A DNA stretch of 38,402 nt, taken from positions 1 to 38,402 of the IMG/VR virus record IMGVR_UViG_3300045988_041255; one strand, written 5' to 3'. The position numbers were made by a program, and so were the translations under genes. How positions within the stretch are numbered: position 1 is the stretch's first letter; every line of letters begins with the position of its first letter. The notes under the pieces were generated by a model. That model was given only the letters and a program-made list of their open reading frames with translations. It was not told the DNA's origin and ran no database searches. Positions 1-38,402 of this stretch are shown one piece after another. Source of the stretch: a virus.

Positions 1-119
1 ATTTTCGCCACAAACACCCTCCTTCCGGGCTTGGCGCCTGATAAATTTCTGCATGTCCCGCTTTAAGTACGGGCTGTTTGTCTTGGTGATAATCGCCTGT
101 GCTTCTTCAATCGTCATTC
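1..119. repeat. Terminal direct duplication, copy 1. Identical to 38284-38402 (circular-assembly overlap or terminal redundancy)
   Basis: Both ends read attttcgccacaaacaccctcc...cttcttcaatcgtcattc. The terS start/RBS and the stop of the ParB-MTase gene lie inside it. Confidence 0.95.
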
Positions 120-1309
120 CCTAATCCGCGGACGATTTCCAACTCACGCTCCGACAACTCCCAAATGTTTGTGTTGGCCTTTTCCGCCGCAGCCTTTTCC
201 GCCGCAGCCTTTTCCGATAGCAGAAAGCCTGAGCCGAACAAGCCTTTCCCCGACGCTTTCTGTGCGTCAAGCGCACGGATAAAATGAGCATCAGCACCAC
301 CAATTTCAAGGCTTACACCGTGAGCCGCCATATTGCACAGCATTGTCGCCGTTAGCACTTCGTCTGGATATGAATATTTCGGCAACTCTCTGTGCAGCTT
401 TTTGAGGTTATTTTTGTTTTCGTTGTCCAGCATTTCCCTCAAATCAGCGACCGCTATAATCTTGCTATCGCCCATATTGGTGACAAAAGATGTGTTAACA
501 TTCGCGCCATTTTCATACACAACTTGGCACCCGCACGCCACATAGTTCGCCGCACCGCGCATAATACCGAGAAGCGTAAGAGTTGGCGCGAACAGAAAAA
601 ATCGGATTTTCTTGCTTGTGTACCACTCGCAGATTCCCGATATAATGGAGAATGGCGGATTGTCTATCACGACACACCCAGATGGGTATTTCTCGCTTTT
701 ATAATCTCCGCCCGGATAGAACGGGCGCACAATCGCGGCGTTTCCAAGTTTGTATTTCTTAATCACCCAATCTCTTACTGCATCATAGATGTTAACCGGC
801 GTGTAGCAATCGTCCGTTGTTTTCTTCGCTTCAAACTTTTCCAAAAACTTTTGGTATTCTTCGTCATCGTCAGAAAGTTCCCCGCGCTCCATACGCTCCC
901 TGAACTCCTGTTCTCGTTCCTCGTTTGTGATCTCTGTTTCATCCGTATCGGGGAAATCCCAATCAAAATCAAACCCGGACAAATCAAGCTCCGACAGTTC
1001 CTCTGCCAGAAGGTCAAAATCCCAATCGCTTTCGTTGCTCTTGTTATCGACTAGCCGCAAGGCGTTGACCTGCTCAGGTGTCAAATCGTCCACGCACACG
1101 CAAGGCACGGTTTGCATTTTGAGCTTCTTCGCGGCAAGCGCCCGGCAATGCCCAATAACAATCACACCATCGTGGTCAATCACTATCGGCTGCACAAATC
1201 CATACTGCCGGATGCTTTCGGCCACGTTATCAATCTGCTTTTTATCGTGCTTTTTGGCGTTTTTGTCGTATGGGATGATTTCAGATAAATTTTTCTGTAC
1301 AACGTCCAT
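107..1309 (-). CDS. ParB-like nuclease domain fused to a putative DNA (adenine) methyltransferase
   Basis: 400-aa ORF with RBS GAGGGGG 8 nt upstream. N-terminus is ParB-N-like (IIPYDKNAKKHDKKQIDNVAESIRQYGFVQPIVID...GHCRALAA). C-terminal half has CYTP...RPFYPGGD...VIDNPPFS (NPPF motif IV). C-terminal EKAAA x3 repeat. Confidence 0.6.
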   Translation of the reverse strand: MDVVQKNLSEIIPYDKNAKKHDKKQIDNVAESIRQYGFVQPIVIDHDGVIVIGHCRALAAKKLKMQTVPCVCVDDLTPEQVNALRLVDNKSNESDWDFDLLAEELSELDLSGFDFDWDFPDTDETEITNEEREQEFRERMERGELSDDDEEYQKFLEKFEAKKTTDDCYTPVNIYDAVRDWVIKKYKLGNAAIVRPFYPGGDYKSEKYPSGCVVIDNPPFSIISGICEWYTSKKIRFFLFAPTLTLLGIMRGAANYVACGCQVVYENGANVNTSFVTNMGDSKIIAVADLREMLDNENKNNLKKLHRELPKYSYPDEVLTATMLCNMAAHGVSLEIGGADAHFIRALDAQKASGKGLFGSGFLLSEKAAAEKAAAEKANTNIWELSERELEIVRGLGNDD

Positions 1310-1334
1310 AAATTAGCCCCCTCAAACTAAATCC

Positions 1335-1366
1335 CTCAAAAAATCCCCTTTGCGCTATGAGGGGCA
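1335..1366 (-). terminator. Possible rho-independent terminator after the tRNA pair
   Basis: Minus strand reads GCCCCT-CATAGCGCAA-AGGGG followed by ATTTTTTG. The stem is short. Confidence 0.4.
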
Positions 1367-1410
1367 GCGCGTCCCGCCCTCCGGGCTTATCCTATGCCCG
1401 GCTCACCCAT

Positions 1411-1484
1411 TGGTTGGGCTGGCAGGTGTCGAACCTGCTATCTGGGAGTCAAAGTCCCATGCCTTACCGTTTGGCTACAGCCCA
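1411..1484 (-). tRNA. tRNA-Gln, anticodon UUG, CCA encoded
   Basis: Hand-folded cloverleaf: TGGGCTG TA GCC AAACGGTAA GGC A TGGGA CTTTGAC TCCCA GATA GCAGG TTCGACA CCTGC CAGCCCA A CCA. Same architecture as bacterial tRNA-Gln. Confidence 0.9.
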
Positions 1485-1587
1485 ACAAAACCCCCGCATG
1501 GTACGCATTGTGAAGAGGCGTGCGGGGGCCGCCTGCCGCGAACTCCCGCCTGCGTCCAGGTGGGATATTTTAGCGGGTCATCGGCTT

Positions 1588-1663
1588 TGGAGCCGTCAGG
1601 GGGACTCGAACCCTCGGCCTGCTGTTTACAAGGCAGCCGCTCTACCAACTGAGCTATGACGGC
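1588..1663 (-). tRNA. tRNA-Thr, anticodon UGU, CCA encoded
   Basis: GCCGTCA TA GCTC AGTTGGTA GAGC G GCTGC CTTGTAA ACAGC AGGCC GAGGG TTCGAGT CCCCC TGACGGC T CCA. One C-A mismatch in the anticodon stem and one A-C mismatch in the T stem. Confidence 0.85.
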
Positions 1664-1793
1664 ATATTGGGGCGTTTCCGCCCCTTCCCACTTTGCGTGT
1701 AGGACCGCCCGTGTGAACTTACCCGCCACACGGCACGGGGTTCCAACAAAACCTTTAATGCTTTGATATGGGTACCAGCCTCACAAAGCACGT

Positions 1794-1819
1794 AAAAAGC
1801 AGGCCACAATGCCGCCTGC
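1794..1819 (-). terminator. Hairpin plus U-run inside the noncoding leader upstream of the tRNAs
   Basis: Minus strand: GCAGGC-GGCATTGTG-GCCTGC-TTTTT. Confidence 0.4.
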
Positions 1820-1961
1820 AAGGGCATGGTGTCGGTGTGTGCGCCATAGGCGATGCACCGAGTACACCGCCGCAGGAAGGTCACTATTTGACGGACGGAG
1901 CGCAAACGAAAGGTACCAAAGAACGCTTCCCGCCCGCTGGCACATCACACGCCACCGGATT

Positions 1962-1994
1962 AAAAAAGCGCCGGGCGGCTATGCCGCTGGCGCT
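1962..1994 (-). terminator. Rho-independent terminator ending the early/replication operon
   Basis: Minus strand: AGCGCC-A-GCGGC-ATA-GCCGC-CC-GGCGCT followed by TTTTTTA. About 11 GC-rich base pairs. Confidence 0.7.
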
Positions 1995-2085
1995 TTCCTT
2001 CTTCACTGCTTATATTATAACACCCTGTTTTTCGTCTGTCTAGCGTTATTTTTCGCAGTATGTAACAACTCGTAAACAAATGTAA

Positions 2086-2493
2086 TTAAACTATATAGCC
2101 ATTCAGGATTTTTTCCAAGTTTTCCATTGCACGGTTGTGCAACGTCCGCCCCCAGCTGTAAGATTTGCCGCGCTCCCAGGCCGCCTGACCAATAGAAACG
2201 TGCTTTCCGTACACGGCGTTGAGCATCCAAAATTCATCCACTTGCAGCTTTTCCAGCGTCCTTGTGATTTTGTGCCGCTGTGCCTGCAGGCTGGCGATTT
2301 CCGCATCAATGTCAACCGCGCTTTCCACCGCGCCCGCCATTTTCTGCTGGTTCCCGCTTGCCTGGACCTTGTCCCCGGACTGCCGTGCTCCTGTGTCCAG
2401 CGCCAGCGCCTCCCAACGGGATTTTTCGGCTGCTTTGCTTGCTATCAGGATGTCGATACGCTCCAGCTGCCCAACGTACTCCCGTGCCGTCAT
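2086..2493 (-). CDS. Putative transcriptional regulator with a sigma-70 region-4-like C-terminal HTH (possible late-gene activator)
   Basis: ATG at 2493 lies 7 nt after GAGGAGG and 2 nt after the upstream stop. C-terminus FWMLNAVYGKHVSIGQAAWERGKSYSWGRTLHNRAMENL resembles sigma r4 / DUF1492-type phage regulators (from memory). Confidence 0.35.
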   Translation of the reverse strand: MTAREYVGQLERIDILIASKAAEKSRWEALALDTGARQSGDKVQASGNQQKMAGAVESAVDIDAEIASLQAQRHKITRTLEKLQVDEFWMLNAVYGKHVSIGQAAWERGKSYSWGRTLHNRAMENLEKILNGYIV

Positions 2494-2495
2494 GC

Positions 2496-3365
2496 TCACA
2501 CCTCCTCAATGTCTTTCAGCCGCCAGTTTCGCCCCTGGGCGCGTTTGATGCTCAAGCAGTACCCGGCAGCCTTTGCGCGCTCTGCAATCCGCCCTGCAAT
2601 GGCCTCGTCAATCTGGCTCAGCTCTCCAATCGTGCGCTCGCTCGAGATGATCGTAATCAAATCCGGGTTGTTATAGCGGTAGTTGATGATCTCAAATGCC
2701 GCCTTGATGTCGGCCTCTGTGGGGGCGCGGAACTGACCGCCTTCGCCCTGCCCGCCCTTGAAAAGGTCATCAATGTACAGCACCGGCGTTTTCTTCAGCG
2801 CGTCCATCCGTGCCGCATATGCCGCTGAGTCCGTCACAATGGCCTTGATTTGAGCGATTTCGTCCCGCCACAGCATATATCTCGCCTCTTTGCCTTTGCG
2901 GATGTAGTGCACCGTTACGGCCGTGCAGAGATGGGTCTTGCCTGCGCCGCTCTGCCCGCCCATAAAAAGCCAGGTGTGTGCATCGTCCTTGCAAAACTGC
3001 ATCGCCTTGTCTTTCAGCCGCTGCTGCCATTCGTCTGCCGCTTCGTATCGGTCAAATGTAAATTCTTTCACGACGTTTTTCAGCCCGGATGTCTGCAGCC
3101 GCCGAAGCGCATCCCGCACCCGTTGGCACTTGCACGGCACAAGCATCTCGTAGTAGTAGCCAAAGGCATCGTTGTACTTTACTGCGGCCGTGTAGCCCCG
3201 GTTTTTGCAAATGTCGCAGGTGTATCCGTCCACCTCGTCCAGATGCCCGGCAGACGCGTTGTAAACGTTTGCTTTTCGCTCCTCGTACTGCTGAGGGGTA
3301 AGGGCTTCATACCCACGTCCCGACTTGATACGCGCTGGCAGCGCCAGCTCCTTCCATTCCGTCAT
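2496..3365 (-). CDS. DnaC/IstB-like AAA+ ATPase (helicase loader) with an N-terminal Cys4 zinc finger
   Basis: Walker A GGQSGAGKTH, Walker B VLYIDDLF, and CDICKNRGY...VPCKC. Confidence 0.75.
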   Translation of the reverse strand: MTEWKELALPARIKSGRGYEALTPQQYEERKANVYNASAGHLDEVDGYTCDICKNRGYTAAVKYNDAFGYYYEMLVPCKCQRVRDALRRLQTSGLKNVVKEFTFDRYEAADEWQQRLKDKAMQFCKDDAHTWLFMGGQSGAGKTHLCTAVTVHYIRKGKEARYMLWRDEIAQIKAIVTDSAAYAARMDALKKTPVLYIDDLFKGGQGEGGQFRAPTEADIKAAFEIINYRYNNPDLITIISSERTIGELSQIDEAIAGRIAERAKAAGYCLSIKRAQGRNWRLKDIEEV

Positions 3366-4101
3366 TTTGCGGTTCTCCCTTCTTCGTTGTGTTCTGGTTC
3401 AGGTAGCTCTCAAACTTCGGCCCGAACAGCGTTTCCGGCCGCAAGAACTTTTCCCACTCGGTGCCCATCCACTCAGCCGTCTTTTTGTCGATCACTGTCA
3501 TAAAGTCCTCCAGAGTAAAGCCTTCGGCTACTCTAGCATGGATAACCTTCTGAGTTTTTGCGCTGCTTGCTCTGTATTTTGTGCCCGCTTTTTCGTTCAG
3601 GTAGGTCACAACCGGAGTATATATATTATCTATCTCTGTCTCTATCTCTTTCTCTCCGTTACAGTTTTGTTTCATCGGAGTTACATCCTGTTTCGCGGGC
3701 GTTACATCAGTGTTACATTGTAACGCTTTTCGCGCCCGAAACTCTCTCACTCGCTTTGTAGACGACGTCTCGCTCCCGGTGTTTGCCACTGCATACGGTA
3801 CGAAATATTCCACGTTATCGTTGGTTTCCAAGAGACCGCACGACAAGAGAAAATTTATCGTTACGCTGACATTTTCAGGTTCTTCGTCCAGATCGAGCGC
3901 CAGCTCTTCGGCAAAGGTTTGTTCTAGCCCGGTATACTCCAACACGCCGTTGCTTTTCATTGCCAAAAGCTGCATTTTGAGATAGATGATGGTGTACGTG
4001 TCGCCACCTGCAATTTTGCGCAATTTTTTAATGCGCTTGCTCTTAAAAAAGTCATCTTGTAGCTTGAGCCAGTAGTACCTTTTTCCCCCAGTTTCTGCCA
4101 T
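3307..4101 (-). CDS. Phage replisome organiser / replication initiator (rep_org_N plus DnaD-like C-terminus)
   Basis: Start moved to ATG 4101 behind AAGGAGG. YYWLKLQDDFFKSKRIKKLRK...YLKMQL N-terminal domain. C-terminal YLNEKAGTKYRASSAKTQKVIHARVAEGFTLEDF...LFGPKFESYLNQ. Confidence 0.65.
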   Translation of the reverse strand: MAETGGKRYYWLKLQDDFFKSKRIKKLRKIAGGDTYTIIYLKMQLLAMKSNGVLEYTGLEQTFAEELALDLDEEPENVSVTINFLLSCGLLETNDNVEYFVPYAVANTGSETSSTKRVREFRARKALQCNTDVTPAKQDVTPMKQNCNGEKEIETEIDNIYTPVVTYLNEKAGTKYRASSAKTQKVIHARVAEGFTLEDFMTVIDKKTAEWMGTEWEKFLRPETLFGPKFESYLNQNTTKKGEPQNDGMEGAGAASAYQVGTWV

Positions 4102-4105
4102 TTTA

Positions 4106-4297
4106 TCAACCTCCTTCCCGCGGTTCCGCCGCAAAAAGCTCAATCACCTGCGCCGCCCGTTCCGTCATTTCCGGGATGCACAGCTCAGGGTTTGGCCCCT
4201 GATAGTAAGCGCAGCCCTTGCAGTCGTCCACCGTGCGGGCCTTCCCGCAGCGCCGCAGAGCGTCCGCCAGCTGTGCAAGAGTGATGTAGTCAGTCAT
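4106..4297 (-). CDS. Hypothetical small Cys-containing protein
   Basis: 63-aa ORF with an AGGAGGG RBS, translationally coupled to its neighbours. Confidence 0.6.
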   Translation of the reverse strand: MTDYITLAQLADALRRCGKARTVDDCKGCAYYQGPNPELCIPEMTERAAQVIELFAAEPREGG

Positions 4298-4487
4298 CTT
4301 CCCGCACCCTCCTGTTCCACGTATCGGTGACCTGCTGCATGGCGTTGGAGCAGTGGCCGGGCCGAATCATAAAATCGATGTGGGAATCAGTTTGCGCGCC
4401 GCAGGTGAGGCACAGCACTTTCACCCCGTTGTGCACAAAAACGGTAGCTTTTCCTCCGCAAAACGGGCATTTTTTCAGCTCATCCAT
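4290..4487 (-). CDS. Lar-family restriction-alleviation-like zinc-ribbon protein
   Basis: KKCPFCGGKA...CLTCGAQT...TDTWNRR matches the Lar_restr_allev pattern. RBS GGAAGGAGG. Confidence 0.65.
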   Translation of the reverse strand: MDELKKCPFCGGKATVFVHNGVKVLCLTCGAQTDSHIDFMIRPGHCSNAMQQVTDTWNRRVREDD

Positions 4488-5220
4488 TTTCTTTCGCCTC
4501 CTTCCCGCTAATCAGCTCGCTGTAAGGCAGCTGCTCAATCCACGTGCAAAACGTCCGCCACTCGTCCAATTTGTGGCCTTTGCGCTGGCGGTAGATGTTC
4601 GCCAAAACCTCGTAGTTGAGCATTACCGTGCGGCGCTGGTTGTAGCTGCTCGGCAGCATCTGGATGATCTGCCACCAGTATTTTTTGTCTTTGGTTTGAA
4701 GATAGAGATTTCGGAAAATGTTAAGGTTTTCAATTGTAGCTTCCATCATTTGTTTAGCAGAATATACGCGGGTAGGAATAGATTCGTCCGAAATCAAATG
4801 CTCGTGGCTGAAATCCTCCAGTGTAAACTCCTTCGCTGCAATTTTGTGCATGGTGCTGCACGAGTTCGCCACCGTCCCAACCTTGTATGTATCGTACTCC
4901 TTCCACCAGTACAAGGGGGCCGTTACATCCGCATAAACCACAATCATGCGCCGGTATTTCGCGTGTTCCGGGCCGGCTTTGGCAAGGCGCATCATCAAAT
5001 CACAGTCGTTCTCGCCCACGCAAAAAGCAGATTTTTCGAGGGTTTCGTTGCATTCAATCGCCGGTTCATGGTCGTTCTCTACCATAGGACAATCGCAGTC
5101 CAGGCCATCATGGCAAGGGCAATCATGGCTGTCCATTTTGTCCCAGCTGTTGAGCGGATTTCGCATTCCCCGGATTGCGTGCCCCCACCCCAAAACTTCG
5201 GTGTTCTCAACTTTGATCAT
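4480..5220 (-). CDS. ThyX-like (flavin-dependent thymidylate synthase fold) protein with a degenerate active-site motif and a Cys/His-rich insertion
   Basis: GHAIRGMRNP...GPEHAKYRRMIVVYADVTAPLYWWKEYDTYKVGTVANSCSTMH...LPSSYNQRRTVMLNYEVLANIYRQR parallels the ThyX blocks, but the RHR..S..S.RY motif is replaced. Insert HDCPCHDGLDCDCP. Confidence 0.45.
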   Translation of the reverse strand: MIKVENTEVLGWGHAIRGMRNPLNSWDKMDSHDCPCHDGLDCDCPMVENDHEPAIECNETLEKSAFCVGENDCDLMMRLAKAGPEHAKYRRMIVVYADVTAPLYWWKEYDTYKVGTVANSCSTMHKIAAKEFTLEDFSHEHLISDESIPTRVYSAKQMMEATIENLNIFRNLYLQTKDKKYWWQIIQMLPSSYNQRRTVMLNYEVLANIYRQRKGHKLDEWRTFCTWIEQLPYSELISGKEAKENG

Positions 5221-5353
5221 CTTTCCAACCTCCTTTCGGCCAGTGAAAAAGCGTCCACAAGCCTACAACAATAATACATAATTCTGCCAGCGCAATTGGC
5301 ACCGCGATCAGCACCACAAGCGCCGTCAGGGCTTTAATCAGTATCGCTGCCAA
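5207..5353 (-). CDS. Small membrane protein, 48 aa, TTG start. Below the ORF-track length cutoff.
   Basis: AGGAGG lies 6 nt upstream of TTG 5353. Translation MAAILIKALTALVVLIAVPIALAELCIIVVGLWTLFHWPKGGWKDDQS (one or two TM helices). Fills the otherwise empty 5221-5333 gap. Confidence 0.5.
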   Translation of the reverse strand: MAAILIKALTALVVLIAVPIALAELCIIVVGLWTLFHWPKGGWKDDQS

Positions 5354-5642
5354 TGGGTGCCTCCTTGCGTGCGCCATAGCTGCAAAAATCGCTCTTCATC
5401 ATATACAAATAGTCTTTACTAAGAGCTGTGCAAACCACCAGGTCTTTTTCTTTTGCGACTGGGCGGCTATACCTGCAATCCTTGCAGCGCACCACCGGCA
5501 CCACGTCATCCTCCGGAAAATACTGAAGTTCGTATGCAACCGCTTCAAACGCGGCTGCTTCAGCGCTGTTCGTTTCGGCAGCCTCTTGCCCCCACCTGCG
5601 GAGCATGTCAACAATATCGTCCTTGTCAATGTATTTTGCCAT
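5334..5642 (-). CDS. Hypothetical Cys-rich protein, paralog A (MAKYID... family)
   Basis: ATG 5642 behind AAGGAGG. N-terminal domain is shared with 5626..5949. Confidence 0.65.
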   Translation of the reverse strand: MAKYIDKDDIVDMLRRWGQEAAETNSAEAAAFEAVAYELQYFPEDDVVPVVRCKDCRYSRPVAKEKDLVVCTALSKDYLYMMKSDFCSYGARKEAPIGSDTD

Positions 5643-5949
5643 TTGGTGCCTCCTTGTCCATCCGTGCGCCGCAATTTGGGCAGAAATTCGGCTTTCTAAA
5701 CCCATTGCAGTGCGCCCCTGTGGTGTTTACCCAGTTGCAGGCGCTGCACGTGCCGTGCTTATAAGTTGTCCAAGATGGGTTCGTCCAACATGCATGGACG
5801 ACCGGAACCACATCCGCAGCCGGGAAGTCCTCTAATTCATCTGCGACTGAGGCTAGGACTTCACATTCGGTGTTGGAATATTCAAGCGCTTCGAGCGCCT
5901 GATTGCGGAGCAGCTTAACCACTGCTTCCCTGTCAATGTATTGAGCCAT
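5626..5949 (-). CDS. Hypothetical Cys-rich protein, paralog B (MAQYID... family) with a C-terminal zinc-ribbon-like CPNCG
   Basis: 107-aa ORF with a CAGGAGGG RBS. The FPAADVVPVV motif is shared with paralog A. Confidence 0.65.
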   Translation of the reverse strand: MAQYIDREAVVKLLRNQALEALEYSNTECEVLASVADELEDFPAADVVPVVHACWTNPSWTTYKHGTCSACNWVNTTGAHCNGFRKPNFCPNCGARMDKEAPNGKIH

Positions 5950-6121
5950 TCTGCTTTTCCCTCCTGATAATCCTCTGGCCCCGCGAGTTAGTCTCCCACA
6001 TGTCCGGTTTTTCGGCTATGAGTCGCGCTTGTACAAACGCAGCTCTCTCTTCGGCGGTGTCAAAATAGGCCTTTTCGAGGCGCCCCAGGTGCCACCAGCT
6101 CACCCAAAATCTCTGATTCAT
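5933..6121 (-). CDS. Hypothetical protein
   Basis: ATG 6121 overlaps the upstream stop (ATGA). 62 aa. Confidence 0.5.
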   Translation of the reverse strand: MNQRFWVSWWHLGRLEKAYFDTAEERAAFVQARLIAEKPDMWETNSRGQRIIRREKQNGSIH

Positions 6122-6480
6122 GCTTTGCCCCCCAATTCTAGGTACTTCTGCAAGTACCAAACCGCTTTCTCTACATCCTCTTCGGGTGTCTCGTGCTTCT
6201 TTTTGCAGCGCCAGAGGTACTTAAAGGCGTTGCAAAGACAAAAGCCTTTTACATCCTCCGGCCCCATCGTGTCCAGCATCACGTCGATGCACTCGTACTT
6301 CCCCTCATAGTGGGCGGGATGATCTACTTCTTTCATCTCTCCACTTCCTAGGGTGAAGAAGCTGGCGGCGGTATCGTAAAACGGCGAGCCAGGCTGCGCA
6401 GAATACTTGCAACCCAAGCACGGCCGACAAACCGCAGCCTCGTCTCTGTATTTGCACTTTTCGCACATATTGTCATTCAT
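6118..6480 (-). CDS. DUF3310-family protein with an N-terminal Cys cluster
   Basis: HPAHYEGKYECIDVM...CNAFKYLWRCKKK...DVEKAVWYLQKYL is the DUF3310 signature. Confidence 0.7.
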   Translation of the reverse strand: MNDNMCEKCKYRDEAAVCRPCLGCKYSAQPGSPFYDTAASFFTLGSGEMKEVDHPAHYEGKYECIDVMLDTMGPEDVKGFCLCNAFKYLWRCKKKHETPEEDVEKAVWYLQKYLELGGKA

Positions 6481-6832
6481 TTTCGATTACCTCCACCGTC
6501 ACTCCGTCTCTCCCGTCGTATACAAAGCAGTCCTCAAAGCCTGTTACCCACCGGTTGTTGTCGTTGGGCAAGAAGCCCGCTGCTTGCATCCCATCCAGCA
6601 CAAACTTTTTGCCAAAGGCCACGTTGTCCTTGTCCCGTCTCCGTGTCCGCTCGTGCCACGTAAAGCGGACTTTTACCGGCTCGGTTACAGGTGGCAGCCC
6701 CCGGAAGTAGAGGGCCACCGCCTGCGTGTAGTCGGACTTGACTTTTGCTCCTGCGTACCGATTTCGTCGGCACATGCCGATGTACTCATTTGCGCCGGGC
6801 AGCCGGAACGGGATTGTAACCGTCACACCCAT
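6473..6832 (-). CDS. rusA: RusA-family Holliday junction resolvase
   Basis: PGANEY...RRDKDNVAFGKKFVLDGMQAAGFLPNDNNRWV. ATG 6832 overlaps the ssb stop (TGATG). Confidence 0.7.
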   Translation of the reverse strand: MGVTVTIPFRLPGANEYIGMCRRNRYAGAKVKSDYTQAVALYFRGLPPVTEPVKVRFTWHERTRRRDKDNVAFGKKFVLDGMQAAGFLPNDNNRWVTGFEDCFVYDGRDGVTVEVIENE

Positions 6833-7247
6833 CAAAAAGGCAGGTCCTCGTTGTCGTCAATCACGGCGAAGTCATCGTTTTCAGCCGGTGCACCGTATGC
6901 AGGCCGCTGTGCATCCGGAGCAGGTGCCGCAGCGCCTTTGCTTTCGCAAAATTCCTGCCGCTCCACGATGATGTCGAAGCTGTAGTGCTTCACCCCATCC
7001 TTTTCATAGCTTCCGGTCAAAATATGACCTTCCACCGCGATTTTAGTTCCCTTGTGCAGGAACTTGCCTGCGAACTCTGCGCTCTTGCCGAACGCCACGC
7101 AGCTGATAAAATCGGCATCGCGCTGGCCGTCTTTTCCGCGCTGCCGGTCAACCGCCAAGCGATACCGGCAAACACAAGCCCTCCCGCCTGCGTTTGCCGG
7201 GTCTCAGGGTCTGCCACCAGTCGACCGATCAAAATAACTTTGTTCAT
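6832..7247 (-). pseudogene. ssb: Single-stranded DNA-binding protein gene interrupted by a 1-nt frameshift
   Basis: Frame A: MNKVILIGRLVADPETRQTQAGGLV. Frame B: (C)RYRLAVDRQRGKDGQRDADFISCVAFGKSAEFAGKFL...DDNEDLPF. The frames join if one T is added to the T3 run (plus-strand AAA 7170-7172). The 416-nt span is not a multiple of 3. Confidence 0.8.
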
Positions 7248-7786
7248 GCTTTTTCCGCCTTTCTTTTTGCAAAATTCGCGTCCTGCCACACAAAGCAGCG
7301 CTTTCCCGTGCGGCTATTTTTAATGGCAAGTGCTACAATGCGCTTGCTCTCAATCACGATTTTTTCGACCTCGAAGGCGTCGCTGCACCGCCATGCCTGG
7401 CCGAACTGCTTCAGCGCGGCACAATCTGCTGCTTTAATCCAGATAAACGGGGCGGTGTAAAGCTCGCGCCCGATGCCCCAGTTAAAACAGGCCCGCTTGA
7501 AGCTGTCCGATGCAAGGCCTTTTTGCGCCTCAGTGTTGCTTTCGGTGCCAGTGTCCTCCTTCTCAACCCACTGCTTTTTCTCCCCGTCCCAGATGGATAC
7601 GATGCAATTCGCGTTGTCGCGGCAGTGGTGCCGCTGCCAATTCATCGGACCAATGGTCTCGTCCAAAATCGCCTGGTCGCACCGGGCATTTTTGTACAGC
7701 AGCAGGGATACACCTTCTTTCGTTGCCCGCTGCACCCGGCACTCGATTTCATCCGCGCGAAGGTCGCGGAATTTACAGTCTGCCAT
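7244..7786 (-). CDS. Rad52/Sak-family single-strand annealing protein
   Basis: LRADEIECRV...LLLYKNARCDQAILDETIGPMNWQR...ASDSFKRACFNWGIGRELY. Confidence 0.65.
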   Translation of the reverse strand: MADCKFRDLRADEIECRVQRATKEGVSLLLYKNARCDQAILDETIGPMNWQRHHCRDNANCIVSIWDGEKKQWVEKEDTGTESNTEAQKGLASDSFKRACFNWGIGRELYTAPFIWIKAADCAALKQFGQAWRCSDAFEVEKIVIESKRIVALAIKNSRTGKRCFVWQDANFAKRKAEKA

Positions 7787-7798
7787 GCTCGCACCTCC

Positions 7799-8263
7799 TT
7801 ACTTCACGTTCACGCTCAGGTTGTCCACCAGAGCGGCCCCGGGCACTTCAATGCCGGATTTAATCGCGGCCTTGATTGCGGCCTTATCGGGGGTTTTGCT
7901 GATCTTCTCGGCCACGTATTCCGCCGGGAGTGCAGCCTCATCAAAGACGGTCACAGCCGCAGAGCGCCGGAAGCTCACTGCGCACTTGTCGCTGCTAAAT
8001 TTCTGCCCTGCAAGCGCATCGGAGAGCCACTTTTTAAGGCTTTCCGCCTTCTTCGTGGCCTTCTGCTCACGCTCTGCAAAGGCTGCTTTTTCTGCCTTGC
8101 AAGCCATCGCTTCGGCGTTCAGGTTTTTAATCCAGAGCGCCACGCTCTCGACTTTTGCGCTCCGCTCCATGTGGAGCGCGTTCAGGGCTTCTTCGTCGAT
8201 CACTTCGCCCGTTTCCGGGTCGATGCAGGCCGTAATGGCCACATCAATCTCGTACAGATTCAC
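7799..8263 (-). CDS. Siphovirus Gp157-family protein
   Basis: GTG start in a GTGA overlap. MNLYEID...ALNALHMERSAKVESVALWIKNLNAEA...KKWL...DKAAIKAAIKSG..VPGA. Confidence 0.6.
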   Translation of the reverse strand: MNLYEIDVAITACIDPETGEVIDEEALNALHMERSAKVESVALWIKNLNAEAMACKAEKAAFAEREQKATKKAESLKKWLSDALAGQKFSSDKCAVSFRRSAAVTVFDEAALPAEYVAEKISKTPDKAAIKAAIKSGIEVPGAALVDNLSVNVK

Positions 8264-8550
8264 TTATCTTCGCCCTCCTTTTCGGGGTCTTCAGGGATGC
8301 CTTTGCTCATGGAGATTTCCTCCACAATCAGGAGGACACGGCCCGCGAATGGCGTGAAGGGGTCTTTGCCCTCCAGAAGCTTGGTGAGAATCTCATCCAG
8401 GTATCGGTCTCCAAGCCCCAGAGTGCCGCCCGACGTGGTGCACAGTGTGCCGATGTACTCGATGTCGACAAGGCGCTTATACGCGGGATTCTCGCTGCTC
8501 TTGTCGTAAGCGGCCACAACCGCGTCTAATGCTTTCGTAAAATCGTTCAT
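8260..8550 (-). CDS. Hypothetical protein
   Basis: 96-aa ORF with an AAAGGAGA RBS. Confidence 0.6.
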   Translation of the reverse strand: MNDFTKALDAVVAAYDKSSENPAYKRLVDIEYIGTLCTTSGGTLGLGDRYLDEILTKLLEGKDPFTPFAGRVLLIVEEISMSKGIPEDPEKEGEDK

Positions 8551-8565
8551 TTTTTCTCCTTTGCT

Positions 8566-8727
8566 TTATTTGATTTTTTTGCCACACCGATTCAGCGCGG
8601 GCAAATACTCGATTGACGGCCCCTCGTGGGGCTTTTTAGTCGGCACACAGTCCCGGCAGGTGTACGGGGTGCTAAAATTGCCACCGTGACACTTTTTCGC
8701 CGGGCGTGTGCAGTTTTTACAGTCCAT
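8566..8727 (-). CDS. Small Cys-rich (zinc-ribbon-like) protein, 53 aa. Below the ORF-track cutoff.
   Basis: Hand translation MDCKNCTRPAKKCHGGNFSTPYTCRDCVPTKKPHEGPSIEYLPALNRCGKKIK. Fills the 8551-8735 gap. The RBS is weak. Confidence 0.4.
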   Translation of the reverse strand: MDCKNCTRPAKKCHGGNFSTPYTCRDCVPTKKPHEGPSIEYLPALNRCGKKIK

Positions 8728-8735
8728 ATCGCACT

Positions 8736-9026
8736 TCACGGTTCACCGCCGCCTCCCATCCATGCGCCCAGCCCAGCGGCCAGGCCGATGAGAAAAATCT
8801 CGCCACCGATTGCCCAGTAGCCCCGCTGTGCGTAAGCCACCGGCACCCACACGGCCGCAGCAGCCAGAGCGCCCAGCAGTCCGCCGAAGATACCGCCCCA
8901 GTTGACGCGGGGCAAACGGCGGGGTAAGATAGTGGCAGTGCCACGCCGCGCGGGTTTGGTGCTGTTCAGGTCGTCCCGGGTTGCAGCCGGGGCGGCCTTT
9001 TTGCTTACGATGTAATACTCAGCCAT
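8736..9026 (-). CDS. Hypothetical membrane protein (two Gly/Ala-rich TM segments)
   Basis: GGIFGGLLGALAAAAVWVPV and IFLIGLAAGLGAWMGGG. RBS AGAGGAGA. Confidence 0.6.
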   Translation of the reverse strand: MAEYYIVSKKAAPAATRDDLNSTKPARRGTATILPRRLPRVNWGGIFGGLLGALAAAAVWVPVAYAQRGYWAIGGEIFLIGLAAGLGAWMGGGGEP

Positions 9027-9483
9027 TCTTTATCTCCTCTGCCACACGCACCGGCAGGATGATATGGTCCACCTTACCGGCTACAGTGTCCACAAACTTA
9101 ACAGCGCTCAGCTCATTCCGGACGTATGCCGTGAATTTTTTGGACTGGTACCGTTTCATCGGGCTTTCTTGCACCCAGACTTTTATTGATGCATCATCAC
9201 GCGCCCGGTACTCTCGGAGAATGCCGCCGTTGGCGTCAAGCGTGGCACGACGCTTTGTAAGCTCGGCCTCCACATAGCCATCGTCAAGAGAGAACAAATT
9301 TCCAAGCAAAGGAATATGATACATTTTAGACATGTCAATGCACATATCTTGCTTGGGTACAGCGAACACTGAATAGCCGTCAAACGTTATGTATGCATCC
9401 ACATCATCACAATCATACGCCACGAGAGTTTCGTGAGCGACAAGCGCCTTGAACGCTTTTACCTGCAACTGTGCTTTAGTCAT
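9019..9483 (-). CDS. Hypothetical protein
   Basis: 154-aa ORF with a GGAGGAGA RBS. Confidence 0.65.
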   Translation of the reverse strand: MTKAQLQVKAFKALVAHETLVAYDCDDVDAYITFDGYSVFAVPKQDMCIDMSKMYHIPLLGNLFSLDDGYVEAELTKRRATLDANGGILREYRARDDASIKVWVQESPMKRYQSKKFTAYVRNELSAVKFVDTVAGKVDHIILPVRVAEEIKNG

Positions 9484-9498
9484 GCTTTCGTCTCCTCC

Positions 9499-9651
9499 TC
9501 ATTCCGCCCACATTGCCAGCAGCCAGGTGGCCAGCATCAGTGCCGCCGTTTGGGCTGCTTTGGGCTTTTTGTCGGCCGCCACACAAGCGGCCATGTACCA
9601 GATCAGCGCTGCCAGCCCCAGCCAGGGCAGCAGGCTCAGCAAAACCCTCAT
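9499..9651 (-). CDS. Small membrane protein, 50 aa. Below the ORF-track cutoff.
   Basis: ATGA overlap with the upstream stop. MRVLLSLLPWLGLAALIWYMAACVAADKKPKAAQTAALMLATWLLAMWAE. Preferred over the Arg-rich 128-aa ORF 9476..9862. Confidence 0.5.
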   Translation of the reverse strand: MRVLLSLLPWLGLAALIWYMAACVAADKKPKAAQTAALMLATWLLAMWAE

Positions 9652-9911
9652 CGTTCCAGCGCCTCCTTGGCCTGCTCCAGGGTGGTGATCTCCTGGCCCT
9701 CGTCGAGTGCCTTGCGGATGGCCTCAAAGGTGGCCGTCCGCTCCCGGTACCACTTGGCCACCCGGGTCGCGCCGACGCGCTCGGCCTTCGGCATGTACCG
9801 GTTGTTTGCGCAGCGCTCGGCGGATTCGGCGTTTTCCGCCATCCGGTCCTGGGCCACCGCACAGGCGGCCTGCAAGGTCATCACCTCGCGAATGCTCAAT
9901 TCATACAGCAT
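9648..9911 (-). CDS. Hypothetical protein
   Basis: 87-aa ORF with a TAAGGAGG RBS. Confidence 0.65.
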   Translation of the reverse strand: MLYELSIREVMTLQAACAVAQDRMAENAESAERCANNRYMPKAERVGATRVAKWYRERTATFEAIRKALDEGQEITTLEQAKEALER

Positions 9912-9937
9912 TGTTTGCCTCCTTACTCTTCAAAACT

Positions 9938-10147
9938 TTAGCAAATCTGTCGCGCAAGCGCCGTCGCCGGTATCCTTTTCCCCCGGCCAGAGCCTGTCCA
10001 TCCGGCCAGCTTTGTGACCTTCCGGGGGCCGTGCGGGTCGCTCCCGTACACAATCCGTGCCGCCTCTTCGACGGTCACAAGCTCTCCGGATGCCTCCCGC
10101 CGGACGCGCTCTAGTGCATCACGGTAGCCTTCCCGCTCTCTGCTCAT
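9938..10147 (-). CDS. Hypothetical small basic protein (possibly DNA-binding)
   Basis: 69-aa ORF with a GAAGGAGG RBS. Confidence 0.5.
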   Translation of the reverse strand: MSREREGYRDALERVRREASGELVTVEEAARIVYGSDPHGPRKVTKLAGWTGSGRGKRIPATALARQIC

Positions 10148-10343
10148 AGCCCACCGCCTCCTTCATCTCGCGGACGCTGACCCCGTAGAGGTCAGCCATC
10201 TTTTTGATGTTTTGCAGTCGCGGGCAAGCTCTGCCACGCTCCCAGCGGTTGATGGTGGGCGGGGTAAGCCCCAGCCGGGCCGCAAGGCTGCACTGGCTCA
10301 AACCCGCGCTTTCACGCAGTTCTCGCAACCGGTCATTGTGCAT
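10119..10343 (-). CDS. XRE-family helix-turn-helix transcriptional regulator
   Basis: LRELRESAGLSQCSLAARLGLTPPTINRWERGRACP. Confidence 0.8.
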   Translation of the reverse strand: MHNDRLRELRESAGLSQCSLAARLGLTPPTINRWERGRACPRLQNIKKMADLYGVSVREMKEAVGYEQRAGRLP

Positions 10344-10538
10344 TTACTTCACCTCCTTCAAATCCACGTCCTGCGCCGTCAGACGGCCAGCAAGCTCACG
10401 CTGGAGCTTCTCCAGCGCACCGTCCAGCACAGCCGCCGCCGTTTCGTCCTGCCGCTTCACGGCGTTTTGATACGCCGCGAAGACAAGGCTGTTGACCGTC
10501 GTAAGCTCGACGGTGCTCAGCATGATAGGCAAATCCAT
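10344..10538 (-). CDS. Hypothetical protein
   Basis: 64-aa ORF with a GGGGGGA RBS. Confidence 0.55.
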   Translation of the reverse strand: MDLPIMLSTVELTTVNSLVFAAYQNAVKRQDETAAAVLDGALEKLQRELAGRLTAQDVDLKEVK

Positions 10539-10556
10539 GTGCGTCCCCCCTTTTTT

Positions 10557-10766
10557 TTAGATGTCTAAGATGTACGCCGGGCCGCTTGCCTTCGCCTGTA
10601 CAGCGGTCACGGTGCCGGTCCGGTGGCACTCTTTGGCCCAGCGCTTGCCGTGCCAGATGGCTTGCGATTCCGTCTTGAAGGTCTCGCCGCTTGCGCACGG
10701 GCACTCAAACCCTCGGCACTGCTCGATGTCCGCCGCGTCTGGCGTAAAGAACCACCAAAATGCCAT
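10557..10766 (-). CDS. Hypothetical Cys-containing protein
   Basis: Start moved to ATG 10766 behind AAGGAG. 69 aa. Confidence 0.55.
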   Translation of the reverse strand: MAFWWFFTPDAADIEQCRGFECPCASGETFKTESQAIWHGKRWAKECHRTGTVTAVQAKASGPAYILDI

Positions 10767-10771
10767 TCTGC

Positions 10772-11545
10772 TCACTCCTTCTCTGCTTCGCTTTGCTTCG
10801 TCGGGAAAATGCCCGCTTTGGCCAGCTGCTTCGCCAAAAAGGCGCAGCCCCTTGCCGTCCACAGCGTTTCAGGGTGCTGGTGGGTCCGCCCGTCATTGTG
10901 CGGGATAAGGTTCACACGGGTTTCGGTGTAGCCCTTACCCGTGTACTTCTGGTAGAGCAACCACTGCCCGCCCTGCCGGTACTGGATGCCCAACGCATGG
11001 AGCATCCGGTTGAGCTGCTTCGCGCTCATGCCGTAGTCCTTCGCGATGCTGCCGATAAGCCGCCCGCCGCTCGCCAGCAGGAAGTTTTGTGCGTACTCGG
11101 CGGCAGGTGCGAGCTTCGCGGTTTTCGCCTGCTCAGCCTTGAGCTGCTGCGCAAGGCTGATGATGACATCAGGGTTGAGCAGCGCTTCCTCGATTTTCTG
11201 CGTGGTCATATAAGCCCCGTGCTTGCGGATGCTCGGCAGTACCTCGCTGGTTACCCAGCGTTTAAACTTCTTGGCGGTGGGGAGCTTGCTGGATAACACC
11301 AAAGCATACAGGCCGGATTCATTGATGAGCGTTGCCGCCTGTTCCCTGCCGATGGAGTCACGAATCGTTACCCCATCTCCCTGTCGCTTGTCCTCTGAAT
11401 CCACATGGTCTGCAAGCGCCTTTCGCGGATTGGTGTACCCAAGCGCCTCCGCCACATCTTTACCCACCAACCAAGGCTCGCCGTCCTGCTCGATCACTCG
11501 CAGCGTGCCGAATTCCGGATTCTCCCAGATCTTCAAATCTCCCAT
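10772..11545 (-). CDS. Phage antirepressor (BRO-N domain plus KilA-C/ANT C-terminal domain)
   Basis: IWENPEFGTLRVIEQDGEPWLVGKDVAEALGYTNPRKALADHV...LINESGLYALVLSSKLPTAKKFKRWVTSEVLPSIRKHGAY, then AKDYGMSAKQLNRMLHALGI. ATG 11545 has better SD spacing than 11554. Confidence 0.75.
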   Translation of the reverse strand: MGDLKIWENPEFGTLRVIEQDGEPWLVGKDVAEALGYTNPRKALADHVDSEDKRQGDGVTIRDSIGREQAATLINESGLYALVLSSKLPTAKKFKRWVTSEVLPSIRKHGAYMTTQKIEEALLNPDVIISLAQQLKAEQAKTAKLAPAAEYAQNFLLASGGRLIGSIAKDYGMSAKQLNRMLHALGIQYRQGGQWLLYQKYTGKGYTETRVNLIPHNDGRTHQHPETLWTARGCAFLAKQLAKAGIFPTKQSEAEKE

Positions 11546-11550
11546 ATATT

Positions 11551-11763
11551 TCATTCTCCTTTCTCGCTCTGTTCAAGCCGTTCGACAATAATCTCGTTCA
11601 CGGCGGCTTCAAACCGCTGCTGTGCATTCGGTGGGCGGCGATAGCAATTCAGCACTTGGCTGATGTAGCCTTTGGTGATTCCCATTTTTTTACTCAAATC
11701 GTCATAGGTTACATTGTAGTTGTGCATCCGCCCGATCAGCTGGCCTGTCCATTTTTCAGGCAT
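11551..11763 (-). CDS. Cro-like HTH protein, first gene of the leftward early operon
   Basis: ATG 11763 behind GGGGTGA. VTYDDLSKKMGITKGYISQVLN is an HTH. Confidence 0.6.
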   Translation of the reverse strand: MPEKWTGQLIGRMHNYNVTYDDLSKKMGITKGYISQVLNCYRRPPNAQQRFEAAVNEIIVERLEQSEKGE

Positions 11764-11790
11764 TTTTTCACCCCCAATCTGTAAAAAAAT

Positions 11791-11819
11791 TTGACTCAAG
11801 CGGCAATACCTGATATAAT
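11791..11819 (+). promoter_or_regulatory. Near-consensus sigma-70-type promoter
   Basis: TTGACT (11791-96), 17-bp spacer, TATAAT (11814-19). Inverted repeat GGCAAT/ATTGCC (11802-07 / 11824-29) brackets the -10. Confidence 0.7.
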
Positions 11820-11825
11820 CTGGAT

Positions 11826-12118
11826 TGCCATAGATATGGCAGAAAGGAAGTGAGGTCGGCCTTGACCAAACTTTTGATTATGCCCGTTCCAGACTAAAGA
11901 AATTGCGTAACGCGTATGGCTATACGGCAGTCCCAAAGCTGCCAAAGGTTACGGCAAGTCTACAGAATTGCAAGTTCGTTTTGCAAGCAGCGGATGCGCA
12001 TTGCACAAAGGACCGTGTACGTGCCCACCCACATTGGGAGGTTCCGCTGCTGCAAACTTGTTCTGGTAAAAAACTTTGGGAGAAGGCTATCTACTAACGG
12101 ACAGTAGATAGCTTTTTT
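11826..12118 (+). ncRNA. Candidate ~290-nt structured noncoding RNA of the immunity region (class unknown)
   Basis: Bounded by the 11791 promoter and the 12086-12118 terminator. The only ORFs lack an RBS or run into the terminator. A 12-bp long-range stem pairs 11981-93 with 12044-55. Several local hairpins. Confidence 0.5.
12086..12118 (+). terminator. Rho-independent terminator
   Basis: GCTATCTACT-aacggac-AGTAGATAGC followed by TTTTTT. Perfect 10-bp stem. Confidence 0.85.
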
Positions 12119-12142
12119 ATTGCCGCTGCAGTCACTTTATGG

Positions 12143-12171
12143 TTGCAAAAGTTTACTAACCGTGTTATAGT
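12143..12171 (+). promoter_or_regulatory. Promoter for the 12346 HTH gene
   Basis: TTGCAA (12143-48), 17-bp spacer, TATAGT (12166-71). A GTTTAC half-site sits in the spacer. Confidence 0.55.
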
Positions 12172-12223
12172 TAAATTGCAAAATACCTATAACAAGTTGC
12201 CTGGCTTTGCTATACCTCAGATT

Positions 12224-12238
12224 GTTTACTCGGTAAAC
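12224..12238. promoter_or_regulatory. Operator-like perfect palindrome GTTTAC-TCG-GTAAAC
   Basis: 15-bp dyad. Related copies: GTTTAC-T-GTAAAG at 12275-87 and half-sites at 12151-56 and 12305-10. Confidence 0.5.
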
Positions 12239-12345
12239 TTTCGTAACCAACAAGTACAGTATAGCAAGGTTTGTGTTTACTGTAAAGTATTTTCTGGTAA
12301 TTTTGTAAACTTTAGCAACTTGCACAGAAGCAGAGGCGTGAAATT

Positions 12346-12777
12346 ATGAATTTTTATAATACTTATGTAAAACTGTGCAAAGAGCTTGGAAGTTCACCGT
12401 CTCAAATTGCGGTTGATGCCGGTTTTTCCAAGCCGACAGTGTCTCGATGGAAGAAAGGTGGCGGATGCACAGACATAAATCTTGTAATTTTAGCCTCATA
12501 CTTTACGGAAAAGCTCGGAAGGCCGATAACGGTACAATATCTAAAAGGCGATGACAGCCAAACGGTTGACGATCAGTACAAAGATGTGCCGGAAGATGTA
12601 AAAACGCTTGCAGCGGCTATAGCACTGGCTAAAAAAATGCAAGAAAAAAGCTCACCAGCCAAAAAGGCTGATGAGCTTACTAAAGATGATGTAGAAAAAT
12701 GGATTAAAACAGAAGCTACAGATGAAGAGCTTATACAATTCATCGCGGCTGCATCCGCAAAGCTGGCGAAAAAATGA
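12346..12777 (+). CDS. XRE-type HTH protein in an AT-rich island
   Basis: SPSQIAVDAGFSKPTVSRWKKGG is an HTH. The C-terminal half is Lys/Glu/Ala-rich and helical. Confidence 0.75.
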   Translation: MNFYNTYVKLCKELGSSPSQIAVDAGFSKPTVSRWKKGGGCTDINLVILASYFTEKLGRPITVQYLKGDDSQTVDDQYKDVPEDVKTLAAAIALAKKMQEKSSPAKKADELTKDDVEKWIKTEATDEELIQFIAAASAKLAKK

Positions 12778-13189
12778 AAATCAAAAGGTTATATATATCA
12801 ATTTTGTCCCTCATTTTGCCCCCTATTAGTTATATCTATGTACAAATCAATAGCTTCTTTGAGGGAGAGCTGCTTTAAGTATTTTAATGATAATTTTCGC
12901 AAATAATCAATGTCCTGGCTTTTGTTTTGTGTCATTACGCATTTCCCCTTTCTACATTTATATTACTATGTACTCCTTTCTGCTTGCCCCCACCGGATGG
13001 CAAGGGCCTTCAGGCGTTCGGGCGGCTGCTTCTTGTGCAGCCGCTCATTCTGTATACACTCGTTTTCCATTTTGCCCTCGCTTTCTTCCGTGGTGGGATT
13101 TCACTTTTTCTGTAAGTCCATGCATTGTGCGGCCCTCACTCCATGTCAGTACACCTGCATCCCATTACGTATATGATAACACTCACACG

Positions 13190-13219
13190 TTGTCATAAAA
13201 AGAAAGAAAAACGTACTAA
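13190..13219 (+). promoter_or_regulatory. Possible promoter of the repressor-integrase transcript
   Basis: TTGTCA, 18-bp spacer, TACTAA. Confidence 0.3.
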
Positions 13220-13278
13220 ATTCCGCTGAAAAGTGATAGTTTTTTAGCCCACAAGATTTTTAAGAAGGAGGTATTTTT

Positions 13279-13851
13279 GTGTACAACGTCAAAAGAATCG
13301 CCGCCCTTTTGTACAATGCGCGAACAAAAGCAGGGTGCAGCCAGGAAGGCATTGCCGAAATGCTGGACATCAGCAAGCAGACGGTGAGAAACTGGGAAAA
13401 AGGCACGTCCACGCCGAATTTGCATGAGTTTGTGATGTGGTACAGGGTGCTGGGAATGAACTGCTTCCGCGACATCATGCGCCTGATACACCCGGAGCTT
13501 TATGAGGACTTTGAGGGCAGCGCCGCCGATGTGGAGCAGCGCCGCAACGGCCTTTTTAAGTACCTTGCAGACTGCCCGCCGGGCGAAGTGGACAAGCTGG
13601 CCTTTTTGATCTTCGGGGCGCACGGCTCTGACTGGCCGTCCATGCTAGACGAGTATGTAGCCAATGCACACTGCACCATGCGCAGCCGGGCGGCCGTGTG
13701 CGGGCTGATACTGGATAACTACACCCTCGAGGCAGGCACGGGCGAACTGGTGGTGCCGGAGACGGCCCCGCCGTGCCTGGAAAATCTCAAAAATGCCTAT
13801 GCCGCCGGGAAGAACGCGGCGCACCTGGGCCGGAACGAATACGCGAGGTGA
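13279..13851 (+). CDS. CI-like repressor candidate: XRE HTH plus a C-terminal domain with no recognisable S24 peptidase motif
   Basis: GTG start 8 nt after AAGGAGG. CSQEGIAEMLDISKQTVRNWEKGTSTP. Confidence 0.65.
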   Translation: MYNVKRIAALLYNARTKAGCSQEGIAEMLDISKQTVRNWEKGTSTPNLHEFVMWYRVLGMNCFRDIMRLIHPELYEDFEGSAADVEQRRNGLFKYLADCPPGEVDKLAFLIFGAHGSDWPSMLDEYVANAHCTMRSRAAVCGLILDNYTLEAGTGELVVPETAPPCLENLKNAYAAGKNAAHLGRNEYAR

Positions 13852-13856
13852 GGAAA

Positions 13857-14990
13857 ATGGCAAGGCCTAAAACGCGAAGCGATGGCCTGATAGAGCGCAC
13901 ACGCATGATAAACGGCAAGCAAATGCACTTTTACGGCCACACCGTGAAAGAGGCACAAGCAAAAATGGATGAGGCTATAAAAAAAGCAGCAGCCCGGGAC
14001 GAAAAAGGGCCGCCGTTTGAAGAAGTCGCTGATAAGTTTTGGGCCTACAAGGAGCCACGGCTGAAATACGGCACACAGCGCGGATACCGCCGCGCCGTGA
14101 ATGCGGCAAAAGACTGGTTCAGCGGCGCGGGAATGAAGGAGATCACAACAACGGATATTTCCCGCCGCCTGTCCCAGATGGCCGCCCAGGGCAAGGCCTA
14201 CAAGACAATTGCAAACCAGCGGTCAGTAATTTCGCTGGTCTATCAATTTTGGTGTACCAACATGGACGGAGACCGCAACCCGTGCGACTTGATCCGCCTT
14301 CCGCAGGGGCTGCCGCAAACGAAACGGCATGCACCTACAGACGCGGAAATCGAAAAGGTAAAAGCGCACACCGACGGTTTCGGCCTGTGTGCAGCCTTTG
14401 CAATGTATGCAGGCCTGCGCCTGGGGGAAATCATGGCGTTACAAAAGCGAGACTTGTCTGGCGGGAAAATTCACGTTACAAAGGCCGTTGTATGGCACGC
14501 AAACCAACCGCATATAGAGCCACCGAAAACGGCGAACGCAGTCCGTGTAGTGCCGATTTTGGCCCCTCTTGCCGCAGCGCTTGTAGGGCGGCTTGACGGA
14601 CTGGCCGATGATGATTATATTTTCGGCGGCAACGCCCCCATGACAAACAGCAAGTACGTGAGTGCTTGGCTCAGATACTGCGCGGAGATAGGCTGCACCC
14701 ACGATAGCGGCAGAGTGACCAGCGCGGGAAAAAAGGACAAGCACGGCAAAACCGTTTACAAGCACTTGCCCGCCCCAGATTTCACGGCGCACCAGCTCCG
14801 GCATGAGTTTGCCAGCGTCCTAACTCAATGCGACGTAAGCCCGCAGGTTGCGAAGGAGCTAATGGGTCACGCAGACATCACCACCACTCAAAAGTGGTAT
14901 GCCGAGGCGAAGTCTTGGGCCATAGACGATGCGACAAGAGCTTTAAACGCGCACTATTATCGTAAAAATATCGTAAACGAGCAAAATTAA
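13857..14990 (+). CDS. int: Tyrosine recombinase / phage integrase
   Basis: ATG 13857 after GAGGTGAGGA. C-terminal HQLRHEFAS...LMGHADITTTQKWY (R-H-R-Y type catalytic region). Confidence 0.9.
   Translation: MARPKTRSDGLIERTRMINGKQMHFYGHTVKEAQAKMDEAIKKAAARDEKGPPFEEVADKFWAYKEPRLKYGTQRGYRRAVNAAKDWFSGAGMKEITTTDISRRLSQMAAQGKAYKTIANQRSVISLVYQFWCTNMDGDRNPCDLIRLPQGLPQTKRHAPTDAEIEKVKAHTDGFGLCAAFAMYAGLRLGEIMALQKRDLSGGKIHVTKAVVWHANQPHIEPPKTANAVRVVPILAPLAAALVGRLDGLADDDYIFGGNAPMTNSKYVSAWLRYCAEIGCTHDSGRVTSAGKKDKHGKTVYKHLPAPDFTAHQLRHEFASVLTQCDVSPQVAKELMGHADITTTQKWYAEAKSWAIDDATRALNAHYYRKNIVNEQN
14959..14975 (+). repeat. Copy of the ATCGTAAAAATATCGTA arm-type repeat inside the 3' end of int
   Basis: Identical 17-mer also at 15134-15150 and 15164-15180. 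Confidence 0.8.
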
Positions 14991-15014
14991 GCGATATAAC
15001 GAACAGGTTATAAA

Positions 15015-15038
15015 GTTCGAATCCCTCATGGCCCACCA
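15015..15038 (+). other. attP core candidate: 3' fragment of a tRNA gene (T-loop, acceptor 3' strand, CCA)
   Basis: GTTCGAATCCCTCATGGCCCACCA. No matching T-stem 5' strand or rest of a cloverleaf upstream. Lies immediately downstream of int. Confidence 0.65.
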
Positions 15039-15040
15039 GT

Positions 15041-15088
15041 AAAAAAACCACGACATAGCTTTAAAAAAGCATTATGTCGTGGTTTTTT
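15041..15088. terminator. Bidirectional rho-independent terminator
   Basis: AAAAAAA-CCACGACATA-(15-nt loop)-TATGTCGTGG-TTTTTT. Confidence 0.8.
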
Positions 15089-15097
15089 CTTTGCCTA

Positions 15098-15122
15098 TAC
15101 TGTAAAATACTGTAAAATACTG
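15098..15122 (+). repeat. Tandem TACTGTAAAA x2.5
   Basis: tactgtaaaa tactgtaaaa tactg. Confidence 0.85.
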
Positions 15123-15130
15123 CGAAAAAA

Positions 15131-15180
15131 TGTATCGTAAAAATATCGTAAGCCGGGAAAAATATCGTAAAAATATCGTA
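15131..15180 (+). repeat. Four copies of (A)AAATATCGTA, forming two copies of ATCGTAAAAATATCGTA. Putative integrase/Xis arm sites.
   Basis: tgtatcgtaaaaatatcgta agccggg aaaaatatcgtaaaaatatcgta. Confidence 0.8.
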
Positions 15181-15181
15181 G

Positions 15182-15511
15182 CTATTTCAGCCCGTCCAAC
15201 CGCCGCATGACGCTCTTATAAGCCTTTGGATTTACTATCTCAAGTGTGCTCATAAGCTCGTCCAGCACGTCCAGAGCCGCGCTAAAATCGACTTGTGCGA
15301 CGGCCTGCAAAAAGTCACTGCCGCCAGACACGCGCACCCGTGCAGGAGCCTCTCTGGCCGTCTGCACTGCCGCTTCGGGCGGCTGCGTCTCTGGTGCCAT
15401 GTGCTCCCGGCGGATAGTGTAGAGGTCGGCCAGCTTGCCGCAGCGGGAGTAAGTGAGTTCGCCGTTTTCCAGCTCCGCGATTGCGCCCTCTACCTCTCGC
15501 ATATCAAACAT
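15182..15511 (-). CDS. Hypothetical protein, last gene of the accessory operon
   Basis: ATG 15511 lies 6 nt after GGGGGTG. 109 aa. Confidence 0.6.
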   Translation of the reverse strand: MFDMREVEGAIAELENGELTYSRCGKLADLYTIRREHMAPETQPPEAAVQTAREAPARVRVSGGSDFLQAVAQVDFSAALDVLDELMSTLEIVNPKAYKSVMRRLDGLK

Positions 15512-15528
15512 GGCCGCCACCCCCTACA

Positions 15529-15906
15529 TCAGGCATTTTTCAGCGCGTCGTAGCATCGGCTGATAATCTCCCGGTCGCTGTCGTCTGCGTCGTCCATCAT
15601 CTCCTGCACCCGGCGCAGCATAGCATCTCGCCCATCGTCACGGCTGTAATGCCCGCGCACATAATGCCGCCTGGATCGCGCATAGCTGCTCCCGCGCCCA
15701 TAACCACCACGCATGGACACATCCCAGTCGCTGTCGCGGCTGTATCCATCGTCCTCCAGCATTGTGATTTTGTCGATGTTTTTAATAGTATCGGTCAGCT
15801 TGTGGACGGTTTCCAAGTCACCCGCGGACATTTCGCCCTTTTTGCCGATTTCGTCAAGCTCTGCGCACAGCATGTCCTTCAGATCATACAGGGTTTTCAT
15901 ACTCAT
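15529..15906 (-). CDS. Hypothetical protein with an Arg/Gly/Tyr/Ser/Asp-rich low-complexity centre
   Basis: ATG 15906 lies 7 nt after AAAGGAG. ...GYSRDSDWDVSMRGGYGRGSSYARSRRHYVRGHYSRDDGRD... Confidence 0.6.
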   Translation of the reverse strand: MSMKTLYDLKDMLCAELDEIGKKGEMSAGDLETVHKLTDTIKNIDKITMLEDDGYSRDSDWDVSMRGGYGRGSSYARSRRHYVRGHYSRDDGRDAMLRRVQEMMDDADDSDREIISRCYDALKNA

Positions 15907-15919
15907 TTTCATTCTCCTT

Positions 15920-16342
15920 TCAGCCGACGCGCTCAGCAATGAGATTCGAATTTGCAAAAAGCACCGCCTGTGCACTCGTGTTCTTTGCGGCAACCGTCAC
16001 GCAGCAACCGCGCGGAACGTCCACAAACGCCGCCACAAAAACGTTAAAGTAATTCTCCACTGCTGCGGGCGTAACCGTTGCAGTGGCGCTAACAAGCGGT
16101 TCTCCGTTGATTGTAAGCGCGGAAGTAATTGCACCGACTGTGCCGCCTGTGGGAATTGCGATGTTCGCGCCAAAGCTCACCTTATAACGCGCCTTGCACT
16201 GGTTCGTGATGCCGCGCAAGGTCACAATCCCTGCGCCTTCGCGATGTACGATGCACCCTTTCCCCGCCACCGCCGTTTCGGTCAAGGGGACATTCTGCCC
16301 GGCAGCTACAGTCACAATGCCGGAATTGGTATATTCTGCCAT
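15920..16342 (-). CDS. Beta-rich protein resembling BclA C-terminal / C1q-TNF-like exosporium domains (from memory only)
   Basis: 140 aa of alternating beta-strand-like segments, PRGCCVTV, C-terminal VLFANSNLIAERVG. No collagen repeats. Confidence 0.3.
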   Translation of the reverse strand: MAEYTNSGIVTVAAGQNVPLTETAVAGKGCIVHREGAGIVTLRGITNQCKARYKVSFGANIAIPTGGTVGAITSALTINGEPLVSATATVTPAAVENYFNVFVAAFVDVPRGCCVTVAAKNTSAQAVLFANSNLIAERVG

Positions 16343-16364
16343 AATCTCATCCTTTCATAACACA

Positions 16365-16390
16365 AGCGGCGGGACTTTTGCCCCGCCGCT
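16365..16390 (-). terminator. GC-rich hairpin between the 254-aa and 140-aa genes (partial terminator or attenuator)
   Basis: AGCGGCGGG-gcaaaagt-CCCGCCGCT. The minus-strand tail TGTGTTATG is only moderately U-rich. Confidence 0.35.
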
Positions 16391-16456
16391 CTTTTGCAAA
16401 ATCAGCCAGGGGCTGAACAGCCTACTTATATATAGTAGGCAGTTGCTTACATGATG

Positions 16457-17221
16457 TTAGCAGCCACACCCGCCGCAGCCAGTGCCGCAGCCGGTATAAG
16501 TCCCAGCTGCCCAGGGATTGCACGAGGAGTAAGCCGGGATGGGTGTAGGCCGCAGCTGCTGAATAAGATAGCTGTTCTGCGCCGCCTGGCTTGCCGCCAG
16601 CTGTGCGGCAAAAAGCTGCTGATTCTGCTCGGCAATCTTGGCATCCTTGGCCTCGATGCGCTGTGCAGTCATAGCGTCAAGGATTGCGCGCGCGTTGGCG
16701 TTTTGGTTGTCAATAATGTCGCGGGTACCCGTGTTGATTGCCTGTCTGGTTTCGCAAGCCTGCGTAGCGAGGTTGTAATTTACGCCCTGGATCGCTTCGC
16801 GGGTCTCGCAGCAGCAATTCGCCTGCTGCATCTGCATGGCATTCAGCTGCTGCATAAATGCGGCCTGCTGGTTTGCGCGGCTGATTTCGGCCGACATAAA
16901 GCCGTTACTCATGCCTTGCTGCACACCGTTGATCAGCTGCGCCTGCTGATAAAATCCATCACACATACCGTTGTTAACGGTGTCGATTTTGCGCTCAATA
17001 TTGGCAAAATCAGACGCAAGCACATAACCATCCACAACACCAGCGCCATTGTTTCCCACGCCGTTGCCGCCCCAATTGCCGCCCCAGCCACAAAAAACAA
17101 AGAGGAAAAGGATAATAATCCACCATGCGCCATCGCCGCCAAAGCCCCAGCCACTACCGCCGTTGGAGGTGGCAGGCTGAACCGGCATAGTCATCACGGT
17201 ACCGTCAGAAGATAAGCTCAT
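16457..17221 (-). CDS. Membrane-anchored Gly-rich, Gln-rich, Cys-rich protein of unknown function
   Basis: GGSGWGFGGDGAWWIIILFLFVFCGWGGNWGGNGVGNNG (YjcZ-like Gly plus TM). Internal CETREAIQG / CETRQAINTG repeat, NCCC, C-terminal CGTGCGGCGC. RBS AAAGGAGA. Confidence 0.7.
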   Translation of the reverse strand: MSLSSDGTVMTMPVQPATSNGGSGWGFGGDGAWWIIILFLFVFCGWGGNWGGNGVGNNGAGVVDGYVLASDFANIERKIDTVNNGMCDGFYQQAQLINGVQQGMSNGFMSAEISRANQQAAFMQQLNAMQMQQANCCCETREAIQGVNYNLATQACETRQAINTGTRDIIDNQNANARAILDAMTAQRIEAKDAKIAEQNQQLFAAQLAASQAAQNSYLIQQLRPTPIPAYSSCNPWAAGTYTGCGTGCGGCGC

Positions 17222-17268
17222 AAAATCTCCTTTCGCGATTTAATTAAATTTGATTAAATTAAACTTAA

Positions 17269-17305
17269 ATTGGTTAAAATTTGCTAATTGGTTAAAATTC
17301 GCTAA
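17269..17305. repeat. Tandem direct repeat ATTGGTTAAAATT(T/C)GCTAA x2 in the AT-rich region upstream of 16457..17221
   Basis: attggttaaaatttgctaa / attggttaaaattcgctaa with an 18-bp period. Confidence 0.8.
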
Positions 17306-17332
17306 AAATATAAAAATCGCGGCCACGATTTT
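17305..17332 (-). terminator. Terminator after the 72-aa Gln-rich gene
   Basis: Minus strand: AAAATCG-tggccg-CGATTTT followed by TATATTTTT. Confidence 0.5.
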
Positions 17333-17338
17333 GCAAAA

Positions 17339-17557
17339 TTATTTGATGAATTGCTGAAACTGCTGCGCCATCGCTTGCAGTTGGTTAAGCTGCTGCTGGC
17401 TCATCTTGCCCGATTGCAGCAGCTTTTGCACCTCTGCCTTCGGGTCGCCCTGAAAGCTCTGCCGGAACTGCTGAAATTGCTGCATCATCTGCTGAAATTG
17501 CCCCATTGGGCCGGGCGTTTTTCCGCCACCAAGCGCGTTAAATAGAGGATTGCCCAT
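17339..17557 (-). CDS. 72-aa Gln/Phe-rich low-complexity protein
   Basis: MGNPLFNALGGGKTPGPMGQFQQMMQQFQQFRQSFQG...QQFQQFIK. RBS AAAGGAGG. Confidence 0.65.
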   Translation of the reverse strand: MGNPLFNALGGGKTPGPMGQFQQMMQQFQQFRQSFQGDPKAEVQKLLQSGKMSQQQLNQLQAMAQQFQQFIK

Positions 17558-18008
17558 CGTCTACCTCCTTTTTTGTTAAGGCCTTTTCGGATGCTGCAAG
17601 TGCTTCAAACTTGGCGCTCAAGGCGTCAAATTCCCGCCGGGTGACATACTCTTCTTTTGCCGTCTGCGGTGTCTGCACAGACGGTTTTGGAGCCGCTGTG
17701 CGCTCTGTATAATCAAAAATGCGCAAAGGCTGCGGCATCCCGCTGGCGTCCGTGGCCTTGATGTAAAAAGTGCTGTTTTCGCTGTCCATCAAAAGCACAC
17801 TGTTTCCAGCCGCCACCATATACGCCTTGGCACCTTCCTCGCCCTGTACCCAGATAATGGGAGAACTTTGCTGTGCTGGCTGCTGCGGCTGAGGATATGC
17901 CGCCTGCCGCAGCTGTGCGAGCTGATCAGGCATAGCCGACGGCACCTGCTGCCCCATCGGATAATAGTTCGGCATATAGCCGGGCTGGTACGGATTCCCA
18001 AAAGCCAT
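17538..18008 (-). CDS. Protein with a Pro/Gln/Tyr-rich N-terminus and a conserved-looking globular core
   Basis: MAFGNPYQPGYMPNYYPMGQQ...PQPQQPAQQ, then IIWVQGEEGAKAYMVAAGNSVLLMDSENSTFYIKATDASGMPQPLRIFDYTE. Confidence 0.65.
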   Translation of the reverse strand: MAFGNPYQPGYMPNYYPMGQQVPSAMPDQLAQLRQAAYPQPQQPAQQSSPIIWVQGEEGAKAYMVAAGNSVLLMDSENSTFYIKATDASGMPQPLRIFDYTERTAAPKPSVQTPQTAKEEYVTRREFDALSAKFEALAASEKALTKKEVDDGQSSI

Positions 18009-18014
18009 AATGCA

Positions 18015-18392
18015 TCATCCTTTCTGCCAATAATACAGTGGCGTTTCTTCGCCGCTGTCCCATGTGTCCAGCCAATCGCCGTCTATCACGGTCACGACGT
18101 GTGAGGGCAAGGCCAAAATATACGCCCCCGCCGAATGATCTGCGGCAAAGTCCGCGACGGTGTAACAGTCTGGGCAAGTGTTCGGCAGCGCCTGCCGATG
18201 CCATCCATGCCGCCGAAGAACGCTCCCCCATACGCGATTTGCAGACGGCATATCATGCAGCGCAAAGCCCTCGACTGCAAGGGCGATGTATACCTCTTCC
18301 CAGCTTTTTCCGAATGCCGCCGAAATTGCCCGCACGGTGCAGTCTCCGACGCGCTTGCCGTCTGGGTTTGGATTGTAAGCCCTGTATGCCAT
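18015..18392 (-). CDS. Putative papain/C39-like cysteine peptidase, first gene of the accessory operon
   Basis: GDCTVRAIS (candidate nucleophile Cys) and PSHVVTVIDGDWLDTWD (candidate His/Asp). 125 aa. Confidence 0.4.
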   Translation of the reverse strand: MAYRAYNPNPDGKRVGDCTVRAISAAFGKSWEEVYIALAVEGFALHDMPSANRVWGSVLRRHGWHRQALPNTCPDCYTVADFAADHSAGAYILALPSHVVTVIDGDWLDTWDSGEETPLYYWQKG

Positions 18393-18454
18393 CTGCGCCC
18401 GCCTCTCTTTGCGTCCATTGTACAGTAAACAACGCTAAAACGTAGGACACAGCC

Positions 18455-18472
18455 GGGCCAACTTTGGGCCAA
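18455..18472. repeat. Direct repeat GGGCCAA-N4-GGGCCAA in the divergent control region
   Basis: gggccaactttgggccaa with 11-bp spacing. Confidence 0.7.
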
Positions 18473-18519
18473 AGTATAATTTTACAAAATATTCTGTTGA
18501 TGTTTGTGCAATTTGCCTA

Positions 18520-18548
18520 TTTACAATGTAGAGCTAGAGTAGTATTAT
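18520..18548 (+). promoter_or_regulatory. Promoter of the plus-strand accessory operon
   Basis: TTTACA, 17-bp spacer, TATTAT. About 40 nt upstream of the GGAGG RBS of 18590. Confidence 0.55.
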
Positions 18549-18589
18549 AATAACAACGAAAGCAAAGGAACTAAACGGAGGAACGCACG

Positions 18590-19003
18590 ATGAAAAAGTA
18601 CAACATGAGCAAAATCATGAAAGACGCATGGTGGGCGATGAAGAAAAACAGTGTGGGTGGAGTTCCCCAGATTAAGTTCTCCGAGGCCCTGAAGATGGCT
18701 TGGGAATGGGCAAAGCGCGAAGCGCTCGTCAAGGCCGCCACCGAAGCCGTTGCAACCTCCGGCAAGTACGATTATATCGTCGCAGAGCCGGACGCGGACA
18801 AGCGGCTGTCCATGGCCCGCAAAGCCCAGCGGGCGCTCGTGAAAGCCCATTGGGCCATGAGTGCAGAGGAGCGCAAAGCCGATCAGATTAATTTTGACGG
18901 CGAAAACAAATTCCTCATCACGCTCAAAGAAGCCTGCCTCCTTTGCGAAGGCGGAAACCCCCTCTGGATGTACACCCTCGGCCCCCTGCCTGAGGATGCA
19001 TAA
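18590..19003 (+). CDS. Hypothetical protein
   Basis: 137 aa with a GGAGG RBS. N-terminal MSKIMKDAWWAMKK...FSEALKMAWEWAK helical motif. Confidence 0.7.
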   Translation: MKKYNMSKIMKDAWWAMKKNSVGGVPQIKFSEALKMAWEWAKREALVKAATEAVATSGKYDYIVAEPDADKRLSMARKAQRALVKAHWAMSAEERKADQINFDGENKFLITLKEACLLCEGGNPLWMYTLGPLPEDA

Positions 19004-19036
19004 CAAGCAATCGAATAAAAAATGGAGGAAGCAACG

Positions 19037-19330
19037 ATGAACATCGTTAAAATTTTGAAAGATGTAGACGGGTGCAAGGCGGGCGAACTGCTAGCCAACC
19101 CCACGAACTGGCTTTGGGAGCTCCCCAGAGACAGCTGGGACATCGCCAGCGTCGAAGATATTGCGGAATATTTCCGCAAGGCCACCGCATACGAAGAGGA
19201 AATGAATCCTTTCGCAGAAGCACTCTGCGAGGCGGCAGGCATCGATTGTAACGCTATGTGGGACGACCCGTCAGGCCCATGGCCGTCGATCGAAGCTGCA
19301 GCCGAGAAGCTGGGCGTGGAAATCTACTAA
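19037..19330 (+). CDS. Small, strongly acidic hypothetical protein (97 aa)
   Basis: ATG 19037 lies 7 nt after GGAGGA. Asp plus Glu greatly outnumber Lys plus Arg. Confidence 0.65.
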   Translation: MNIVKILKDVDGCKAGELLANPTNWLWELPRDSWDIASVEDIAEYFRKATAYEEEMNPFAEALCEAAGIDCNAMWDDPSGPWPSIEAAAEKLGVEIY

Positions 19331-19343
19331 AGGAGGAGAAAAA

Positions 19344-19751
19344 ATGAAGTACGAATGGACTACCGCGAAAGGCTCGAAGGTCAAGCTGGACATCAGCACC
19401 AAAATCATCACCGAGCGGGTGAACAACCTTGACGGGTGGGAATACACCGTGCCCTGCCATGAGTGGATGTACACAATCAACTCACTGCTCGTAAACGGGG
19501 AGGAGCGGAAGGCAGGGGCACACAGGCACGAGTTTGGGCGGTTCCCTGGCCCCCGTCGTGTGGCCTATGAGTTTTATCTCCCAGTAGACGGAAAAAAGCA
19601 GCGGGCGCTTGTGGAAATTCCGCCGGAAATCGAAGAGGCCATTTATGGCGAAGAACGTGCTTATTTTATGGCGAAGTTTGAAAAGGAACAGGCCATCGAA
19701 GAAGCGTATCAAAAGCATCACGATGCAGTGCAGCGCATGCTTGACTTGTAA
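19344..19751 (+). CDS. Hypothetical protein
   Basis: 135 aa with an AAAGGAGGAG RBS. Confidence 0.7.
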   Translation: MKYEWTTAKGSKVKLDISTKIITERVNNLDGWEYTVPCHEWMYTINSLLVNGEERKAGAHRHEFGRFPGPRRVAYEFYLPVDGKKQRALVEIPPEIEEAIYGEERAYFMAKFEKEQAIEEAYQKHHDAVQRMLDL

Positions 19752-19763
19752 GGAGGAAGCGAA

Positions 19764-19985
19764 ATGAAGTTGATCGACGACTTGGAACTCGTGTATGACG
19801 AGACCCCGAAGGGATACTGTGGGGACGGCGGCCACGCCCGCGTTAGAATCGTGGGTAAAAACACGCGCGTGACCGTGTGGCAGGGTGTCACCTGTGCCTG
19901 TGGGCGTGGGTGCTTCGGGTATGACTGCGTGCGTGATGATTGGGGATATCATGACACAGACATTGAAGAGTTCAGGGCGGACTAA
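19764..19985 (+). CDS. Small Cys-rich hypothetical protein
   Basis: 73 aa with a TAAGGAGGAA RBS. CACGRGCFGYDC. Confidence 0.65.
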   Translation: MKLIDDLELVYDETPKGYCGDGGHARVRIVGKNTRVTVWQGVTCACGRGCFGYDCVRDDWGYHDTDIEEFRAD

Positions 19986-19999
19986 GGAGGCAAGAGCAC

Positions 20000-20425
20000 A
20001 TGGTCATTACTTTGGCTGAGTACGCCAAGCGCCACGGCCGTGCACTTGCTACCGTGCGGCAGAAGGCATATAGAGGCGGCTTCAAAACGGCCCACCGTGT
20101 GGGTCGAGACTGGTTCATCGACGAGGACGAGCCGCTCGTGGACAACCGCCGGAAGCTGACGGCGAAAGATGTTTTTACCGCCGAAGCATACGGTCCCGGC
20201 GGGCTGAGCGCCGAAGAGCGGCGGCGCGTGCTCAAACTCGAGCAGGCGAAGGAGATCAGCGGCTGGCGGCAGTACCCCAGCACGTGTGAGGCGATCTTTC
20301 AAAACATCCTCGACGCGGGGATGTTTGACCGCTACGGCGCAATGCAGCTGGGCGAGATCGCCGCCCTGCTGAAAAAAGTTTATGACAAAGGCGTGGCCTA
20401 TGGCCGCGAGCACCCAGAATATTGA
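20000..20425 (+). CDS. Protein with an N-terminal excisionase/MerR-like HTH, last gene of the operon (Aca-like position)
   Basis: ITLAEYAKRHGRALATVRQKAYRGGFKTAHRVGRDWFIDEDEP. RBS TAAGGAGG. Confidence 0.6.
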   Translation: MVITLAEYAKRHGRALATVRQKAYRGGFKTAHRVGRDWFIDEDEPLVDNRRKLTAKDVFTAEAYGPGGLSAEERRRVLKLEQAKEISGWRQYPSTCEAIFQNILDAGMFDRYGAMQLGEIAALLKKVYDKGVAYGREHPEY

Positions 20426-20450
20426 CAATCCGCCCCACGTGGGCTATACT
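20422..20450 (+). promoter_or_regulatory. Near-consensus promoter driving the small RNA
   Basis: TTGACA (overlaps the TGA stop of 20000..20425), 17-bp spacer, TATACT. Confidence 0.65.
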
Positions 20451-20482
20451 GAAGTTGTCCCCACACATGGACGCTTGTGTGG

Positions 20483-20520
20483 CGCGGTGGCCAGCAATTC
20501 CGGCCGCTGTGGATTGAAAC
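20483..20520 (+). CRISPR. Solitary repeat unit: hairpin plus the type I-C-like 11-nt crRNA 5' handle TGGATTGAAAC. Single copy, no array, no cas genes.
   Basis: CGCGGUGGCC-agcaauucc-GGCCGCUGUG stem (10 bp including 3 G-U pairs) running into GTGGATTGAAAC (20509-20520). Type I-C repeats end ...GCGTGGATTGAAAC/T. Confidence 0.45.
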
Positions 20521-20571
20521 ACTTGCAGTATTTGTAACAGGCGCATTTTTTGCATCGGTTATGCCGGAAGC

Positions 20572-20617
20572 AAAAAAGAAGCCCGACGGGAAACACTCCC
20601 GCCGGGCTTCTTTTTTT
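20572..20617. terminator. Bidirectional rho-independent terminator shared by the sRNA/plus operon and the late (lysis) operon
   Basis: AAAAAA-GAAGCCCGACGGG-aaacact-CCCGCCGGGCTTC-TTTTTTT. Confidence 0.85.
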
Positions 20618-20813
20618 ATCTGTTCATTTTGTCGTGGATTGCTCGCGCATAGCGTTTTACTGTGCGCTCGCTGACATTTAATTCGGCTGCAATTTCAGCG
20701 TTTCTGCGTCCTCTTCGGCGCATATCAAGCACCGCGTGCTCGTCGTCTGTGAGTAAAAAACACAGGTCGTCATACTCGCCCCGGCCCATGCAGAAATCGA
20801 ATTTGCTGCCCAT
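20616..20813 (-). CDS. Small sigma-70 region-4 / LuxR-type HTH protein
   Basis: LTDDEHAVLDMRRRGRRNAEIAAELNVSERTVKRYARAIHDKM. Confidence 0.65.
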   Translation of the reverse strand: MGSKFDFCMGRGEYDDLCFLLTDDEHAVLDMRRRGRRNAEIAAELNVSERTVKRYARAIHDKMNR

Positions 20814-20816
20814 AGC

Positions 20817-21077
20817 TTACTCCCCGCCAAGCAGCTGCTTAAACACCTGGTGCAGACCGGTGGACGCAAGACCAGATGCAAGGCCAGACAAAATCACACC
20901 AGCGTCCACAGCAGGCCAGTGCATCCACACGGCCAGAATCACGCCCAGCACGGCGCACATGGTGGGAATGTACTTGTTATCGACATCCTTCACCCACGAC
21001 TTGACGACGTAGCCCACGCACAGGCAGATACCCACGATAACGGGAACCATGTACTCAGAGATAAAAGAAATATCCAT
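20817..21077 (-). CDS. Holin (phi LC3 / LL-H-like family)
   Basis: 86 aa with TM segments VPVIVGICLCVGYVV, IPTMCAVLGVILAVW and GVILSGLASGLASTGL. Adjacent to the endolysin. Confidence 0.7.
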   Translation of the reverse strand: MDISFISEYMVPVIVGICLCVGYVVKSWVKDVDNKYIPTMCAVLGVILAVWMHWPAVDAGVILSGLASGLASTGLHQVFKQLLGGE

Positions 21078-21079
21078 TT

Positions 21080-21331
21080 TTACTCCTCCTCTAGCGCTTT
21101 CAGCCGCTGCTCATGCTGGGCCAGCTCCTTGTCGTGCCCGTCCAGCCGCTTGTAAAAAATCTTGTGGCTTTCGCGGTTTTCGCCTTCCAACTTGTCAAGC
21201 GCCCGCTGGAAGCTGTCAACCGCCACCGTCAGCTTTGTGATGTTGCTGTTGAGCTTGATGAGCGGGCCGCTCACAGAGCCGATAAGCCCGACAAGCACCA
21301 CAACAACACCTACCACCGTCCATTCTTGCAT
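21080..21331 (-). CDS. Lysis-cassette membrane protein (N-terminal TM plus coiled coil)
   Basis: WTVVGVVVVLVGLIGSV, then a heptad-like KLTVAVDSFQRALDKLEGEN...LKALEEE. Confidence 0.5.
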   Translation of the reverse strand: MQEWTVVGVVVVLVGLIGSVSGPLIKLNSNITKLTVAVDSFQRALDKLEGENRESHKIFYKRLDGHDKELAQHEQRLKALEEE

Positions 21332-21332
21332 T

Positions 21333-22298
21333 TCAGCCCTCCAGCAGGGTGGGGTTCACCAGCCCGAGCAGCTTGTCCAGCTTTGCCTCGATACGGCCCA
21401 GCTGCTCGGTGCAGGCGGCGGGGTCGTCCTTACCGCTGTCGGGGGCCGGAGTGGGTTCCGGCGTGGGTTCCGGTTCAGGGGTAGGCTCGGGCGCGGTGTA
21501 CTCCACGCAGCCCACCGCCAGAGCGGCAGCCTTTGCGGCCACCGCCTTCCGGTCGCCCGCGCTGGCGGGGCCGATGATAAGATAGTCGCCCGCATCTTCG
21601 TGGGGCAGGCCCAGGCTGTCCGCCAGGGCTGCCAGGGTTTTGCGGTCGCCGCCCGAAACCGGTCCTACTTTCAGCATGTCACTCATAACATCCTCCTTCT
21701 CGCTGCCGAAAAGCAGCGCTTCATCCGGGCAGAGGTTCGTGTCCACCGGGCCGGAAATGCCGGGCACGCGGCCGCTGCTGCCGGTCTGCCACAACACATA
21801 CGGCCCGGCGTAGGTGCAGGCCGCGGCGTACTGGGCCACCCAGACGGGCAGCGCGGCCAGCGCGGCCATGTCCAGCTGGGTTTCCAGCCAGTTCTTGCTG
21901 GCGTACAGGCCGGGGCGGTATCCGGCAGCCTGCACGGCGGCGCAGAAGCGCTGCACGCAGGCGGTGCGGCCCGCCGTGGTCTGGGCCAGAATGGCCGGTT
22001 CGTATTCCTGGTCAAAAAACAGGGGCAGGTCCAGCCCTCGCCCGGCCAGCACCTGCAGGCAGGCAACGGCCTCGCTGGCCGCATCGTCAGGGCTGGAAGC
22101 GTAGCTGTACCAGTACGCGCCCACCTTCAGGCCCGCGGCCTTTGCGCCCGTGTAGTTGGCGGCAAAGTACGGGTCCGCCTGGGTGGCGGTGTTGCCGTAG
22201 CCCGCCCGCAGAATGGCGAACCGCACCCCGCTGGCGGCCACCTGGGGCCAGTCAATGCTGCCCTGGTGCTTGCTTACATCGATGCCTTGAATGCTCAT
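21333..22298 (-). CDS. Endolysin: GH25 muramidase with a C-terminal repeat/linker region
   Basis: ATG 22298 behind GAGGAGG. GIDVSKHQGSIDW...FAILRAGYG...DPYF..N...AGLKVGAYWY...FFDQE. Repeats GPVSGGDRKTLAALA / GPASAGDRKAVAAKA. PEPTPEPEPTPEPTP linker. Confidence 0.85.
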   Translation of the reverse strand: MSIQGIDVSKHQGSIDWPQVAASGVRFAILRAGYGNTATQADPYFAANYTGAKAAGLKVGAYWYSYASSPDDAASEAVACLQVLAGRGLDLPLFFDQEYEPAILAQTTAGRTACVQRFCAAVQAAGYRPGLYASKNWLETQLDMAALAALPVWVAQYAAACTYAGPYVLWQTGSSGRVPGISGPVDTNLCPDEALLFGSEKEDVMSDMLKVGPVSGGDRKTLAALADSLGLPHEDAGDYLIIGPASAGDRKAVAAKAAALAVGCVEYTAPEPTPEPEPTPEPTPAPDSGKDDPAACTEQLGRIEAKLDKLLGLVNPTLLEG

Positions 22299-22309
22299 AA
22301 AACCTCCTC

Positions 22310-23950
22310 TCAAACGCGGTAAATGCACACCGCACCCAGCTCAGAGTAGCGGCTGCTGCCACTGGTAATGGACACCCATTGAGAGCCGTCGAGCGTAAAT
22401 GTGCCCTGCCCGCCCCAGATGGTGCAGCCGTATTCGCGCTCCGGTCCGTAAATTCGCGTGGCGAGATTGCCCGCATCCGCGATATAGCAGCCTGTCAGGT
22501 CGGCGATAGCACCGCACGCGCGGTAGGTGCCTGCCGGGAGCCAGCATCCCCAGCCGCCGAAACCGGAGGTACCGCCCACCGTGTAGGCCAGCTTGAGCCG
22601 GTTGGGGCTGCCGCCGCTCCAGCGGTTGTCCCCCACGGTCGCAAACATCGCCATGGCGTGGGAAGTCCCGGCAACGTCCAGCACCGTTTCGCCCGCGCCC
22701 AGCTTTCCCGCCGTCAGGCCAATAGCGCTGGCAACGCTGGCGTAGCTGTCGCCCACATAGCTTTCGCCGTTGTAGTAGCCTTTCGGAGGCTTAAGAAAAA
22801 CGCGGGACACTCCGTCCGTGTTTAAGTAGGCCTGCGTATCCCGTTCTACTGGCGTAACTGCGACGCTTGGGAAGGAGGCGGATGCGCCCACAGCCCCGTT
22901 TTGGCCCACCGTGTTGCGTGGCAGGATTTCACCGATTTTAAGCGTTTTGTCTCCAGAATAAAACTTTTTGCCAGAAATCACGTCTCCGGTGTCGGCAGTG
23001 GCGAGGGCGAGCTTGGTATTCGACAGGCCCCCGCCACCATTAAAATTTATCTGCGTACCGTCCTGCGTAAAGGTCAGCCACCGGCCCGTGACGGATTCAC
23101 CGGCCAGCGCATCGGCAAAGGTTTCCGCGCCCACATAGGCGGGCACGGTTTTGCCGTTCACCTGCACTGTGTCGCCCGCCGCCACGTTGGCGGTCAGTTT
23201 GACGCGGCCGCTTGCGCCGCTGCCGGTCAGCTTGTGGGCGGTGCCGACTTTGGTGTGCTGATACAGGTGCACGCCTTGCGAATCAGCATACGCAAACACG
23301 TCTTGTCCGCGCCCTTTCGGGTCGTATGTGGCTTTCAGCATTGTGGCCGTACCGGCGTTTAAGTCGCTCAATTCTTTTCGAATTGCCGTCAAATATTCCG
23401 TGAACTGCTGGTTCATGGTGGTGGTGTCCACCGTCACCCAGTCAGTCACGATGCCGCACACGGACTTGTCAAGCCGCTCGTCGGTGATGTTGGCACTGGT
23501 GAGCTTGCTTGCAGCCGCCGCAACGTAAATCTGCGCCAGTGAAATCTGGCGTTTCAGCGTGTTGTTTGTAAGTGTAGGCGCTGCCGGAGACGCCGCCGGG
23601 GTGCCTTGCAGCAGCTCAATGCGCGGCTTTGCGGCATAGTCTACCGTGTCCCACGTCACCACAACGCGGTCAATGCGCGGATTCACCGCATTCGCGATTG
23701 TGGCAGTGAGCTTCAGCTCTGAGCCGGTGGTGTTCTTGTTGTCGTTCCAGAATACGCTGCCGTCCCCCTCGCTGTTGGACAGCCAGCCCACGCCGTCGGA
23801 TACTTTCACGGTCATGCCGCTGTCCAGTGTCACCGCGAGGTTATTTTCCGCGCCAAAAACGCCGCTGGTGCGCCCGTGCAGCCACTTCATTACGTATTCA
23901 GCCCCGATGTACTCGTCCGAGTTGTTCGGGAAATTTTTGATTTCGGCCAA
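22310..23950 (-). CDS. Tail fibre / receptor-binding protein
   Basis: 546 aa, TTG start 5 nt after GGGGTG. Lies between the Tal-like gene and the lysis genes. Gly/Thr/Ala-rich and beta-rich. Confidence 0.6.
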   Translation of the reverse strand: MAEIKNFPNNSDEYIGAEYVMKWLHGRTSGVFGAENNLAVTLDSGMTVKVSDGVGWLSNSEGDGSVFWNDNKNTTGSELKLTATIANAVNPRIDRVVVTWDTVDYAAKPRIELLQGTPAASPAAPTLTNNTLKRQISLAQIYVAAAASKLTSANITDERLDKSVCGIVTDWVTVDTTTMNQQFTEYLTAIRKELSDLNAGTATMLKATYDPKGRGQDVFAYADSQGVHLYQHTKVGTAHKLTGSGASGRVKLTANVAAGDTVQVNGKTVPAYVGAETFADALAGESVTGRWLTFTQDGTQINFNGGGGLSNTKLALATADTGDVISGKKFYSGDKTLKIGEILPRNTVGQNGAVGASASFPSVAVTPVERDTQAYLNTDGVSRVFLKPPKGYYNGESYVGDSYASVASAIGLTAGKLGAGETVLDVAGTSHAMAMFATVGDNRWSGGSPNRLKLAYTVGGTSGFGGWGCWLPAGTYRACGAIADLTGCYIADAGNLATRIYGPEREYGCTIWGGQGTFTLDGSQWVSITSGSSRYSELGAVCIYRV

Positions 23951-23954
23951 TTTA

Positions 23955-24965
23955 TCACCCCATTACCGTTAAAATTGGGTCGCCGATTGTAAGCCCAATC
24001 GACGTGCTTTGCTGGTCTTGCGCATAGGTCATTCCGGTGATCCTCGCCTTGAATTTGACCCTGTGCCGTTGCGAAACGCACCACACAAGGTCTCCGATAT
24101 CATACGCCACGCCCAGCTCGCTTGCATCTGCGCTCAGGTTAAAGCTTTGCCTGTTCCGGTGGCTGCCCAACTGTAAAGCGGCATACGTTTGCACCCGGCG
24201 GGCGAAGTCACTATTGGACTCAGTTTTACCCTGCGGATCGCCGCTAAACTCGGCCCACAGCTCGCGCCGGTTTTCTCCGGTTTCTTGCCCGGCCGTTGCA
24301 ATGCATTTGCTCCCGTCCGCATACTGCGCCGTGCAGTAGCACACGTTTTTGTAGCTGCTCACGTCCTGGTCAATCACCAGCTGCGCAGCCGTGCCACGCT
24401 CTGCGACAAAAGAGACCGCTTTCAGCCCGCTGGTGCGGTCACCACCCTTGTAGATTTCCCACGTGATGGTCTTTGCCTTGTAGTCAAAAACCGCCCGCTG
24501 GCCTAAATCCGCGTCGGACAGAATTTTTTGCACAGCCGCAAGCAGCTCTTCACCGTAAATTGTCGTTGCGCTGGTGGTCTCCGTCAGCCCCTTTTCGGCA
24601 GCGAGAAGGATGGGCAACCCTCGCAGATTTGCCTTTACAGCCGCGTAAATGTCTTTTTCGACATTTGTCACATTGCACGCCGTTGCAGCCACACGCCGGT
24701 TCAGCCGGTTGTTGAGCGTAAAGCCGTTGAGTGTGATTTGATTATTTTCGTCATCAAACTGCACTTCGGCCACTTCAAACGCCAACTTCCGCTCCACAAG
24801 ATACACAATAGCATCATTTTTTGCGATGGAGATGTTGTAAGCGTCCATCGGCAGCACAATGGTAAATTTTCCCACATCGTTATATTTGACGCTAAATTGC
24901 ACGCTGATTGCGTGTGTGATCTCGTGGCGGTTGCTCAAATCTGGCTCAAAGATTTCGATTCTCAT
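23955..24965 (-). CDS. Tail-associated / baseplate protein in the Tal position (Gp37-like N-terminus, from memory)
   Basis: 336 aa with an ATGA overlap with Dit. Called from position downstream of TMP-Dit. Confidence 0.45.
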   Translation of the reverse strand: MRIEIFEPDLSNRHEITHAISVQFSVKYNDVGKFTIVLPMDAYNISIAKNDAIVYLVERKLAFEVAEVQFDDENNQITLNGFTLNNRLNRRVAATACNVTNVEKDIYAAVKANLRGLPILLAAEKGLTETTSATTIYGEELLAAVQKILSDADLGQRAVFDYKAKTITWEIYKGGDRTSGLKAVSFVAERGTAAQLVIDQDVSSYKNVCYCTAQYADGSKCIATAGQETGENRRELWAEFSGDPQGKTESNSDFARRVQTYAALQLGSHRNRQSFNLSADASELGVAYDIGDLVWCVSQRHRVKFKARITGMTYAQDQQSTSIGLTIGDPILTVMG

Positions 24966-25816
24966 ACAACCGTTACACCCGCGCTTTCTTCGGAAAATTC
25001 CACCGCCATTTCAACATTTGCAAGCCCTGCATCGGCTGTAGGCTTCCACGCATTTCCACCGGTGTGAATCCGGAAAAGGTCGCTTTCCAGCGTCAGCGCG
25101 CCCCGGCAGTCGCCGTCCACGCTGGAAGTCACATATGTGCGGTCGTGCGTCACCTCGATTGTCACGCGCTCGTCTTTTACCAGCGTTTTCTCCAGCCGCA
25201 AAAACTCGCCCGTCTCCATGTTCTCCACGCCCACATTTTTAGCAGTCTCACCCAGGCAAGTGATGGTCAGCGTGTACGGCACATCGAACTGGCCGAAGTT
25301 TTGCAGCACGATGTATTGCAGCACCATAATCGCGCCGAATTGATATTTTTTGCTCATATTCCACGGGAACCGGAACTTTTTTTCGATGCCGCGCAGCTGA
25401 CTGCTCTTACTCTCGGCGCTGCCCCAGTAGGGATAGGGAGCGGTTAGGCCCACCTGAAAAGGCGCTCCAAAAGCGGCCGCCCCGATTGTGGGGGATGCCG
25501 TGACGGCCACCGCGATGTGCCAATCTCCGGCGTACAGAGTACCGGACAAGTCCGGGCGAATCACCGTCACAAGCGCGTTTTTAAGCTCCTGCGAGTTGTC
25601 GCCCACCACCTTGCCGTTGATCGTGATAGGGCGCGGCTGAATGCTCTTGCTTTGGACGGTTGCACCCACTTGCCCGATGCCCTGTGCGGTGTTGACGTTG
25701 ACAGAGAGGGTGTCCACGCCAGACGGCAGGCTGATTAGATAGCCGTGCGCATAGTCAAAGACAATCTCCTGCCCCAACTCGTTGACGTATCGAAAAGTTT
25801 TGCTCAAAAAGCTCAT
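24962..25816 (-). CDS. Distal tail protein (Dit)
   Basis: ATG 25816 overlaps the TMP stop (ATGA). Called from position and about 284 aa. Confidence 0.6.
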   Translation of the reverse strand: MSFLSKTFRYVNELGQEIVFDYAHGYLISLPSGVDTLSVNVNTAQGIGQVGATVQSKSIQPRPITINGKVVGDNSQELKNALVTVIRPDLSGTLYAGDWHIAVAVTASPTIGAAAFGAPFQVGLTAPYPYWGSAESKSSQLRGIEKKFRFPWNMSKKYQFGAIMVLQYIVLQNFGQFDVPYTLTITCLGETAKNVGVENMETGEFLRLEKTLVKDERVTIEVTHDRTYVTSSVDGDCRGALTLESDLFRIHTGGNAWKPTADAGLANVEMAVEFSEESAGVTVV

Positions 25817-27730
25817 GCCAGCGCCCACCTCGCTCTTTGGAATGCGGCAGCAGTGGAAGCCGCCAGCTCAACGGGGCTTTGCTTTGCCGCATAGATTGTC
25901 TGCTGCACGGTAAAGCCACCGCCGCCGAAAGCGCCGCGCCGGTAGTTTTCAGCCTCTTGCGCAGTCAGCACCATTTCGCCCCGGTGCAAATTTGCAACAT
26001 AGTTGTTATACGGTACGTAGTCAAGGCCGCCAGCGTGGCTGCCATCTGCGCCGCCCTCAACTTTAATGTCGCTTTTTTTGATGGTAAAAATATTTTTCAG
26101 GCCGTCCCAAAGGCCGCTGACGAACTTTTTCAGGCCATCCCAGGCGGCGGAAATGCCGTCTTTAATGCCCTGCACGATGTCACCGCCGACGGACGTAAAG
26201 AAGTCAAAAACGCCCGCGAAAACGTCGCAAATATCTTGCCAGAGACCCATGAAGAAGTCTTTCCACGTAGCGAAAATGCCCATGATTGCATCCCAAGCGC
26301 CCTGAAAATCACCAGACAGTACGGCCTGAACGACCGAGAAAATGCCCGCGATGGTGTTCCAAATTGTCGAAAAGAAAGACGTTGCAACGCTCCAAATTGT
26401 AGAGACAAAAGTCCATGCAAGCTGGAACTGTGCCCCAATCACGCCGACAACGGTACGCACTAGAACCCCAATTACATTAAAAAGCCCGGTGAAGAACGGC
26501 TCAACGCCGCTCCAAATTGTCTGGATCAGGCTCCAGGCGCTCTCAAAGGCGTTGCCGATTGCTTTGACTGCCGGTTTTGCGTTTTCCACCACGTCCGAAA
26601 TCGCGTTTTTGATGAATTCCATCGCGGCCTGCAAGTACGGCTGCACCGCGTCCACCACGCCCTGAACCTTTTCCCAGATTTGGGATACCATGTTATTCAC
26701 AAAATCGCGGAATTTCTCGTTTTTGGCATACAAAACAGCAAGTGCCGCGATAACTGCCGCAATGCCTATCACAATTAAAGTAATAGGATTTGCGGACAAT
26801 GCCGCATTGAATGCGGTTTGTGCTTTTGTTGCTGCCGTCTGTGCAAGCTCCATAAGTGTGATTTTGCCGGTAAGCAGTCCGGCCACAACTTCGGATGCTT
26901 TCAGAGTGCCGTTCAAGGCGGCTTGCGCTACTTCGGCGTCAGTTGACCCTTGCGAAAACAGCGTGACTGCAAGTTTTGCCTCGTCAAACTTTGTTGCAAG
27001 GTCTTGCAGCTTTTTGCCGATTTCCCATCCTTTTGCAGCAACTCCAACAGTCGCAATCAGCGGCGCAAGGTCGGCAATCACGGGGCCGATGTCTTTGGCA
27101 GCATTTTTCACTTCGTCGAACACATCAAGCAAAAACGAAAAGTCAGAATCCTGAATTGCGCTTGTGATTGCGTCCAGAATTGCATCACCCAAAAAAGCGA
27201 AGGTGTCCGACACGATAGGCTGCAAAGACGTTGCGACAGTTCCAAGCCCATCAAAAAGGGCGTGTAGGCCGTCCTCGATTGTAGGCTCTAGCTCTTTAAT
27301 TGCCTCGCTTACATATGGGGCAAGCTGCGTCACAAGCCCGGAAATGCCCTCAACCAGCGTCGGAACAATCTCCTGAATTCGCGGCACAATATTTTTTCCA
27401 GCTGCAATGACACTCTCCACGAGGTTGTCAACGGACTCGCCGACATCTTGCTCAGGGTCGGCGATTGCGACAAGCATATTTTCCCACGCCGCCCGCATGG
27501 AGGCCGTGCTCCCCTGAATCGTCGTTGATGCCTCTTTGCTTGTAGTGCCCAAAATCCCCATATTGGCCTGCACCACGTGGATAGCAGATACAATGTTAGA
27601 GTATGACAAGCTGGAGCCGTCCACCGTTACGCCAAGCTCTTTTTGCACATCTGTAAGCGTGGATGCCTCTTTCACAAGGCGCTCCATTTCGGTTTTTGTG
27701 CCACCATAGCCTAGCTTTAGGTTGTCTAAC
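25813..27730 (-). CDS. Tape measure protein, exon 2
   Basis: The reading frame stays open upstream of the M at 27687, giving (M)LDNLKLGYGGTKTEMERLVKEA... The first G (27730) completes the split ATG codon. Ala/Gly/Val-rich helical repeats and a C-terminal GGLDYVPYNNY. Confidence 0.8.
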
Positions 27731-28007
27731 CATTTTCACCCTCGGTTTCCCGATACTTTTTAGGGGATTAGACTATATCTTCAACTATTTGAAATAGTTG
27801 GTGGGCACTTCCAACGGCGTACCAATAGCCGATGTACTCGGTGACGAGCCGATAGTCGTTACACCTTCCTCTTTCGAGGCTTGGCACGGGATAGTCATAG
27901 GCTTACGCCCTTAGATTTCCCCCGTTAGCAGGTTTTCACCCACACCCTTGGTAAGGTTCACCCACGCTCACTGCGCAATCACTCACGCAGCGGACATTAG
28001 ATTGTTT
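27731..28007 (-). ncRNA. Group I self-splicing intron (IA-like, no ORF), 277 nt, inside the tape measure gene
   Basis: 5' exon ends in U (28008) and the intron ends in G (27731). R-like GTAACGACTATC and S-like AAGATATAGTC elements form P7 (GACTA 27853-57 / TAGTC 27771-75). GNRA hairpins CCTC-GAAA-GAGG and GGC-GTAA-GCC. P8-like hairpin CAACTAT-TTCA-AATAGTTG. Confidence 0.75.
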
Positions 28008-28645
28008 ATCGTATAGTTTTGCTTCGCAAAGCCATTATATGCATCCTGTATGGACTGCATATTGGTGCCCATTTTGTTTGCATTATCGGCCATATCGGTG
28101 ATAGCGATATTTGCCATATCAGCGGCCTTTTTTGTGTCGCCGCCCAAGCTGGACACCAGAGCCGCCGCGAAGGATGTGGCTGTATCCATGTATTCATTCA
28201 TGGACATTCCGACGTTTTTATAAGCGTCCGCCGCATCGTTCCACACCTTGCGCGACCCGGCGGTCAGGTCGCTCCACTCCATAAGCACTTCGTCAGTGGT
28301 TTTCCCGGCTGCCTTCGCAAAGTCCTCAAGCGACAGCTGAGTTTCGGAGTACAGCGTCTCGACGCCTCCCACAAGCTGCTCATAATTTCCATAGCTATCA
28401 AGCGATGCTTTGCCGATTGCAAGCGCCGTGCTGGTAGCCTTCTTGCCGATATCTACAAACCCGTTCGCAACATTGCGCAAGCCGTCGCTGACCGCGTTTC
28501 CCAGCACTGTGCCGGTAAAAACGTCCATAAAGGATGAAAGCCCCTTCTTCGACTTTGCAAGCCCCTGCTCGTACTCGTTGGCGTCAAGCGAAATCTTCGC
28601 GCAAAGGTTAAATACGTCCAATTCCTCACCCCTTTTCCCCTGCAT
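28008..28645 (-). CDS. Tape measure protein, exon 1. The start is uncertain: ATG 28645 or TTG 28621.
   Basis: ...IQDAYNGFAKQNYT then AT|. Splicing to 27730 restores the conserved ...AKQNYTMLDNLKLGYGGTK... Exons sum to 2556 nt, which is 852 codons in frame. Confidence 0.75.
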
Positions 28646-28937
28646 CACGCAGCTTTTTGCGCATATTATCAATGATTTCATCCGCTGTGCGGGTTTCTTC
28701 CGGTGCGGGGTGAATCATATCATAGTAGCGGGCTGGGCGTTCGCCACCCTGCTGCATAGCCGTGATAAAGCTCAAAGCCGTGTCCGTGAGATAAACGCGG
28801 AAGAGGATTTCGTCCATATCCGCCTTTATCACGTGCGGCAGCGCCGACACAAGGGCATGTGCCCTCAGTTTCGGCAGCTTTGTCAGGGCCGGGATTACTC
28901 GCTCTGCGCCTCCGCACTGCGCAACGACGCGAAAAAA
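28626..28937 (-). CDS. Tail assembly chaperone T segment, expressed as a G-T fusion by -1 frameshift
   Basis: The -1 frame stays open from the slippery site to the stop at 28626. Lies directly upstream of the TMP. Confidence 0.7.
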   Translation of the reverse strand, partial: FFRVVAQCGGAERVIPALTKLPKLRAHALVSALPHVIKADMDEILFRVYLTDTALSFITAMQQGGERPARYYDMIHPAPEETRTADEIIDNMRKKLRDAGEKG

Positions 28938-29269
28938 TCCATGAAATCCTTATCTTGCAGCAGCTTGCGCACCTGGTTGCAGGTGGTGATGATGTTTTGC
29001 TTGCCGGTTTCTTCCGCCGTCAGGCCATTAAAAGGCGCAAGGATGGCGTACACGTCTGCGCGGTGGGCCTTGAGCAAAATCGGCATAAGCGCGGCAATTT
29101 TTGCCAACCCGAAGCGCATCACTTCCGCTTCGCTGCGTGTGCCAGCGGGCAGCACCTTTTTCAGCTCGGTCACCAGCGCCTCGTCCTGCACAATGTTGGT
29201 TACAGGCTCCGTGATCTCCAGCGCCACGTCCAGCGCCTCATCCGTGCCCAGCTGCGAAAAAATCCTCAT
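28895..29269 (-). CDS. Tail assembly chaperone G
   Basis: 124 aa between the major tail protein and the TMP. RBS TAAGGAG. Confidence 0.7.
   Translation of the reverse strand: MRIFSQLGTDEALDVALEITEPVTNIVQDEALVTELKKVLPAGTRSEAEVMRFGLAKIAALMPILLKAHRADVYAILAPFNGLTAEETGKQNIITTCNQVRKLLQDKDFMDFFASLRSAEAQSE
28931..28937 (-). promoter_or_regulatory. -1 programmed ribosomal frameshift slippery heptamer T TTT TTC
   Basis: Zero frame GAT TTT TTC, 11 codons before the G stop. Fits the X XXY YYZ pattern. Confidence 0.7.
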
Positions 29270-29282
29270 AGCTACTCCTTAC

Positions 29283-29861
29283 TTACTCACTTGCATCAAG
29301 ACTGTAAAAAACCATCGGCATGGTGTCCTGCGCGTCAATGGAGACGTGGCCGGTCAGCTCAACAGACAGCTGGCCCTTGCCGTTTTTGGTCGTTTGCAGG
29401 CTAAAACCGCCGGTGGACAGTGCATTTTTGATCTGGATGGCCACACAGCCGCCGTCTGCGCGGTCGCCCACCCACCACAGGTCTGTAAAGTCAGCCTGTT
29501 TCAGGTCGCGGCGGGGGGTCACGATGTCATCCTTGCTGGCGGTGGTGGCGCTGATGTCAGCAGCACCCAGAGCCAGCTTGATAGCATTCGCGCTCAGGCC
29601 CAGGCTGGTAAAGGACATCTTGCACTCCCAGCTGTCCAGATGCTTCAATTCCTTCATGTTGACCGGGCAGTTGTCCACGTCCTCGCCCAGGTCGCTGTAG
29701 GTGGGCACACAAGTGGCGTTGATGCCGCCTGTGGTTGCGCAGATGATGTCCTCGTCAGCGGGTGCAGCGGGGGTTGCAGGAGTGAACTTCTTCAGCAGCA
29801 CGCCCGCATCCAGCTGCAGTCCCTCGAAGGTGTCCTGCGGGATTACGGTAAATTTACCCAT
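29283..29861 (-). CDS. Major tail protein
   Basis: 192 aa. Called from position and beta-rich composition. RBS TGAGGTG. Confidence 0.65.
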   Translation of the reverse strand: MGKFTVIPQDTFEGLQLDAGVLLKKFTPATPAAPADEDIICATTGGINATCVPTYSDLGEDVDNCPVNMKELKHLDSWECKMSFTSLGLSANAIKLALGAADISATTASKDDIVTPRRDLKQADFTDLWWVGDRADGGCVAIQIKNALSTGGFSLQTTKNGKGQLSVELTGHVSIDAQDTMPMVFYSLDASE

Positions 29862-29870
29862 TAAATCACC

Positions 29871-30239
29871 TCAATTTGGGCATAAAAAATCGGCGGTAAC
29901 GTTTATGTACCGCCGTTTAATGTTCTTGTCGGTGTCGTCTGCCAGCGACTGGCACCAGGGGGAGCCGCGTAAAAGCCAGATGTAACCTTCGTCGCACTGG
30001 ATAGTGGCACCACCAATGCCCAAAGCCTCCGAAAGCTCTTGCACTTTGGAGTTCGGGACGGCCTCGCCGGTGGTGTAAAACCACATATTTACGGTCATAG
30101 ATACGGGGCTGCCGCCCCATGCGTCGAAAGCCGCATCATATGTCAAGTACGGGAAAGTGACATCCTCCGGTACCGCGTTGCTGGCGTATGCGTCCATAAA
30201 TCGGGAGAAAAAAGCCTGTAGAGCTGCACCTTTCGTCAT
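29871..30239 (-). CDS. Tail terminator / tail completion protein (called from position)
   Basis: 122 aa. ATGA-coupled to the upstream gene. Confidence 0.4.
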   Translation of the reverse strand: MTKGAALQAFFSRFMDAYASNAVPEDVTFPYLTYDAAFDAWGGSPVSMTVNMWFYTTGEAVPNSKVQELSEALGIGGATIQCDEGYIWLLRGSPWCQSLADDTDKNIKRRYINVTADFLCPN

Positions 30240-30595
30240 TGCGGCAGGTCCTTTCGCTCGGCCGTGAAGAATTTAAGCCGCCGCAGACCGGCGGATGCAC
30301 TCTCAGGGGCCTTTTTCTCCTCCGGGTCACTGGTCACTCTGTAAGTGGTGCCGGTGCTGTTATCACGGTAAAAGTCGCCGTACTCGATGGGCACGTCTTT
30401 GTCTACAAGGGCGGAGTATACGCTTGTCACGCCCTGCTTTTCGGCAGCGCGGGCCTGCATACTCGTATCAAGGGCGAAGTAGTTTTTAAACGCTGCACCG
30501 TCAGTCCATGCGATTGTGTAACCGCCTTCGCCGTCCGGCTGGCGCGTTTTGTCAAGCAGCGTACAGTCACGCGCAAAATCGTCAAGCAAACTCAT
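30236..30595 (-). CDS. Head-tail adaptor / head closure protein (called from position)
   Basis: ATG 30595 in an ATGA overlap. 119 aa. Confidence 0.4.
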   Translation of the reverse strand: MSLLDDFARDCTLLDKTRQPDGEGGYTIAWTDGAAFKNYFALDTSMQARAAEKQGVTSVYSALVDKDVPIEYGDFYRDNSTGTTYRVTSDPEEKKAPESASAGLRRLKFFTAERKDLPQ

Positions 30596-31017
30596 AGCTT
30601 CCTCCACTTTTCCAGCCGTGCGGCAAAAATGCTTTGCCAACTCAACGCAGAGCCGCCTTGTGCAGTGTTTCCGCTTGCTTTGGTGTAACTGTACCCCCCG
30701 AAACTCTCACTTTGGAAGGGGCTTTGAGCCGCCTTTTCGTTGGCTTCGCGCCATGCCTGCACATCCTCGGCCAGCTTTACAAACTCGGCCGGTACGGCAA
30801 GTGCCCACACCGCGCCGGTGAACTCCTCATCCTGCAGTACACAGCTGCCGTACTGGTACAGCCCATCGTTAAACACGCTGCCCGCGATCCAAAAGTACTG
30901 GCCAGCTTTGAGAAAAGGCAGCGAAATGCGGCCTTTTTCGACGGCAAAATGGCCCAAATGTACGCCTCCCGGCACCACAAACCAATTCCGGCACTCTCGC
31001 ATCAGCTCCTCAAGCAT
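30592..31017 (-). CDS. Head-tail connector protein (called from position)
   Basis: 141 aa downstream of the capsid gene. RBS AAAAGGAGGG. Confidence 0.4.
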   Translation of the reverse strand: MLEELMRECRNWFVVPGGVHLGHFAVEKGRISLPFLKAGQYFWIAGSVFNDGLYQYGSCVLQDEEFTGAVWALAVPAEFVKLAEDVQAWREANEKAAQSPFQSESFGGYSYTKASGNTAQGGSALSWQSIFAARLEKWRKL

Positions 31018-31035
31018 TGCGCTGCCCTCCTTTTA

Positions 31036-31971
31036 TCAGCCCTTGGTGTTCGCGGCGGCCTGAGCGGCGGGCTTGACAGTAATGACCGCGATGCCGTCCA
31101 GATACTCGGCCCACAGAGCCATACCCATGACGGCGAAGCTCTCACCGACGGCGGTGCCATAGTTGCCCTGAGCGTGGAAGCCGATCAGGGGAGTTTCACC
31201 GCTCACGGTGTAAGTCAGGCCCAGGCTCGAGAACTCGCTAGAGGGGTCGACATAGTACAGGTCAATGTTTTCCACAGGCGTGGCAATGACCTTGTTGCGG
31301 GCAATCTGAGTGGCGGGCAACAGGAACAGGGTGGAATAGCCCATAAAATTCTTGATGTAGGTCAGGCCGAAAGCATTCTGCACGGTCACCTGCGCACTGC
31401 CCAGATAGTCGTAAGCGTCCAGAATGTTCGCAAAACCGACAACTTCGGTCACATCCTTCTGGATGGTGGCGAATTTGTTCAGCACCTCGCCCTGCGCCTT
31501 TGCCAGCGCGGCCTGCCACGAAGCGGCCTCGCCGGTCAGGCTGCCAGTGTTAAGGAAGGTGTAAAACTTGGTCATCACCTCGTTTTGCAGCTTGGTGAGA
31601 AAAGCATCGTCGGACTTCTGCACGGCGATTGTCGCGCCGTACTTGTTCACGTCCTCGATGGGCACGGCCTTAGCATACTTTTGCAGGGTGATGTCATCCT
31701 TCACGGCCTGTGTGATGGTGGCCTTGCTGTAAGGGATTACAGCACCTGCGGGCACTTCGCCGCTTTCCAGCGCAACGCTGGCGGTGTACGACACCAGCGA
31801 GGTGCCAGCCTGCTTGCGGATGGGCCGCATGATGCCGTAAATGTTACGCAGTGCCTCCCAGTTGTAGGCAAAGCGGGTTACAAAGTCCAGCTCGCGGGCA
31901 GTCACGCCAGTGTAGACGTTGGGCAGGCTGTCGCGGGGGGTGGTCAGAGTTTCAACTTTAGTAGCTGCCAT
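31036..31971 (-). CDS. Major capsid protein
   Basis: 311 aa directly after the scaffold gene. RBS AAAGGAG. Confidence 0.75.
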   Translation of the reverse strand: MAATKVETLTTPRDSLPNVYTGVTARELDFVTRFAYNWEALRNIYGIMRPIRKQAGTSLVSYTASVALESGEVPAGAVIPYSKATITQAVKDDITLQKYAKAVPIEDVNKYGATIAVQKSDDAFLTKLQNEVMTKFYTFLNTGSLTGEAASWQAALAKAQGEVLNKFATIQKDVTEVVGFANILDAYDYLGSAQVTVQNAFGLTYIKNFMGYSTLFLLPATQIARNKVIATPVENIDLYYVDPSSEFSSLGLTYTVSGETPLIGFHAQGNYGTAVGESFAVMGMALWAEYLDGIAVITVKPAAQAAANTKG

Positions 31972-31983
31972 TTAAGGCTCCTT

Positions 31984-32607
31984 TCATATTTTCTGGTTGT
32001 TCAGATTCTCTTCAATGGCTTTCAGGCGCGCCTCATAATCCATGACATAGCGTCCTTTTTCATCCTTTTTGTAGATGTCGGCCATTGTGAGCTTTGCGCC
32101 GCCGCTGTTGGCGGGCGGGGTGGGCGTGACGGCTCCCTTTGTGCTGGTGGTGGTGATGTACTCGCTGTAACCATCCTTCAAGCTCTTTTCCAGCTTGTCG
32201 GCCTCTTTCACAGTTCCGTTTTCATCCAGCTCCAGCGCGTCCAGCAGGCCGTCTGCCTTTGCCAGCTTCGCCACGCTCTGCAGGCGCTTTTCGGATACGC
32301 CGATTTTCTTCAGCACGGCTTCCACCGCCTTTTCTTTGGCAGCGGTTGCCTTTTCGGTGTCAACGGCCTTTTTGTAGGTCTCAAAAGCCTTGTGTTCGGC
32401 CTCGTACTTCTCTTTATAGCCGCCTTCACCCTTGCCCTTGATCTCGTCCAGTTCCTTTAGGACGGTGGGCAGCTTCTCCGCATCAGCTTTATAGCGTTCA
32501 ACGTCCGCTTTCAGGCCGTTCACGGTATCGGTGTGGGCTTCAATGATAGTGTCCTGCTGCTCGTCGGTCAGCCCCATACCTTTAAGCAGTTTACGAGTAA
32601 TTGCCAT
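31984..32607 (-). CDS. Scaffolding protein (GP20-like)
   Basis: LLKGMGLTDEQQDTIIEAHTDTVNGLKADVERYKADAEKL... and Lys/Glu-rich coiled coil. Confidence 0.7.
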   Translation of the reverse strand: MAITRKLLKGMGLTDEQQDTIIEAHTDTVNGLKADVERYKADAEKLPTVLKELDEIKGKGEGGYKEKYEAEHKAFETYKKAVDTEKATAAKEKAVEAVLKKIGVSEKRLQSVAKLAKADGLLDALELDENGTVKEADKLEKSLKDGYSEYITTTSTKGAVTPTPPANSGGAKLTMADIYKKDEKGRYVMDYEARLKAIEENLNNQKI

Positions 32608-32655
32608 CTTTTGCTCCTTTTCTTCGGTGCCGGTCCTTCGGCATTCGCAATCTAT

Positions 32656-32682
32656 AAAAAACGGCAGTTCTTCGCCGTTTTT
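32656..32682. terminator. Bidirectional hairpin terminator between the lipoprotein moron and the scaffold gene
   Basis: AAAAAA-CGGC-agttcttc-GCCG-TTTTT. Confidence 0.5.
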
Positions 32683-32686
32683 ACGT

Positions 32687-32721
32687 ATAAAAATAGCACC
32701 TGCCGCAAGTGCGGTAGATGC
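32687..32721 (-). terminator. Imperfect hairpin plus U-rich tail just after the lipoprotein stop
   Basis: Minus strand: GCATCTACCGCA-ctt-GCGGCAGGTGC followed by TATTTTTAT. Confidence 0.45.
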
Positions 32722-32737
32722 TAGGAAAACTTGTTTT

Positions 32738-33121
32738 TTACGGTTTTACTTCCACGTCGGGAAGGATGTTCGTGTGGAAATAGAGTTTATAGTGATACGG
32801 GTCGGTATGGGTGCCAGTAATGTCCTCCACCACATACATGGTGTAGTCGTTCAGGTAGATATAATTTTTGCGGTAGGTGTCCGGGCCGATTTTCACAGTG
32901 CAGACAAGCTCATTACTGGAATTGTTGGAGATAGACATATACCCCTCTGCTTCCATAATGACCTTGTCTGTCCTGGCGTTGTATACGGTAATCTTGCGCT
33001 CGCTCCCAAAGTAATCGGCCTGTTTGGAAATATTGGCATTTGCTTTGTCGGCTTCAGAACAGCTGCACAAAAGCAGCGCTACAGTCATAATCGTGATTGC
33101 GATGTGAATAATCTTTTTCAT
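32738..33121 (-). CDS. Lipoprotein moron (signal peptide plus lipobox Cys)
   Basis: ATG 33121 lies 7 nt after GGGGGT. MKKIIHIAITIMTVALLLCSCSE. Low-GC codon usage. Confidence 0.7.
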   Translation of the reverse strand: MKKIIHIAITIMTVALLLCSCSEADKANANISKQADYFGSERKITVYNARTDKVIMEAEGYMSISNNSSNELVCTVKIGPDTYRKNYIYLNDYTMYVVEDITGTHTDPYHYKLYFHTNILPDVEVKP

Positions 33122-33153
33122 TTGATTTACCCCCAATAAAAAGAGCCGAAGGA

Positions 33154-33552
33154 TTATTTATCCTCCAGCTCACTTTTGATAATTTTTTGATATTGCTGCG
33201 CGTGATCTGCCACGGCGGGCTTGATGTATGGCTTTGCTCTCTGGCCGTGCGTCATGTGCCAATTGCCTTGTGCGTCCTTGTAAACCCACGGGGTGGGTCT
33301 ACCGCCTGTCACATACTTGCCCGTGCCCATCTCGACATAGATGGCATACTCGCTGTCTGTGCCCACATATGCGGCCTTTTCGCCAGGGTCTACCGTGTGC
33401 GTGATGCTGTTGCGCAGGTTGCCGGTATCAACGGGGCACAGCTTTTTTGCGTACCCCTCACCCACAAGCCCACATTTTTCAAGGCTGCGTGCAATGGCTG
33501 CATCAAGCGCGGACAGTACTTCAGCGCTGTGATCGTCAAGTGTTACTTTCAT
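33154..33552 (-). CDS. HK97 gp10-family phage protein
   Basis: ATG 33552 lies 6 nt after AGGAGA. PVDTGNLRNSITH...YAIYVEMGTG is the family signature. Confidence 0.6.
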   Translation of the reverse strand: MKVTLDDHSAEVLSALDAAIARSLEKCGLVGEGYAKKLCPVDTGNLRNSITHTVDPGEKAAYVGTDSEYAIYVEMGTGKYVTGGRPTPWVYKDAQGNWHMTHGQRAKPYIKPAVADHAQQYQKIIKSELEDK

Positions 33553-33574
33553 GGCGCATCTCCTAAAAATGGGC

Positions 33575-33605
33575 ATAAAAAAACCGCCATCGGTTGATAG
33601 CGGTT
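33575..33605 (-). terminator. Terminator after the small Cys-rich gene, inside the late operon
   Basis: Minus strand: AACCGC-(12-nt loop)-GCGGTT followed by TTTTTTT. Confidence 0.5.
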
Positions 33606-33611
33606 CTAACA

Positions 33612-33800
33612 TTAGTTATCAAAATCCGCGTGCCATTTGCATTCAAGACACTTTTTACATTGGTTATCGTTCCACTGGATAGGCGGGTTGTAGTCCTTCA
33701 AAATTCGTTCGCTAATCATTCCGTCTGCAACGTCAACTATTTCCATACACGTTGCTCCGTCTATCTGCCCCTCAATGACTGGGCAATAAACTGTGTTCAT
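33612..33800 (-). CDS. Small acidic Cys-rich protein (possible immunity partner of the MuF C-terminal domain)
   Basis: 62 aa with an ATGA overlap with the MuF stop. CPV...C...CKKCLEC. Low GC. Confidence 0.6.
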   Translation of the reverse strand: MNTVYCPVIEGQIDGATCMEIVDVADGMISERILKDYNPPIQWNDNQCKKCLECKWHADFDN

Positions 33801-35329
33801 TCAAACACCTCCATAATCGCTTCCGTGTCTGATTTGTAATCTTTTCTGCTATAGGATGTTTTAATTTGCAGCGTTTGAGAATCTACATATGCCGCCCCAT
33901 ATTTTGAATAATAGTTGATGCTTTCAACTTTGTCCCAGCGCTTTCGCCTGATGGAACAATATGCATTATCAACGTACCCGCGTGCCTCTTCCACTGTGCA
34001 ACCATGCCTTGCAGCATGTTCATCGCGAAATACCAGCTGAGAAATATCAATTTTCTCCGGTGGTACTCGAATTATGCCTTTCACTCCTGTTGCCTTAACT
34101 TGCTGGAATTTTTGAAAATCGGTTTCGGTTGCTTCTGGGACACGTCGCTTATACGCTACAAATTGCTTTGTGTAATCCCATCCGTCTCCACTGTTATACT
34201 TCAAATTTTGAAACTGTGCAAATGTTCTCAGGGCGTTTTTTCCAAGCACTTTTTGGTATTCTGCATATTGCTCTTGATCGGCAGAAAGGTTCCTAGCCTT
34301 TTTCTGGTATGTGTCCCATACATATCGGTTTTCTGATTTTTTCCAGCTTTCCCATTGCGCATAGGTCATATCCGAGACAAGTATGCTTTTTCCCGTTTCC
34401 GGGTCTCGTGCACGGCGTAGAGGGTTCGGGGTTTTTGGCGCATCGGCAAGTGCCGCAATAAGCGTACAGCGGCAGTTATACACAAGATATCCCGGTGCGC
34501 TTGTGTCGCCGGGATACATGATCTCATAGCCGTCCACATGAAACGGCTTGTCTGTTTCCGCCGTTTGCCCATCCAGCATAGCGTGGGCGTGGCGTGTGCG
34601 GCCGTCCAGTGTGGCCAGCCACTCCTTTTTCAGCTTGATGCCCATCCCTTCGGCGGCGTGGTAACTGTCCATTCTTCCCGCATTCTGCGCGGCTGTAACG
34701 GATGTTCTCGCCGTTCTGATTGCGCTTGCCCGGCTCATGTTTTCCATGCGTTGCTGCATATCATCCGCAATCCTGGATATGCTTTTACCCTGCAAAATAC
34801 TGCTTGTTATACTGGCTGTAATTTGCTTTTTGCCATAGTCGAGGTCAATGCCTCTTTTCAGCGCCCGTTTTGGTGGATAATACGGCATAAGGCCCGGTTG
34901 CTCATCAATCAGCCTCCGCACCGTCTGCTCATCCCACAGTGTAAAATCTGCTTTGTCGCTGATTTGCTCAATCGTGTATGCAGCATAGTTTCTGTTCAGG
35001 GCGTAAATCCCCGGTGTCGCACCGTTTACGTAAGCAACGGCCACTTCATGTGCGTTTGTGTACCGCTCAGCTACTTTATCGCGCAGGGCTTCAAAACGCT
35101 TGCCGTGCCCTATCTGCGCAAGCCGCCACTGCTTGTATTGCTGCTCTGTGATTTCGCCCGCTTCGACTTTCGCAGCCATTTCTGCATCACGCTTTACAAA
35201 TGCTGCAAAATAAGCGTTTACTGTGCCCGTCAGTTCGTCGGCTGCTTGCTTAAACTCAGCTGCAATGCGTTTTTCCAGGGCAGCAAGCTGTTTATCCGTC
35301 CACTTGTGCGCATAATCAGGCTTCGGCAT
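33797..35329 (-). CDS. Head morphogenesis protein (SPP1 gp7 / Mu F family) with a ~200-aa low-GC C-terminal extension
   Basis: RTARTSVTAAQNAGRMDSY...WLATLDGRTRHAHAMLDGQ...YPGD...YNCRCTL is the MuF core (aa 1 to about 300). The extension ends ...FRDEHAARHGCTVEEARGYVDNA... Confidence 0.75.
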   Translation of the reverse strand: MPKPDYAHKWTDKQLAALEKRIAAEFKQAADELTGTVNAYFAAFVKRDAEMAAKVEAGEITEQQYKQWRLAQIGHGKRFEALRDKVAERYTNAHEVAVAYVNGATPGIYALNRNYAAYTIEQISDKADFTLWDEQTVRRLIDEQPGLMPYYPPKRALKRGIDLDYGKKQITASITSSILQGKSISRIADDMQQRMENMSRASAIRTARTSVTAAQNAGRMDSYHAAEGMGIKLKKEWLATLDGRTRHAHAMLDGQTAETDKPFHVDGYEIMYPGDTSAPGYLVYNCRCTLIAALADAPKTPNPLRRARDPETGKSILVSDMTYAQWESWKKSENRYVWDTYQKKARNLSADQEQYAEYQKVLGKNALRTFAQFQNLKYNSGDGWDYTKQFVAYKRRVPEATETDFQKFQQVKATGVKGIIRVPPEKIDISQLVFRDEHAARHGCTVEEARGYVDNAYCSIRRKRWDKVESINYYSKYGAAYVDSQTLQIKTSYSRKDYKSDTEAIMEVFE

Positions 35330-36698
35330 TGCCCATCAGCCCCTCTTGTTGCATCATACTCCGGTCGATTTCTTCGGCCGCTTTCCGGCGCATCAGCTCT
35401 TCGTACTGGTCAGCATCGCCCAGCAGCGTGAGCGCCTTTTTTGTGATGTATTCGTCATCATAATATGCCGCGCCAAGCATCAGGGTTTGCATTTCTTCTT
35501 GCGTGTTGATGATTTTGCTACGTGTATATGTCGGTTCATCGTCGATTCCGGCAACCGCCAGAATGCCCTTGATGCAGCGCGTCACACACGCCTCGAACTT
35601 ATCGCATTTAAGATCAAGCGGCACATAGCTGGCTTTGATTGCCGTTGCCGTTTGATTTCCGGCGGACACGGCCGAACTGTCGAACGCCTGAAAGTCGTCA
35701 TAAAGGCGTTTTGTCAGCATGTCAATGGTCTGCTGTGTGCCCGCATAAGGGGCCTCGATGCTTTGCGGCGTGGCCTTTGCGCCTTCGTCGCCGTCCGCGT
35801 GGGCCACGTGCGTGGTTTTCAGGCGCTCAATAAATTGCGCGTCGTCCAGCTCGTCCATGCCGCCGCAGTTGGTCAGCACCCAGTAAATCAGGTTCCCCTC
35901 GTCGACGTTGTTGACCATGTTAGAGCTTGCCAAGTCCAGCGCGTCAATGGTGTTCCGGCGGCCCTGCATTTCGCTCTGCGCCTTCTTGCCGTTCCGCAGC
36001 GGCACGACGGGGAAAGATGGGTAATTTTCTCCGGCATAGATTTCCGTACCGTCTGCCTCGCTGTGGCGCTCTTTGAGCTTGTAAGGGCGCTTCGGCTGCT
36101 GCACCTGCATTTCGCCGTCTTTGCTCTTGATGTACTGCGTGTATCCGTCCAGCTCGTACAGCGTGGCCCGCAGCGGCTTGCTTTCGTCAATTTTCCAAAA
36201 GCGGATGCCCGCCATAAGCGCACCGTTTTCCTCGTCGTACAGCGGCGCAAATTCTTCAGCGGTAAAAACCTGCGTGTGGTCGTAGTTCCAGAAAACAAAC
36301 GTTTGACCGCTAATTAAAGCCTCTCGCGCTGCGTCCTGCATATCCTCGTCAAAGCAGGGGCAAAGCTGATCTTTTGTCTTTTCGTTGCCAAAAGTAATGC
36401 CATTTCCCAGCAGATAGGATACTTCTTGATCTACAACGCGGCCAAAAAACTTGCTGGCAATTTTGTGGTTCGCGGTGTACATATCCCGGTGAGCCATGCC
36501 CCGAAAATCATAAATGATTTTTTCGTACCGATTGATCGTGGGATTCTCGCCGGTGTAGTAGAGCCGTGCATCCTGCGCAAGGCGATAGCCGTCACTGCTC
36601 TTATACTCGTGGATAGCACTCAACACAAAATTCATCCGCTGACGCTCGTCCTCGCCCACCTCTAAAAGGTCTTGATAATACTTTATGTCACTCACCAC
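35316..36698 (-). CDS. Portal protein (SPP1 gp6-like)
   Basis: 460 aa between terL and MuF, GTG start. YYTGENPTINRYEK... Confidence 0.75.
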   Translation of the reverse strand: MVSDIKYYQDLLEVGEDERQRMNFVLSAIHEYKSSDGYRLAQDARLYYTGENPTINRYEKIIYDFRGMAHRDMYTANHKIASKFFGRVVDQEVSYLLGNGITFGNEKTKDQLCPCFDEDMQDAAREALISGQTFVFWNYDHTQVFTAEEFAPLYDEENGALMAGIRFWKIDESKPLRATLYELDGYTQYIKSKDGEMQVQQPKRPYKLKERHSEADGTEIYAGENYPSFPVVPLRNGKKAQSEMQGRRNTIDALDLASSNMVNNVDEGNLIYWVLTNCGGMDELDDAQFIERLKTTHVAHADGDEGAKATPQSIEAPYAGTQQTIDMLTKRLYDDFQAFDSSAVSAGNQTATAIKASYVPLDLKCDKFEACVTRCIKGILAVAGIDDEPTYTRSKIINTQEEMQTLMLGAAYYDDEYITKKALTLLGDADQYEELMRRKAAEEIDRSMMQQEGLMGNAEA

Positions 36699-38014
36699 CC
36701 TTGCGCAAAAATGCTCTTATACGGCTTTTCTGCCGTGTCTCCGGCTTTGCCTGCCGTGCTCTCCATCGCATACCGCACCGCGTCGATATGGTGGTTGTTG
36801 ATGTCGGGATAGCCTTCCAGCACTTCGCCGGTCTTTGCGTCCCGCTCATACTCGTACTCGCTAAATTCCTTCGCCGTGTCCGGGCACCGCTCTGGGTCAA
36901 TCACAATGGCCGCCAGACTTTGCAGCCATTTTGTGCCATAATTGACCGATTTCGGCCCTTTGCGGGCCGGGAACGTTTTTACCCCGTACTTGTTATAATC
37001 CGCGATGGATTTCGGCTCCGCGCTGTCCGCGCATACTTTGTCCTCGCGGGTCAAACCTCTGTCCAGCAGCAGCTGCGCCGTGTCTCGGTTCGCCGTCCTG
37101 CGCCGCGTCAACTCGTCAAAGATGTACAGCACCCGGCGGGCAGCGTCATAGTGCATGGCGTTGTATGCCCAGGGGTCTGGATACCATCCCCAGTCAACGC
37201 CGCGTTTAATGCGATCGAAGCCCTGCACCTGCTCGTCTGTGATTTTCTCAATCCGCAGGTTTTCAAAAACGGCTGTGCCGCTGCCAACTACTTCCCCCAG
37301 GTACTCATGCCGGTACGCTGTTTCGTTGGTCTTTTCCAGGTACTCCGCATCCGCCAAAAAACGTTCGCCCAGCCACTCCACCGGCGTTGTCTTGTATGTG
37401 GAGTGATGCACCAGCTTGCCGTCGCGGGTCTTGAGCGCGTACCCATTCGCCCAGTTGCGGGCCATTGCGGGTGGGTTGAAGCTTTTGAAGGTGATAAACC
37501 AGTCACCGCCGCGCAGGCAGGACTGCTCCACGTTGCGGATTTGCTCTTCACCGTCAAACTGATCAAGCTCTTCAAACCACGCAATGCCGATATAACCAAA
37601 CGGCATCTTGATGGACTTGACCTTGCCGGGGTCATCCATGCCGAAAAAAAGCACCTTTTGCCCGGTCGGCAAATAGGTGCATTCCATGGGAGACACTGTG
37701 CAGCGGAAGTAGTCGTGCAGCCCCAGCTCATTGATAGCCCATACAATCTGGGCATAAACACTTGTACGCAGAGTATTCGCAACCCGGCGGAACACTGCAG
37801 CGTGACATTGCGGATGTTTCAGCAGTTGCAGCAGCAGCTCAATGCTAATATAGCTTGACTTCGTGCTGCCTCTGCCGCCCTTCGCAAGCAGCTCCTGCAC
37901 GTTCCCGGCCTTGATCTGCCGGTGCACGTCCGCAAAGCAGGGCGAAACCATGTTCGAGAGTTTATAAGTCGTCAATGATCTGCACCCCGCTGTCAACTGA
38001 TTGCTCTGGTTCAT
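36692..38014 (-). CDS. terL: Terminase large subunit (PBSX/Terminase_3-like). The start is uncertain: ATG 38014, TTG 38026 or TTG 37975.
   Basis: Walker A AKGGRGSTKSS. ...FFGMDD... and the C-terminal nuclease region INNHHIDAVRYA. Confidence 0.85.
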   Translation of the reverse strand: MNQSNQLTAGCRSLTTYKLSNMVSPCFADVHRQIKAGNVQELLAKGGRGSTKSSYISIELLLQLLKHPQCHAAVFRRVANTLRTSVYAQIVWAINELGLHDYFRCTVSPMECTYLPTGQKVLFFGMDDPGKVKSIKMPFGYIGIAWFEELDQFDGEEQIRNVEQSCLRGGDWFITFKSFNPPAMARNWANGYALKTRDGKLVHHSTYKTTPVEWLGERFLADAEYLEKTNETAYRHEYLGEVVGSGTAVFENLRIEKITDEQVQGFDRIKRGVDWGWYPDPWAYNAMHYDAARRVLYIFDELTRRRTANRDTAQLLLDRGLTREDKVCADSAEPKSIADYNKYGVKTFPARKGPKSVNYGTKWLQSLAAIVIDPERCPDTAKEFSEYEYERDAKTGEVLEGYPDINNHHIDAVRYAMESTAGKAGDTAEKPYKSIFAQGW

Positions 38015-38294
38015 CCCGCTGGCCAAGATACTGCTTACCCAGCCAAATTGCCATATTTGCGTTCTTTTCGGCTAGCTTAAGCTGCATCCGCCGAAGGCTT
38101 GCTTTGCCCGATGTACTCAGCTTTTTATAAGTCTCCGCAAAAGTTGCGTGGTATGTTTTTTTGCACCAGCGGTTCAGTGTGTCCTCGCTGCACTCGAATA
38201 CCGCACACATTTCCACTTCGGTGCACTGTATGCGGCACAAATTTTCAAAAAGACCTTGCTCAATTTCTTTGCGCGGCCTTCCCATTTTCGCCAC
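37962..38294 (-). CDS. terS: Terminase small subunit
   Basis: GTG 38294 lies 6 nt after GGAAGGAGG (alternative ATG 38285). MGRPRKEIEQGLFENLCRIQCTEVEMCAVFECSEDTLNRWCKK is an HTH. Confidence 0.7.
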   Translation of the reverse strand: MAKMGRPRKEIEQGLFENLCRIQCTEVEMCAVFECSEDTLNRWCKKTYHATFAETYKKLSTSGKASLRRMQLKLAEKNANMAIWLGKQYLGQRDEPEQSVDSGVQIIDDL

Positions 38295-38402
38295 AAACAC
38301 CCTCCTTCCGGGCTTGGCGCCTGATAAATTTCTGCATGTCCCGCTTTAAGTACGGGCTGTTTGTCTTGGTGATAATCGCCTGTGCTTCTTCAATCGTCAT
38401 TC
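38284..38402. repeat. Terminal direct duplication, copy 2 (identical to 1-119)
   Basis: Base-by-base comparison of the window ends. Confidence 0.95.

What the first reader, a model, noticed from the sequence alone, without database searches (positions are those of the whole stretch)
11791..12118. Promoter-to-terminator ~290-nt structured RNA in the lysis-lysogeny switch region
Seen: a near-consensus promoter (TTGACT, 17-bp spacer, TATAAT) fires away from the Cro-like gene. A perfect 10-bp stem plus T6 terminator sits at 12086-12118. The interval has only an 11-codon micro-ORF behind a GGAAGTGAGG box (TTG 11871) and two ORFs of 63-64 aa with no RBS that run into the terminator. It has a hairpin at the predicted 5' end (11826-41). 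A 12-bp long-range helix pairs 11981-93 with 12044-55. The self-complementary TTGCAA at 11981-86 can alternatively pair with TTGCAA at 11968-73, giving mutually exclusive structures. Inference: this is a lysogen-expressed regulatory RNA. If the leftward early promoter lies upstream (a weak candidate TTTACC, 17-bp spacer, TATAGC sits on the minus strand at 12238-12209), this RNA would be fully antisense to the early-transcript leader, which would be an RNA-based immunity layer. I could not assign it to a known RNA family by eye.
Basis: partly seen in the sequence, partly recalled or inferred. Interest (0 to 1): 0.65.

Follow-up and report, generated by a model that had tools for sequence, protein, structure and literature searches.

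The report
FuFi-1 RNA in a prophage switch
The ~290-nt promoter-to-terminator RNA is a clear member of the known but function-orphan FuFi-1 family, and comparison with 51 other phage loci shows it always lies backwards inside the start of the phage's early lytic transcription unit, which gives its unknown function a testable explanation.

Summary
Window 11791-12118 has a near-consensus extended -10 promoter, an ~80-nt leader and a strong intrinsic terminator. Bases 11905-12117 match Rfam FuFi-1 (RF02986) at 114 bits against a threshold of 59.6, so the RNA belongs to a known family (Weinberg 2017). I found no later paper on its function. The 63-64 aa ORFs are not conserved.

Comparison with 52 non-redundant loci, all gut Clostridia phages or prophages, adds three points.
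1. The fold has two pseudoknots. One is a strongly covarying kissing loop between hairpin P3a and the terminator loop.
2. The transcript is longer than the Rfam model. In 46/52 loci the leader carries a Shine-Dalgarno box and a micro-ORF (MTKLLxLP[AV]P...) with TTG, GTG or ATG starts. In the window this is 11862-11897.
3. A strong leftward promoter lies beyond the terminator in 40/52 loci, and between FuFi-1 and the leftward early genes in only 2/52. Early lytic transcription must therefore cross FuFi-1 antisense.

Expression in lysogens and an immunity role remain untested. It is a new member of a known kind, and the mechanism is inferred.

The parts
11791..11819 (+). Promoter of the RNA: -35 TTGACT, 17-nt spacer, extended -10 TGaTATAAT. 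Predicted start near 11826.
   Evidence: scores it 11/12 with TG. It is invariant in 9 relatives. Plus-strand promoters lie 82-237 nt upstream of the core in 30/52 loci.
11826..11841 (+). Hairpin at the 5' end of the transcript (UGCCAUAGAUAUGGCA).
   Evidence: A family-wide GCC..GGC hairpin covaries (GCCC/GGGC, GCTC/GAGC).
11846..11855 (+). Shine-Dalgarno-like box GGAAGTGAGG, 6 nt before the micro-ORF start.
   Evidence: The consensus AAGGAG(G) sits at the same place in most of 46 loci.
11862..11897 (+). Conserved leader micro-ORF, TTG..TAA, peptide MTKLLIMPVPD.
   Evidence: present in 46/52 loci, with starts TTG 28, ATG 10, GTG 8. The core is M-T-K-L-L-x-L-P-[AV]-P. Synonymous changes are seen. 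RNAalifold finds no covariation that would explain the conservation as RNA structure.
11905..12117 (+). FuFi-1 core (Rfam RF02986). P1 11906-11 with 11948-53. P2 11926-30 with 11939-43. P3 11955-59 with 12056-60. P3a 11968-73 with 11981-86. P4 11987-94 with 12043-50, carrying a 48-nt lineage-specific insertion at 11995-12042. Junction UGCA 12051-54. Conserved linker GGUAAAAAACUUUGGGA 12065-81.
   Evidence: 114.4 bits, gathering score 59.6, E = 2e-24, full model. My own covariance model scores 71 bits. Across the family 95% of cells pair and 35/49 pairs show compensatory changes.
11974..11980 (+). P3a loop GUUCGUU, one arm of kissing-loop pseudoknot PK1. It pairs with 12096-12102 (7 bp, one U-G).
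   Evidence: at least 6 contiguous complementary bases in 52/61 family members, 34 distinct loop sequences, mean 6.4 against 3.5 for permuted partners; 5/7 pairs covary.
12096..12102 (+). Terminator loop AACGGAC, the other arm of PK1.
11931..11938 (+). P2 loop UCCCAAAG, one arm of the likely pseudoknot PK2. It pairs with CUUUGGGA 12074-81.
   Evidence: CCAAA/UUUGG is nearly invariant, and one-sided changes are mostly wobble-compatible. The pairing reaches 8 bp in the window lineage, with U-A changing to C-G in L158.
12086..12118 (+). Intrinsic terminator: 10-bp stem, 7-nt loop, T6.
   Evidence: I6. Eight of nine stem pairs covary in the family.
11792..11808 (.). Left arm of an inverted repeat that brackets the whole RNA gene. 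It lies inside the promoter -35 and spacer.
   Evidence: (I4). About 20/52 loci have such a 12-41 nt repeat, in two copies only. The sequence differs between lineages but stays complementary.
12118..12134 (.). Right arm of the bracketing inverted repeat, starting at the last base of the terminator T-run (TATTGCCGCTGCAGTCA).
12143..12171 (+). Second rightward promoter-like site (TTGCAA, 17 nt, TGtTATAGT), a candidate promoter of the 143-aa HTH gene.
   Evidence: It is conserved in the L158-type relatives. A plus-strand promoter lies downstream of the terminator in 26/52 loci.
12258..12286 (-). Candidate early leftward (lytic) promoter, TTTACA, 17 nt, TGcTATACT, pointing at the RNA gene.
   Evidence: 10/12 with TG. 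It is flanked by operator-like repeats. Equivalent promoters are found in 40/52 loci.
12142..12319 (.). Three copies of a 15-bp operator-like site GTTrCnAAAGTTTAC, at 12142-56, 12233-47 (reverse complement) and 12305-19 (reverse complement).
   Evidence: D3, I1, I3. The first copy is conserved in relatives.
12346..12777 (+). 143-aa HTH protein, a candidate repressor.
   Evidence: Searches give weak HTH and PHROG repressor matches. The equivalent gene is Cro/C1-type HTH in 34/45 loci, and 10 match Phage_CI_repr.
10772..11763 (-). First leftward genes: a 70-aa small HTH (11551-11763) and a Bro-N/KilAC antirepressor (10772-11554).
   Evidence: Ant phrog_130, E = 4e-85. No minus-strand promoter-like site was found between 11764 and 12257.
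13279..14990 (+). 190-aa HTH_3 protein and a tyrosine integrase (13857-14990), on the same strand as the RNA.
   Evidence: A recombinase lies on the RNA's strand within 4.5 kb in at least 18/36 loci, and all 18 share its strand.

Best explanation
What it is (shown). The element is a member of the FuFi-1 RNA family. It is transcribed rightward from its own strong promoter near 11826 to the terminator at 12118, about 290 nt. It folds into a compact, doubly pseudoknotted structure whose terminator hairpin is part of the fold.

Where it sits (shown by comparison of 52 loci). The RNA gene lies backwards inside the 5' part of the phage's early leftward (lytic) transcription unit. It is between the early promoter and operator region (12142-12319 in the window) and the first early genes (small HTH, then antirepressor). 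It is on the strand of the repressor-like HTH gene and the integrase.

How it most likely works (inferred). The RNA gene is a convergent partner of the early lytic promoter. While the early promoter is repressed or only leaky, transcription from the FuFi-1 promoter collides with or dislodges leftward polymerases. The abundant, stable RNA can also pair with the complementary ~300-nt early leader. Together these would keep the antirepressor and other early genes off. When the early promoter fires fully, it runs over the FuFi-1 promoter and silences it. That mutual inhibition would sharpen the lysis-lysogeny switch.

What this does not explain. The conserved fold, the matched hypervariable kissing loops and the conserved leader micro-ORF are more than plain antisense needs. 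They probably add stability, a bound partner (protein, ribosome or a second RNA copy) or a second, peptide-coded function.
For: Identity. Rfam FuFi-1 scores 114.4 bits against a gathering score of 59.6 over the full model. All helices are present. In the family 95.3% of cells pair and 35/49 pairs have compensatory changes, with 0/500 shuffles reaching this. G-U pairs outnumber A-C pairs 91 to 13, so the folded strand is the plus strand.

Architecture in 52 loci clustered at 90% identity. A minus-strand promoter (at least 10/12 matches) lies within 450 nt downstream in 40/52, and 30/52 reach 11/12 or better. Within 450 nt upstream the count is 2/52, and 0/52 at 11/12. None lies inside the RNA.

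Neighbouring genes. In 24 loci a small Cro/C1-type HTH gene on the minus strand ends within about 100 nt of the terminator, in most within 60 nt. The downstream plus-strand gene is Cro/C1-type HTH in 34/45, and 3 of these carry Peptidase_S24. All 18 detected recombinases are on the RNA's strand.

In the window. The minus-strand promoter 12286-12258 sits between operator-like repeats. The small-HTH ATG at 11763 is only 27 nt from the FuFi-1 -35 box, which leaves no room for a separate leftward promoter.

Mechanistic precedent. Convergent-promoter interference is described for lambda PR/PRE and for pL of phage 186 (PMC5001618). The antisense RNAs OOP, sar, aQ and c4 act in phage switches, several of them on antirepressor genes (PMC12197685).
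Against: All promoters are consensus matches, and no transcript ends are known. Leftward genes could use promoters that the sigma-70 scan cannot see.

Twelve of 52 loci lack a detected convergent promoter. One locus (L273) sits next to rplM.

Plain antisense or interference needs no conserved tertiary fold, and known phage antisense RNAs are 70-220 nt and simple.

The family's discoverers proposed a 'sophisticated biochemical function' and found no self-cleavage (PMC5737381). That fits a trans-acting role equally well.

The micro-ORF and the bracketing inverted repeat are unexplained by this model.
Confidence: 0.42

Rival explanations
1. The RNA is a trans-acting structured particle. FuFi-1 would bind a protein, a small molecule or further copies of itself. 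For example, the matched loops might join two molecules rather than fold one. Its job would be unrelated to antisense pairing, such as host takeover, anti-defence or RNA scaffolding. Its position would only reflect co-regulation with the lysogeny module.
For: The family has invariant single-stranded nucleotides, two pseudoknots and a multi-domain architecture, with an extra ~130-nt domain in most lineages. The loop pairs are hypervariable but matched, with 34 variants. The discoverers' assessment points the same way (PMC5737381).
Against: Orientation and placement relative to the early promoter are strict in about 40/52 loci. A purely trans-acting RNA would not need this. No protein gene other than generic HTH regulators is consistently adjacent.
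Confidence: 0.3
2. The micro-ORF peptide is the main product. On this reading the transcript is a small mRNA for MTKLLxLP[AV]P..., and the FuFi-1 fold serves as a stabilising or translation-controlling 3' region. Alternatively the RNA is a dual-function RNA like SgrS/SgrT or IsrK.
For: A Shine-Dalgarno box and an NTG start are conserved in 46/52 loci. The start codon switches between TTG, GTG and ATG, synonymous substitutions occur, and the frame is kept where nucleotides diverge, as in L268, L230 and L273. No covariation explains the leader as RNA structure.
Against: Only about 10 residues are conserved, and length varies from 11 to 36 aa. The 3' fold is far more elaborate and better conserved than a stabiliser needs to be. 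TTG starts predominate. The nucleotide conservation could partly reflect invariant RNA contacts such as GGCA/UGCC and AAAGG/CUUUU.
Confidence: 0.15
3. The RNA is a cis-acting attenuator or riboswitch-like leader. Its terminator would be conditionally read through to express the downstream repressor gene.
For: A same-strand Cro/C1-type HTH gene lies downstream in 34/45 loci. A leader peptide plus a terminator is the classical attenuator layout.
Against: In 24/52 loci an opposite-strand gene lies between the terminator and the repressor. In 26/52 a separate plus-strand promoter follows the terminator, including the window at 12143-71. The terminator hairpin is an integral, covarying part of the fold, and no conserved anti-terminator alternative was found. 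The discoverers note that the motif is rarely in 5' UTRs.
Confidence: 0.08
4. The interval encodes a 63-64 aa protein, and the apparent RNA structure is incidental.
For: Two long open frames exist in the window.
Against: Frame-shifting indels occur in close relatives. The median longest open stretch is 29-40 codons, with no consistent frame across 52 loci. There is no ribosome-binding site. Gene callers skip the interval. Compensatory base-pair changes are massive.
Confidence: 0.01

Closest known systems
FuFi-1 RNA motif (Rfam RF02986; Weinberg et al. 2017, PMC5737381)
   Same: The window matches the full covariance model. It has the same helices, conserved nucleotides and 3' intrinsic terminator, and a Bacillota phage context.
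   Different: The window lineage has a 48-nt insertion in P4 and a short (~80 nt) leader. The Rfam model covers only the 3' 175 positions and omits the conserved 5' hairpin, Shine-Dalgarno box and micro-ORF seen here. No function is published.
Lambda OOP and aQ RNAs, and the P22 sar RNA (cis-antisense RNAs in phage switches; PMC12197685)
   Same: Each is a short transcript with its own promoter and terminator, made from the strand opposite early or regulatory genes. Each tunes lysis-lysogeny, and sar targets an antirepressor operon.
   Different: They are 68-220 nt and overlap coding or ribosome-binding regions, and I know of no conserved tertiary fold in them (own knowledge). FuFi-1 overlaps a long 5' leader, is conserved in 3D-relevant nucleotides across unrelated phages, and carries a micro-ORF.
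Convergent-promoter transcriptional interference (lambda PR/PRE; pL of phage 186; PMC5001618)
   Same: A lysogeny-side promoter faces the lytic promoter, so that each can interfere with the other by collision, dislodgement or occlusion.
   Different: In those systems the lysogenic transcript runs on into the repressor or integrase genes. Here it stops at a terminator after a structured RNA.
P1/P7 c4 immunity RNA (antisense control of the antirepressor; PMC12197685)
   Same: An RNA layer of immunity acts on an antirepressor operon, and variable short pairing segments set the specificity.
   Different: c4 acts in trans on the ant ribosome-binding site. No complementarity between FuFi-1 loops and the Ant start region was examined here, and the FuFi-1 loops pair with each other.
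Dual-function RNAs (for example IsrK of Gifsy-1; PMC12197685)
   Same: One transcript combines a regulatory RNA with a short coding frame.
   Different: Translation of the FuFi-1 micro-ORF is only inferred.

Membership tests
FuFi-1 RNA (RF02986) | Covariance-model score at or above Rfam's gathering score, over the whole model. | tested here: met
   114.4 bits against 59.6, model positions 1-175, E = 2e-24.
FuFi-1 RNA (RF02986) | Helices P1, P2, P3, P3a and P4, with conserved GCAG..CCAAA..CUGC, AAAG, AGAA, UGCA and GGUAAA.AA.UUUGG. | tested here: met
   Alignment. Coordinates were checked. There is one mismatch each in P1 and P3.
FuFi-1 RNA (RF02986) | A Rho-independent terminator forms the 3' end. 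| tested here: met
   10-bp stem plus T6 at 12086-12118.
FuFi-1 RNA (RF02986) | The hairpin loop is complementary to the terminator loop (pseudoknot). | tested here: met
   GUUCGUU pairs with AACGGAC, 7 bp with one U-G. In the family 52/61 members have at least 6 complementary bases.
FuFi-1 RNA (RF02986) | Occurrence in Bacillota or Fusobacteriota. | tested here: inconclusive
All genome hits confirmed by the covariance model are Clostridia. Fusobacteria were not sampled by my pattern.
Cis-antisense regulatory RNA (OOP/sar type) | It is transcribed opposite to, and overlapping, a target transcript. | tested here: inconclusive
   The overlap is predicted from promoter positions in 40/52 loci. 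There are no transcript data.
Cis-antisense regulatory RNA (OOP/sar type) | Its effect depends on complementarity or on convergent transcription. | not testable with these tools
   This needs genetics and RNA analysis.
Riboswitch or transcription attenuator | It lies in the 5' UTR of the gene it controls. | tested here: not met
   An opposite-strand gene intervenes in 24/52 loci, and a separate promoter follows the terminator in 26/52.
Riboswitch or transcription attenuator | A conserved alternative (anti-terminator) pairing exists. | tested here: not met
No other alternative was seen.
Type I toxin-antitoxin | A hydrophobic toxin of about 20-60 aa, with an overlapping antisense RNA. | tested here: not met
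   The conserved peptide core is only about 10-12 aa, and many copies stop at 11-13 aa.

The most novel reading that the evidence does not exclude
FuFi-1 would be the 3' domain of a dual-function 'gatekeeper' transcript used by many temperate phages of gut Clostridia. A translated leader peptide (MTKLLxLP[AV]P) and a doubly pseudoknotted RNA would together lock the early lytic operon from the opposite strand. The hypervariable but matched loop pair would act as a lineage-specific address, possibly joining two RNA molecules or the RNA and its antisense target. The inverted repeat that brackets the gene would form a processing stem in the early transcript. This would be an RNA-based layer of the lysis-lysogeny switch unlike OOP, sar or c4.
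Probability: 0.25. Interest if true: 0.75.

Novelty: new member of a known kind. Interest (0 to 1): 0.55.

Why it matters
FuFi-1 was singled out in 2017 as one of a few orphan bacterial RNAs whose conservation suggests a sophisticated function. I found no later paper addressing it.

The comparison here gives three concrete, testable handles. The RNA has a fixed antisense position in the early lytic leader next to the repressor and operator region. The Rfam model omits a conserved translated-looking leader. The loop-loop contact is hypervariable but matched.

If the gatekeeper model is right, a large group of human-gut prophages uses a structured RNA as part of the decision to stay dormant or kill the host. 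That is relevant to prophage induction in the microbiome. If it is wrong, the window is still a well-delimited, promoter-to-terminator example for experiments.

Tried and rejected
- **Phage database search.** blastn of 11764-12345 against 50,697 GenBank phages found no match.
- **First pattern scan.** A 14-base pattern returned mostly chance hits. It was replaced by a 17-base pattern. In the genome collection about 75 of 110 pattern hits were chance, and the covariance model removed them.
- **Terminator scanner.** It missed the terminator, so the hairpin was confirmed by reading the sequence and by Rfam.
- **Leader as RNA structure.** RNAalifold found 9 invariant pairs, no covariation and -3 kcal/mol. 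This reading is not supported.
- **Bracketing inverted repeat as a multi-copy operator.** Rejected, because each lineage has exactly two copies and none lies near the early promoter.
- **Same repeat as a second promoter.** Rejected, because no -10 box lies at the right spacing (read).
- **Same repeat as an invertible segment.** No locus was found in the flipped orientation.
- **Kissing-loop sequence tracking repressor type.** It does not. L221, L128 and L187 share the loop but have different repressors.
- **Literature.** Searches for FuFi-1, RF02986, related orphan motifs and phage antisense RNAs returned only the 2017 discovery paper.
- **Supplementary text.** The supplement of the 2017 paper is not held.

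Full report
**1. What is there**

The interval lies between a leftward 70-aa HTH gene (ATG at 11763), which is followed by a Bro-N/KilAC antirepressor, and a rightward 143-aa HTH gene (12346-12777). Further right on the plus strand are a 190-aa HTH_3 protein and a tyrosine integrase. The window is a 38.4-kb human-gut metagenome contig. Public gene calls leave the 582-nt interval empty.

The promoter TTGACT, 17 nt, TGaTATAAT (11791-11819) scores 11/12 with an extended -10. It is the best site in 3 kb.

The terminator is a perfect 10-bp stem (12086-95 with 12103-12), followed by T6 to 12118. The RNA from 11826 to 12118 folds at -103 kcal/mol, z = -4.4. The micro-ORF starts at TTG 11862, not 11871. 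The proposed 12-bp helix is only partly right.

**2. Identity**

Rfam assigns 11905-12117 (+) to FuFi-1 (RF02986). The score is 114.4 bits against a gathering score of 59.6, over the full model, with E = 2e-24.

The only paper in the library that mentions FuFi-1 is the 2017 discovery paper. It describes a highly conserved motif with a 3' intrinsic terminator that is rarely in 5' UTRs, shows no self-cleavage in vitro, and has no known function.

**3. Family data gathered here**

A 17-base pattern from the conserved 3' linker found at least 119 IMG/VR viral contigs and 110 genome stretches. I built a covariance model from 20 diverse copies. It confirmed about 140 copies.

All genome hits that the model confirmed are gut Clostridia, apart from one unnamed MAG and one 2.3-kb contig binned as Holosporaceae. 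They include Lachnospiraceae, Oscillospiraceae, Acutalibacteraceae, Faecousia, Eubacterium, Ruminococcoides and Anaerostipes. The remaining pattern hits were chance. Clustering the flanks at 90% identity left 52 non-redundant loci.

**4. Structure**

On the 20-sequence alignment, 95.3% of cells form standard pairs and 35 of 49 pairs show compensatory changes. No shuffle reached this, and all slid controls fall to about 40%. G-U pairs outnumber A-C pairs 91 to 13, so the plus strand is the folded one.

Two tertiary pairings stand out.

- **PK1** joins the P3a loop to the terminator loop. In 52 of 61 copies at least 6 contiguous bases are complementary. There are 34 different loop sequences, and the mean is 6.4 against 3.5 for permuted partners. 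In the window GUUCGUU (11974-80) pairs with AACGGAC (12096-102).
- **PK2** joins the P2 loop to the invariant linker (CCAAA with UUUGG). It is conserved rather than covarying, but it tolerates wobble changes. It extends to 8 bp in the window lineage.

The other 5 would need the P3a strand, which varies freely in other lineages. The "mutually exclusive structures" idea is therefore not conserved.

The window lineage carries a 48-nt insertion in P4.

**5. Not a protein gene**

Single-base indels in relatives that are about 95% identical in this stretch shift the 63-64 aa frames. Across 52 loci no frame is consistently open.

**6. The transcript is longer than the Rfam model**

Plus-strand promoters lie at fixed offsets upstream of the core. 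The offset is -216 in about a dozen lineages, and otherwise between -237 and -169 or between -136 and -82. In the window it is -84.

The leader is conserved family-wide and is homologous to window 11826-11900. It has a 5' hairpin, then AAAGGAG, then a micro-ORF. The micro-ORF is found in 46/52 loci, with TTG, ATG or GTG starts (28, 10 and 8). In some loci an in-frame ATG lies one codon upstream. The peptide core is M-T-K-L-L-x-L-P-[AV]-P, and lengths range from 11 to 36 aa.

Synonymous changes occur (TTG to CTG or TTA, CCT to CCC, CCC to CCA). Three lineages keep the frame despite different nucleotides, which favours real translation. RNAalifold finds no covariation that would explain the leader as RNA structure.

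Most lineages have a further ~130-nt domain between the micro-ORF and the core. It contains a covarying hairpin with a CCAAAG loop. The window lineage lacks this domain.

**7. Genomic architecture**

Promoter-like sites with at least 10/12 matches were counted per locus in the 52 loci:

| Strand and position relative to the RNA | Loci with a site |
|---|---|
| Minus strand, within 450 nt downstream of the terminator | 40/52 (30/52 at 11/12 or better) |
| Minus strand, within 450 nt upstream | 2/52 (0/52 at 11/12 or better) |
| Inside the RNA, either strand | 0/52 |
| Plus strand, upstream | 30/52 |
| Plus strand, downstream | 26/52 |

In 24 loci a small minus-strand gene ends within about 100 nt of the terminator, in most within 60 nt. 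Fifteen of these match HTH_26, six match HTH_3 and five match DUF739, so they are Cro-like.

The first plus-strand gene downstream is a Cro/C1-type HTH in 34/45 loci. Ten match Phage_CI_repr and three carry Peptidase_S24. A recombinase lies on the RNA's strand in all 18 cases detected.

The leftward early genes therefore have no promoter of their own. The early promoter lies beyond FuFi-1, and early transcription must traverse the RNA gene antisense.

In the window the candidate is 12286-12258. It is flanked by two of three 15-bp operator-like repeats. The third repeat overlaps the -35 box of a conserved rightward promoter at 12143-71.

**8. Mechanism**

- **Shown:** identity, fold, strand, conserved leader and conserved antisense placement.
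- **Inferred:** the FuFi-1 gene acts as a convergent partner of the early lytic promoter. Collision and dislodgement interference would work as described for lambda PR/PRE and phage 186 pL. The RNA would also pair with the complementary early leader, as OOP, sar and aQ do with their targets. Together these would hold the small-HTH and antirepressor operon down while the early promoter is weak. Full early transcription would in turn shut FuFi-1 off. I put this at about 0.4.

The elaborate fold, the matched hypervariable loops and the micro-ORF are not needed for plain antisense. They keep a trans-acting or dual-function role open (about 0.3 and 0.15).

A read-through attenuator for the repressor is unlikely. 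Intervening convergent genes, separate promoters and the lack of a conserved anti-terminator all argue against it.

**9. Unexplained**

In about 20/52 loci a 12-41-nt inverted repeat brackets the RNA gene. One arm lies in the -35 and spacer of its promoter (window 11792-808). The other lies right after the terminator (window 12118-134). There are only two copies per locus. The sequences differ between lineages but stay complementary. Both arms are co-transcribed only in the leftward transcript, where they could close a stem around the whole anti-FuFi segment.

**10. Verdict**

The RNA is a new member of a known family with unknown function. The value lies in the family-level context, which turns an orphan motif into a testable switch component.

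Noticed in passing
window 11792-11808 and 12118-12134; also L222, L212, L149, L062, L265, L289, L329, L223, L332, L244: An inverted repeat of 12-41 nt brackets the FuFi-1 gene, running from the promoter -35 and spacer to just after the terminator. Each locus has two copies only. The repeat covaries between lineages. Only the antisense transcript would contain both arms.
   Followed up: partly
window 12142-12156, 12233-12247, 12305-12319: Three copies of a 15-bp operator-like site (GTTrCnAAAGTTTAC) surround a face-to-face pair of promoter-like sites, plus-strand 12143-71 and minus-strand 12286-58. This is probably the real repressor and early-promoter switch.
   Followed up: partly
IMG/VR loci such as L220, L222, L223, L213: about 130 nt between the micro-ORF and the Rfam core: Most FuFi-1 lineages carry an extra conserved domain upstream of the Rfam model. 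It includes a covarying hairpin with a CCAAAG loop that resembles P2. The window lineage and the L221 lineage lack all or part of it.
   Followed up: partly
window 1491-1527 (-): A marginal Rfam abiF-motif hit (40 bits against 37) lies between tRNA-Thr and tRNA-Gln. It is a GC-rich hairpin followed by TTTT. No AbiF gene is nearby, and the next gene is ParB-like. It is probably just a terminator-like hairpin.
   Followed up: partly
window 1411-1484 and 1588-1663 (-): Two tRNA genes (Gln-TTG, Thr-TGT) lie upstream of a 400-aa ParB-N protein within the phage-like region.
   Followed up: no
window about 11500-13200: A low-GC island (0.39-0.47 against about 0.55-0.63 on either side) covers the FuFi-1 gene, the operator region, the 143-aa HTH gene and a ~500-nt gap before the 190-aa HTH gene. 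The homology blocks shared with relatives end at 11686 and 12192. Both points suggest a mosaic module.
   Followed up: partly
L212 (IMG/VR 3300045988_009692): Here the P3a loop (GCGCUAU) does not match the terminator loop (GACAGCCC). This looks like a recombinant between two lineages that breaks the kissing loop.
   Followed up: no
L199, L200, L201, L206, L215: These loci hold truncated or chimeric copies with only the 3' half of FuFi-1 joined to unrelated upstream sequence. Two of them are cut by contig ends.
   Followed up: no
L247 3744-3875 and 3885-4019 (Acutalibacteraceae MAG): Two weak tandem hits of the family model (30 and 35 bits) lie side by side. They may be a divergent duplicated variant.
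   Followed up: no
L273 (Acetatifactor MAG): A FuFi-1 copy with the micro-ORF lies 383 nt upstream of ribosomal protein L13 and lacks the usual repressor gene. It may sit at a prophage edge or in a non-phage context.
   Followed up: no

Follow-up and report, generated by a model that had tools for sequence, protein, structure and literature searches.

Does a short intergenic interval in the genome of an uncultured phage encode an RNA that mimics a single type I-C CRISPR repeat, and what would such an RNA do? The interval lies in a 38,402-nt stretch of viral DNA that was analysed over its whole length (hereafter referred to as the window). A sequence-only reading had proposed a stand-alone small RNA with a solitary type I-C-like repeat, serving either as an RNA anti-CRISPR or as a mini-crRNA that redirects the host complex. 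The promoter, hairpins, handle and terminator on which this proposal was built were all found where it had placed them, and the region is organized as follows (coordinates, strand, feature):

20000..20425, plus strand, 141-aa gene, the last of five small ORFs (18590-20425), with a weak excisionase/HTH-like N-terminus
20422..20450, plus strand, sigma-70-type promoter TTGACA-17-TATACT, 11 of 12 consensus positions matched
20457..20617, plus strand, predicted primary transcript of ~160 nt, with its start placed from the -10 box
20461..20482, plus strand, 5′ hairpin CCACACA / UGUGUGG (20461-67 pairs with 20476-82), invariant in six of six variants
20483..20511, plus strand, repeat-like hairpin 2 (20483-92 / 20502-11), 10 pairs (three of them G·U) and a 9-nt loop, AGCAAUUCC
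20510..20520, plus strand, exact 11-nt type I-C crRNA 5′ handle, UGGAUUGAAAC, with the expected Cas5c cut between G20509 and U20510
20521..20571, plus strand, 51-nt tail that links the handle to the terminator, without variation in its first 24 nt across all six variants
20572..20616, both directions, intrinsic terminator (arms with A-run and T-run) common to the convergent late (lysis) operon
20616..20813, minus strand, convergent 65-aa HTH gene of the GerE/LuxR type, closing the lysis cassette, homologues 70-94% identical
20817-21077, holin, lysis cassette
21080-21331, 83-aa ORF, lysis cassette
21333-22328, GH25 endolysin, lysis cassette

The promoter was said to overlap the stop codon of the last operon gene, and indeed the TGA of the 141-aa ORF falls within its -35 box. 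Promoters of this quality are rare: only three are present on both strands of the window, compared with a mean of 0.29 in shuffles, and all three stand ahead of RNA genes. In one relative (L032), the -10 box is TATAAT, which raises the match to 12 of 12. The terminator, described as strong and bidirectional, consists of two 20-nt arms (20572-91 and 20597-616) that are 95% complementary and flanked by the A-run and the T-run. The whole RNA folds with a free energy of -68.7 kcal/mol (z = -4.3). Promoter, terminator arms and fold support the predicted anatomy of a solitary small-RNA unit with its own promoter and terminator, a dedicated transcription unit. The phage is a temperate one from the gut, and the unit belongs to its accessory region. 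The unit is intergenic, lying between the stop at 20425 and the convergent gene ending at 20616. Two ORFs overlap it, one of 16 codons and one of 65 aa that begins with GTG. Both protein-coding readings were excluded, because relatives have lost 2 nt from the loop or carry indels in homopolymers, and these changes interrupt every overlapping frame; the unit is therefore non-coding, as had been claimed.

The 5′ hairpin stacks directly on the repeat-like hairpin and is probably a stabilizer of the 5′ end; several unrelated phage I-C-like units also carry a hairpin immediately 5′. The repeat-like hairpin had been described as running into the handle. Its position and the exact 11-nt handle stand, and the description can be refined: the core stem, closed by C20485-G20509, comprises 8 bp (two of them G·U) and ends at the expected cleavage site, and the two outermost pairs (C20483-G20511 and G20484·U20510) intrude into the first two bases of the handle. 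The 3′ base of the core hairpin is thus the nucleotide that precedes the handle, as in I-C repeats, although U20510 and G20511 are taken up by the two further predicted pairs. A hairpin of -12.7 kcal/mol is predicted for the 36 nt up to and including G20509. Among the variants, position 20488 is U (a U·G pair), C (a C-G pair in L129) or G (a mismatch in L032, which also has the 2-nt loop deletion); all other pairs of the hairpin are invariant.

Positions 20510-20520 conform to the 11-nt tail of I-C repeats, UGGAUUGAAA(C/U). Canonical I-C repeats in real arrays have this same handle at their 3′ end, as do the I-C solitary repeats in the accessible part of the published table (PMC10651486). With the preceding G the handle makes a 12-mer, GTGGATTGAAAC, at 20509-20520 that occurs exactly only once in the window. 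The sequence-only reading held that there is a single repeat, with no second repeat and no cas genes, and the searches agree: the 19-mer GGCCGCTGTGGATTGAAAC has no further match in the window even when three mismatches are allowed, no second or diverged repeat copy is present in the flanks or elsewhere in the window, and no cas gene is found among the annotated ORFs of the window. The search for a second repeat-like element at a distance of 20-60 nt came up with nothing but weak hairpins and the terminator. An I-C repeat would be expected to recur at regular intervals in an array, usually beside cas genes, and this is not seen here. The unit does have the properties that SRUFinder asks of the surroundings of a solitary repeat, being intergenic with no second repeat-like sequence of >70% identity within 100 bp (PMC10651486).

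How closely does the unit resemble real I-C repeats? A canonical repeat has a GU 5′ overhang, a 7-8-bp GC-rich stem (GUCGC...GCG), a 4-5-nt loop and a length of ~32-33 nt (PMC8524198); the unit instead has a CG overhang, a stem of 8-10 bp (two or three G·U), a 9-nt loop and a length of 38 nt. Compared with the canonical repeat GTCGCTCCCCATGCGGGGAGCGTGGATTGAAAC in five fetched loci (L126-L130), it shares the 11-nt 3′ tail, the preceding G and a hairpin ending at the Cas5c site, and its 38-nt length is within the natural range (one locus, L125, has a 37-nt I-C repeat). By contrast, it is unrepeated, its stem is unrelated in sequence and two of its pairs extend into the handle. A covariance model of seven canonical I-C repeats (R1) gave 14.9 bits (E about 0.05) and aligned the handle alone. 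Likeness to real repeats is confined to the 3′ 12-15 nt and the position of the hairpin. The designation 'type I-C-like repeat' holds for the handle and the hairpin position, not for the rest of the canonical repeat. Rfam searches of the whole window at gathering thresholds, and of the locus at E ≤ 10, returned no credible family, the matches being terminator look-alikes; CRISPR-DR18 scored 15 bits against a gathering score of 50. Comparison with host-type arrays, which the sequence-only reading had put forward as a check, also gave nothing: no array with the 3′ half, GCCGCTGTGGATTGAAAC, was found in 185,579 GTDB species genomes, in which this string has 14 matches, about the number expected by chance. 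Two of these, in Mailhella, have an upstream hairpin and were dismissed, since they lie beside or inside housekeeping genes (amidase and EF-G).

The last 8 nt of the handle, AUUGAAAC, are, we assume, a common 8-nt handle, as in type I-G. Type I-G (formerly I-U) repeats are 36 nt long, have a long hairpin and are cut a few nucleotides 3′ of the stem, which yields a handle of 8 nt (PMC9638904). In the unit, the U-G-G directly ahead of AUUGAAAC and the G at the stem's base are the I-C signature, and on these sequence features the repeat that is mimicked is likely, though not exclusively, of subtype I-C rather than I-G.

With so short a likeness, the RNA might have a function that has nothing to do with CRISPR, as a small RNA of the phage that regulates, for example, phage or host mRNAs; its 12-nt identity to the handle would then be coincidental. 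Any functional small RNA might have such a promoter, terminator and structure and be so conserved, and many matches to its motif are fortuitous: among 76 exact GCTGTGGATTGAAAC matches in IMG/VR, about 48 are ordinary coding or chance sites, and the 14 GTDB matches are all at chance level. The 12-mer is expected only ~0.005 times per window, a figure weakened by selection across the many windows that were scanned. Several observations nevertheless speak against coincidence. The identity runs without a mismatch through all 11 nt of the handle and the G before it, and the -12.7 kcal/mol hairpin closes exactly at the cleavage-site G, whereas only ~2 of the ~48 chance sites have a hairpin as strong. 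No complementary target of ≥11 nt is present in the phage genome, and unrelated phages have the same combination of hairpin and handle, with Cas12a repeats alongside. We consider it unlikely that the RNA has nothing to do with CRISPR. That the I-C likeness itself is accidental has, in our estimate, a small chance, because the hairpin closes at the cleavage-site G, and the unit is intergenic, oriented from promoter to terminator and conserved, with a design that recurs.

The recurrence is seen in ~25 unrelated IMG/VR contigs, which contain units composed of GUC, a short stem-loop and G, followed by UGGAUUGAAAC (junction GCUG/UGGAUUGAAAC), with variable apical stems. A Cas12a (V-A) repeat follows within 5-15 nt downstream in 12 of them; other units reach a terminator ~17 nt after the handle, so that some leave no room for a guide. 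The loci of these compact units are:

L006, L007, L010, L014, L017, L018, L023, L028, L037, L040, compact I-C-like unit loci in IMG/VR
L045, L049, L052, L054, L057, L067, L069, L070, L075, further compact I-C-like unit loci in IMG/VR

The compact units have the same GCUG/UGGAUUGAAAC junction and hairpin position as the unit in the window, often with a 5′ hairpin, and are solitary or part of short mixed series. They differ from it in their GU overhang, in their 5-8-bp stems and in their tails of 5-20 nt that lead into a Cas12a repeat or a terminator, whereas the unit in the window has a longer hairpin and a long conserved tail.

Homologues of the unit were sought by three sub-string scans, a metagenome scan and a look-up of the neighbouring proteins and their homologues. 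These collection scans were not exhaustive, because the first viral scan missed a motif-bearing contig (IMGVR_UViG_3300045988_053169). Six near-identical sequence variants of the small RNA were recovered in total. The unit (20457..20617) is 96.3-98.8% identical in relatives, compared with 74-94% for the flanking coding DNA, and is thus conserved in these phages. In the comparison with two of the relatives (L005 and L080), the unit is 98.8% identical, the upstream coding sequence 81-85%, the HTH gene 94% and the holin 74%; at third-codon positions, identity in the neighbouring genes falls to 69-86%. Handle and tail are conserved to the same degree. The six variants, few and nearly identical, include no compensatory changes in the hairpin. 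The high conservation could also reflect recent horizontal spread of the unit as a cassette.

Its distribution is consistent with such a cassette. The unit is missing from one relative (L079), whose homologue of the 141-aa gene has no small RNA after it and in which the promoter box is likewise missing. Phages with a 70-94% identical 65-aa HTH gene also lack the small RNA and have other cargo genes, or only the terminator, at the junction. The unit behaves as an inserted cassette and not as spacer DNA, because relatives that lack it have a compact terminator only, and sequence comparison places it, as an accessory cassette, in a hypervariable cargo spot adjoining the lysis genes. Such an accessory distribution is typical of anti-defence genes.

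These observations bear on whether the unit is functional at all. It lies between a stop codon and a shared terminator, as would a functionless 3′ untranslated region of the upstream operon, and solitary repeats can be leftovers of lost arrays (PMC10120712), so a decaying remnant of a phage-borne CRISPR array might be envisaged. Yet the unit is more conserved than both flanking genes, its handle is exact and not eroded, and it has its own near-consensus promoter, which was lost along with the cassette in L079; relatives without it retain no leftover sequence beyond the compact terminator. A remnant or untranslated region is therefore very improbable.

The genes around the unit do not name its function. 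The 141-aa protein matches PHROGs only at E values of 0.005-0.01 and has no Pfam or PDB match. None of the five upstream small ORFs has a Pfam or firm PHROG assignment, and the four that were compared with PDB sequences gave no significant match. No recognisable acr or aca gene was found near the unit using PHROGs, Pfam and PDB sequences; Racrs are often, though not necessarily, located with such genes. The contigs of the phage family are metagenomic. The INPHARED phage collection contains no close relative; among cultured phages, Flavonifractor phage Chenonceau comes nearest (portal protein 69% identical), and it has no handle-like motif. A search of GTDB species genomes with an 18-mer specific for the small RNA returned no prophage copy. 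The 427 spacers from array-like I-C-handle series in the fetched loci gave only 13-18-nt chance matches to the phage family.

If the unit is a repeat mimic, its 51-nt tail has to be accounted for. The tail is predicted to form weak hairpins at about 20524-20545 and 20546-20577, and its putative seed is ACUUGCAGUAUU. The sequence-only reading offered, as its second option, that the ~35 nt after the handle (20521-20556) are a true spacer. The RNA would then be a mini-crRNA that turns I-C Cascade-Cas3 on a rival phage, on a plasmid or on a gene of the host, for superinfection exclusion or hijacking. Some viruses do carry mini-arrays whose spacers are directed against other viruses (discussed in PMC10120712), and with an intact handle the loading of Cascade is conceivable. 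However, no target emerged in the phage and plasmid collections, the window or the fetched loci: among 50,697 phage records and 72,556 plasmids, E values did not fall below about 1, and six other IMG/VR sites that share 17-18 nt have neither a TTC PAM nor an extension of the match. Moreover, no downstream repeat defines a 3′ end, and the tails of the related phage units are far too short for a spacer. This option thus retains hardly any probability.

If the RNA is instead a viral Cracr or crlRNA, the handle and tail, once processed by Cas5c, would guide I-C Cascade through partial complementarity to a host cas promoter, or to a toxin gene that guards the CRISPR system, and silence its transcription instead of only titrating Cas proteins. 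In such RNAs the spacer-like segment is expected to match ≥9 PAM-proximal bases of that promoter or toxin gene, or to resemble a host CreR/CreA. Viral Cracrs have been described for V-A, I-F, I-E, I-C and I-B (Liu et al., bioRxiv 10.1101/2024.10.29.618823), as have viral regulatory mini-arrays (Shmakov et al., PMC10120712). Like the unit, they are phage-borne, include I-C examples and have degenerate repeat-like parts in which conservation is concentrated beside the spacer, in keeping with the invariant first 24 nt beyond the handle. Two IMG/VR loci (L041 and L058) add to this, with I-C-like phage units that have unrelated hairpins yet identical handles and similar seeds. Published type I examples, however, are built as repeat-spacer-repeat, with a repeat-like element, a spacer-like segment and a second repeat-like element; in the unit the first element and the tail are present, and a second repeat-like hairpin at spacer distance is absent. 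A scan of JGI metagenomes with the handle and the first nine bases of the tail yielded one phage relative and ordinary arrays in which the spacer starts that way by chance, with no host CreR/CreA-like counterpart. TTC-flanked seed matches were not above chance in 0.96 Mb of fetched loci or in the window, and these searches gave no promoter target. Finally, the tail is partly structured by prediction. A regulatory guide is possible, although we lean against it.

The explanation that best accommodates these data is the first option of the sequence-only reading: a phage RNA anti-CRISPR of the Racr type that acts as a Cas5c/Cascade decoy against type I-C, to which we assign about an even chance. 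It matches published Racrs, including RacrIC1 (PMC10651486), with the reservation that its likeness to real repeats is limited. What Cas5c requires of its substrate is compatible with this reading, since the protein recognises the stem base, U22-G23-G24 and the 3′ tail, and accepts altered loops and 5′ overhangs (PMC8524198). The unit reproduces these determinants (stem base, U-G-G and tail) but not the remainder of the canonical repeat.

In the proposed mechanism, the strong constitutive promoter would produce an RNA of ~160 nt in which hairpin 2 and UGGAUUGAAAC mimic the part recognised by Cas5c, namely the stem base, U-G-G and the 11-nt 3′ tail. Cas5c would bind the RNA, probably cut it after G20509 and be retained on the handle-bearing product, with Cas7 subunits loading onto the 51-nt tail. 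The resulting complexes would be useless, because the tail has no target and neither its length nor its 3′ end is right. They would compete with real host crRNAs for Cas proteins and so weaken interference against the phage or prophage. There is precedent: against I-C, Racrs, RacrIC1 among them, bring phage titres back up by 4-5 logs, and a non-targeting crRNA likewise lowers interference (PMC10651486).

The unit and the Racrs (Camara-Wilpert et al. 2023, PMC10651486), such as RacrIC1 of a Bifidobacterium pseudocatenulatum prophage, are both phage-borne, intergenic, solitary repeat mimics. They also share a promoter within 250 bp, the I-C hairpin and handle, a location in an accessory region, and the lack of cas genes and of a target; the same action is expected of them, that is, titration of Cas proteins into aberrant complexes. 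They differ in how closely they copy real repeats. SRUFinder, by which Racr candidates were collected, asks for ≥90% identity over ≥90% of the length of a known, subtype-assigned CRISPR repeat (PMC10651486), and the candidates are that similar, whereas the unit, judged by the GTDB scan, the covariance model and the accessible part of the table, probably has only the 3′ 12-15 nt and the hairpin position in common with such repeats. The accessible part of the published solitary-repeat table (PMC10651486) contains neither the unit sequence nor its contigs. RacrIC1 lies 11 nt downstream of acrIC5 and is made as part of one bicistronic RNA (PMC10651486); the unit, unlike it, has a promoter to itself, together with a 5′ hairpin and a 51-nt tail that is conserved, and no recognisable acr gene beside it.

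Against the decoy stand the weak match to canonical repeats, the lack of a source array in the GTDB species genomes and of a recognisable acr gene nearby, and some further points. By folding prediction, the extension of the stem by 2 bp into U-G-G could possibly hinder reading by Cas5c. The tail seems too conserved for a passive role, as the tail of a passive decoy would need no such conservation. And the scan by which the locus was picked selected for the motif, which gives more weight to chance.

A more specific form of the decoy reading can be put forward. In it, the unit is a 'minimal-determinant' repeat mimic that keeps the stem base, U-G-G and the handle within a hairpin copied from no host array, and its conserved 51-nt tail has a second job. 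We think this rather unlikely. The second job might be that of a guide or regulatory seed, or of a scaffold that fixes an aberrant Cas7 filament. Alternatively, the stem that covers U-G might act as a trap that holds Cas5c uncleaved. If they exist, minimal-determinant mimics would escape similarity-based searches for solitary repeats, because their hairpins are copied from no host array, and could work across many I-C hosts.

Both the decoy and the guide mechanism have already been published, including for I-C, and the unit would be a further, somewhat unusual example; because the principle is known, the gain is incremental. Type I-C is among the commonest CRISPR systems in gut Firmicutes and is employed in genome editing. 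With its small size (about 40-160 nt) and defined sequence, the unit is a candidate off-switch for I-C tools. If active, it would add to type I-C CRISPR-Cas a second RNA inhibitor, divergent in structure and from an uncultured phage of gut Clostridia, and would mean that repeat mimics can diverge far from real repeats and still keep the Cas5c determinants. Catalogues that demand 90% identity to known repeats would then undercount RNA anti-CRISPRs, as is also suggested by ~25 further units in IMG/VR that are I-C-like but non-canonical, a good many of which are joined to Cas12a repeats.

Every feature that the sequence-only reading had listed between 20422 and 20617 is present in the sequence. 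The elements of the candidate small RNA, a putative type I-C repeat mimic, are as follows.

Elements of the repeat-mimic unit
20422-20450, plus strand: promoter TTGACA-17-TATACT, matching 11/12 consensus positions; its -35 box contains the stop codon (TGA) of the 141-aa gene
20461-82, plus strand: hairpin 1, from the fold
20483-92 paired with 20502-11, plus strand: hairpin 2, from the fold
20509-20520, plus strand: handle string GTGGATTGAAAC, single copy in the window
20572-20616: bidirectional terminator with 20-bp arms

The predicted 164-nt RNA folds at -68.7 kcal/mol (z = -4.3), and the fold comprises both hairpins, the handle region and the terminator. Counting both strands, the window has only three promoters that match at least 11/12 positions (2042 (-), 11791 (+) and 20422 (+)), where shuffles give 0.29. 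Each has an RNA gene downstream: in this order, the tRNA-Thr/tRNA-Gln pair, the FuFi-1 RNA and the repeat mimic itself. The unit had been proposed to be non-coding, and relatives bear this out, since a 2-nt loop deletion (L032) and homopolymer indels break all overlapping ORFs. That it is a remnant or an untranslated region is very improbable.

FuFi-1, a phage-associated RNA motif with no assigned function, is present at full length at 11905-12117 (+) (Rfam RF02986, 114 bits, E 2e-24), with its near-consensus promoter (11791-11819 (+)) ~85 nt upstream. The phage also carries two tRNAs, Gln-UUG and Thr-UGU (1411-1663 (-)); a GC-rich hairpin between them (1491-1527) scores as Rfam abiF RNA at 40 bits against a threshold of 37 and may be a false positive.

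The claim of a type I-C-like repeat holds in part. In a canonical I-C repeat, a 7-8-bp stem capped by a loop of 4-5 nt stands between a 2-nt overhang (GU) and a tail of 11 nt. Recognition by Cas5c depends chiefly on U22-G23-G24, the tail and the base of the stem, and alterations of the loop or the 5' overhang are tolerated (PMC8524198). The unit shares the exact 11-nt tail (the crRNA 5' handle), the usual G just before it and a stable 8-bp stem (C20485-G20509) closing exactly on that G. However, its stem is unrelated in sequence, its loop has 9 nt, its overhang reads CG, and two extra pairs are predicted over U20510 and G20511. A covariance model of canonical I-C repeats only, drawn from real metagenomic arrays and published solitary repeats, ranked the unit site first in the window, at only 14.9 bits (E ~0.05, a rough value) and with the handle alone aligned. 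That the unit is a small RNA of another kind, resembling the handle by coincidence, is improbable. A scan of 185,579 GTDB species genomes for the 3' 18-mer of the unit gave chance-level matches only, with no array and no prophage. Matching Cas5c determinants together with no GTDB array suggest that the unit imitates these determinants instead of being a copy of a known repeat. The published solitary-repeat finder, which applies a 90%/90% criterion, would probably reject it, and its sequence and contigs are absent from the compared portion of the corresponding catalogue (PMC10651486).

Genuine I-C arrays in JGI/ENA metagenome contigs (L125 and L126-L130) have repeats of 33 nt (GTCGCTCCCCATGCGGGGAGCGTGGATTGAAAC) and of an unusually long 37 nt (GTCGCTCCTCTCTCCGGAGGGGGGCGTGGATTGAAAC); natural I-C hairpins can therefore equal that of the window unit in length. 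The final 8 nt of the handle string would be the common 8-nt handle. Type I-G repeats, 36 nt in length and carrying a long hairpin, also leave an 8-nt handle (PMC9638904), so that I-C is the best subtype call, not the sole possible one.

The window, apparently all of the 38,402-bp metagenomic contig ENA ERZ27229654 k119_346157, appears from its annotated ORFs to be a temperate tailed phage.

Gene blocks of the phage
38026 down to 20616, minus strand: terminase, portal, tape measure, tail and lysis genes
20616-20813, minus strand: 65-aa GerE-type HTH gene, ending the late operon after the GH25 endolysin, an 83-aa ORF and the holin
18590-20425, plus strand: five small ORFs (137, 102, 135, 73 and 141 aa), directly upstream of the repeat mimic
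13773-14990: integrase
left of the integrase: replication, anti-repressor and ParB-like genes

The unit is located where the late operon and the plus-strand five-ORF block converge. These five ORFs, candidate anti-defence genes, have no Pfam or PHROG assignment, the four queried have no significant match among PDB sequences, and the three comparisons gave no link to known anti-CRISPR proteins. All unit-bearing contigs come from metagenomes, with gut samples indicated by some record names. An Oscillospiraceae-like Clostridia host is plausible because the portal protein of Flavonifractor phage Chenonceau is 69% identical to that of the window. None of 427 I-C spacers from array-like series of I-C handles in the compared loci matches the phage family.

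Six sequence variants of the unit are spread over four contigs from IMG/VR, one from JGI and several from ENA/Logan. Identity to the relatives L005/L080 is 98.8% for the small RNA, 94% for the 65-aa HTH gene, 81-85% for the upstream CDS, 74% for the holin and 69-86% at third-codon positions of the two neighbouring genes. No covariation is countable among the six variants (one pair varies as U.G, C-G or a G/G mismatch, the rest being invariant). The unit is an accessory cassette. L079 encodes a 92% identical 141-aa protein, yet its stop context differs, the promoter is missing and another gene takes the unit's place; phages with a 70-94% identical HTH gene have a compact bidirectional terminator alone, then unrelated cargo genes. 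At least four unrelated gene sets occupy the junction 3' of the HTH gene (window 20425-20616; L116-L124, L131-L137): 158/138(RHH)/143 aa; 111/66-77/148 aa; 179/45 aa; and the 141-aa gene with the small RNA. The spot beside the lysis genes is thus a hypervariable cargo locus, of which the unit is one alternative cargo.

Solitary-repeat RNA anti-CRISPRs (Racrs) work against types I-F, I-E, V-A and I-C, with a rescue of 4-5 logs by RacrIC1 (PMC10651486), and viral crRNA-like regulators (Cracrs) have been reported, I-C among them (bioRxiv 10.1101/2024.10.29.618823; PMC10120712); both initial readings, anti-CRISPR and hijacking guide, are therefore already known. What sets the window unit apart is a hairpin that resembles neither canonical repeats nor any GTDB array, along with its own strong predicted promoter, 5' hairpin and long conserved tail. 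The suggestion that 20521-20556 is a spacer found no target: across 20521-20575, no protospacer or complementary target occurs in 50,697 phage records, 72,556 plasmids, the window itself or 0.96 Mb of compared loci, and six IMG/VR sites sharing 17-18 nt lack a TTC PAM and an extended match, which makes a true guide against a competitor highly unlikely. A JGI metagenome scan with the handle and nine tail bases yielded one further phage relative, ordinary I-C arrays with a coincidental spacer start, and no host CreR/CreA-like element; no second repeat-like element lies in the flanks or window, and part of the tail is predicted to be structured. A Cracr-type regulator would fit the first 24 nt of the tail, identical in 6/6 variants, but is unlikely given these same observations, which together favour a Racr-type decoy; we consider the unit a candidate for this role at about even probability.

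Comparable units occur in other phages. The 15-mer GCTGTGGATTGAAAC is found in 76 IMG/VR stretches, the majority being chance or coding sites; in ~25 unrelated contigs it ends units of the form GUC-AGCC...GGCU-G followed by UGGAUUGAAAC, with 5-8-bp stems and a variable apical part and loop. One relative with the exact 15-mer, IMGVR_UViG_3300045988_053169 (L080/L113), was missed by the first viral scan and recovered by later ones, so exact-match collection scans can miss sites, perhaps at storage-chunk edges. Twelve of the ~25 units have the Cas12a repeat AATTTCTACT-N-GTAGAT 5-15 nt downstream, a motif present in the RacrVA2 primer (PMC10651486).

IMG/VR loci with an I-C-like unit (GTCAGCC-loop-GGCTG followed by TGGATTGAAAC) and a V-A repeat
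L010, L014, L017, L018, L023, L028, L040, L045, L052, L054, L057, L070

In each of these loci, solitary repeats of two CRISPR types lie in tandem within a short stretch; in L017, two I-C-like units whose starts are 47 nt apart (20-nt linker) precede the V-A unit. Two further loci, L041 (1140-1375) and L058 (minus strand; handle ends 8408, 8530 and 8600 in reverse-complement coordinates), have three I-C-like units each, with hairpins all different, handles identical and spacings of 121-122 and 70-71 nt. A similar seed (CTATTnGGGGA-like) follows handles 1 and 2, while the third handle is followed by a partly similar sequence in L041 and by a different one in L058; these series resemble published viral Cracr arrays. 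Others of the ~25 compact I-C-like units reach a terminator after ~17 nt. Several of the ~25 have a hairpin directly 5', as in the window unit. Having no room for a guide, the compact units look like decoys, and such loci show phages deploying putative I-C hairpin-and-handle units unlike canonical repeats.

Follow-up and report, generated by a model that had tools for sequence, protein, structure and literature searches.

Why does the tape measure protein (TMP) gene of this virus appear as two separate ORFs? In the window, by which we mean the whole stretch of 38,402 nucleotides analysed, the ORF listing holds two minus-strand TMP ORFs, 27983..28681 and 25813..27687. A sequence-only reading of the window had taken them for parts of one gene split by a 277-nt group I intron with its junction at 28008/27730. 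The ORF coordinates proved exact, the coordinates of the insert and the sequence quotes were correct, and the reading frame is restored at this junction. We consider it very probable that a genuine phage IA-type group I intron, which lacks a homing-endonuclease gene, interrupts the TMP gene of a siphovirus-like phage or prophage.

Exons, junction and host gene

TMP exon 1 (28008..28621, minus strand) ends with ...AAA CAA AAC TAT ACG AT; the final U, U28008, is that of the 5′ splice site. Unspliced, the exon 1 frame reads ...FAKQNYT and then INNLMSAA, followed by a stop codon. Exon 2 (25813..27730, minus strand, with the stop codon at 25815-25813) opens with G TTA GAC, and the frame of the second ORF is open upstream as far as this G|TTA GAC at 27730. 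Excision of 28007..27731 joins ...ACGAT to GTTAGAC... and gives exactly one uninterrupted ORF, which reads ...AKQNYTMLDNLKLGYGGTKTEMERL..., i.e. ...AKQNYT-M-LDNLKLGYGGTKTEMERL.... The predicted junction in the spliced RNA is ...AACUAUACGAU|GUUAGACAAC..., which can also be written AAAACTATACGATGTTAGACAACC. Counted from the ATG at 28681, where the ORF mechanically starts, the two exons have 864 codons with the stop counted, and not 852, as had been stated earlier. It is likely that the true start is the TTG at 28621-28619, because the resulting MDVFNL... beginning matches that of homologues, and the protein would then have 843 aa. The stop codon of the upstream gene lies 5 nt before this TTG, with a GGGG/GAGG purine run adjoining.

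The host gene is the TMP gene, as had been proposed. Specifically, the spliced protein matches PHROG 58 (phrog_58, tail length tape measure protein) with an E-value of 7e-79, as a single match from aa 42 to aa 763 across the junction. A Pfam search of the spliced TMP gave no tape-measure domain, with weak coiled-coil-like matches only. The gene stands where a TMP gene is placed by its neighbours: the order is major tail protein (29283-29861), two small ORFs, TMP and Dit (24962-25828), and the neighbouring tail genes are intact.

With a 232-aa query spanning the splice point, 4240 homologues were found. The motif ...QNYTMLDNLK[L/I]GYGG... is unbroken in every one of the best 120 of these 4240 (120/120). 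Among the matches listed, the closest homologue (P0001, locus L363) comes from an intron-less DNA allele in which ...AACTATACTAT|GCTCGACAAT... is contiguous, and 57 of the 60 nt immediately upstream of the junction are identical to those of the window. The sequence of the intron-less target site is AACTATACGATGTTAGACAAC. The alignment with intron-less homologues, suggested before as a check, bears the junction out in protein and in DNA, and we regard its position as established. Moreover, in the annotated phage genomes that have this TMP family the gene is read through in one piece in 364 of 379 records; about 15 do not read through. The records nearest to the window are phage contigs from human faeces. 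The intron sits inside the most conserved motif of the gene, QNYT-M-LDNLKLGYGG.

It could be argued that the gene is truly in pieces, i.e. that two separate TMP fragments are made and assemble without RNA splicing, as the fragments of a split ribonucleotide reductase reportedly do. GenBank records of related phages carry two 'tapemeasure protein' CDS, and an ATG is present at 27687, which would suit this explanation. However, this ATG is part of a conserved motif, TKTEMERL, and nothing resembling a Shine-Dalgarno sequence precedes it. Conservation of the exon 2 frame extends all the way to the splice site. The polypeptide is single across the junction in the same best 120 homologues, and the 277-nt spacer is a covarying ribozyme fold (see below). 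Two assembling fragments are in our opinion extremely unlikely.

Predicted fold of the intron RNA

The ORF-less intron occupies 27731..28007 on the minus strand (277 nt), starts with AAAC and ends with ...AAAAUG, where the omega-G is 27731. A default Rfam scan of the whole window reported no intron. In a permissive scan, Intron_gpI (RF00028) is matched at 27751-27997 (minus strand) over the full-length model (1-253) with 29.8 bits (E-values 9.4e-6 local and 6.6e-4 at whole-window scale), which is below the curated gathering threshold of 50 bits. The same-site homologues L278/L319 reach 52.9 bits and are above it. The covariance-model check that had been proposed thus gave a divided answer, positive in the full-length match and in the score of the homologues and negative in that of the window copy. 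The low score of the latter looks like a problem of model fit and does not appear to be evidence against group I membership. Rfam mis-aligns P3 onto non-pairing bases because two hairpins are inserted before J3/4, and these extra hairpins plausibly account for the missing bits.

Because the default scan was silent, some other element was considered as well, be it a group II intron, an IS/MITE or IStron, a translational bypass element or an assembly chimera; nothing specific points to any of them. Against all of these, Intron_gpI is the only Rfam family that matches at the intron position, the ends of the insert show no terminal inverted repeats or target duplication, and equal architecture at an equal site recurs in many independent contigs and isolated phages. 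To our knowledge, 277 nt far exceeds the known translational bypass gaps. We give such elements practically no credence and describe the insert as a group I intron.

The internal guide UCUAAU-GUC (27993..28001, minus strand, as are all elements below) consists of a P1 part, GUC, and a P10 part, UCUAAU. In P1, GUC 27995-27993 pairs with exon GAU 28010-28008, and the wobble pair U28008.G27995 stands at the splice site. P1 can be written as GAU-A with U-GUC, that is three exon pairs and one intron pair, and is short; its exon pairs (U.G flanked by A-U and G-C) are invariant in 14/14 same-site introns. P10 is formed by UCUAAU 28001-27996 with GUUAGA 27730-27725 of the 3′ exon and is supported by both covariation and RNAalifold: pairing is seen in 94% of its cells, and two of its pairs have changed in both partners. 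At locus L309 the 3′ exon is altered to GCUCGA and the guide, CGAGA, has changed to match, a compensatory event within P10. P2 (27969..27992) is a 10-bp hairpin with a GUGA tetraloop and compensatory changes in 9 of its 10 pairs.

The two strands of P3 are GUGGGUG (27959..27965) and UGCCCAC (27801..27807). All cells (100%) are paired, and Watson-Crick covariation is seen: one position has four different pair types and a second position has two. The P3 aligned by Rfam, AACCUGCU with GUGCCCA, has non-canonical pairs and was rejected in favour of 27965-27959, whose covariation with the P3 3′ strand is perfect. After the P3 5′ strand come two hairpins within 27928..27956, provisionally named P3.1 (27956-27946) and P3.2 (27943-27928, GAAA loop), both of which show compensatory changes. 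J3/4, taken here as UAA (27927-27925), follows directly after P3.2. Two hairpins between P3 and J3/4 depart from the textbook group I layout; the same arrangement before J3/4 is present in a non-TMP relative (L346). Another possible partner of the P3 3′ strand is an invariant GGUGUG between P3.1 and P3.2 (27946-27941).

P4-P5-P5a (GUAA loop) and P6-P6a (GAAA loop) take up 27863..27924, which Rfam aligns to P4-P6 of the Intron_gpI model; compensatory changes are found in P4, P5, P5a and P6a. The P7 5′ strand GACUAU (27852..27857), part of the R-like element GUAACGACUAUC, pairs with AUAGUC 27776-27771, and this pairing is invariant in 14/14 same-site sequences. The S-like element AAGAUAUAGUC (27771..27781), which comprises J8/7 and the P7 3′ strand, matches phage introns in sequence. 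A pair of hairpins, P7.1 (27848-27837) and P7.2 (27833-27813), fills 27813..27848 between P7 and the P3 3′ strand, with compensatory changes in 6/6 pairs of P7.2 and one-sided changes only in P7.1. Hairpins at this place mark subgroup IA in the Michel-Westhof classification. P8 (27782..27800) is an 8-bp hairpin with compensatory changes in 7/8 pairs. In the P9 region (27739..27766), CCC...GGG surrounds a UCGG-GAAA-CCGA hairpin whose inner pairs are compensatory (4/4). All helices are paired in the window copy, the conserved core is present (P3-P8, P4-P6, the P3/P7 pseudoknot, the R-like and S-like elements as P7), and its strands follow one another in canonical order. The folding z-score of the intron is −3.6.

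Much of this architecture had been foreseen in the sequence-only reading. The U before the 5′ splice site and the terminal G, both invariant in same-site introns, the P8-like hairpin and the extra hairpins after P7 as in IA introns are all there; so are the R-like and S-like elements, given as GTAACGACTATC and AAGATATAGTC, whose GACUAU and AUAGUC pair as P7. The GNRA-capped hairpins had been undercounted as two: there are five GNRA tetraloops, in P2 (GUGA), hairpin B (GAAA), P5a (GUAA), P6a (GAAA) and P9 (GAAA).

Covariation was assessed in an alignment (A1) of 14 distinct same-site introns, from which the P8-loop ORF inserts had been excised and to which 10 nt of exon were left on each side. 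In A1 96.8% of cells are paired (84.4% shuffled, 34–42% with partners slid) and 43 of 83 pairs have changed on both sides (23.6 ± 2.5 shuffled, 6–13 slid); the structure was partly derived from A1 itself, which inflates the percentage of paired cells and, to a lesser degree, the count of double changes. A covariation score of 0.407 was obtained, as compared to 0.04–0.09 with partners slid. Covariation is seen at nearly every pair of P2, P7.2, P8 and the P9 hairpin. P1, P6 and P7 are invariant and covariation is therefore uninformative there, P6 and P7 being fully paired. The U at −1, its G partner and the terminal G do not vary in the aligned introns. RNAalifold, which worked without knowledge of the written structure and is unable to predict the P7 pseudoknot, independently recovers P10, P2, P3, both extra hairpins, P4-P6a, P7.2, P8 and P9.

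The steps of group I splicing are taken from established chemistry. In the window, the late tail operon would be transcribed through the intron and the RNA would fold so that guide GUC and exon GAU form P1, which places U28008.G27995 at the splice site. A guanosine from outside, bound by P7, would attack after U28008. Guide UCUAAU would then pair with GUUAGA of exon 2 as P10, the terminal G27731 would enter the G site, and ligation of the exons would yield the mRNA for the 843-aa TMP. Ribosomes on unspliced RNA are expected to halt 8 codons into the intron. From the fold we infer that the RNA is catalytically active and is spliced in vivo.

If the intron were instead a decayed, inactive remnant in a defective prophage, TMP would be a pseudogene in two pieces. 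The Rfam score under the cut-off, the missing endonuclease gene and the weak P1 are compatible with decay. A remnant would not be expected, however, to keep both exons intact and in frame over 843 codons, to lie among intact tail genes, and to have a ribozyme which is 98% identical to that of locus L003 and in which every helix is paired, the core helices that vary covarying and the others being invariant. Decay is in our view very unlikely, and an active intron is the reading we follow below.

Same-site relatives and mobility

In a blastn search of phage genomes, two isolated phages proved to have an intron at this codon position, namely Lactococcus phage 38502 (KX160204) and Streptococcus phage Str-PAP-1 (KP208803); that of phage 38502 has 77.5% identity over 87% of the window intron. 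Two pattern scans of IMG/VR gave about 20 further same-site introns. In same-site introns the preceding exon ends with ...TAYACGAU, the intron ends with G, and the following exon begins with G[U/C]U[A/G/C]GA. Scans of genome and metagenome contigs with the 14-mer TAATGTCCGCTGCG gave 240 loci and, by nhmmer, no real homologue among them; a 14-mer is too short a pattern for collections of such size.

The introns of phages 38502 and Str-PAP-1 have the insertion point (...TAY ACG AT | G TTR GAY AAY...) in common with the window. Their ribozymes are 74–78% identical to that of the window and have the same P1/P10 guide, P2-P9 and P7.1/P7.2. Both are about 860 nt long, and their P8 loops contain homologous HNH_3+NUMOD4 ORFs that read in the sense direction and extend with their last codons into P8/P7, whereas the window intron has 277 nt and is ORF-less. 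As had been stated, it contains no homing endonuclease ORF: several stops stand in each of its three sense frames. In the records of both phages, two TMP CDS are annotated along with an 'endonuclease', but no intron is, nor is one mentioned in the publication on phage 38502 (PMC5301393).

The intron of locus L003 is identical to that of the window at 272 of 277 positions across the ribozyme part. It has a 545-nt insert in the P8 loop, at intron position 217, in which an HNH_3 + NUMOD4 protein is encoded antisense to the intron. The HNH_3+NUMOD4 genes in P8 are thus found in opposite orientations (L003 1830-2654 as compared to L001 2995-3859 and L002 2986-3845), which suggests independent insertions. 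Other same-site copies are short (269–321 nt) or intermediate (539 nt). This range of lengths is what would be expected if the endonuclease gene has been gained, has decayed and has been lost repeatedly.

DNA similarity between the window and L003 is confined to 28146-27676, that is the intron with about 140 nt of exon 1 and about 50–55 nt of exon 2; outside this segment the tail module gives no alignment. Because the similarity is limited to the intron and its short flanks, we read the intron as a mobile island that would be common to diverged phages. Near-identity to the HNH-carrying intron of L003 implies that an endonuclease gene was gained or lost recently and that the intron may have spread between diverged phages by homing or recombination. 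To judge by its sequence, the window intron is a non-autonomous form, which would be unable to home by itself.

The TMP motif QNYTMLDNLKLGYGG (15 codons; window 28020-27700) contains at least three intron insertion sites within 22 nt: after ...ACGAT, as in the window, after ...ATGTTGGAT (L260) and after ...AAACTCGGT (L275, L288, L289, L315, L342). Introns at all three sites have a common P6-P7 core. Twin group I introns around a 22-nt micro-exon (GTTAGATAACCTTAAACTCGGT) are present in L278 (7300-8120, minus strand), L319, L343, L325 (1876-2386, minus strand) and L347/L281/L302. Of the second introns, that of L325 reaches 53 bits with Rfam Intron_gpI and that of L278 has an HNH-like ORF inside.

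In Str-PAP-1 (L002) there is a second TMP interruption at 1950-2990, about 1 kb upstream of the shared site and after ...DNSNKMG. It holds a 206-aa ORF annotated as 'endonuclease' and is probably another intron. In L293 and L356, related introns lie at the homologous codon position of a different TMP family (...AKGNFTM|..DNLGVAMN...), which suggests that the intron lineage may follow a short conserved motif across TMP families.

Known tape measure introns and other RNAs of the window

TMP had been taken not to be a usual host for an intron, which is contradicted by two earlier studies (PMC2504315, PMC10448857). Tourasse and Kolsto (2008) described the group I introns TMP-IVS1/2/3 in TMP genes of Bacillus cereus-group prophages and discussed the adaptation of P1/P10 to the target site (PMC2504315). 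Like the window intron, these belong to subgroup IA (IA1/IA2) and stand at conserved sites in TMP genes of Firmicutes prophages, and several of them are without a complete endonuclease gene, as is the window copy (PMC2504315). Their host genes encode a different TMP family of more than 1200 aa. Bacillus records were matched by the window intron in the generic 3′ core only. A blastn search of plasmids with the intron, aimed at TMP-IVS3b of pBWB404, matched only the generic 3′ core of about 50 nt.

In Vibrio phage ICP1 the TMP gene is divided into four exons by three introns, as demonstrated by RNA-seq and RT-PCR, and TMP has been termed a 'frequently interrupted gene' (Barth et al. 2023, PMC10448857). 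By description, the ICP1 introns resemble those discussed here in that some are empty and some have HNH-3 genes varying between isolates (PMC10448857). Unlike the window, ICP1 has a Gram-negative host and three introns in one gene. TMP group I introns are thus already on record, and the window intron is one more example and not a new kind.

Over about 50 nt, the window intron's 3′ core has about 90% identity to introns in phage genes of Staphylococcus, Enterococcus, Listeria and Bacillus (299 phage records by blastn). In the split terminase gene of the phage Romulus, a 'group I intron protein' is annotated beside the match. Phage IA introns (T4 td; Staphylococcus Twort-like; Enterococcus, Listeria and Bacillus terL, nrd and pol) share P7.1/P7.2 with the window, and the J8/7-P7 element AAGAUAUAGUCUAAUC is nearly identical in them and in the window intron. 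In T4 td, a GUGA-capped P2 follows directly after the guide sequence, as it does in the window. The family of the window intron differs from the other phage IA introns in its host gene, in the two extra hairpins between P3 and J3/4 and, for the window copy, in having no ORF.

The specific lineage and site appear to be undescribed in the literature. One could go further and propose a widespread, undescribed IA lineage that targets TMP genes of Firmicutes phages, with a multi-site hot spot, twin introns around a 22-nt micro-exon, P8 endonuclease genes in both orientations and a non-canonical domain possibly affecting splicing kinetics; we hold this broader proposal to be rather unlikely. If the extra domain or stacked introns did slow or regulate splicing, they could time or limit the supply of TMP during tail assembly.

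Regarding annotation, TMP genes of this family have been deposited as two CDS and a stray 'endonuclease' (38502, Str-PAP-1), and the ORF-less form of the intron escapes the default Rfam thresholds. Since the TMP is annotated as split and Rfam misses the intron, tail-length predictions and protein clustering will be wrong unless the intron is removed. The locus is also one more example of what may be a selfish ribozyme, lodged where an essential late gene is most conserved and passed between phages that are unrelated in other respects.

Some other RNAs are present in the window. A cluster at 1370-1663 (minus strand) contains two tRNAs (1414-1484 and 1591-1663) and, between them, an abiF RNA motif (1491-1527, minus strand) with 40 bits at a cut-off of 37. 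Beside a tRNA there is a sub-threshold match to D12-methyl RNA (1370-1412, minus strand; 42 bits, cut-off 57). A FuFi-1 RNA (RF02986) is matched at full length with 114 bits at 11905-12117 (plus strand) and has an insertion of about 48 nt in one hairpin loop.
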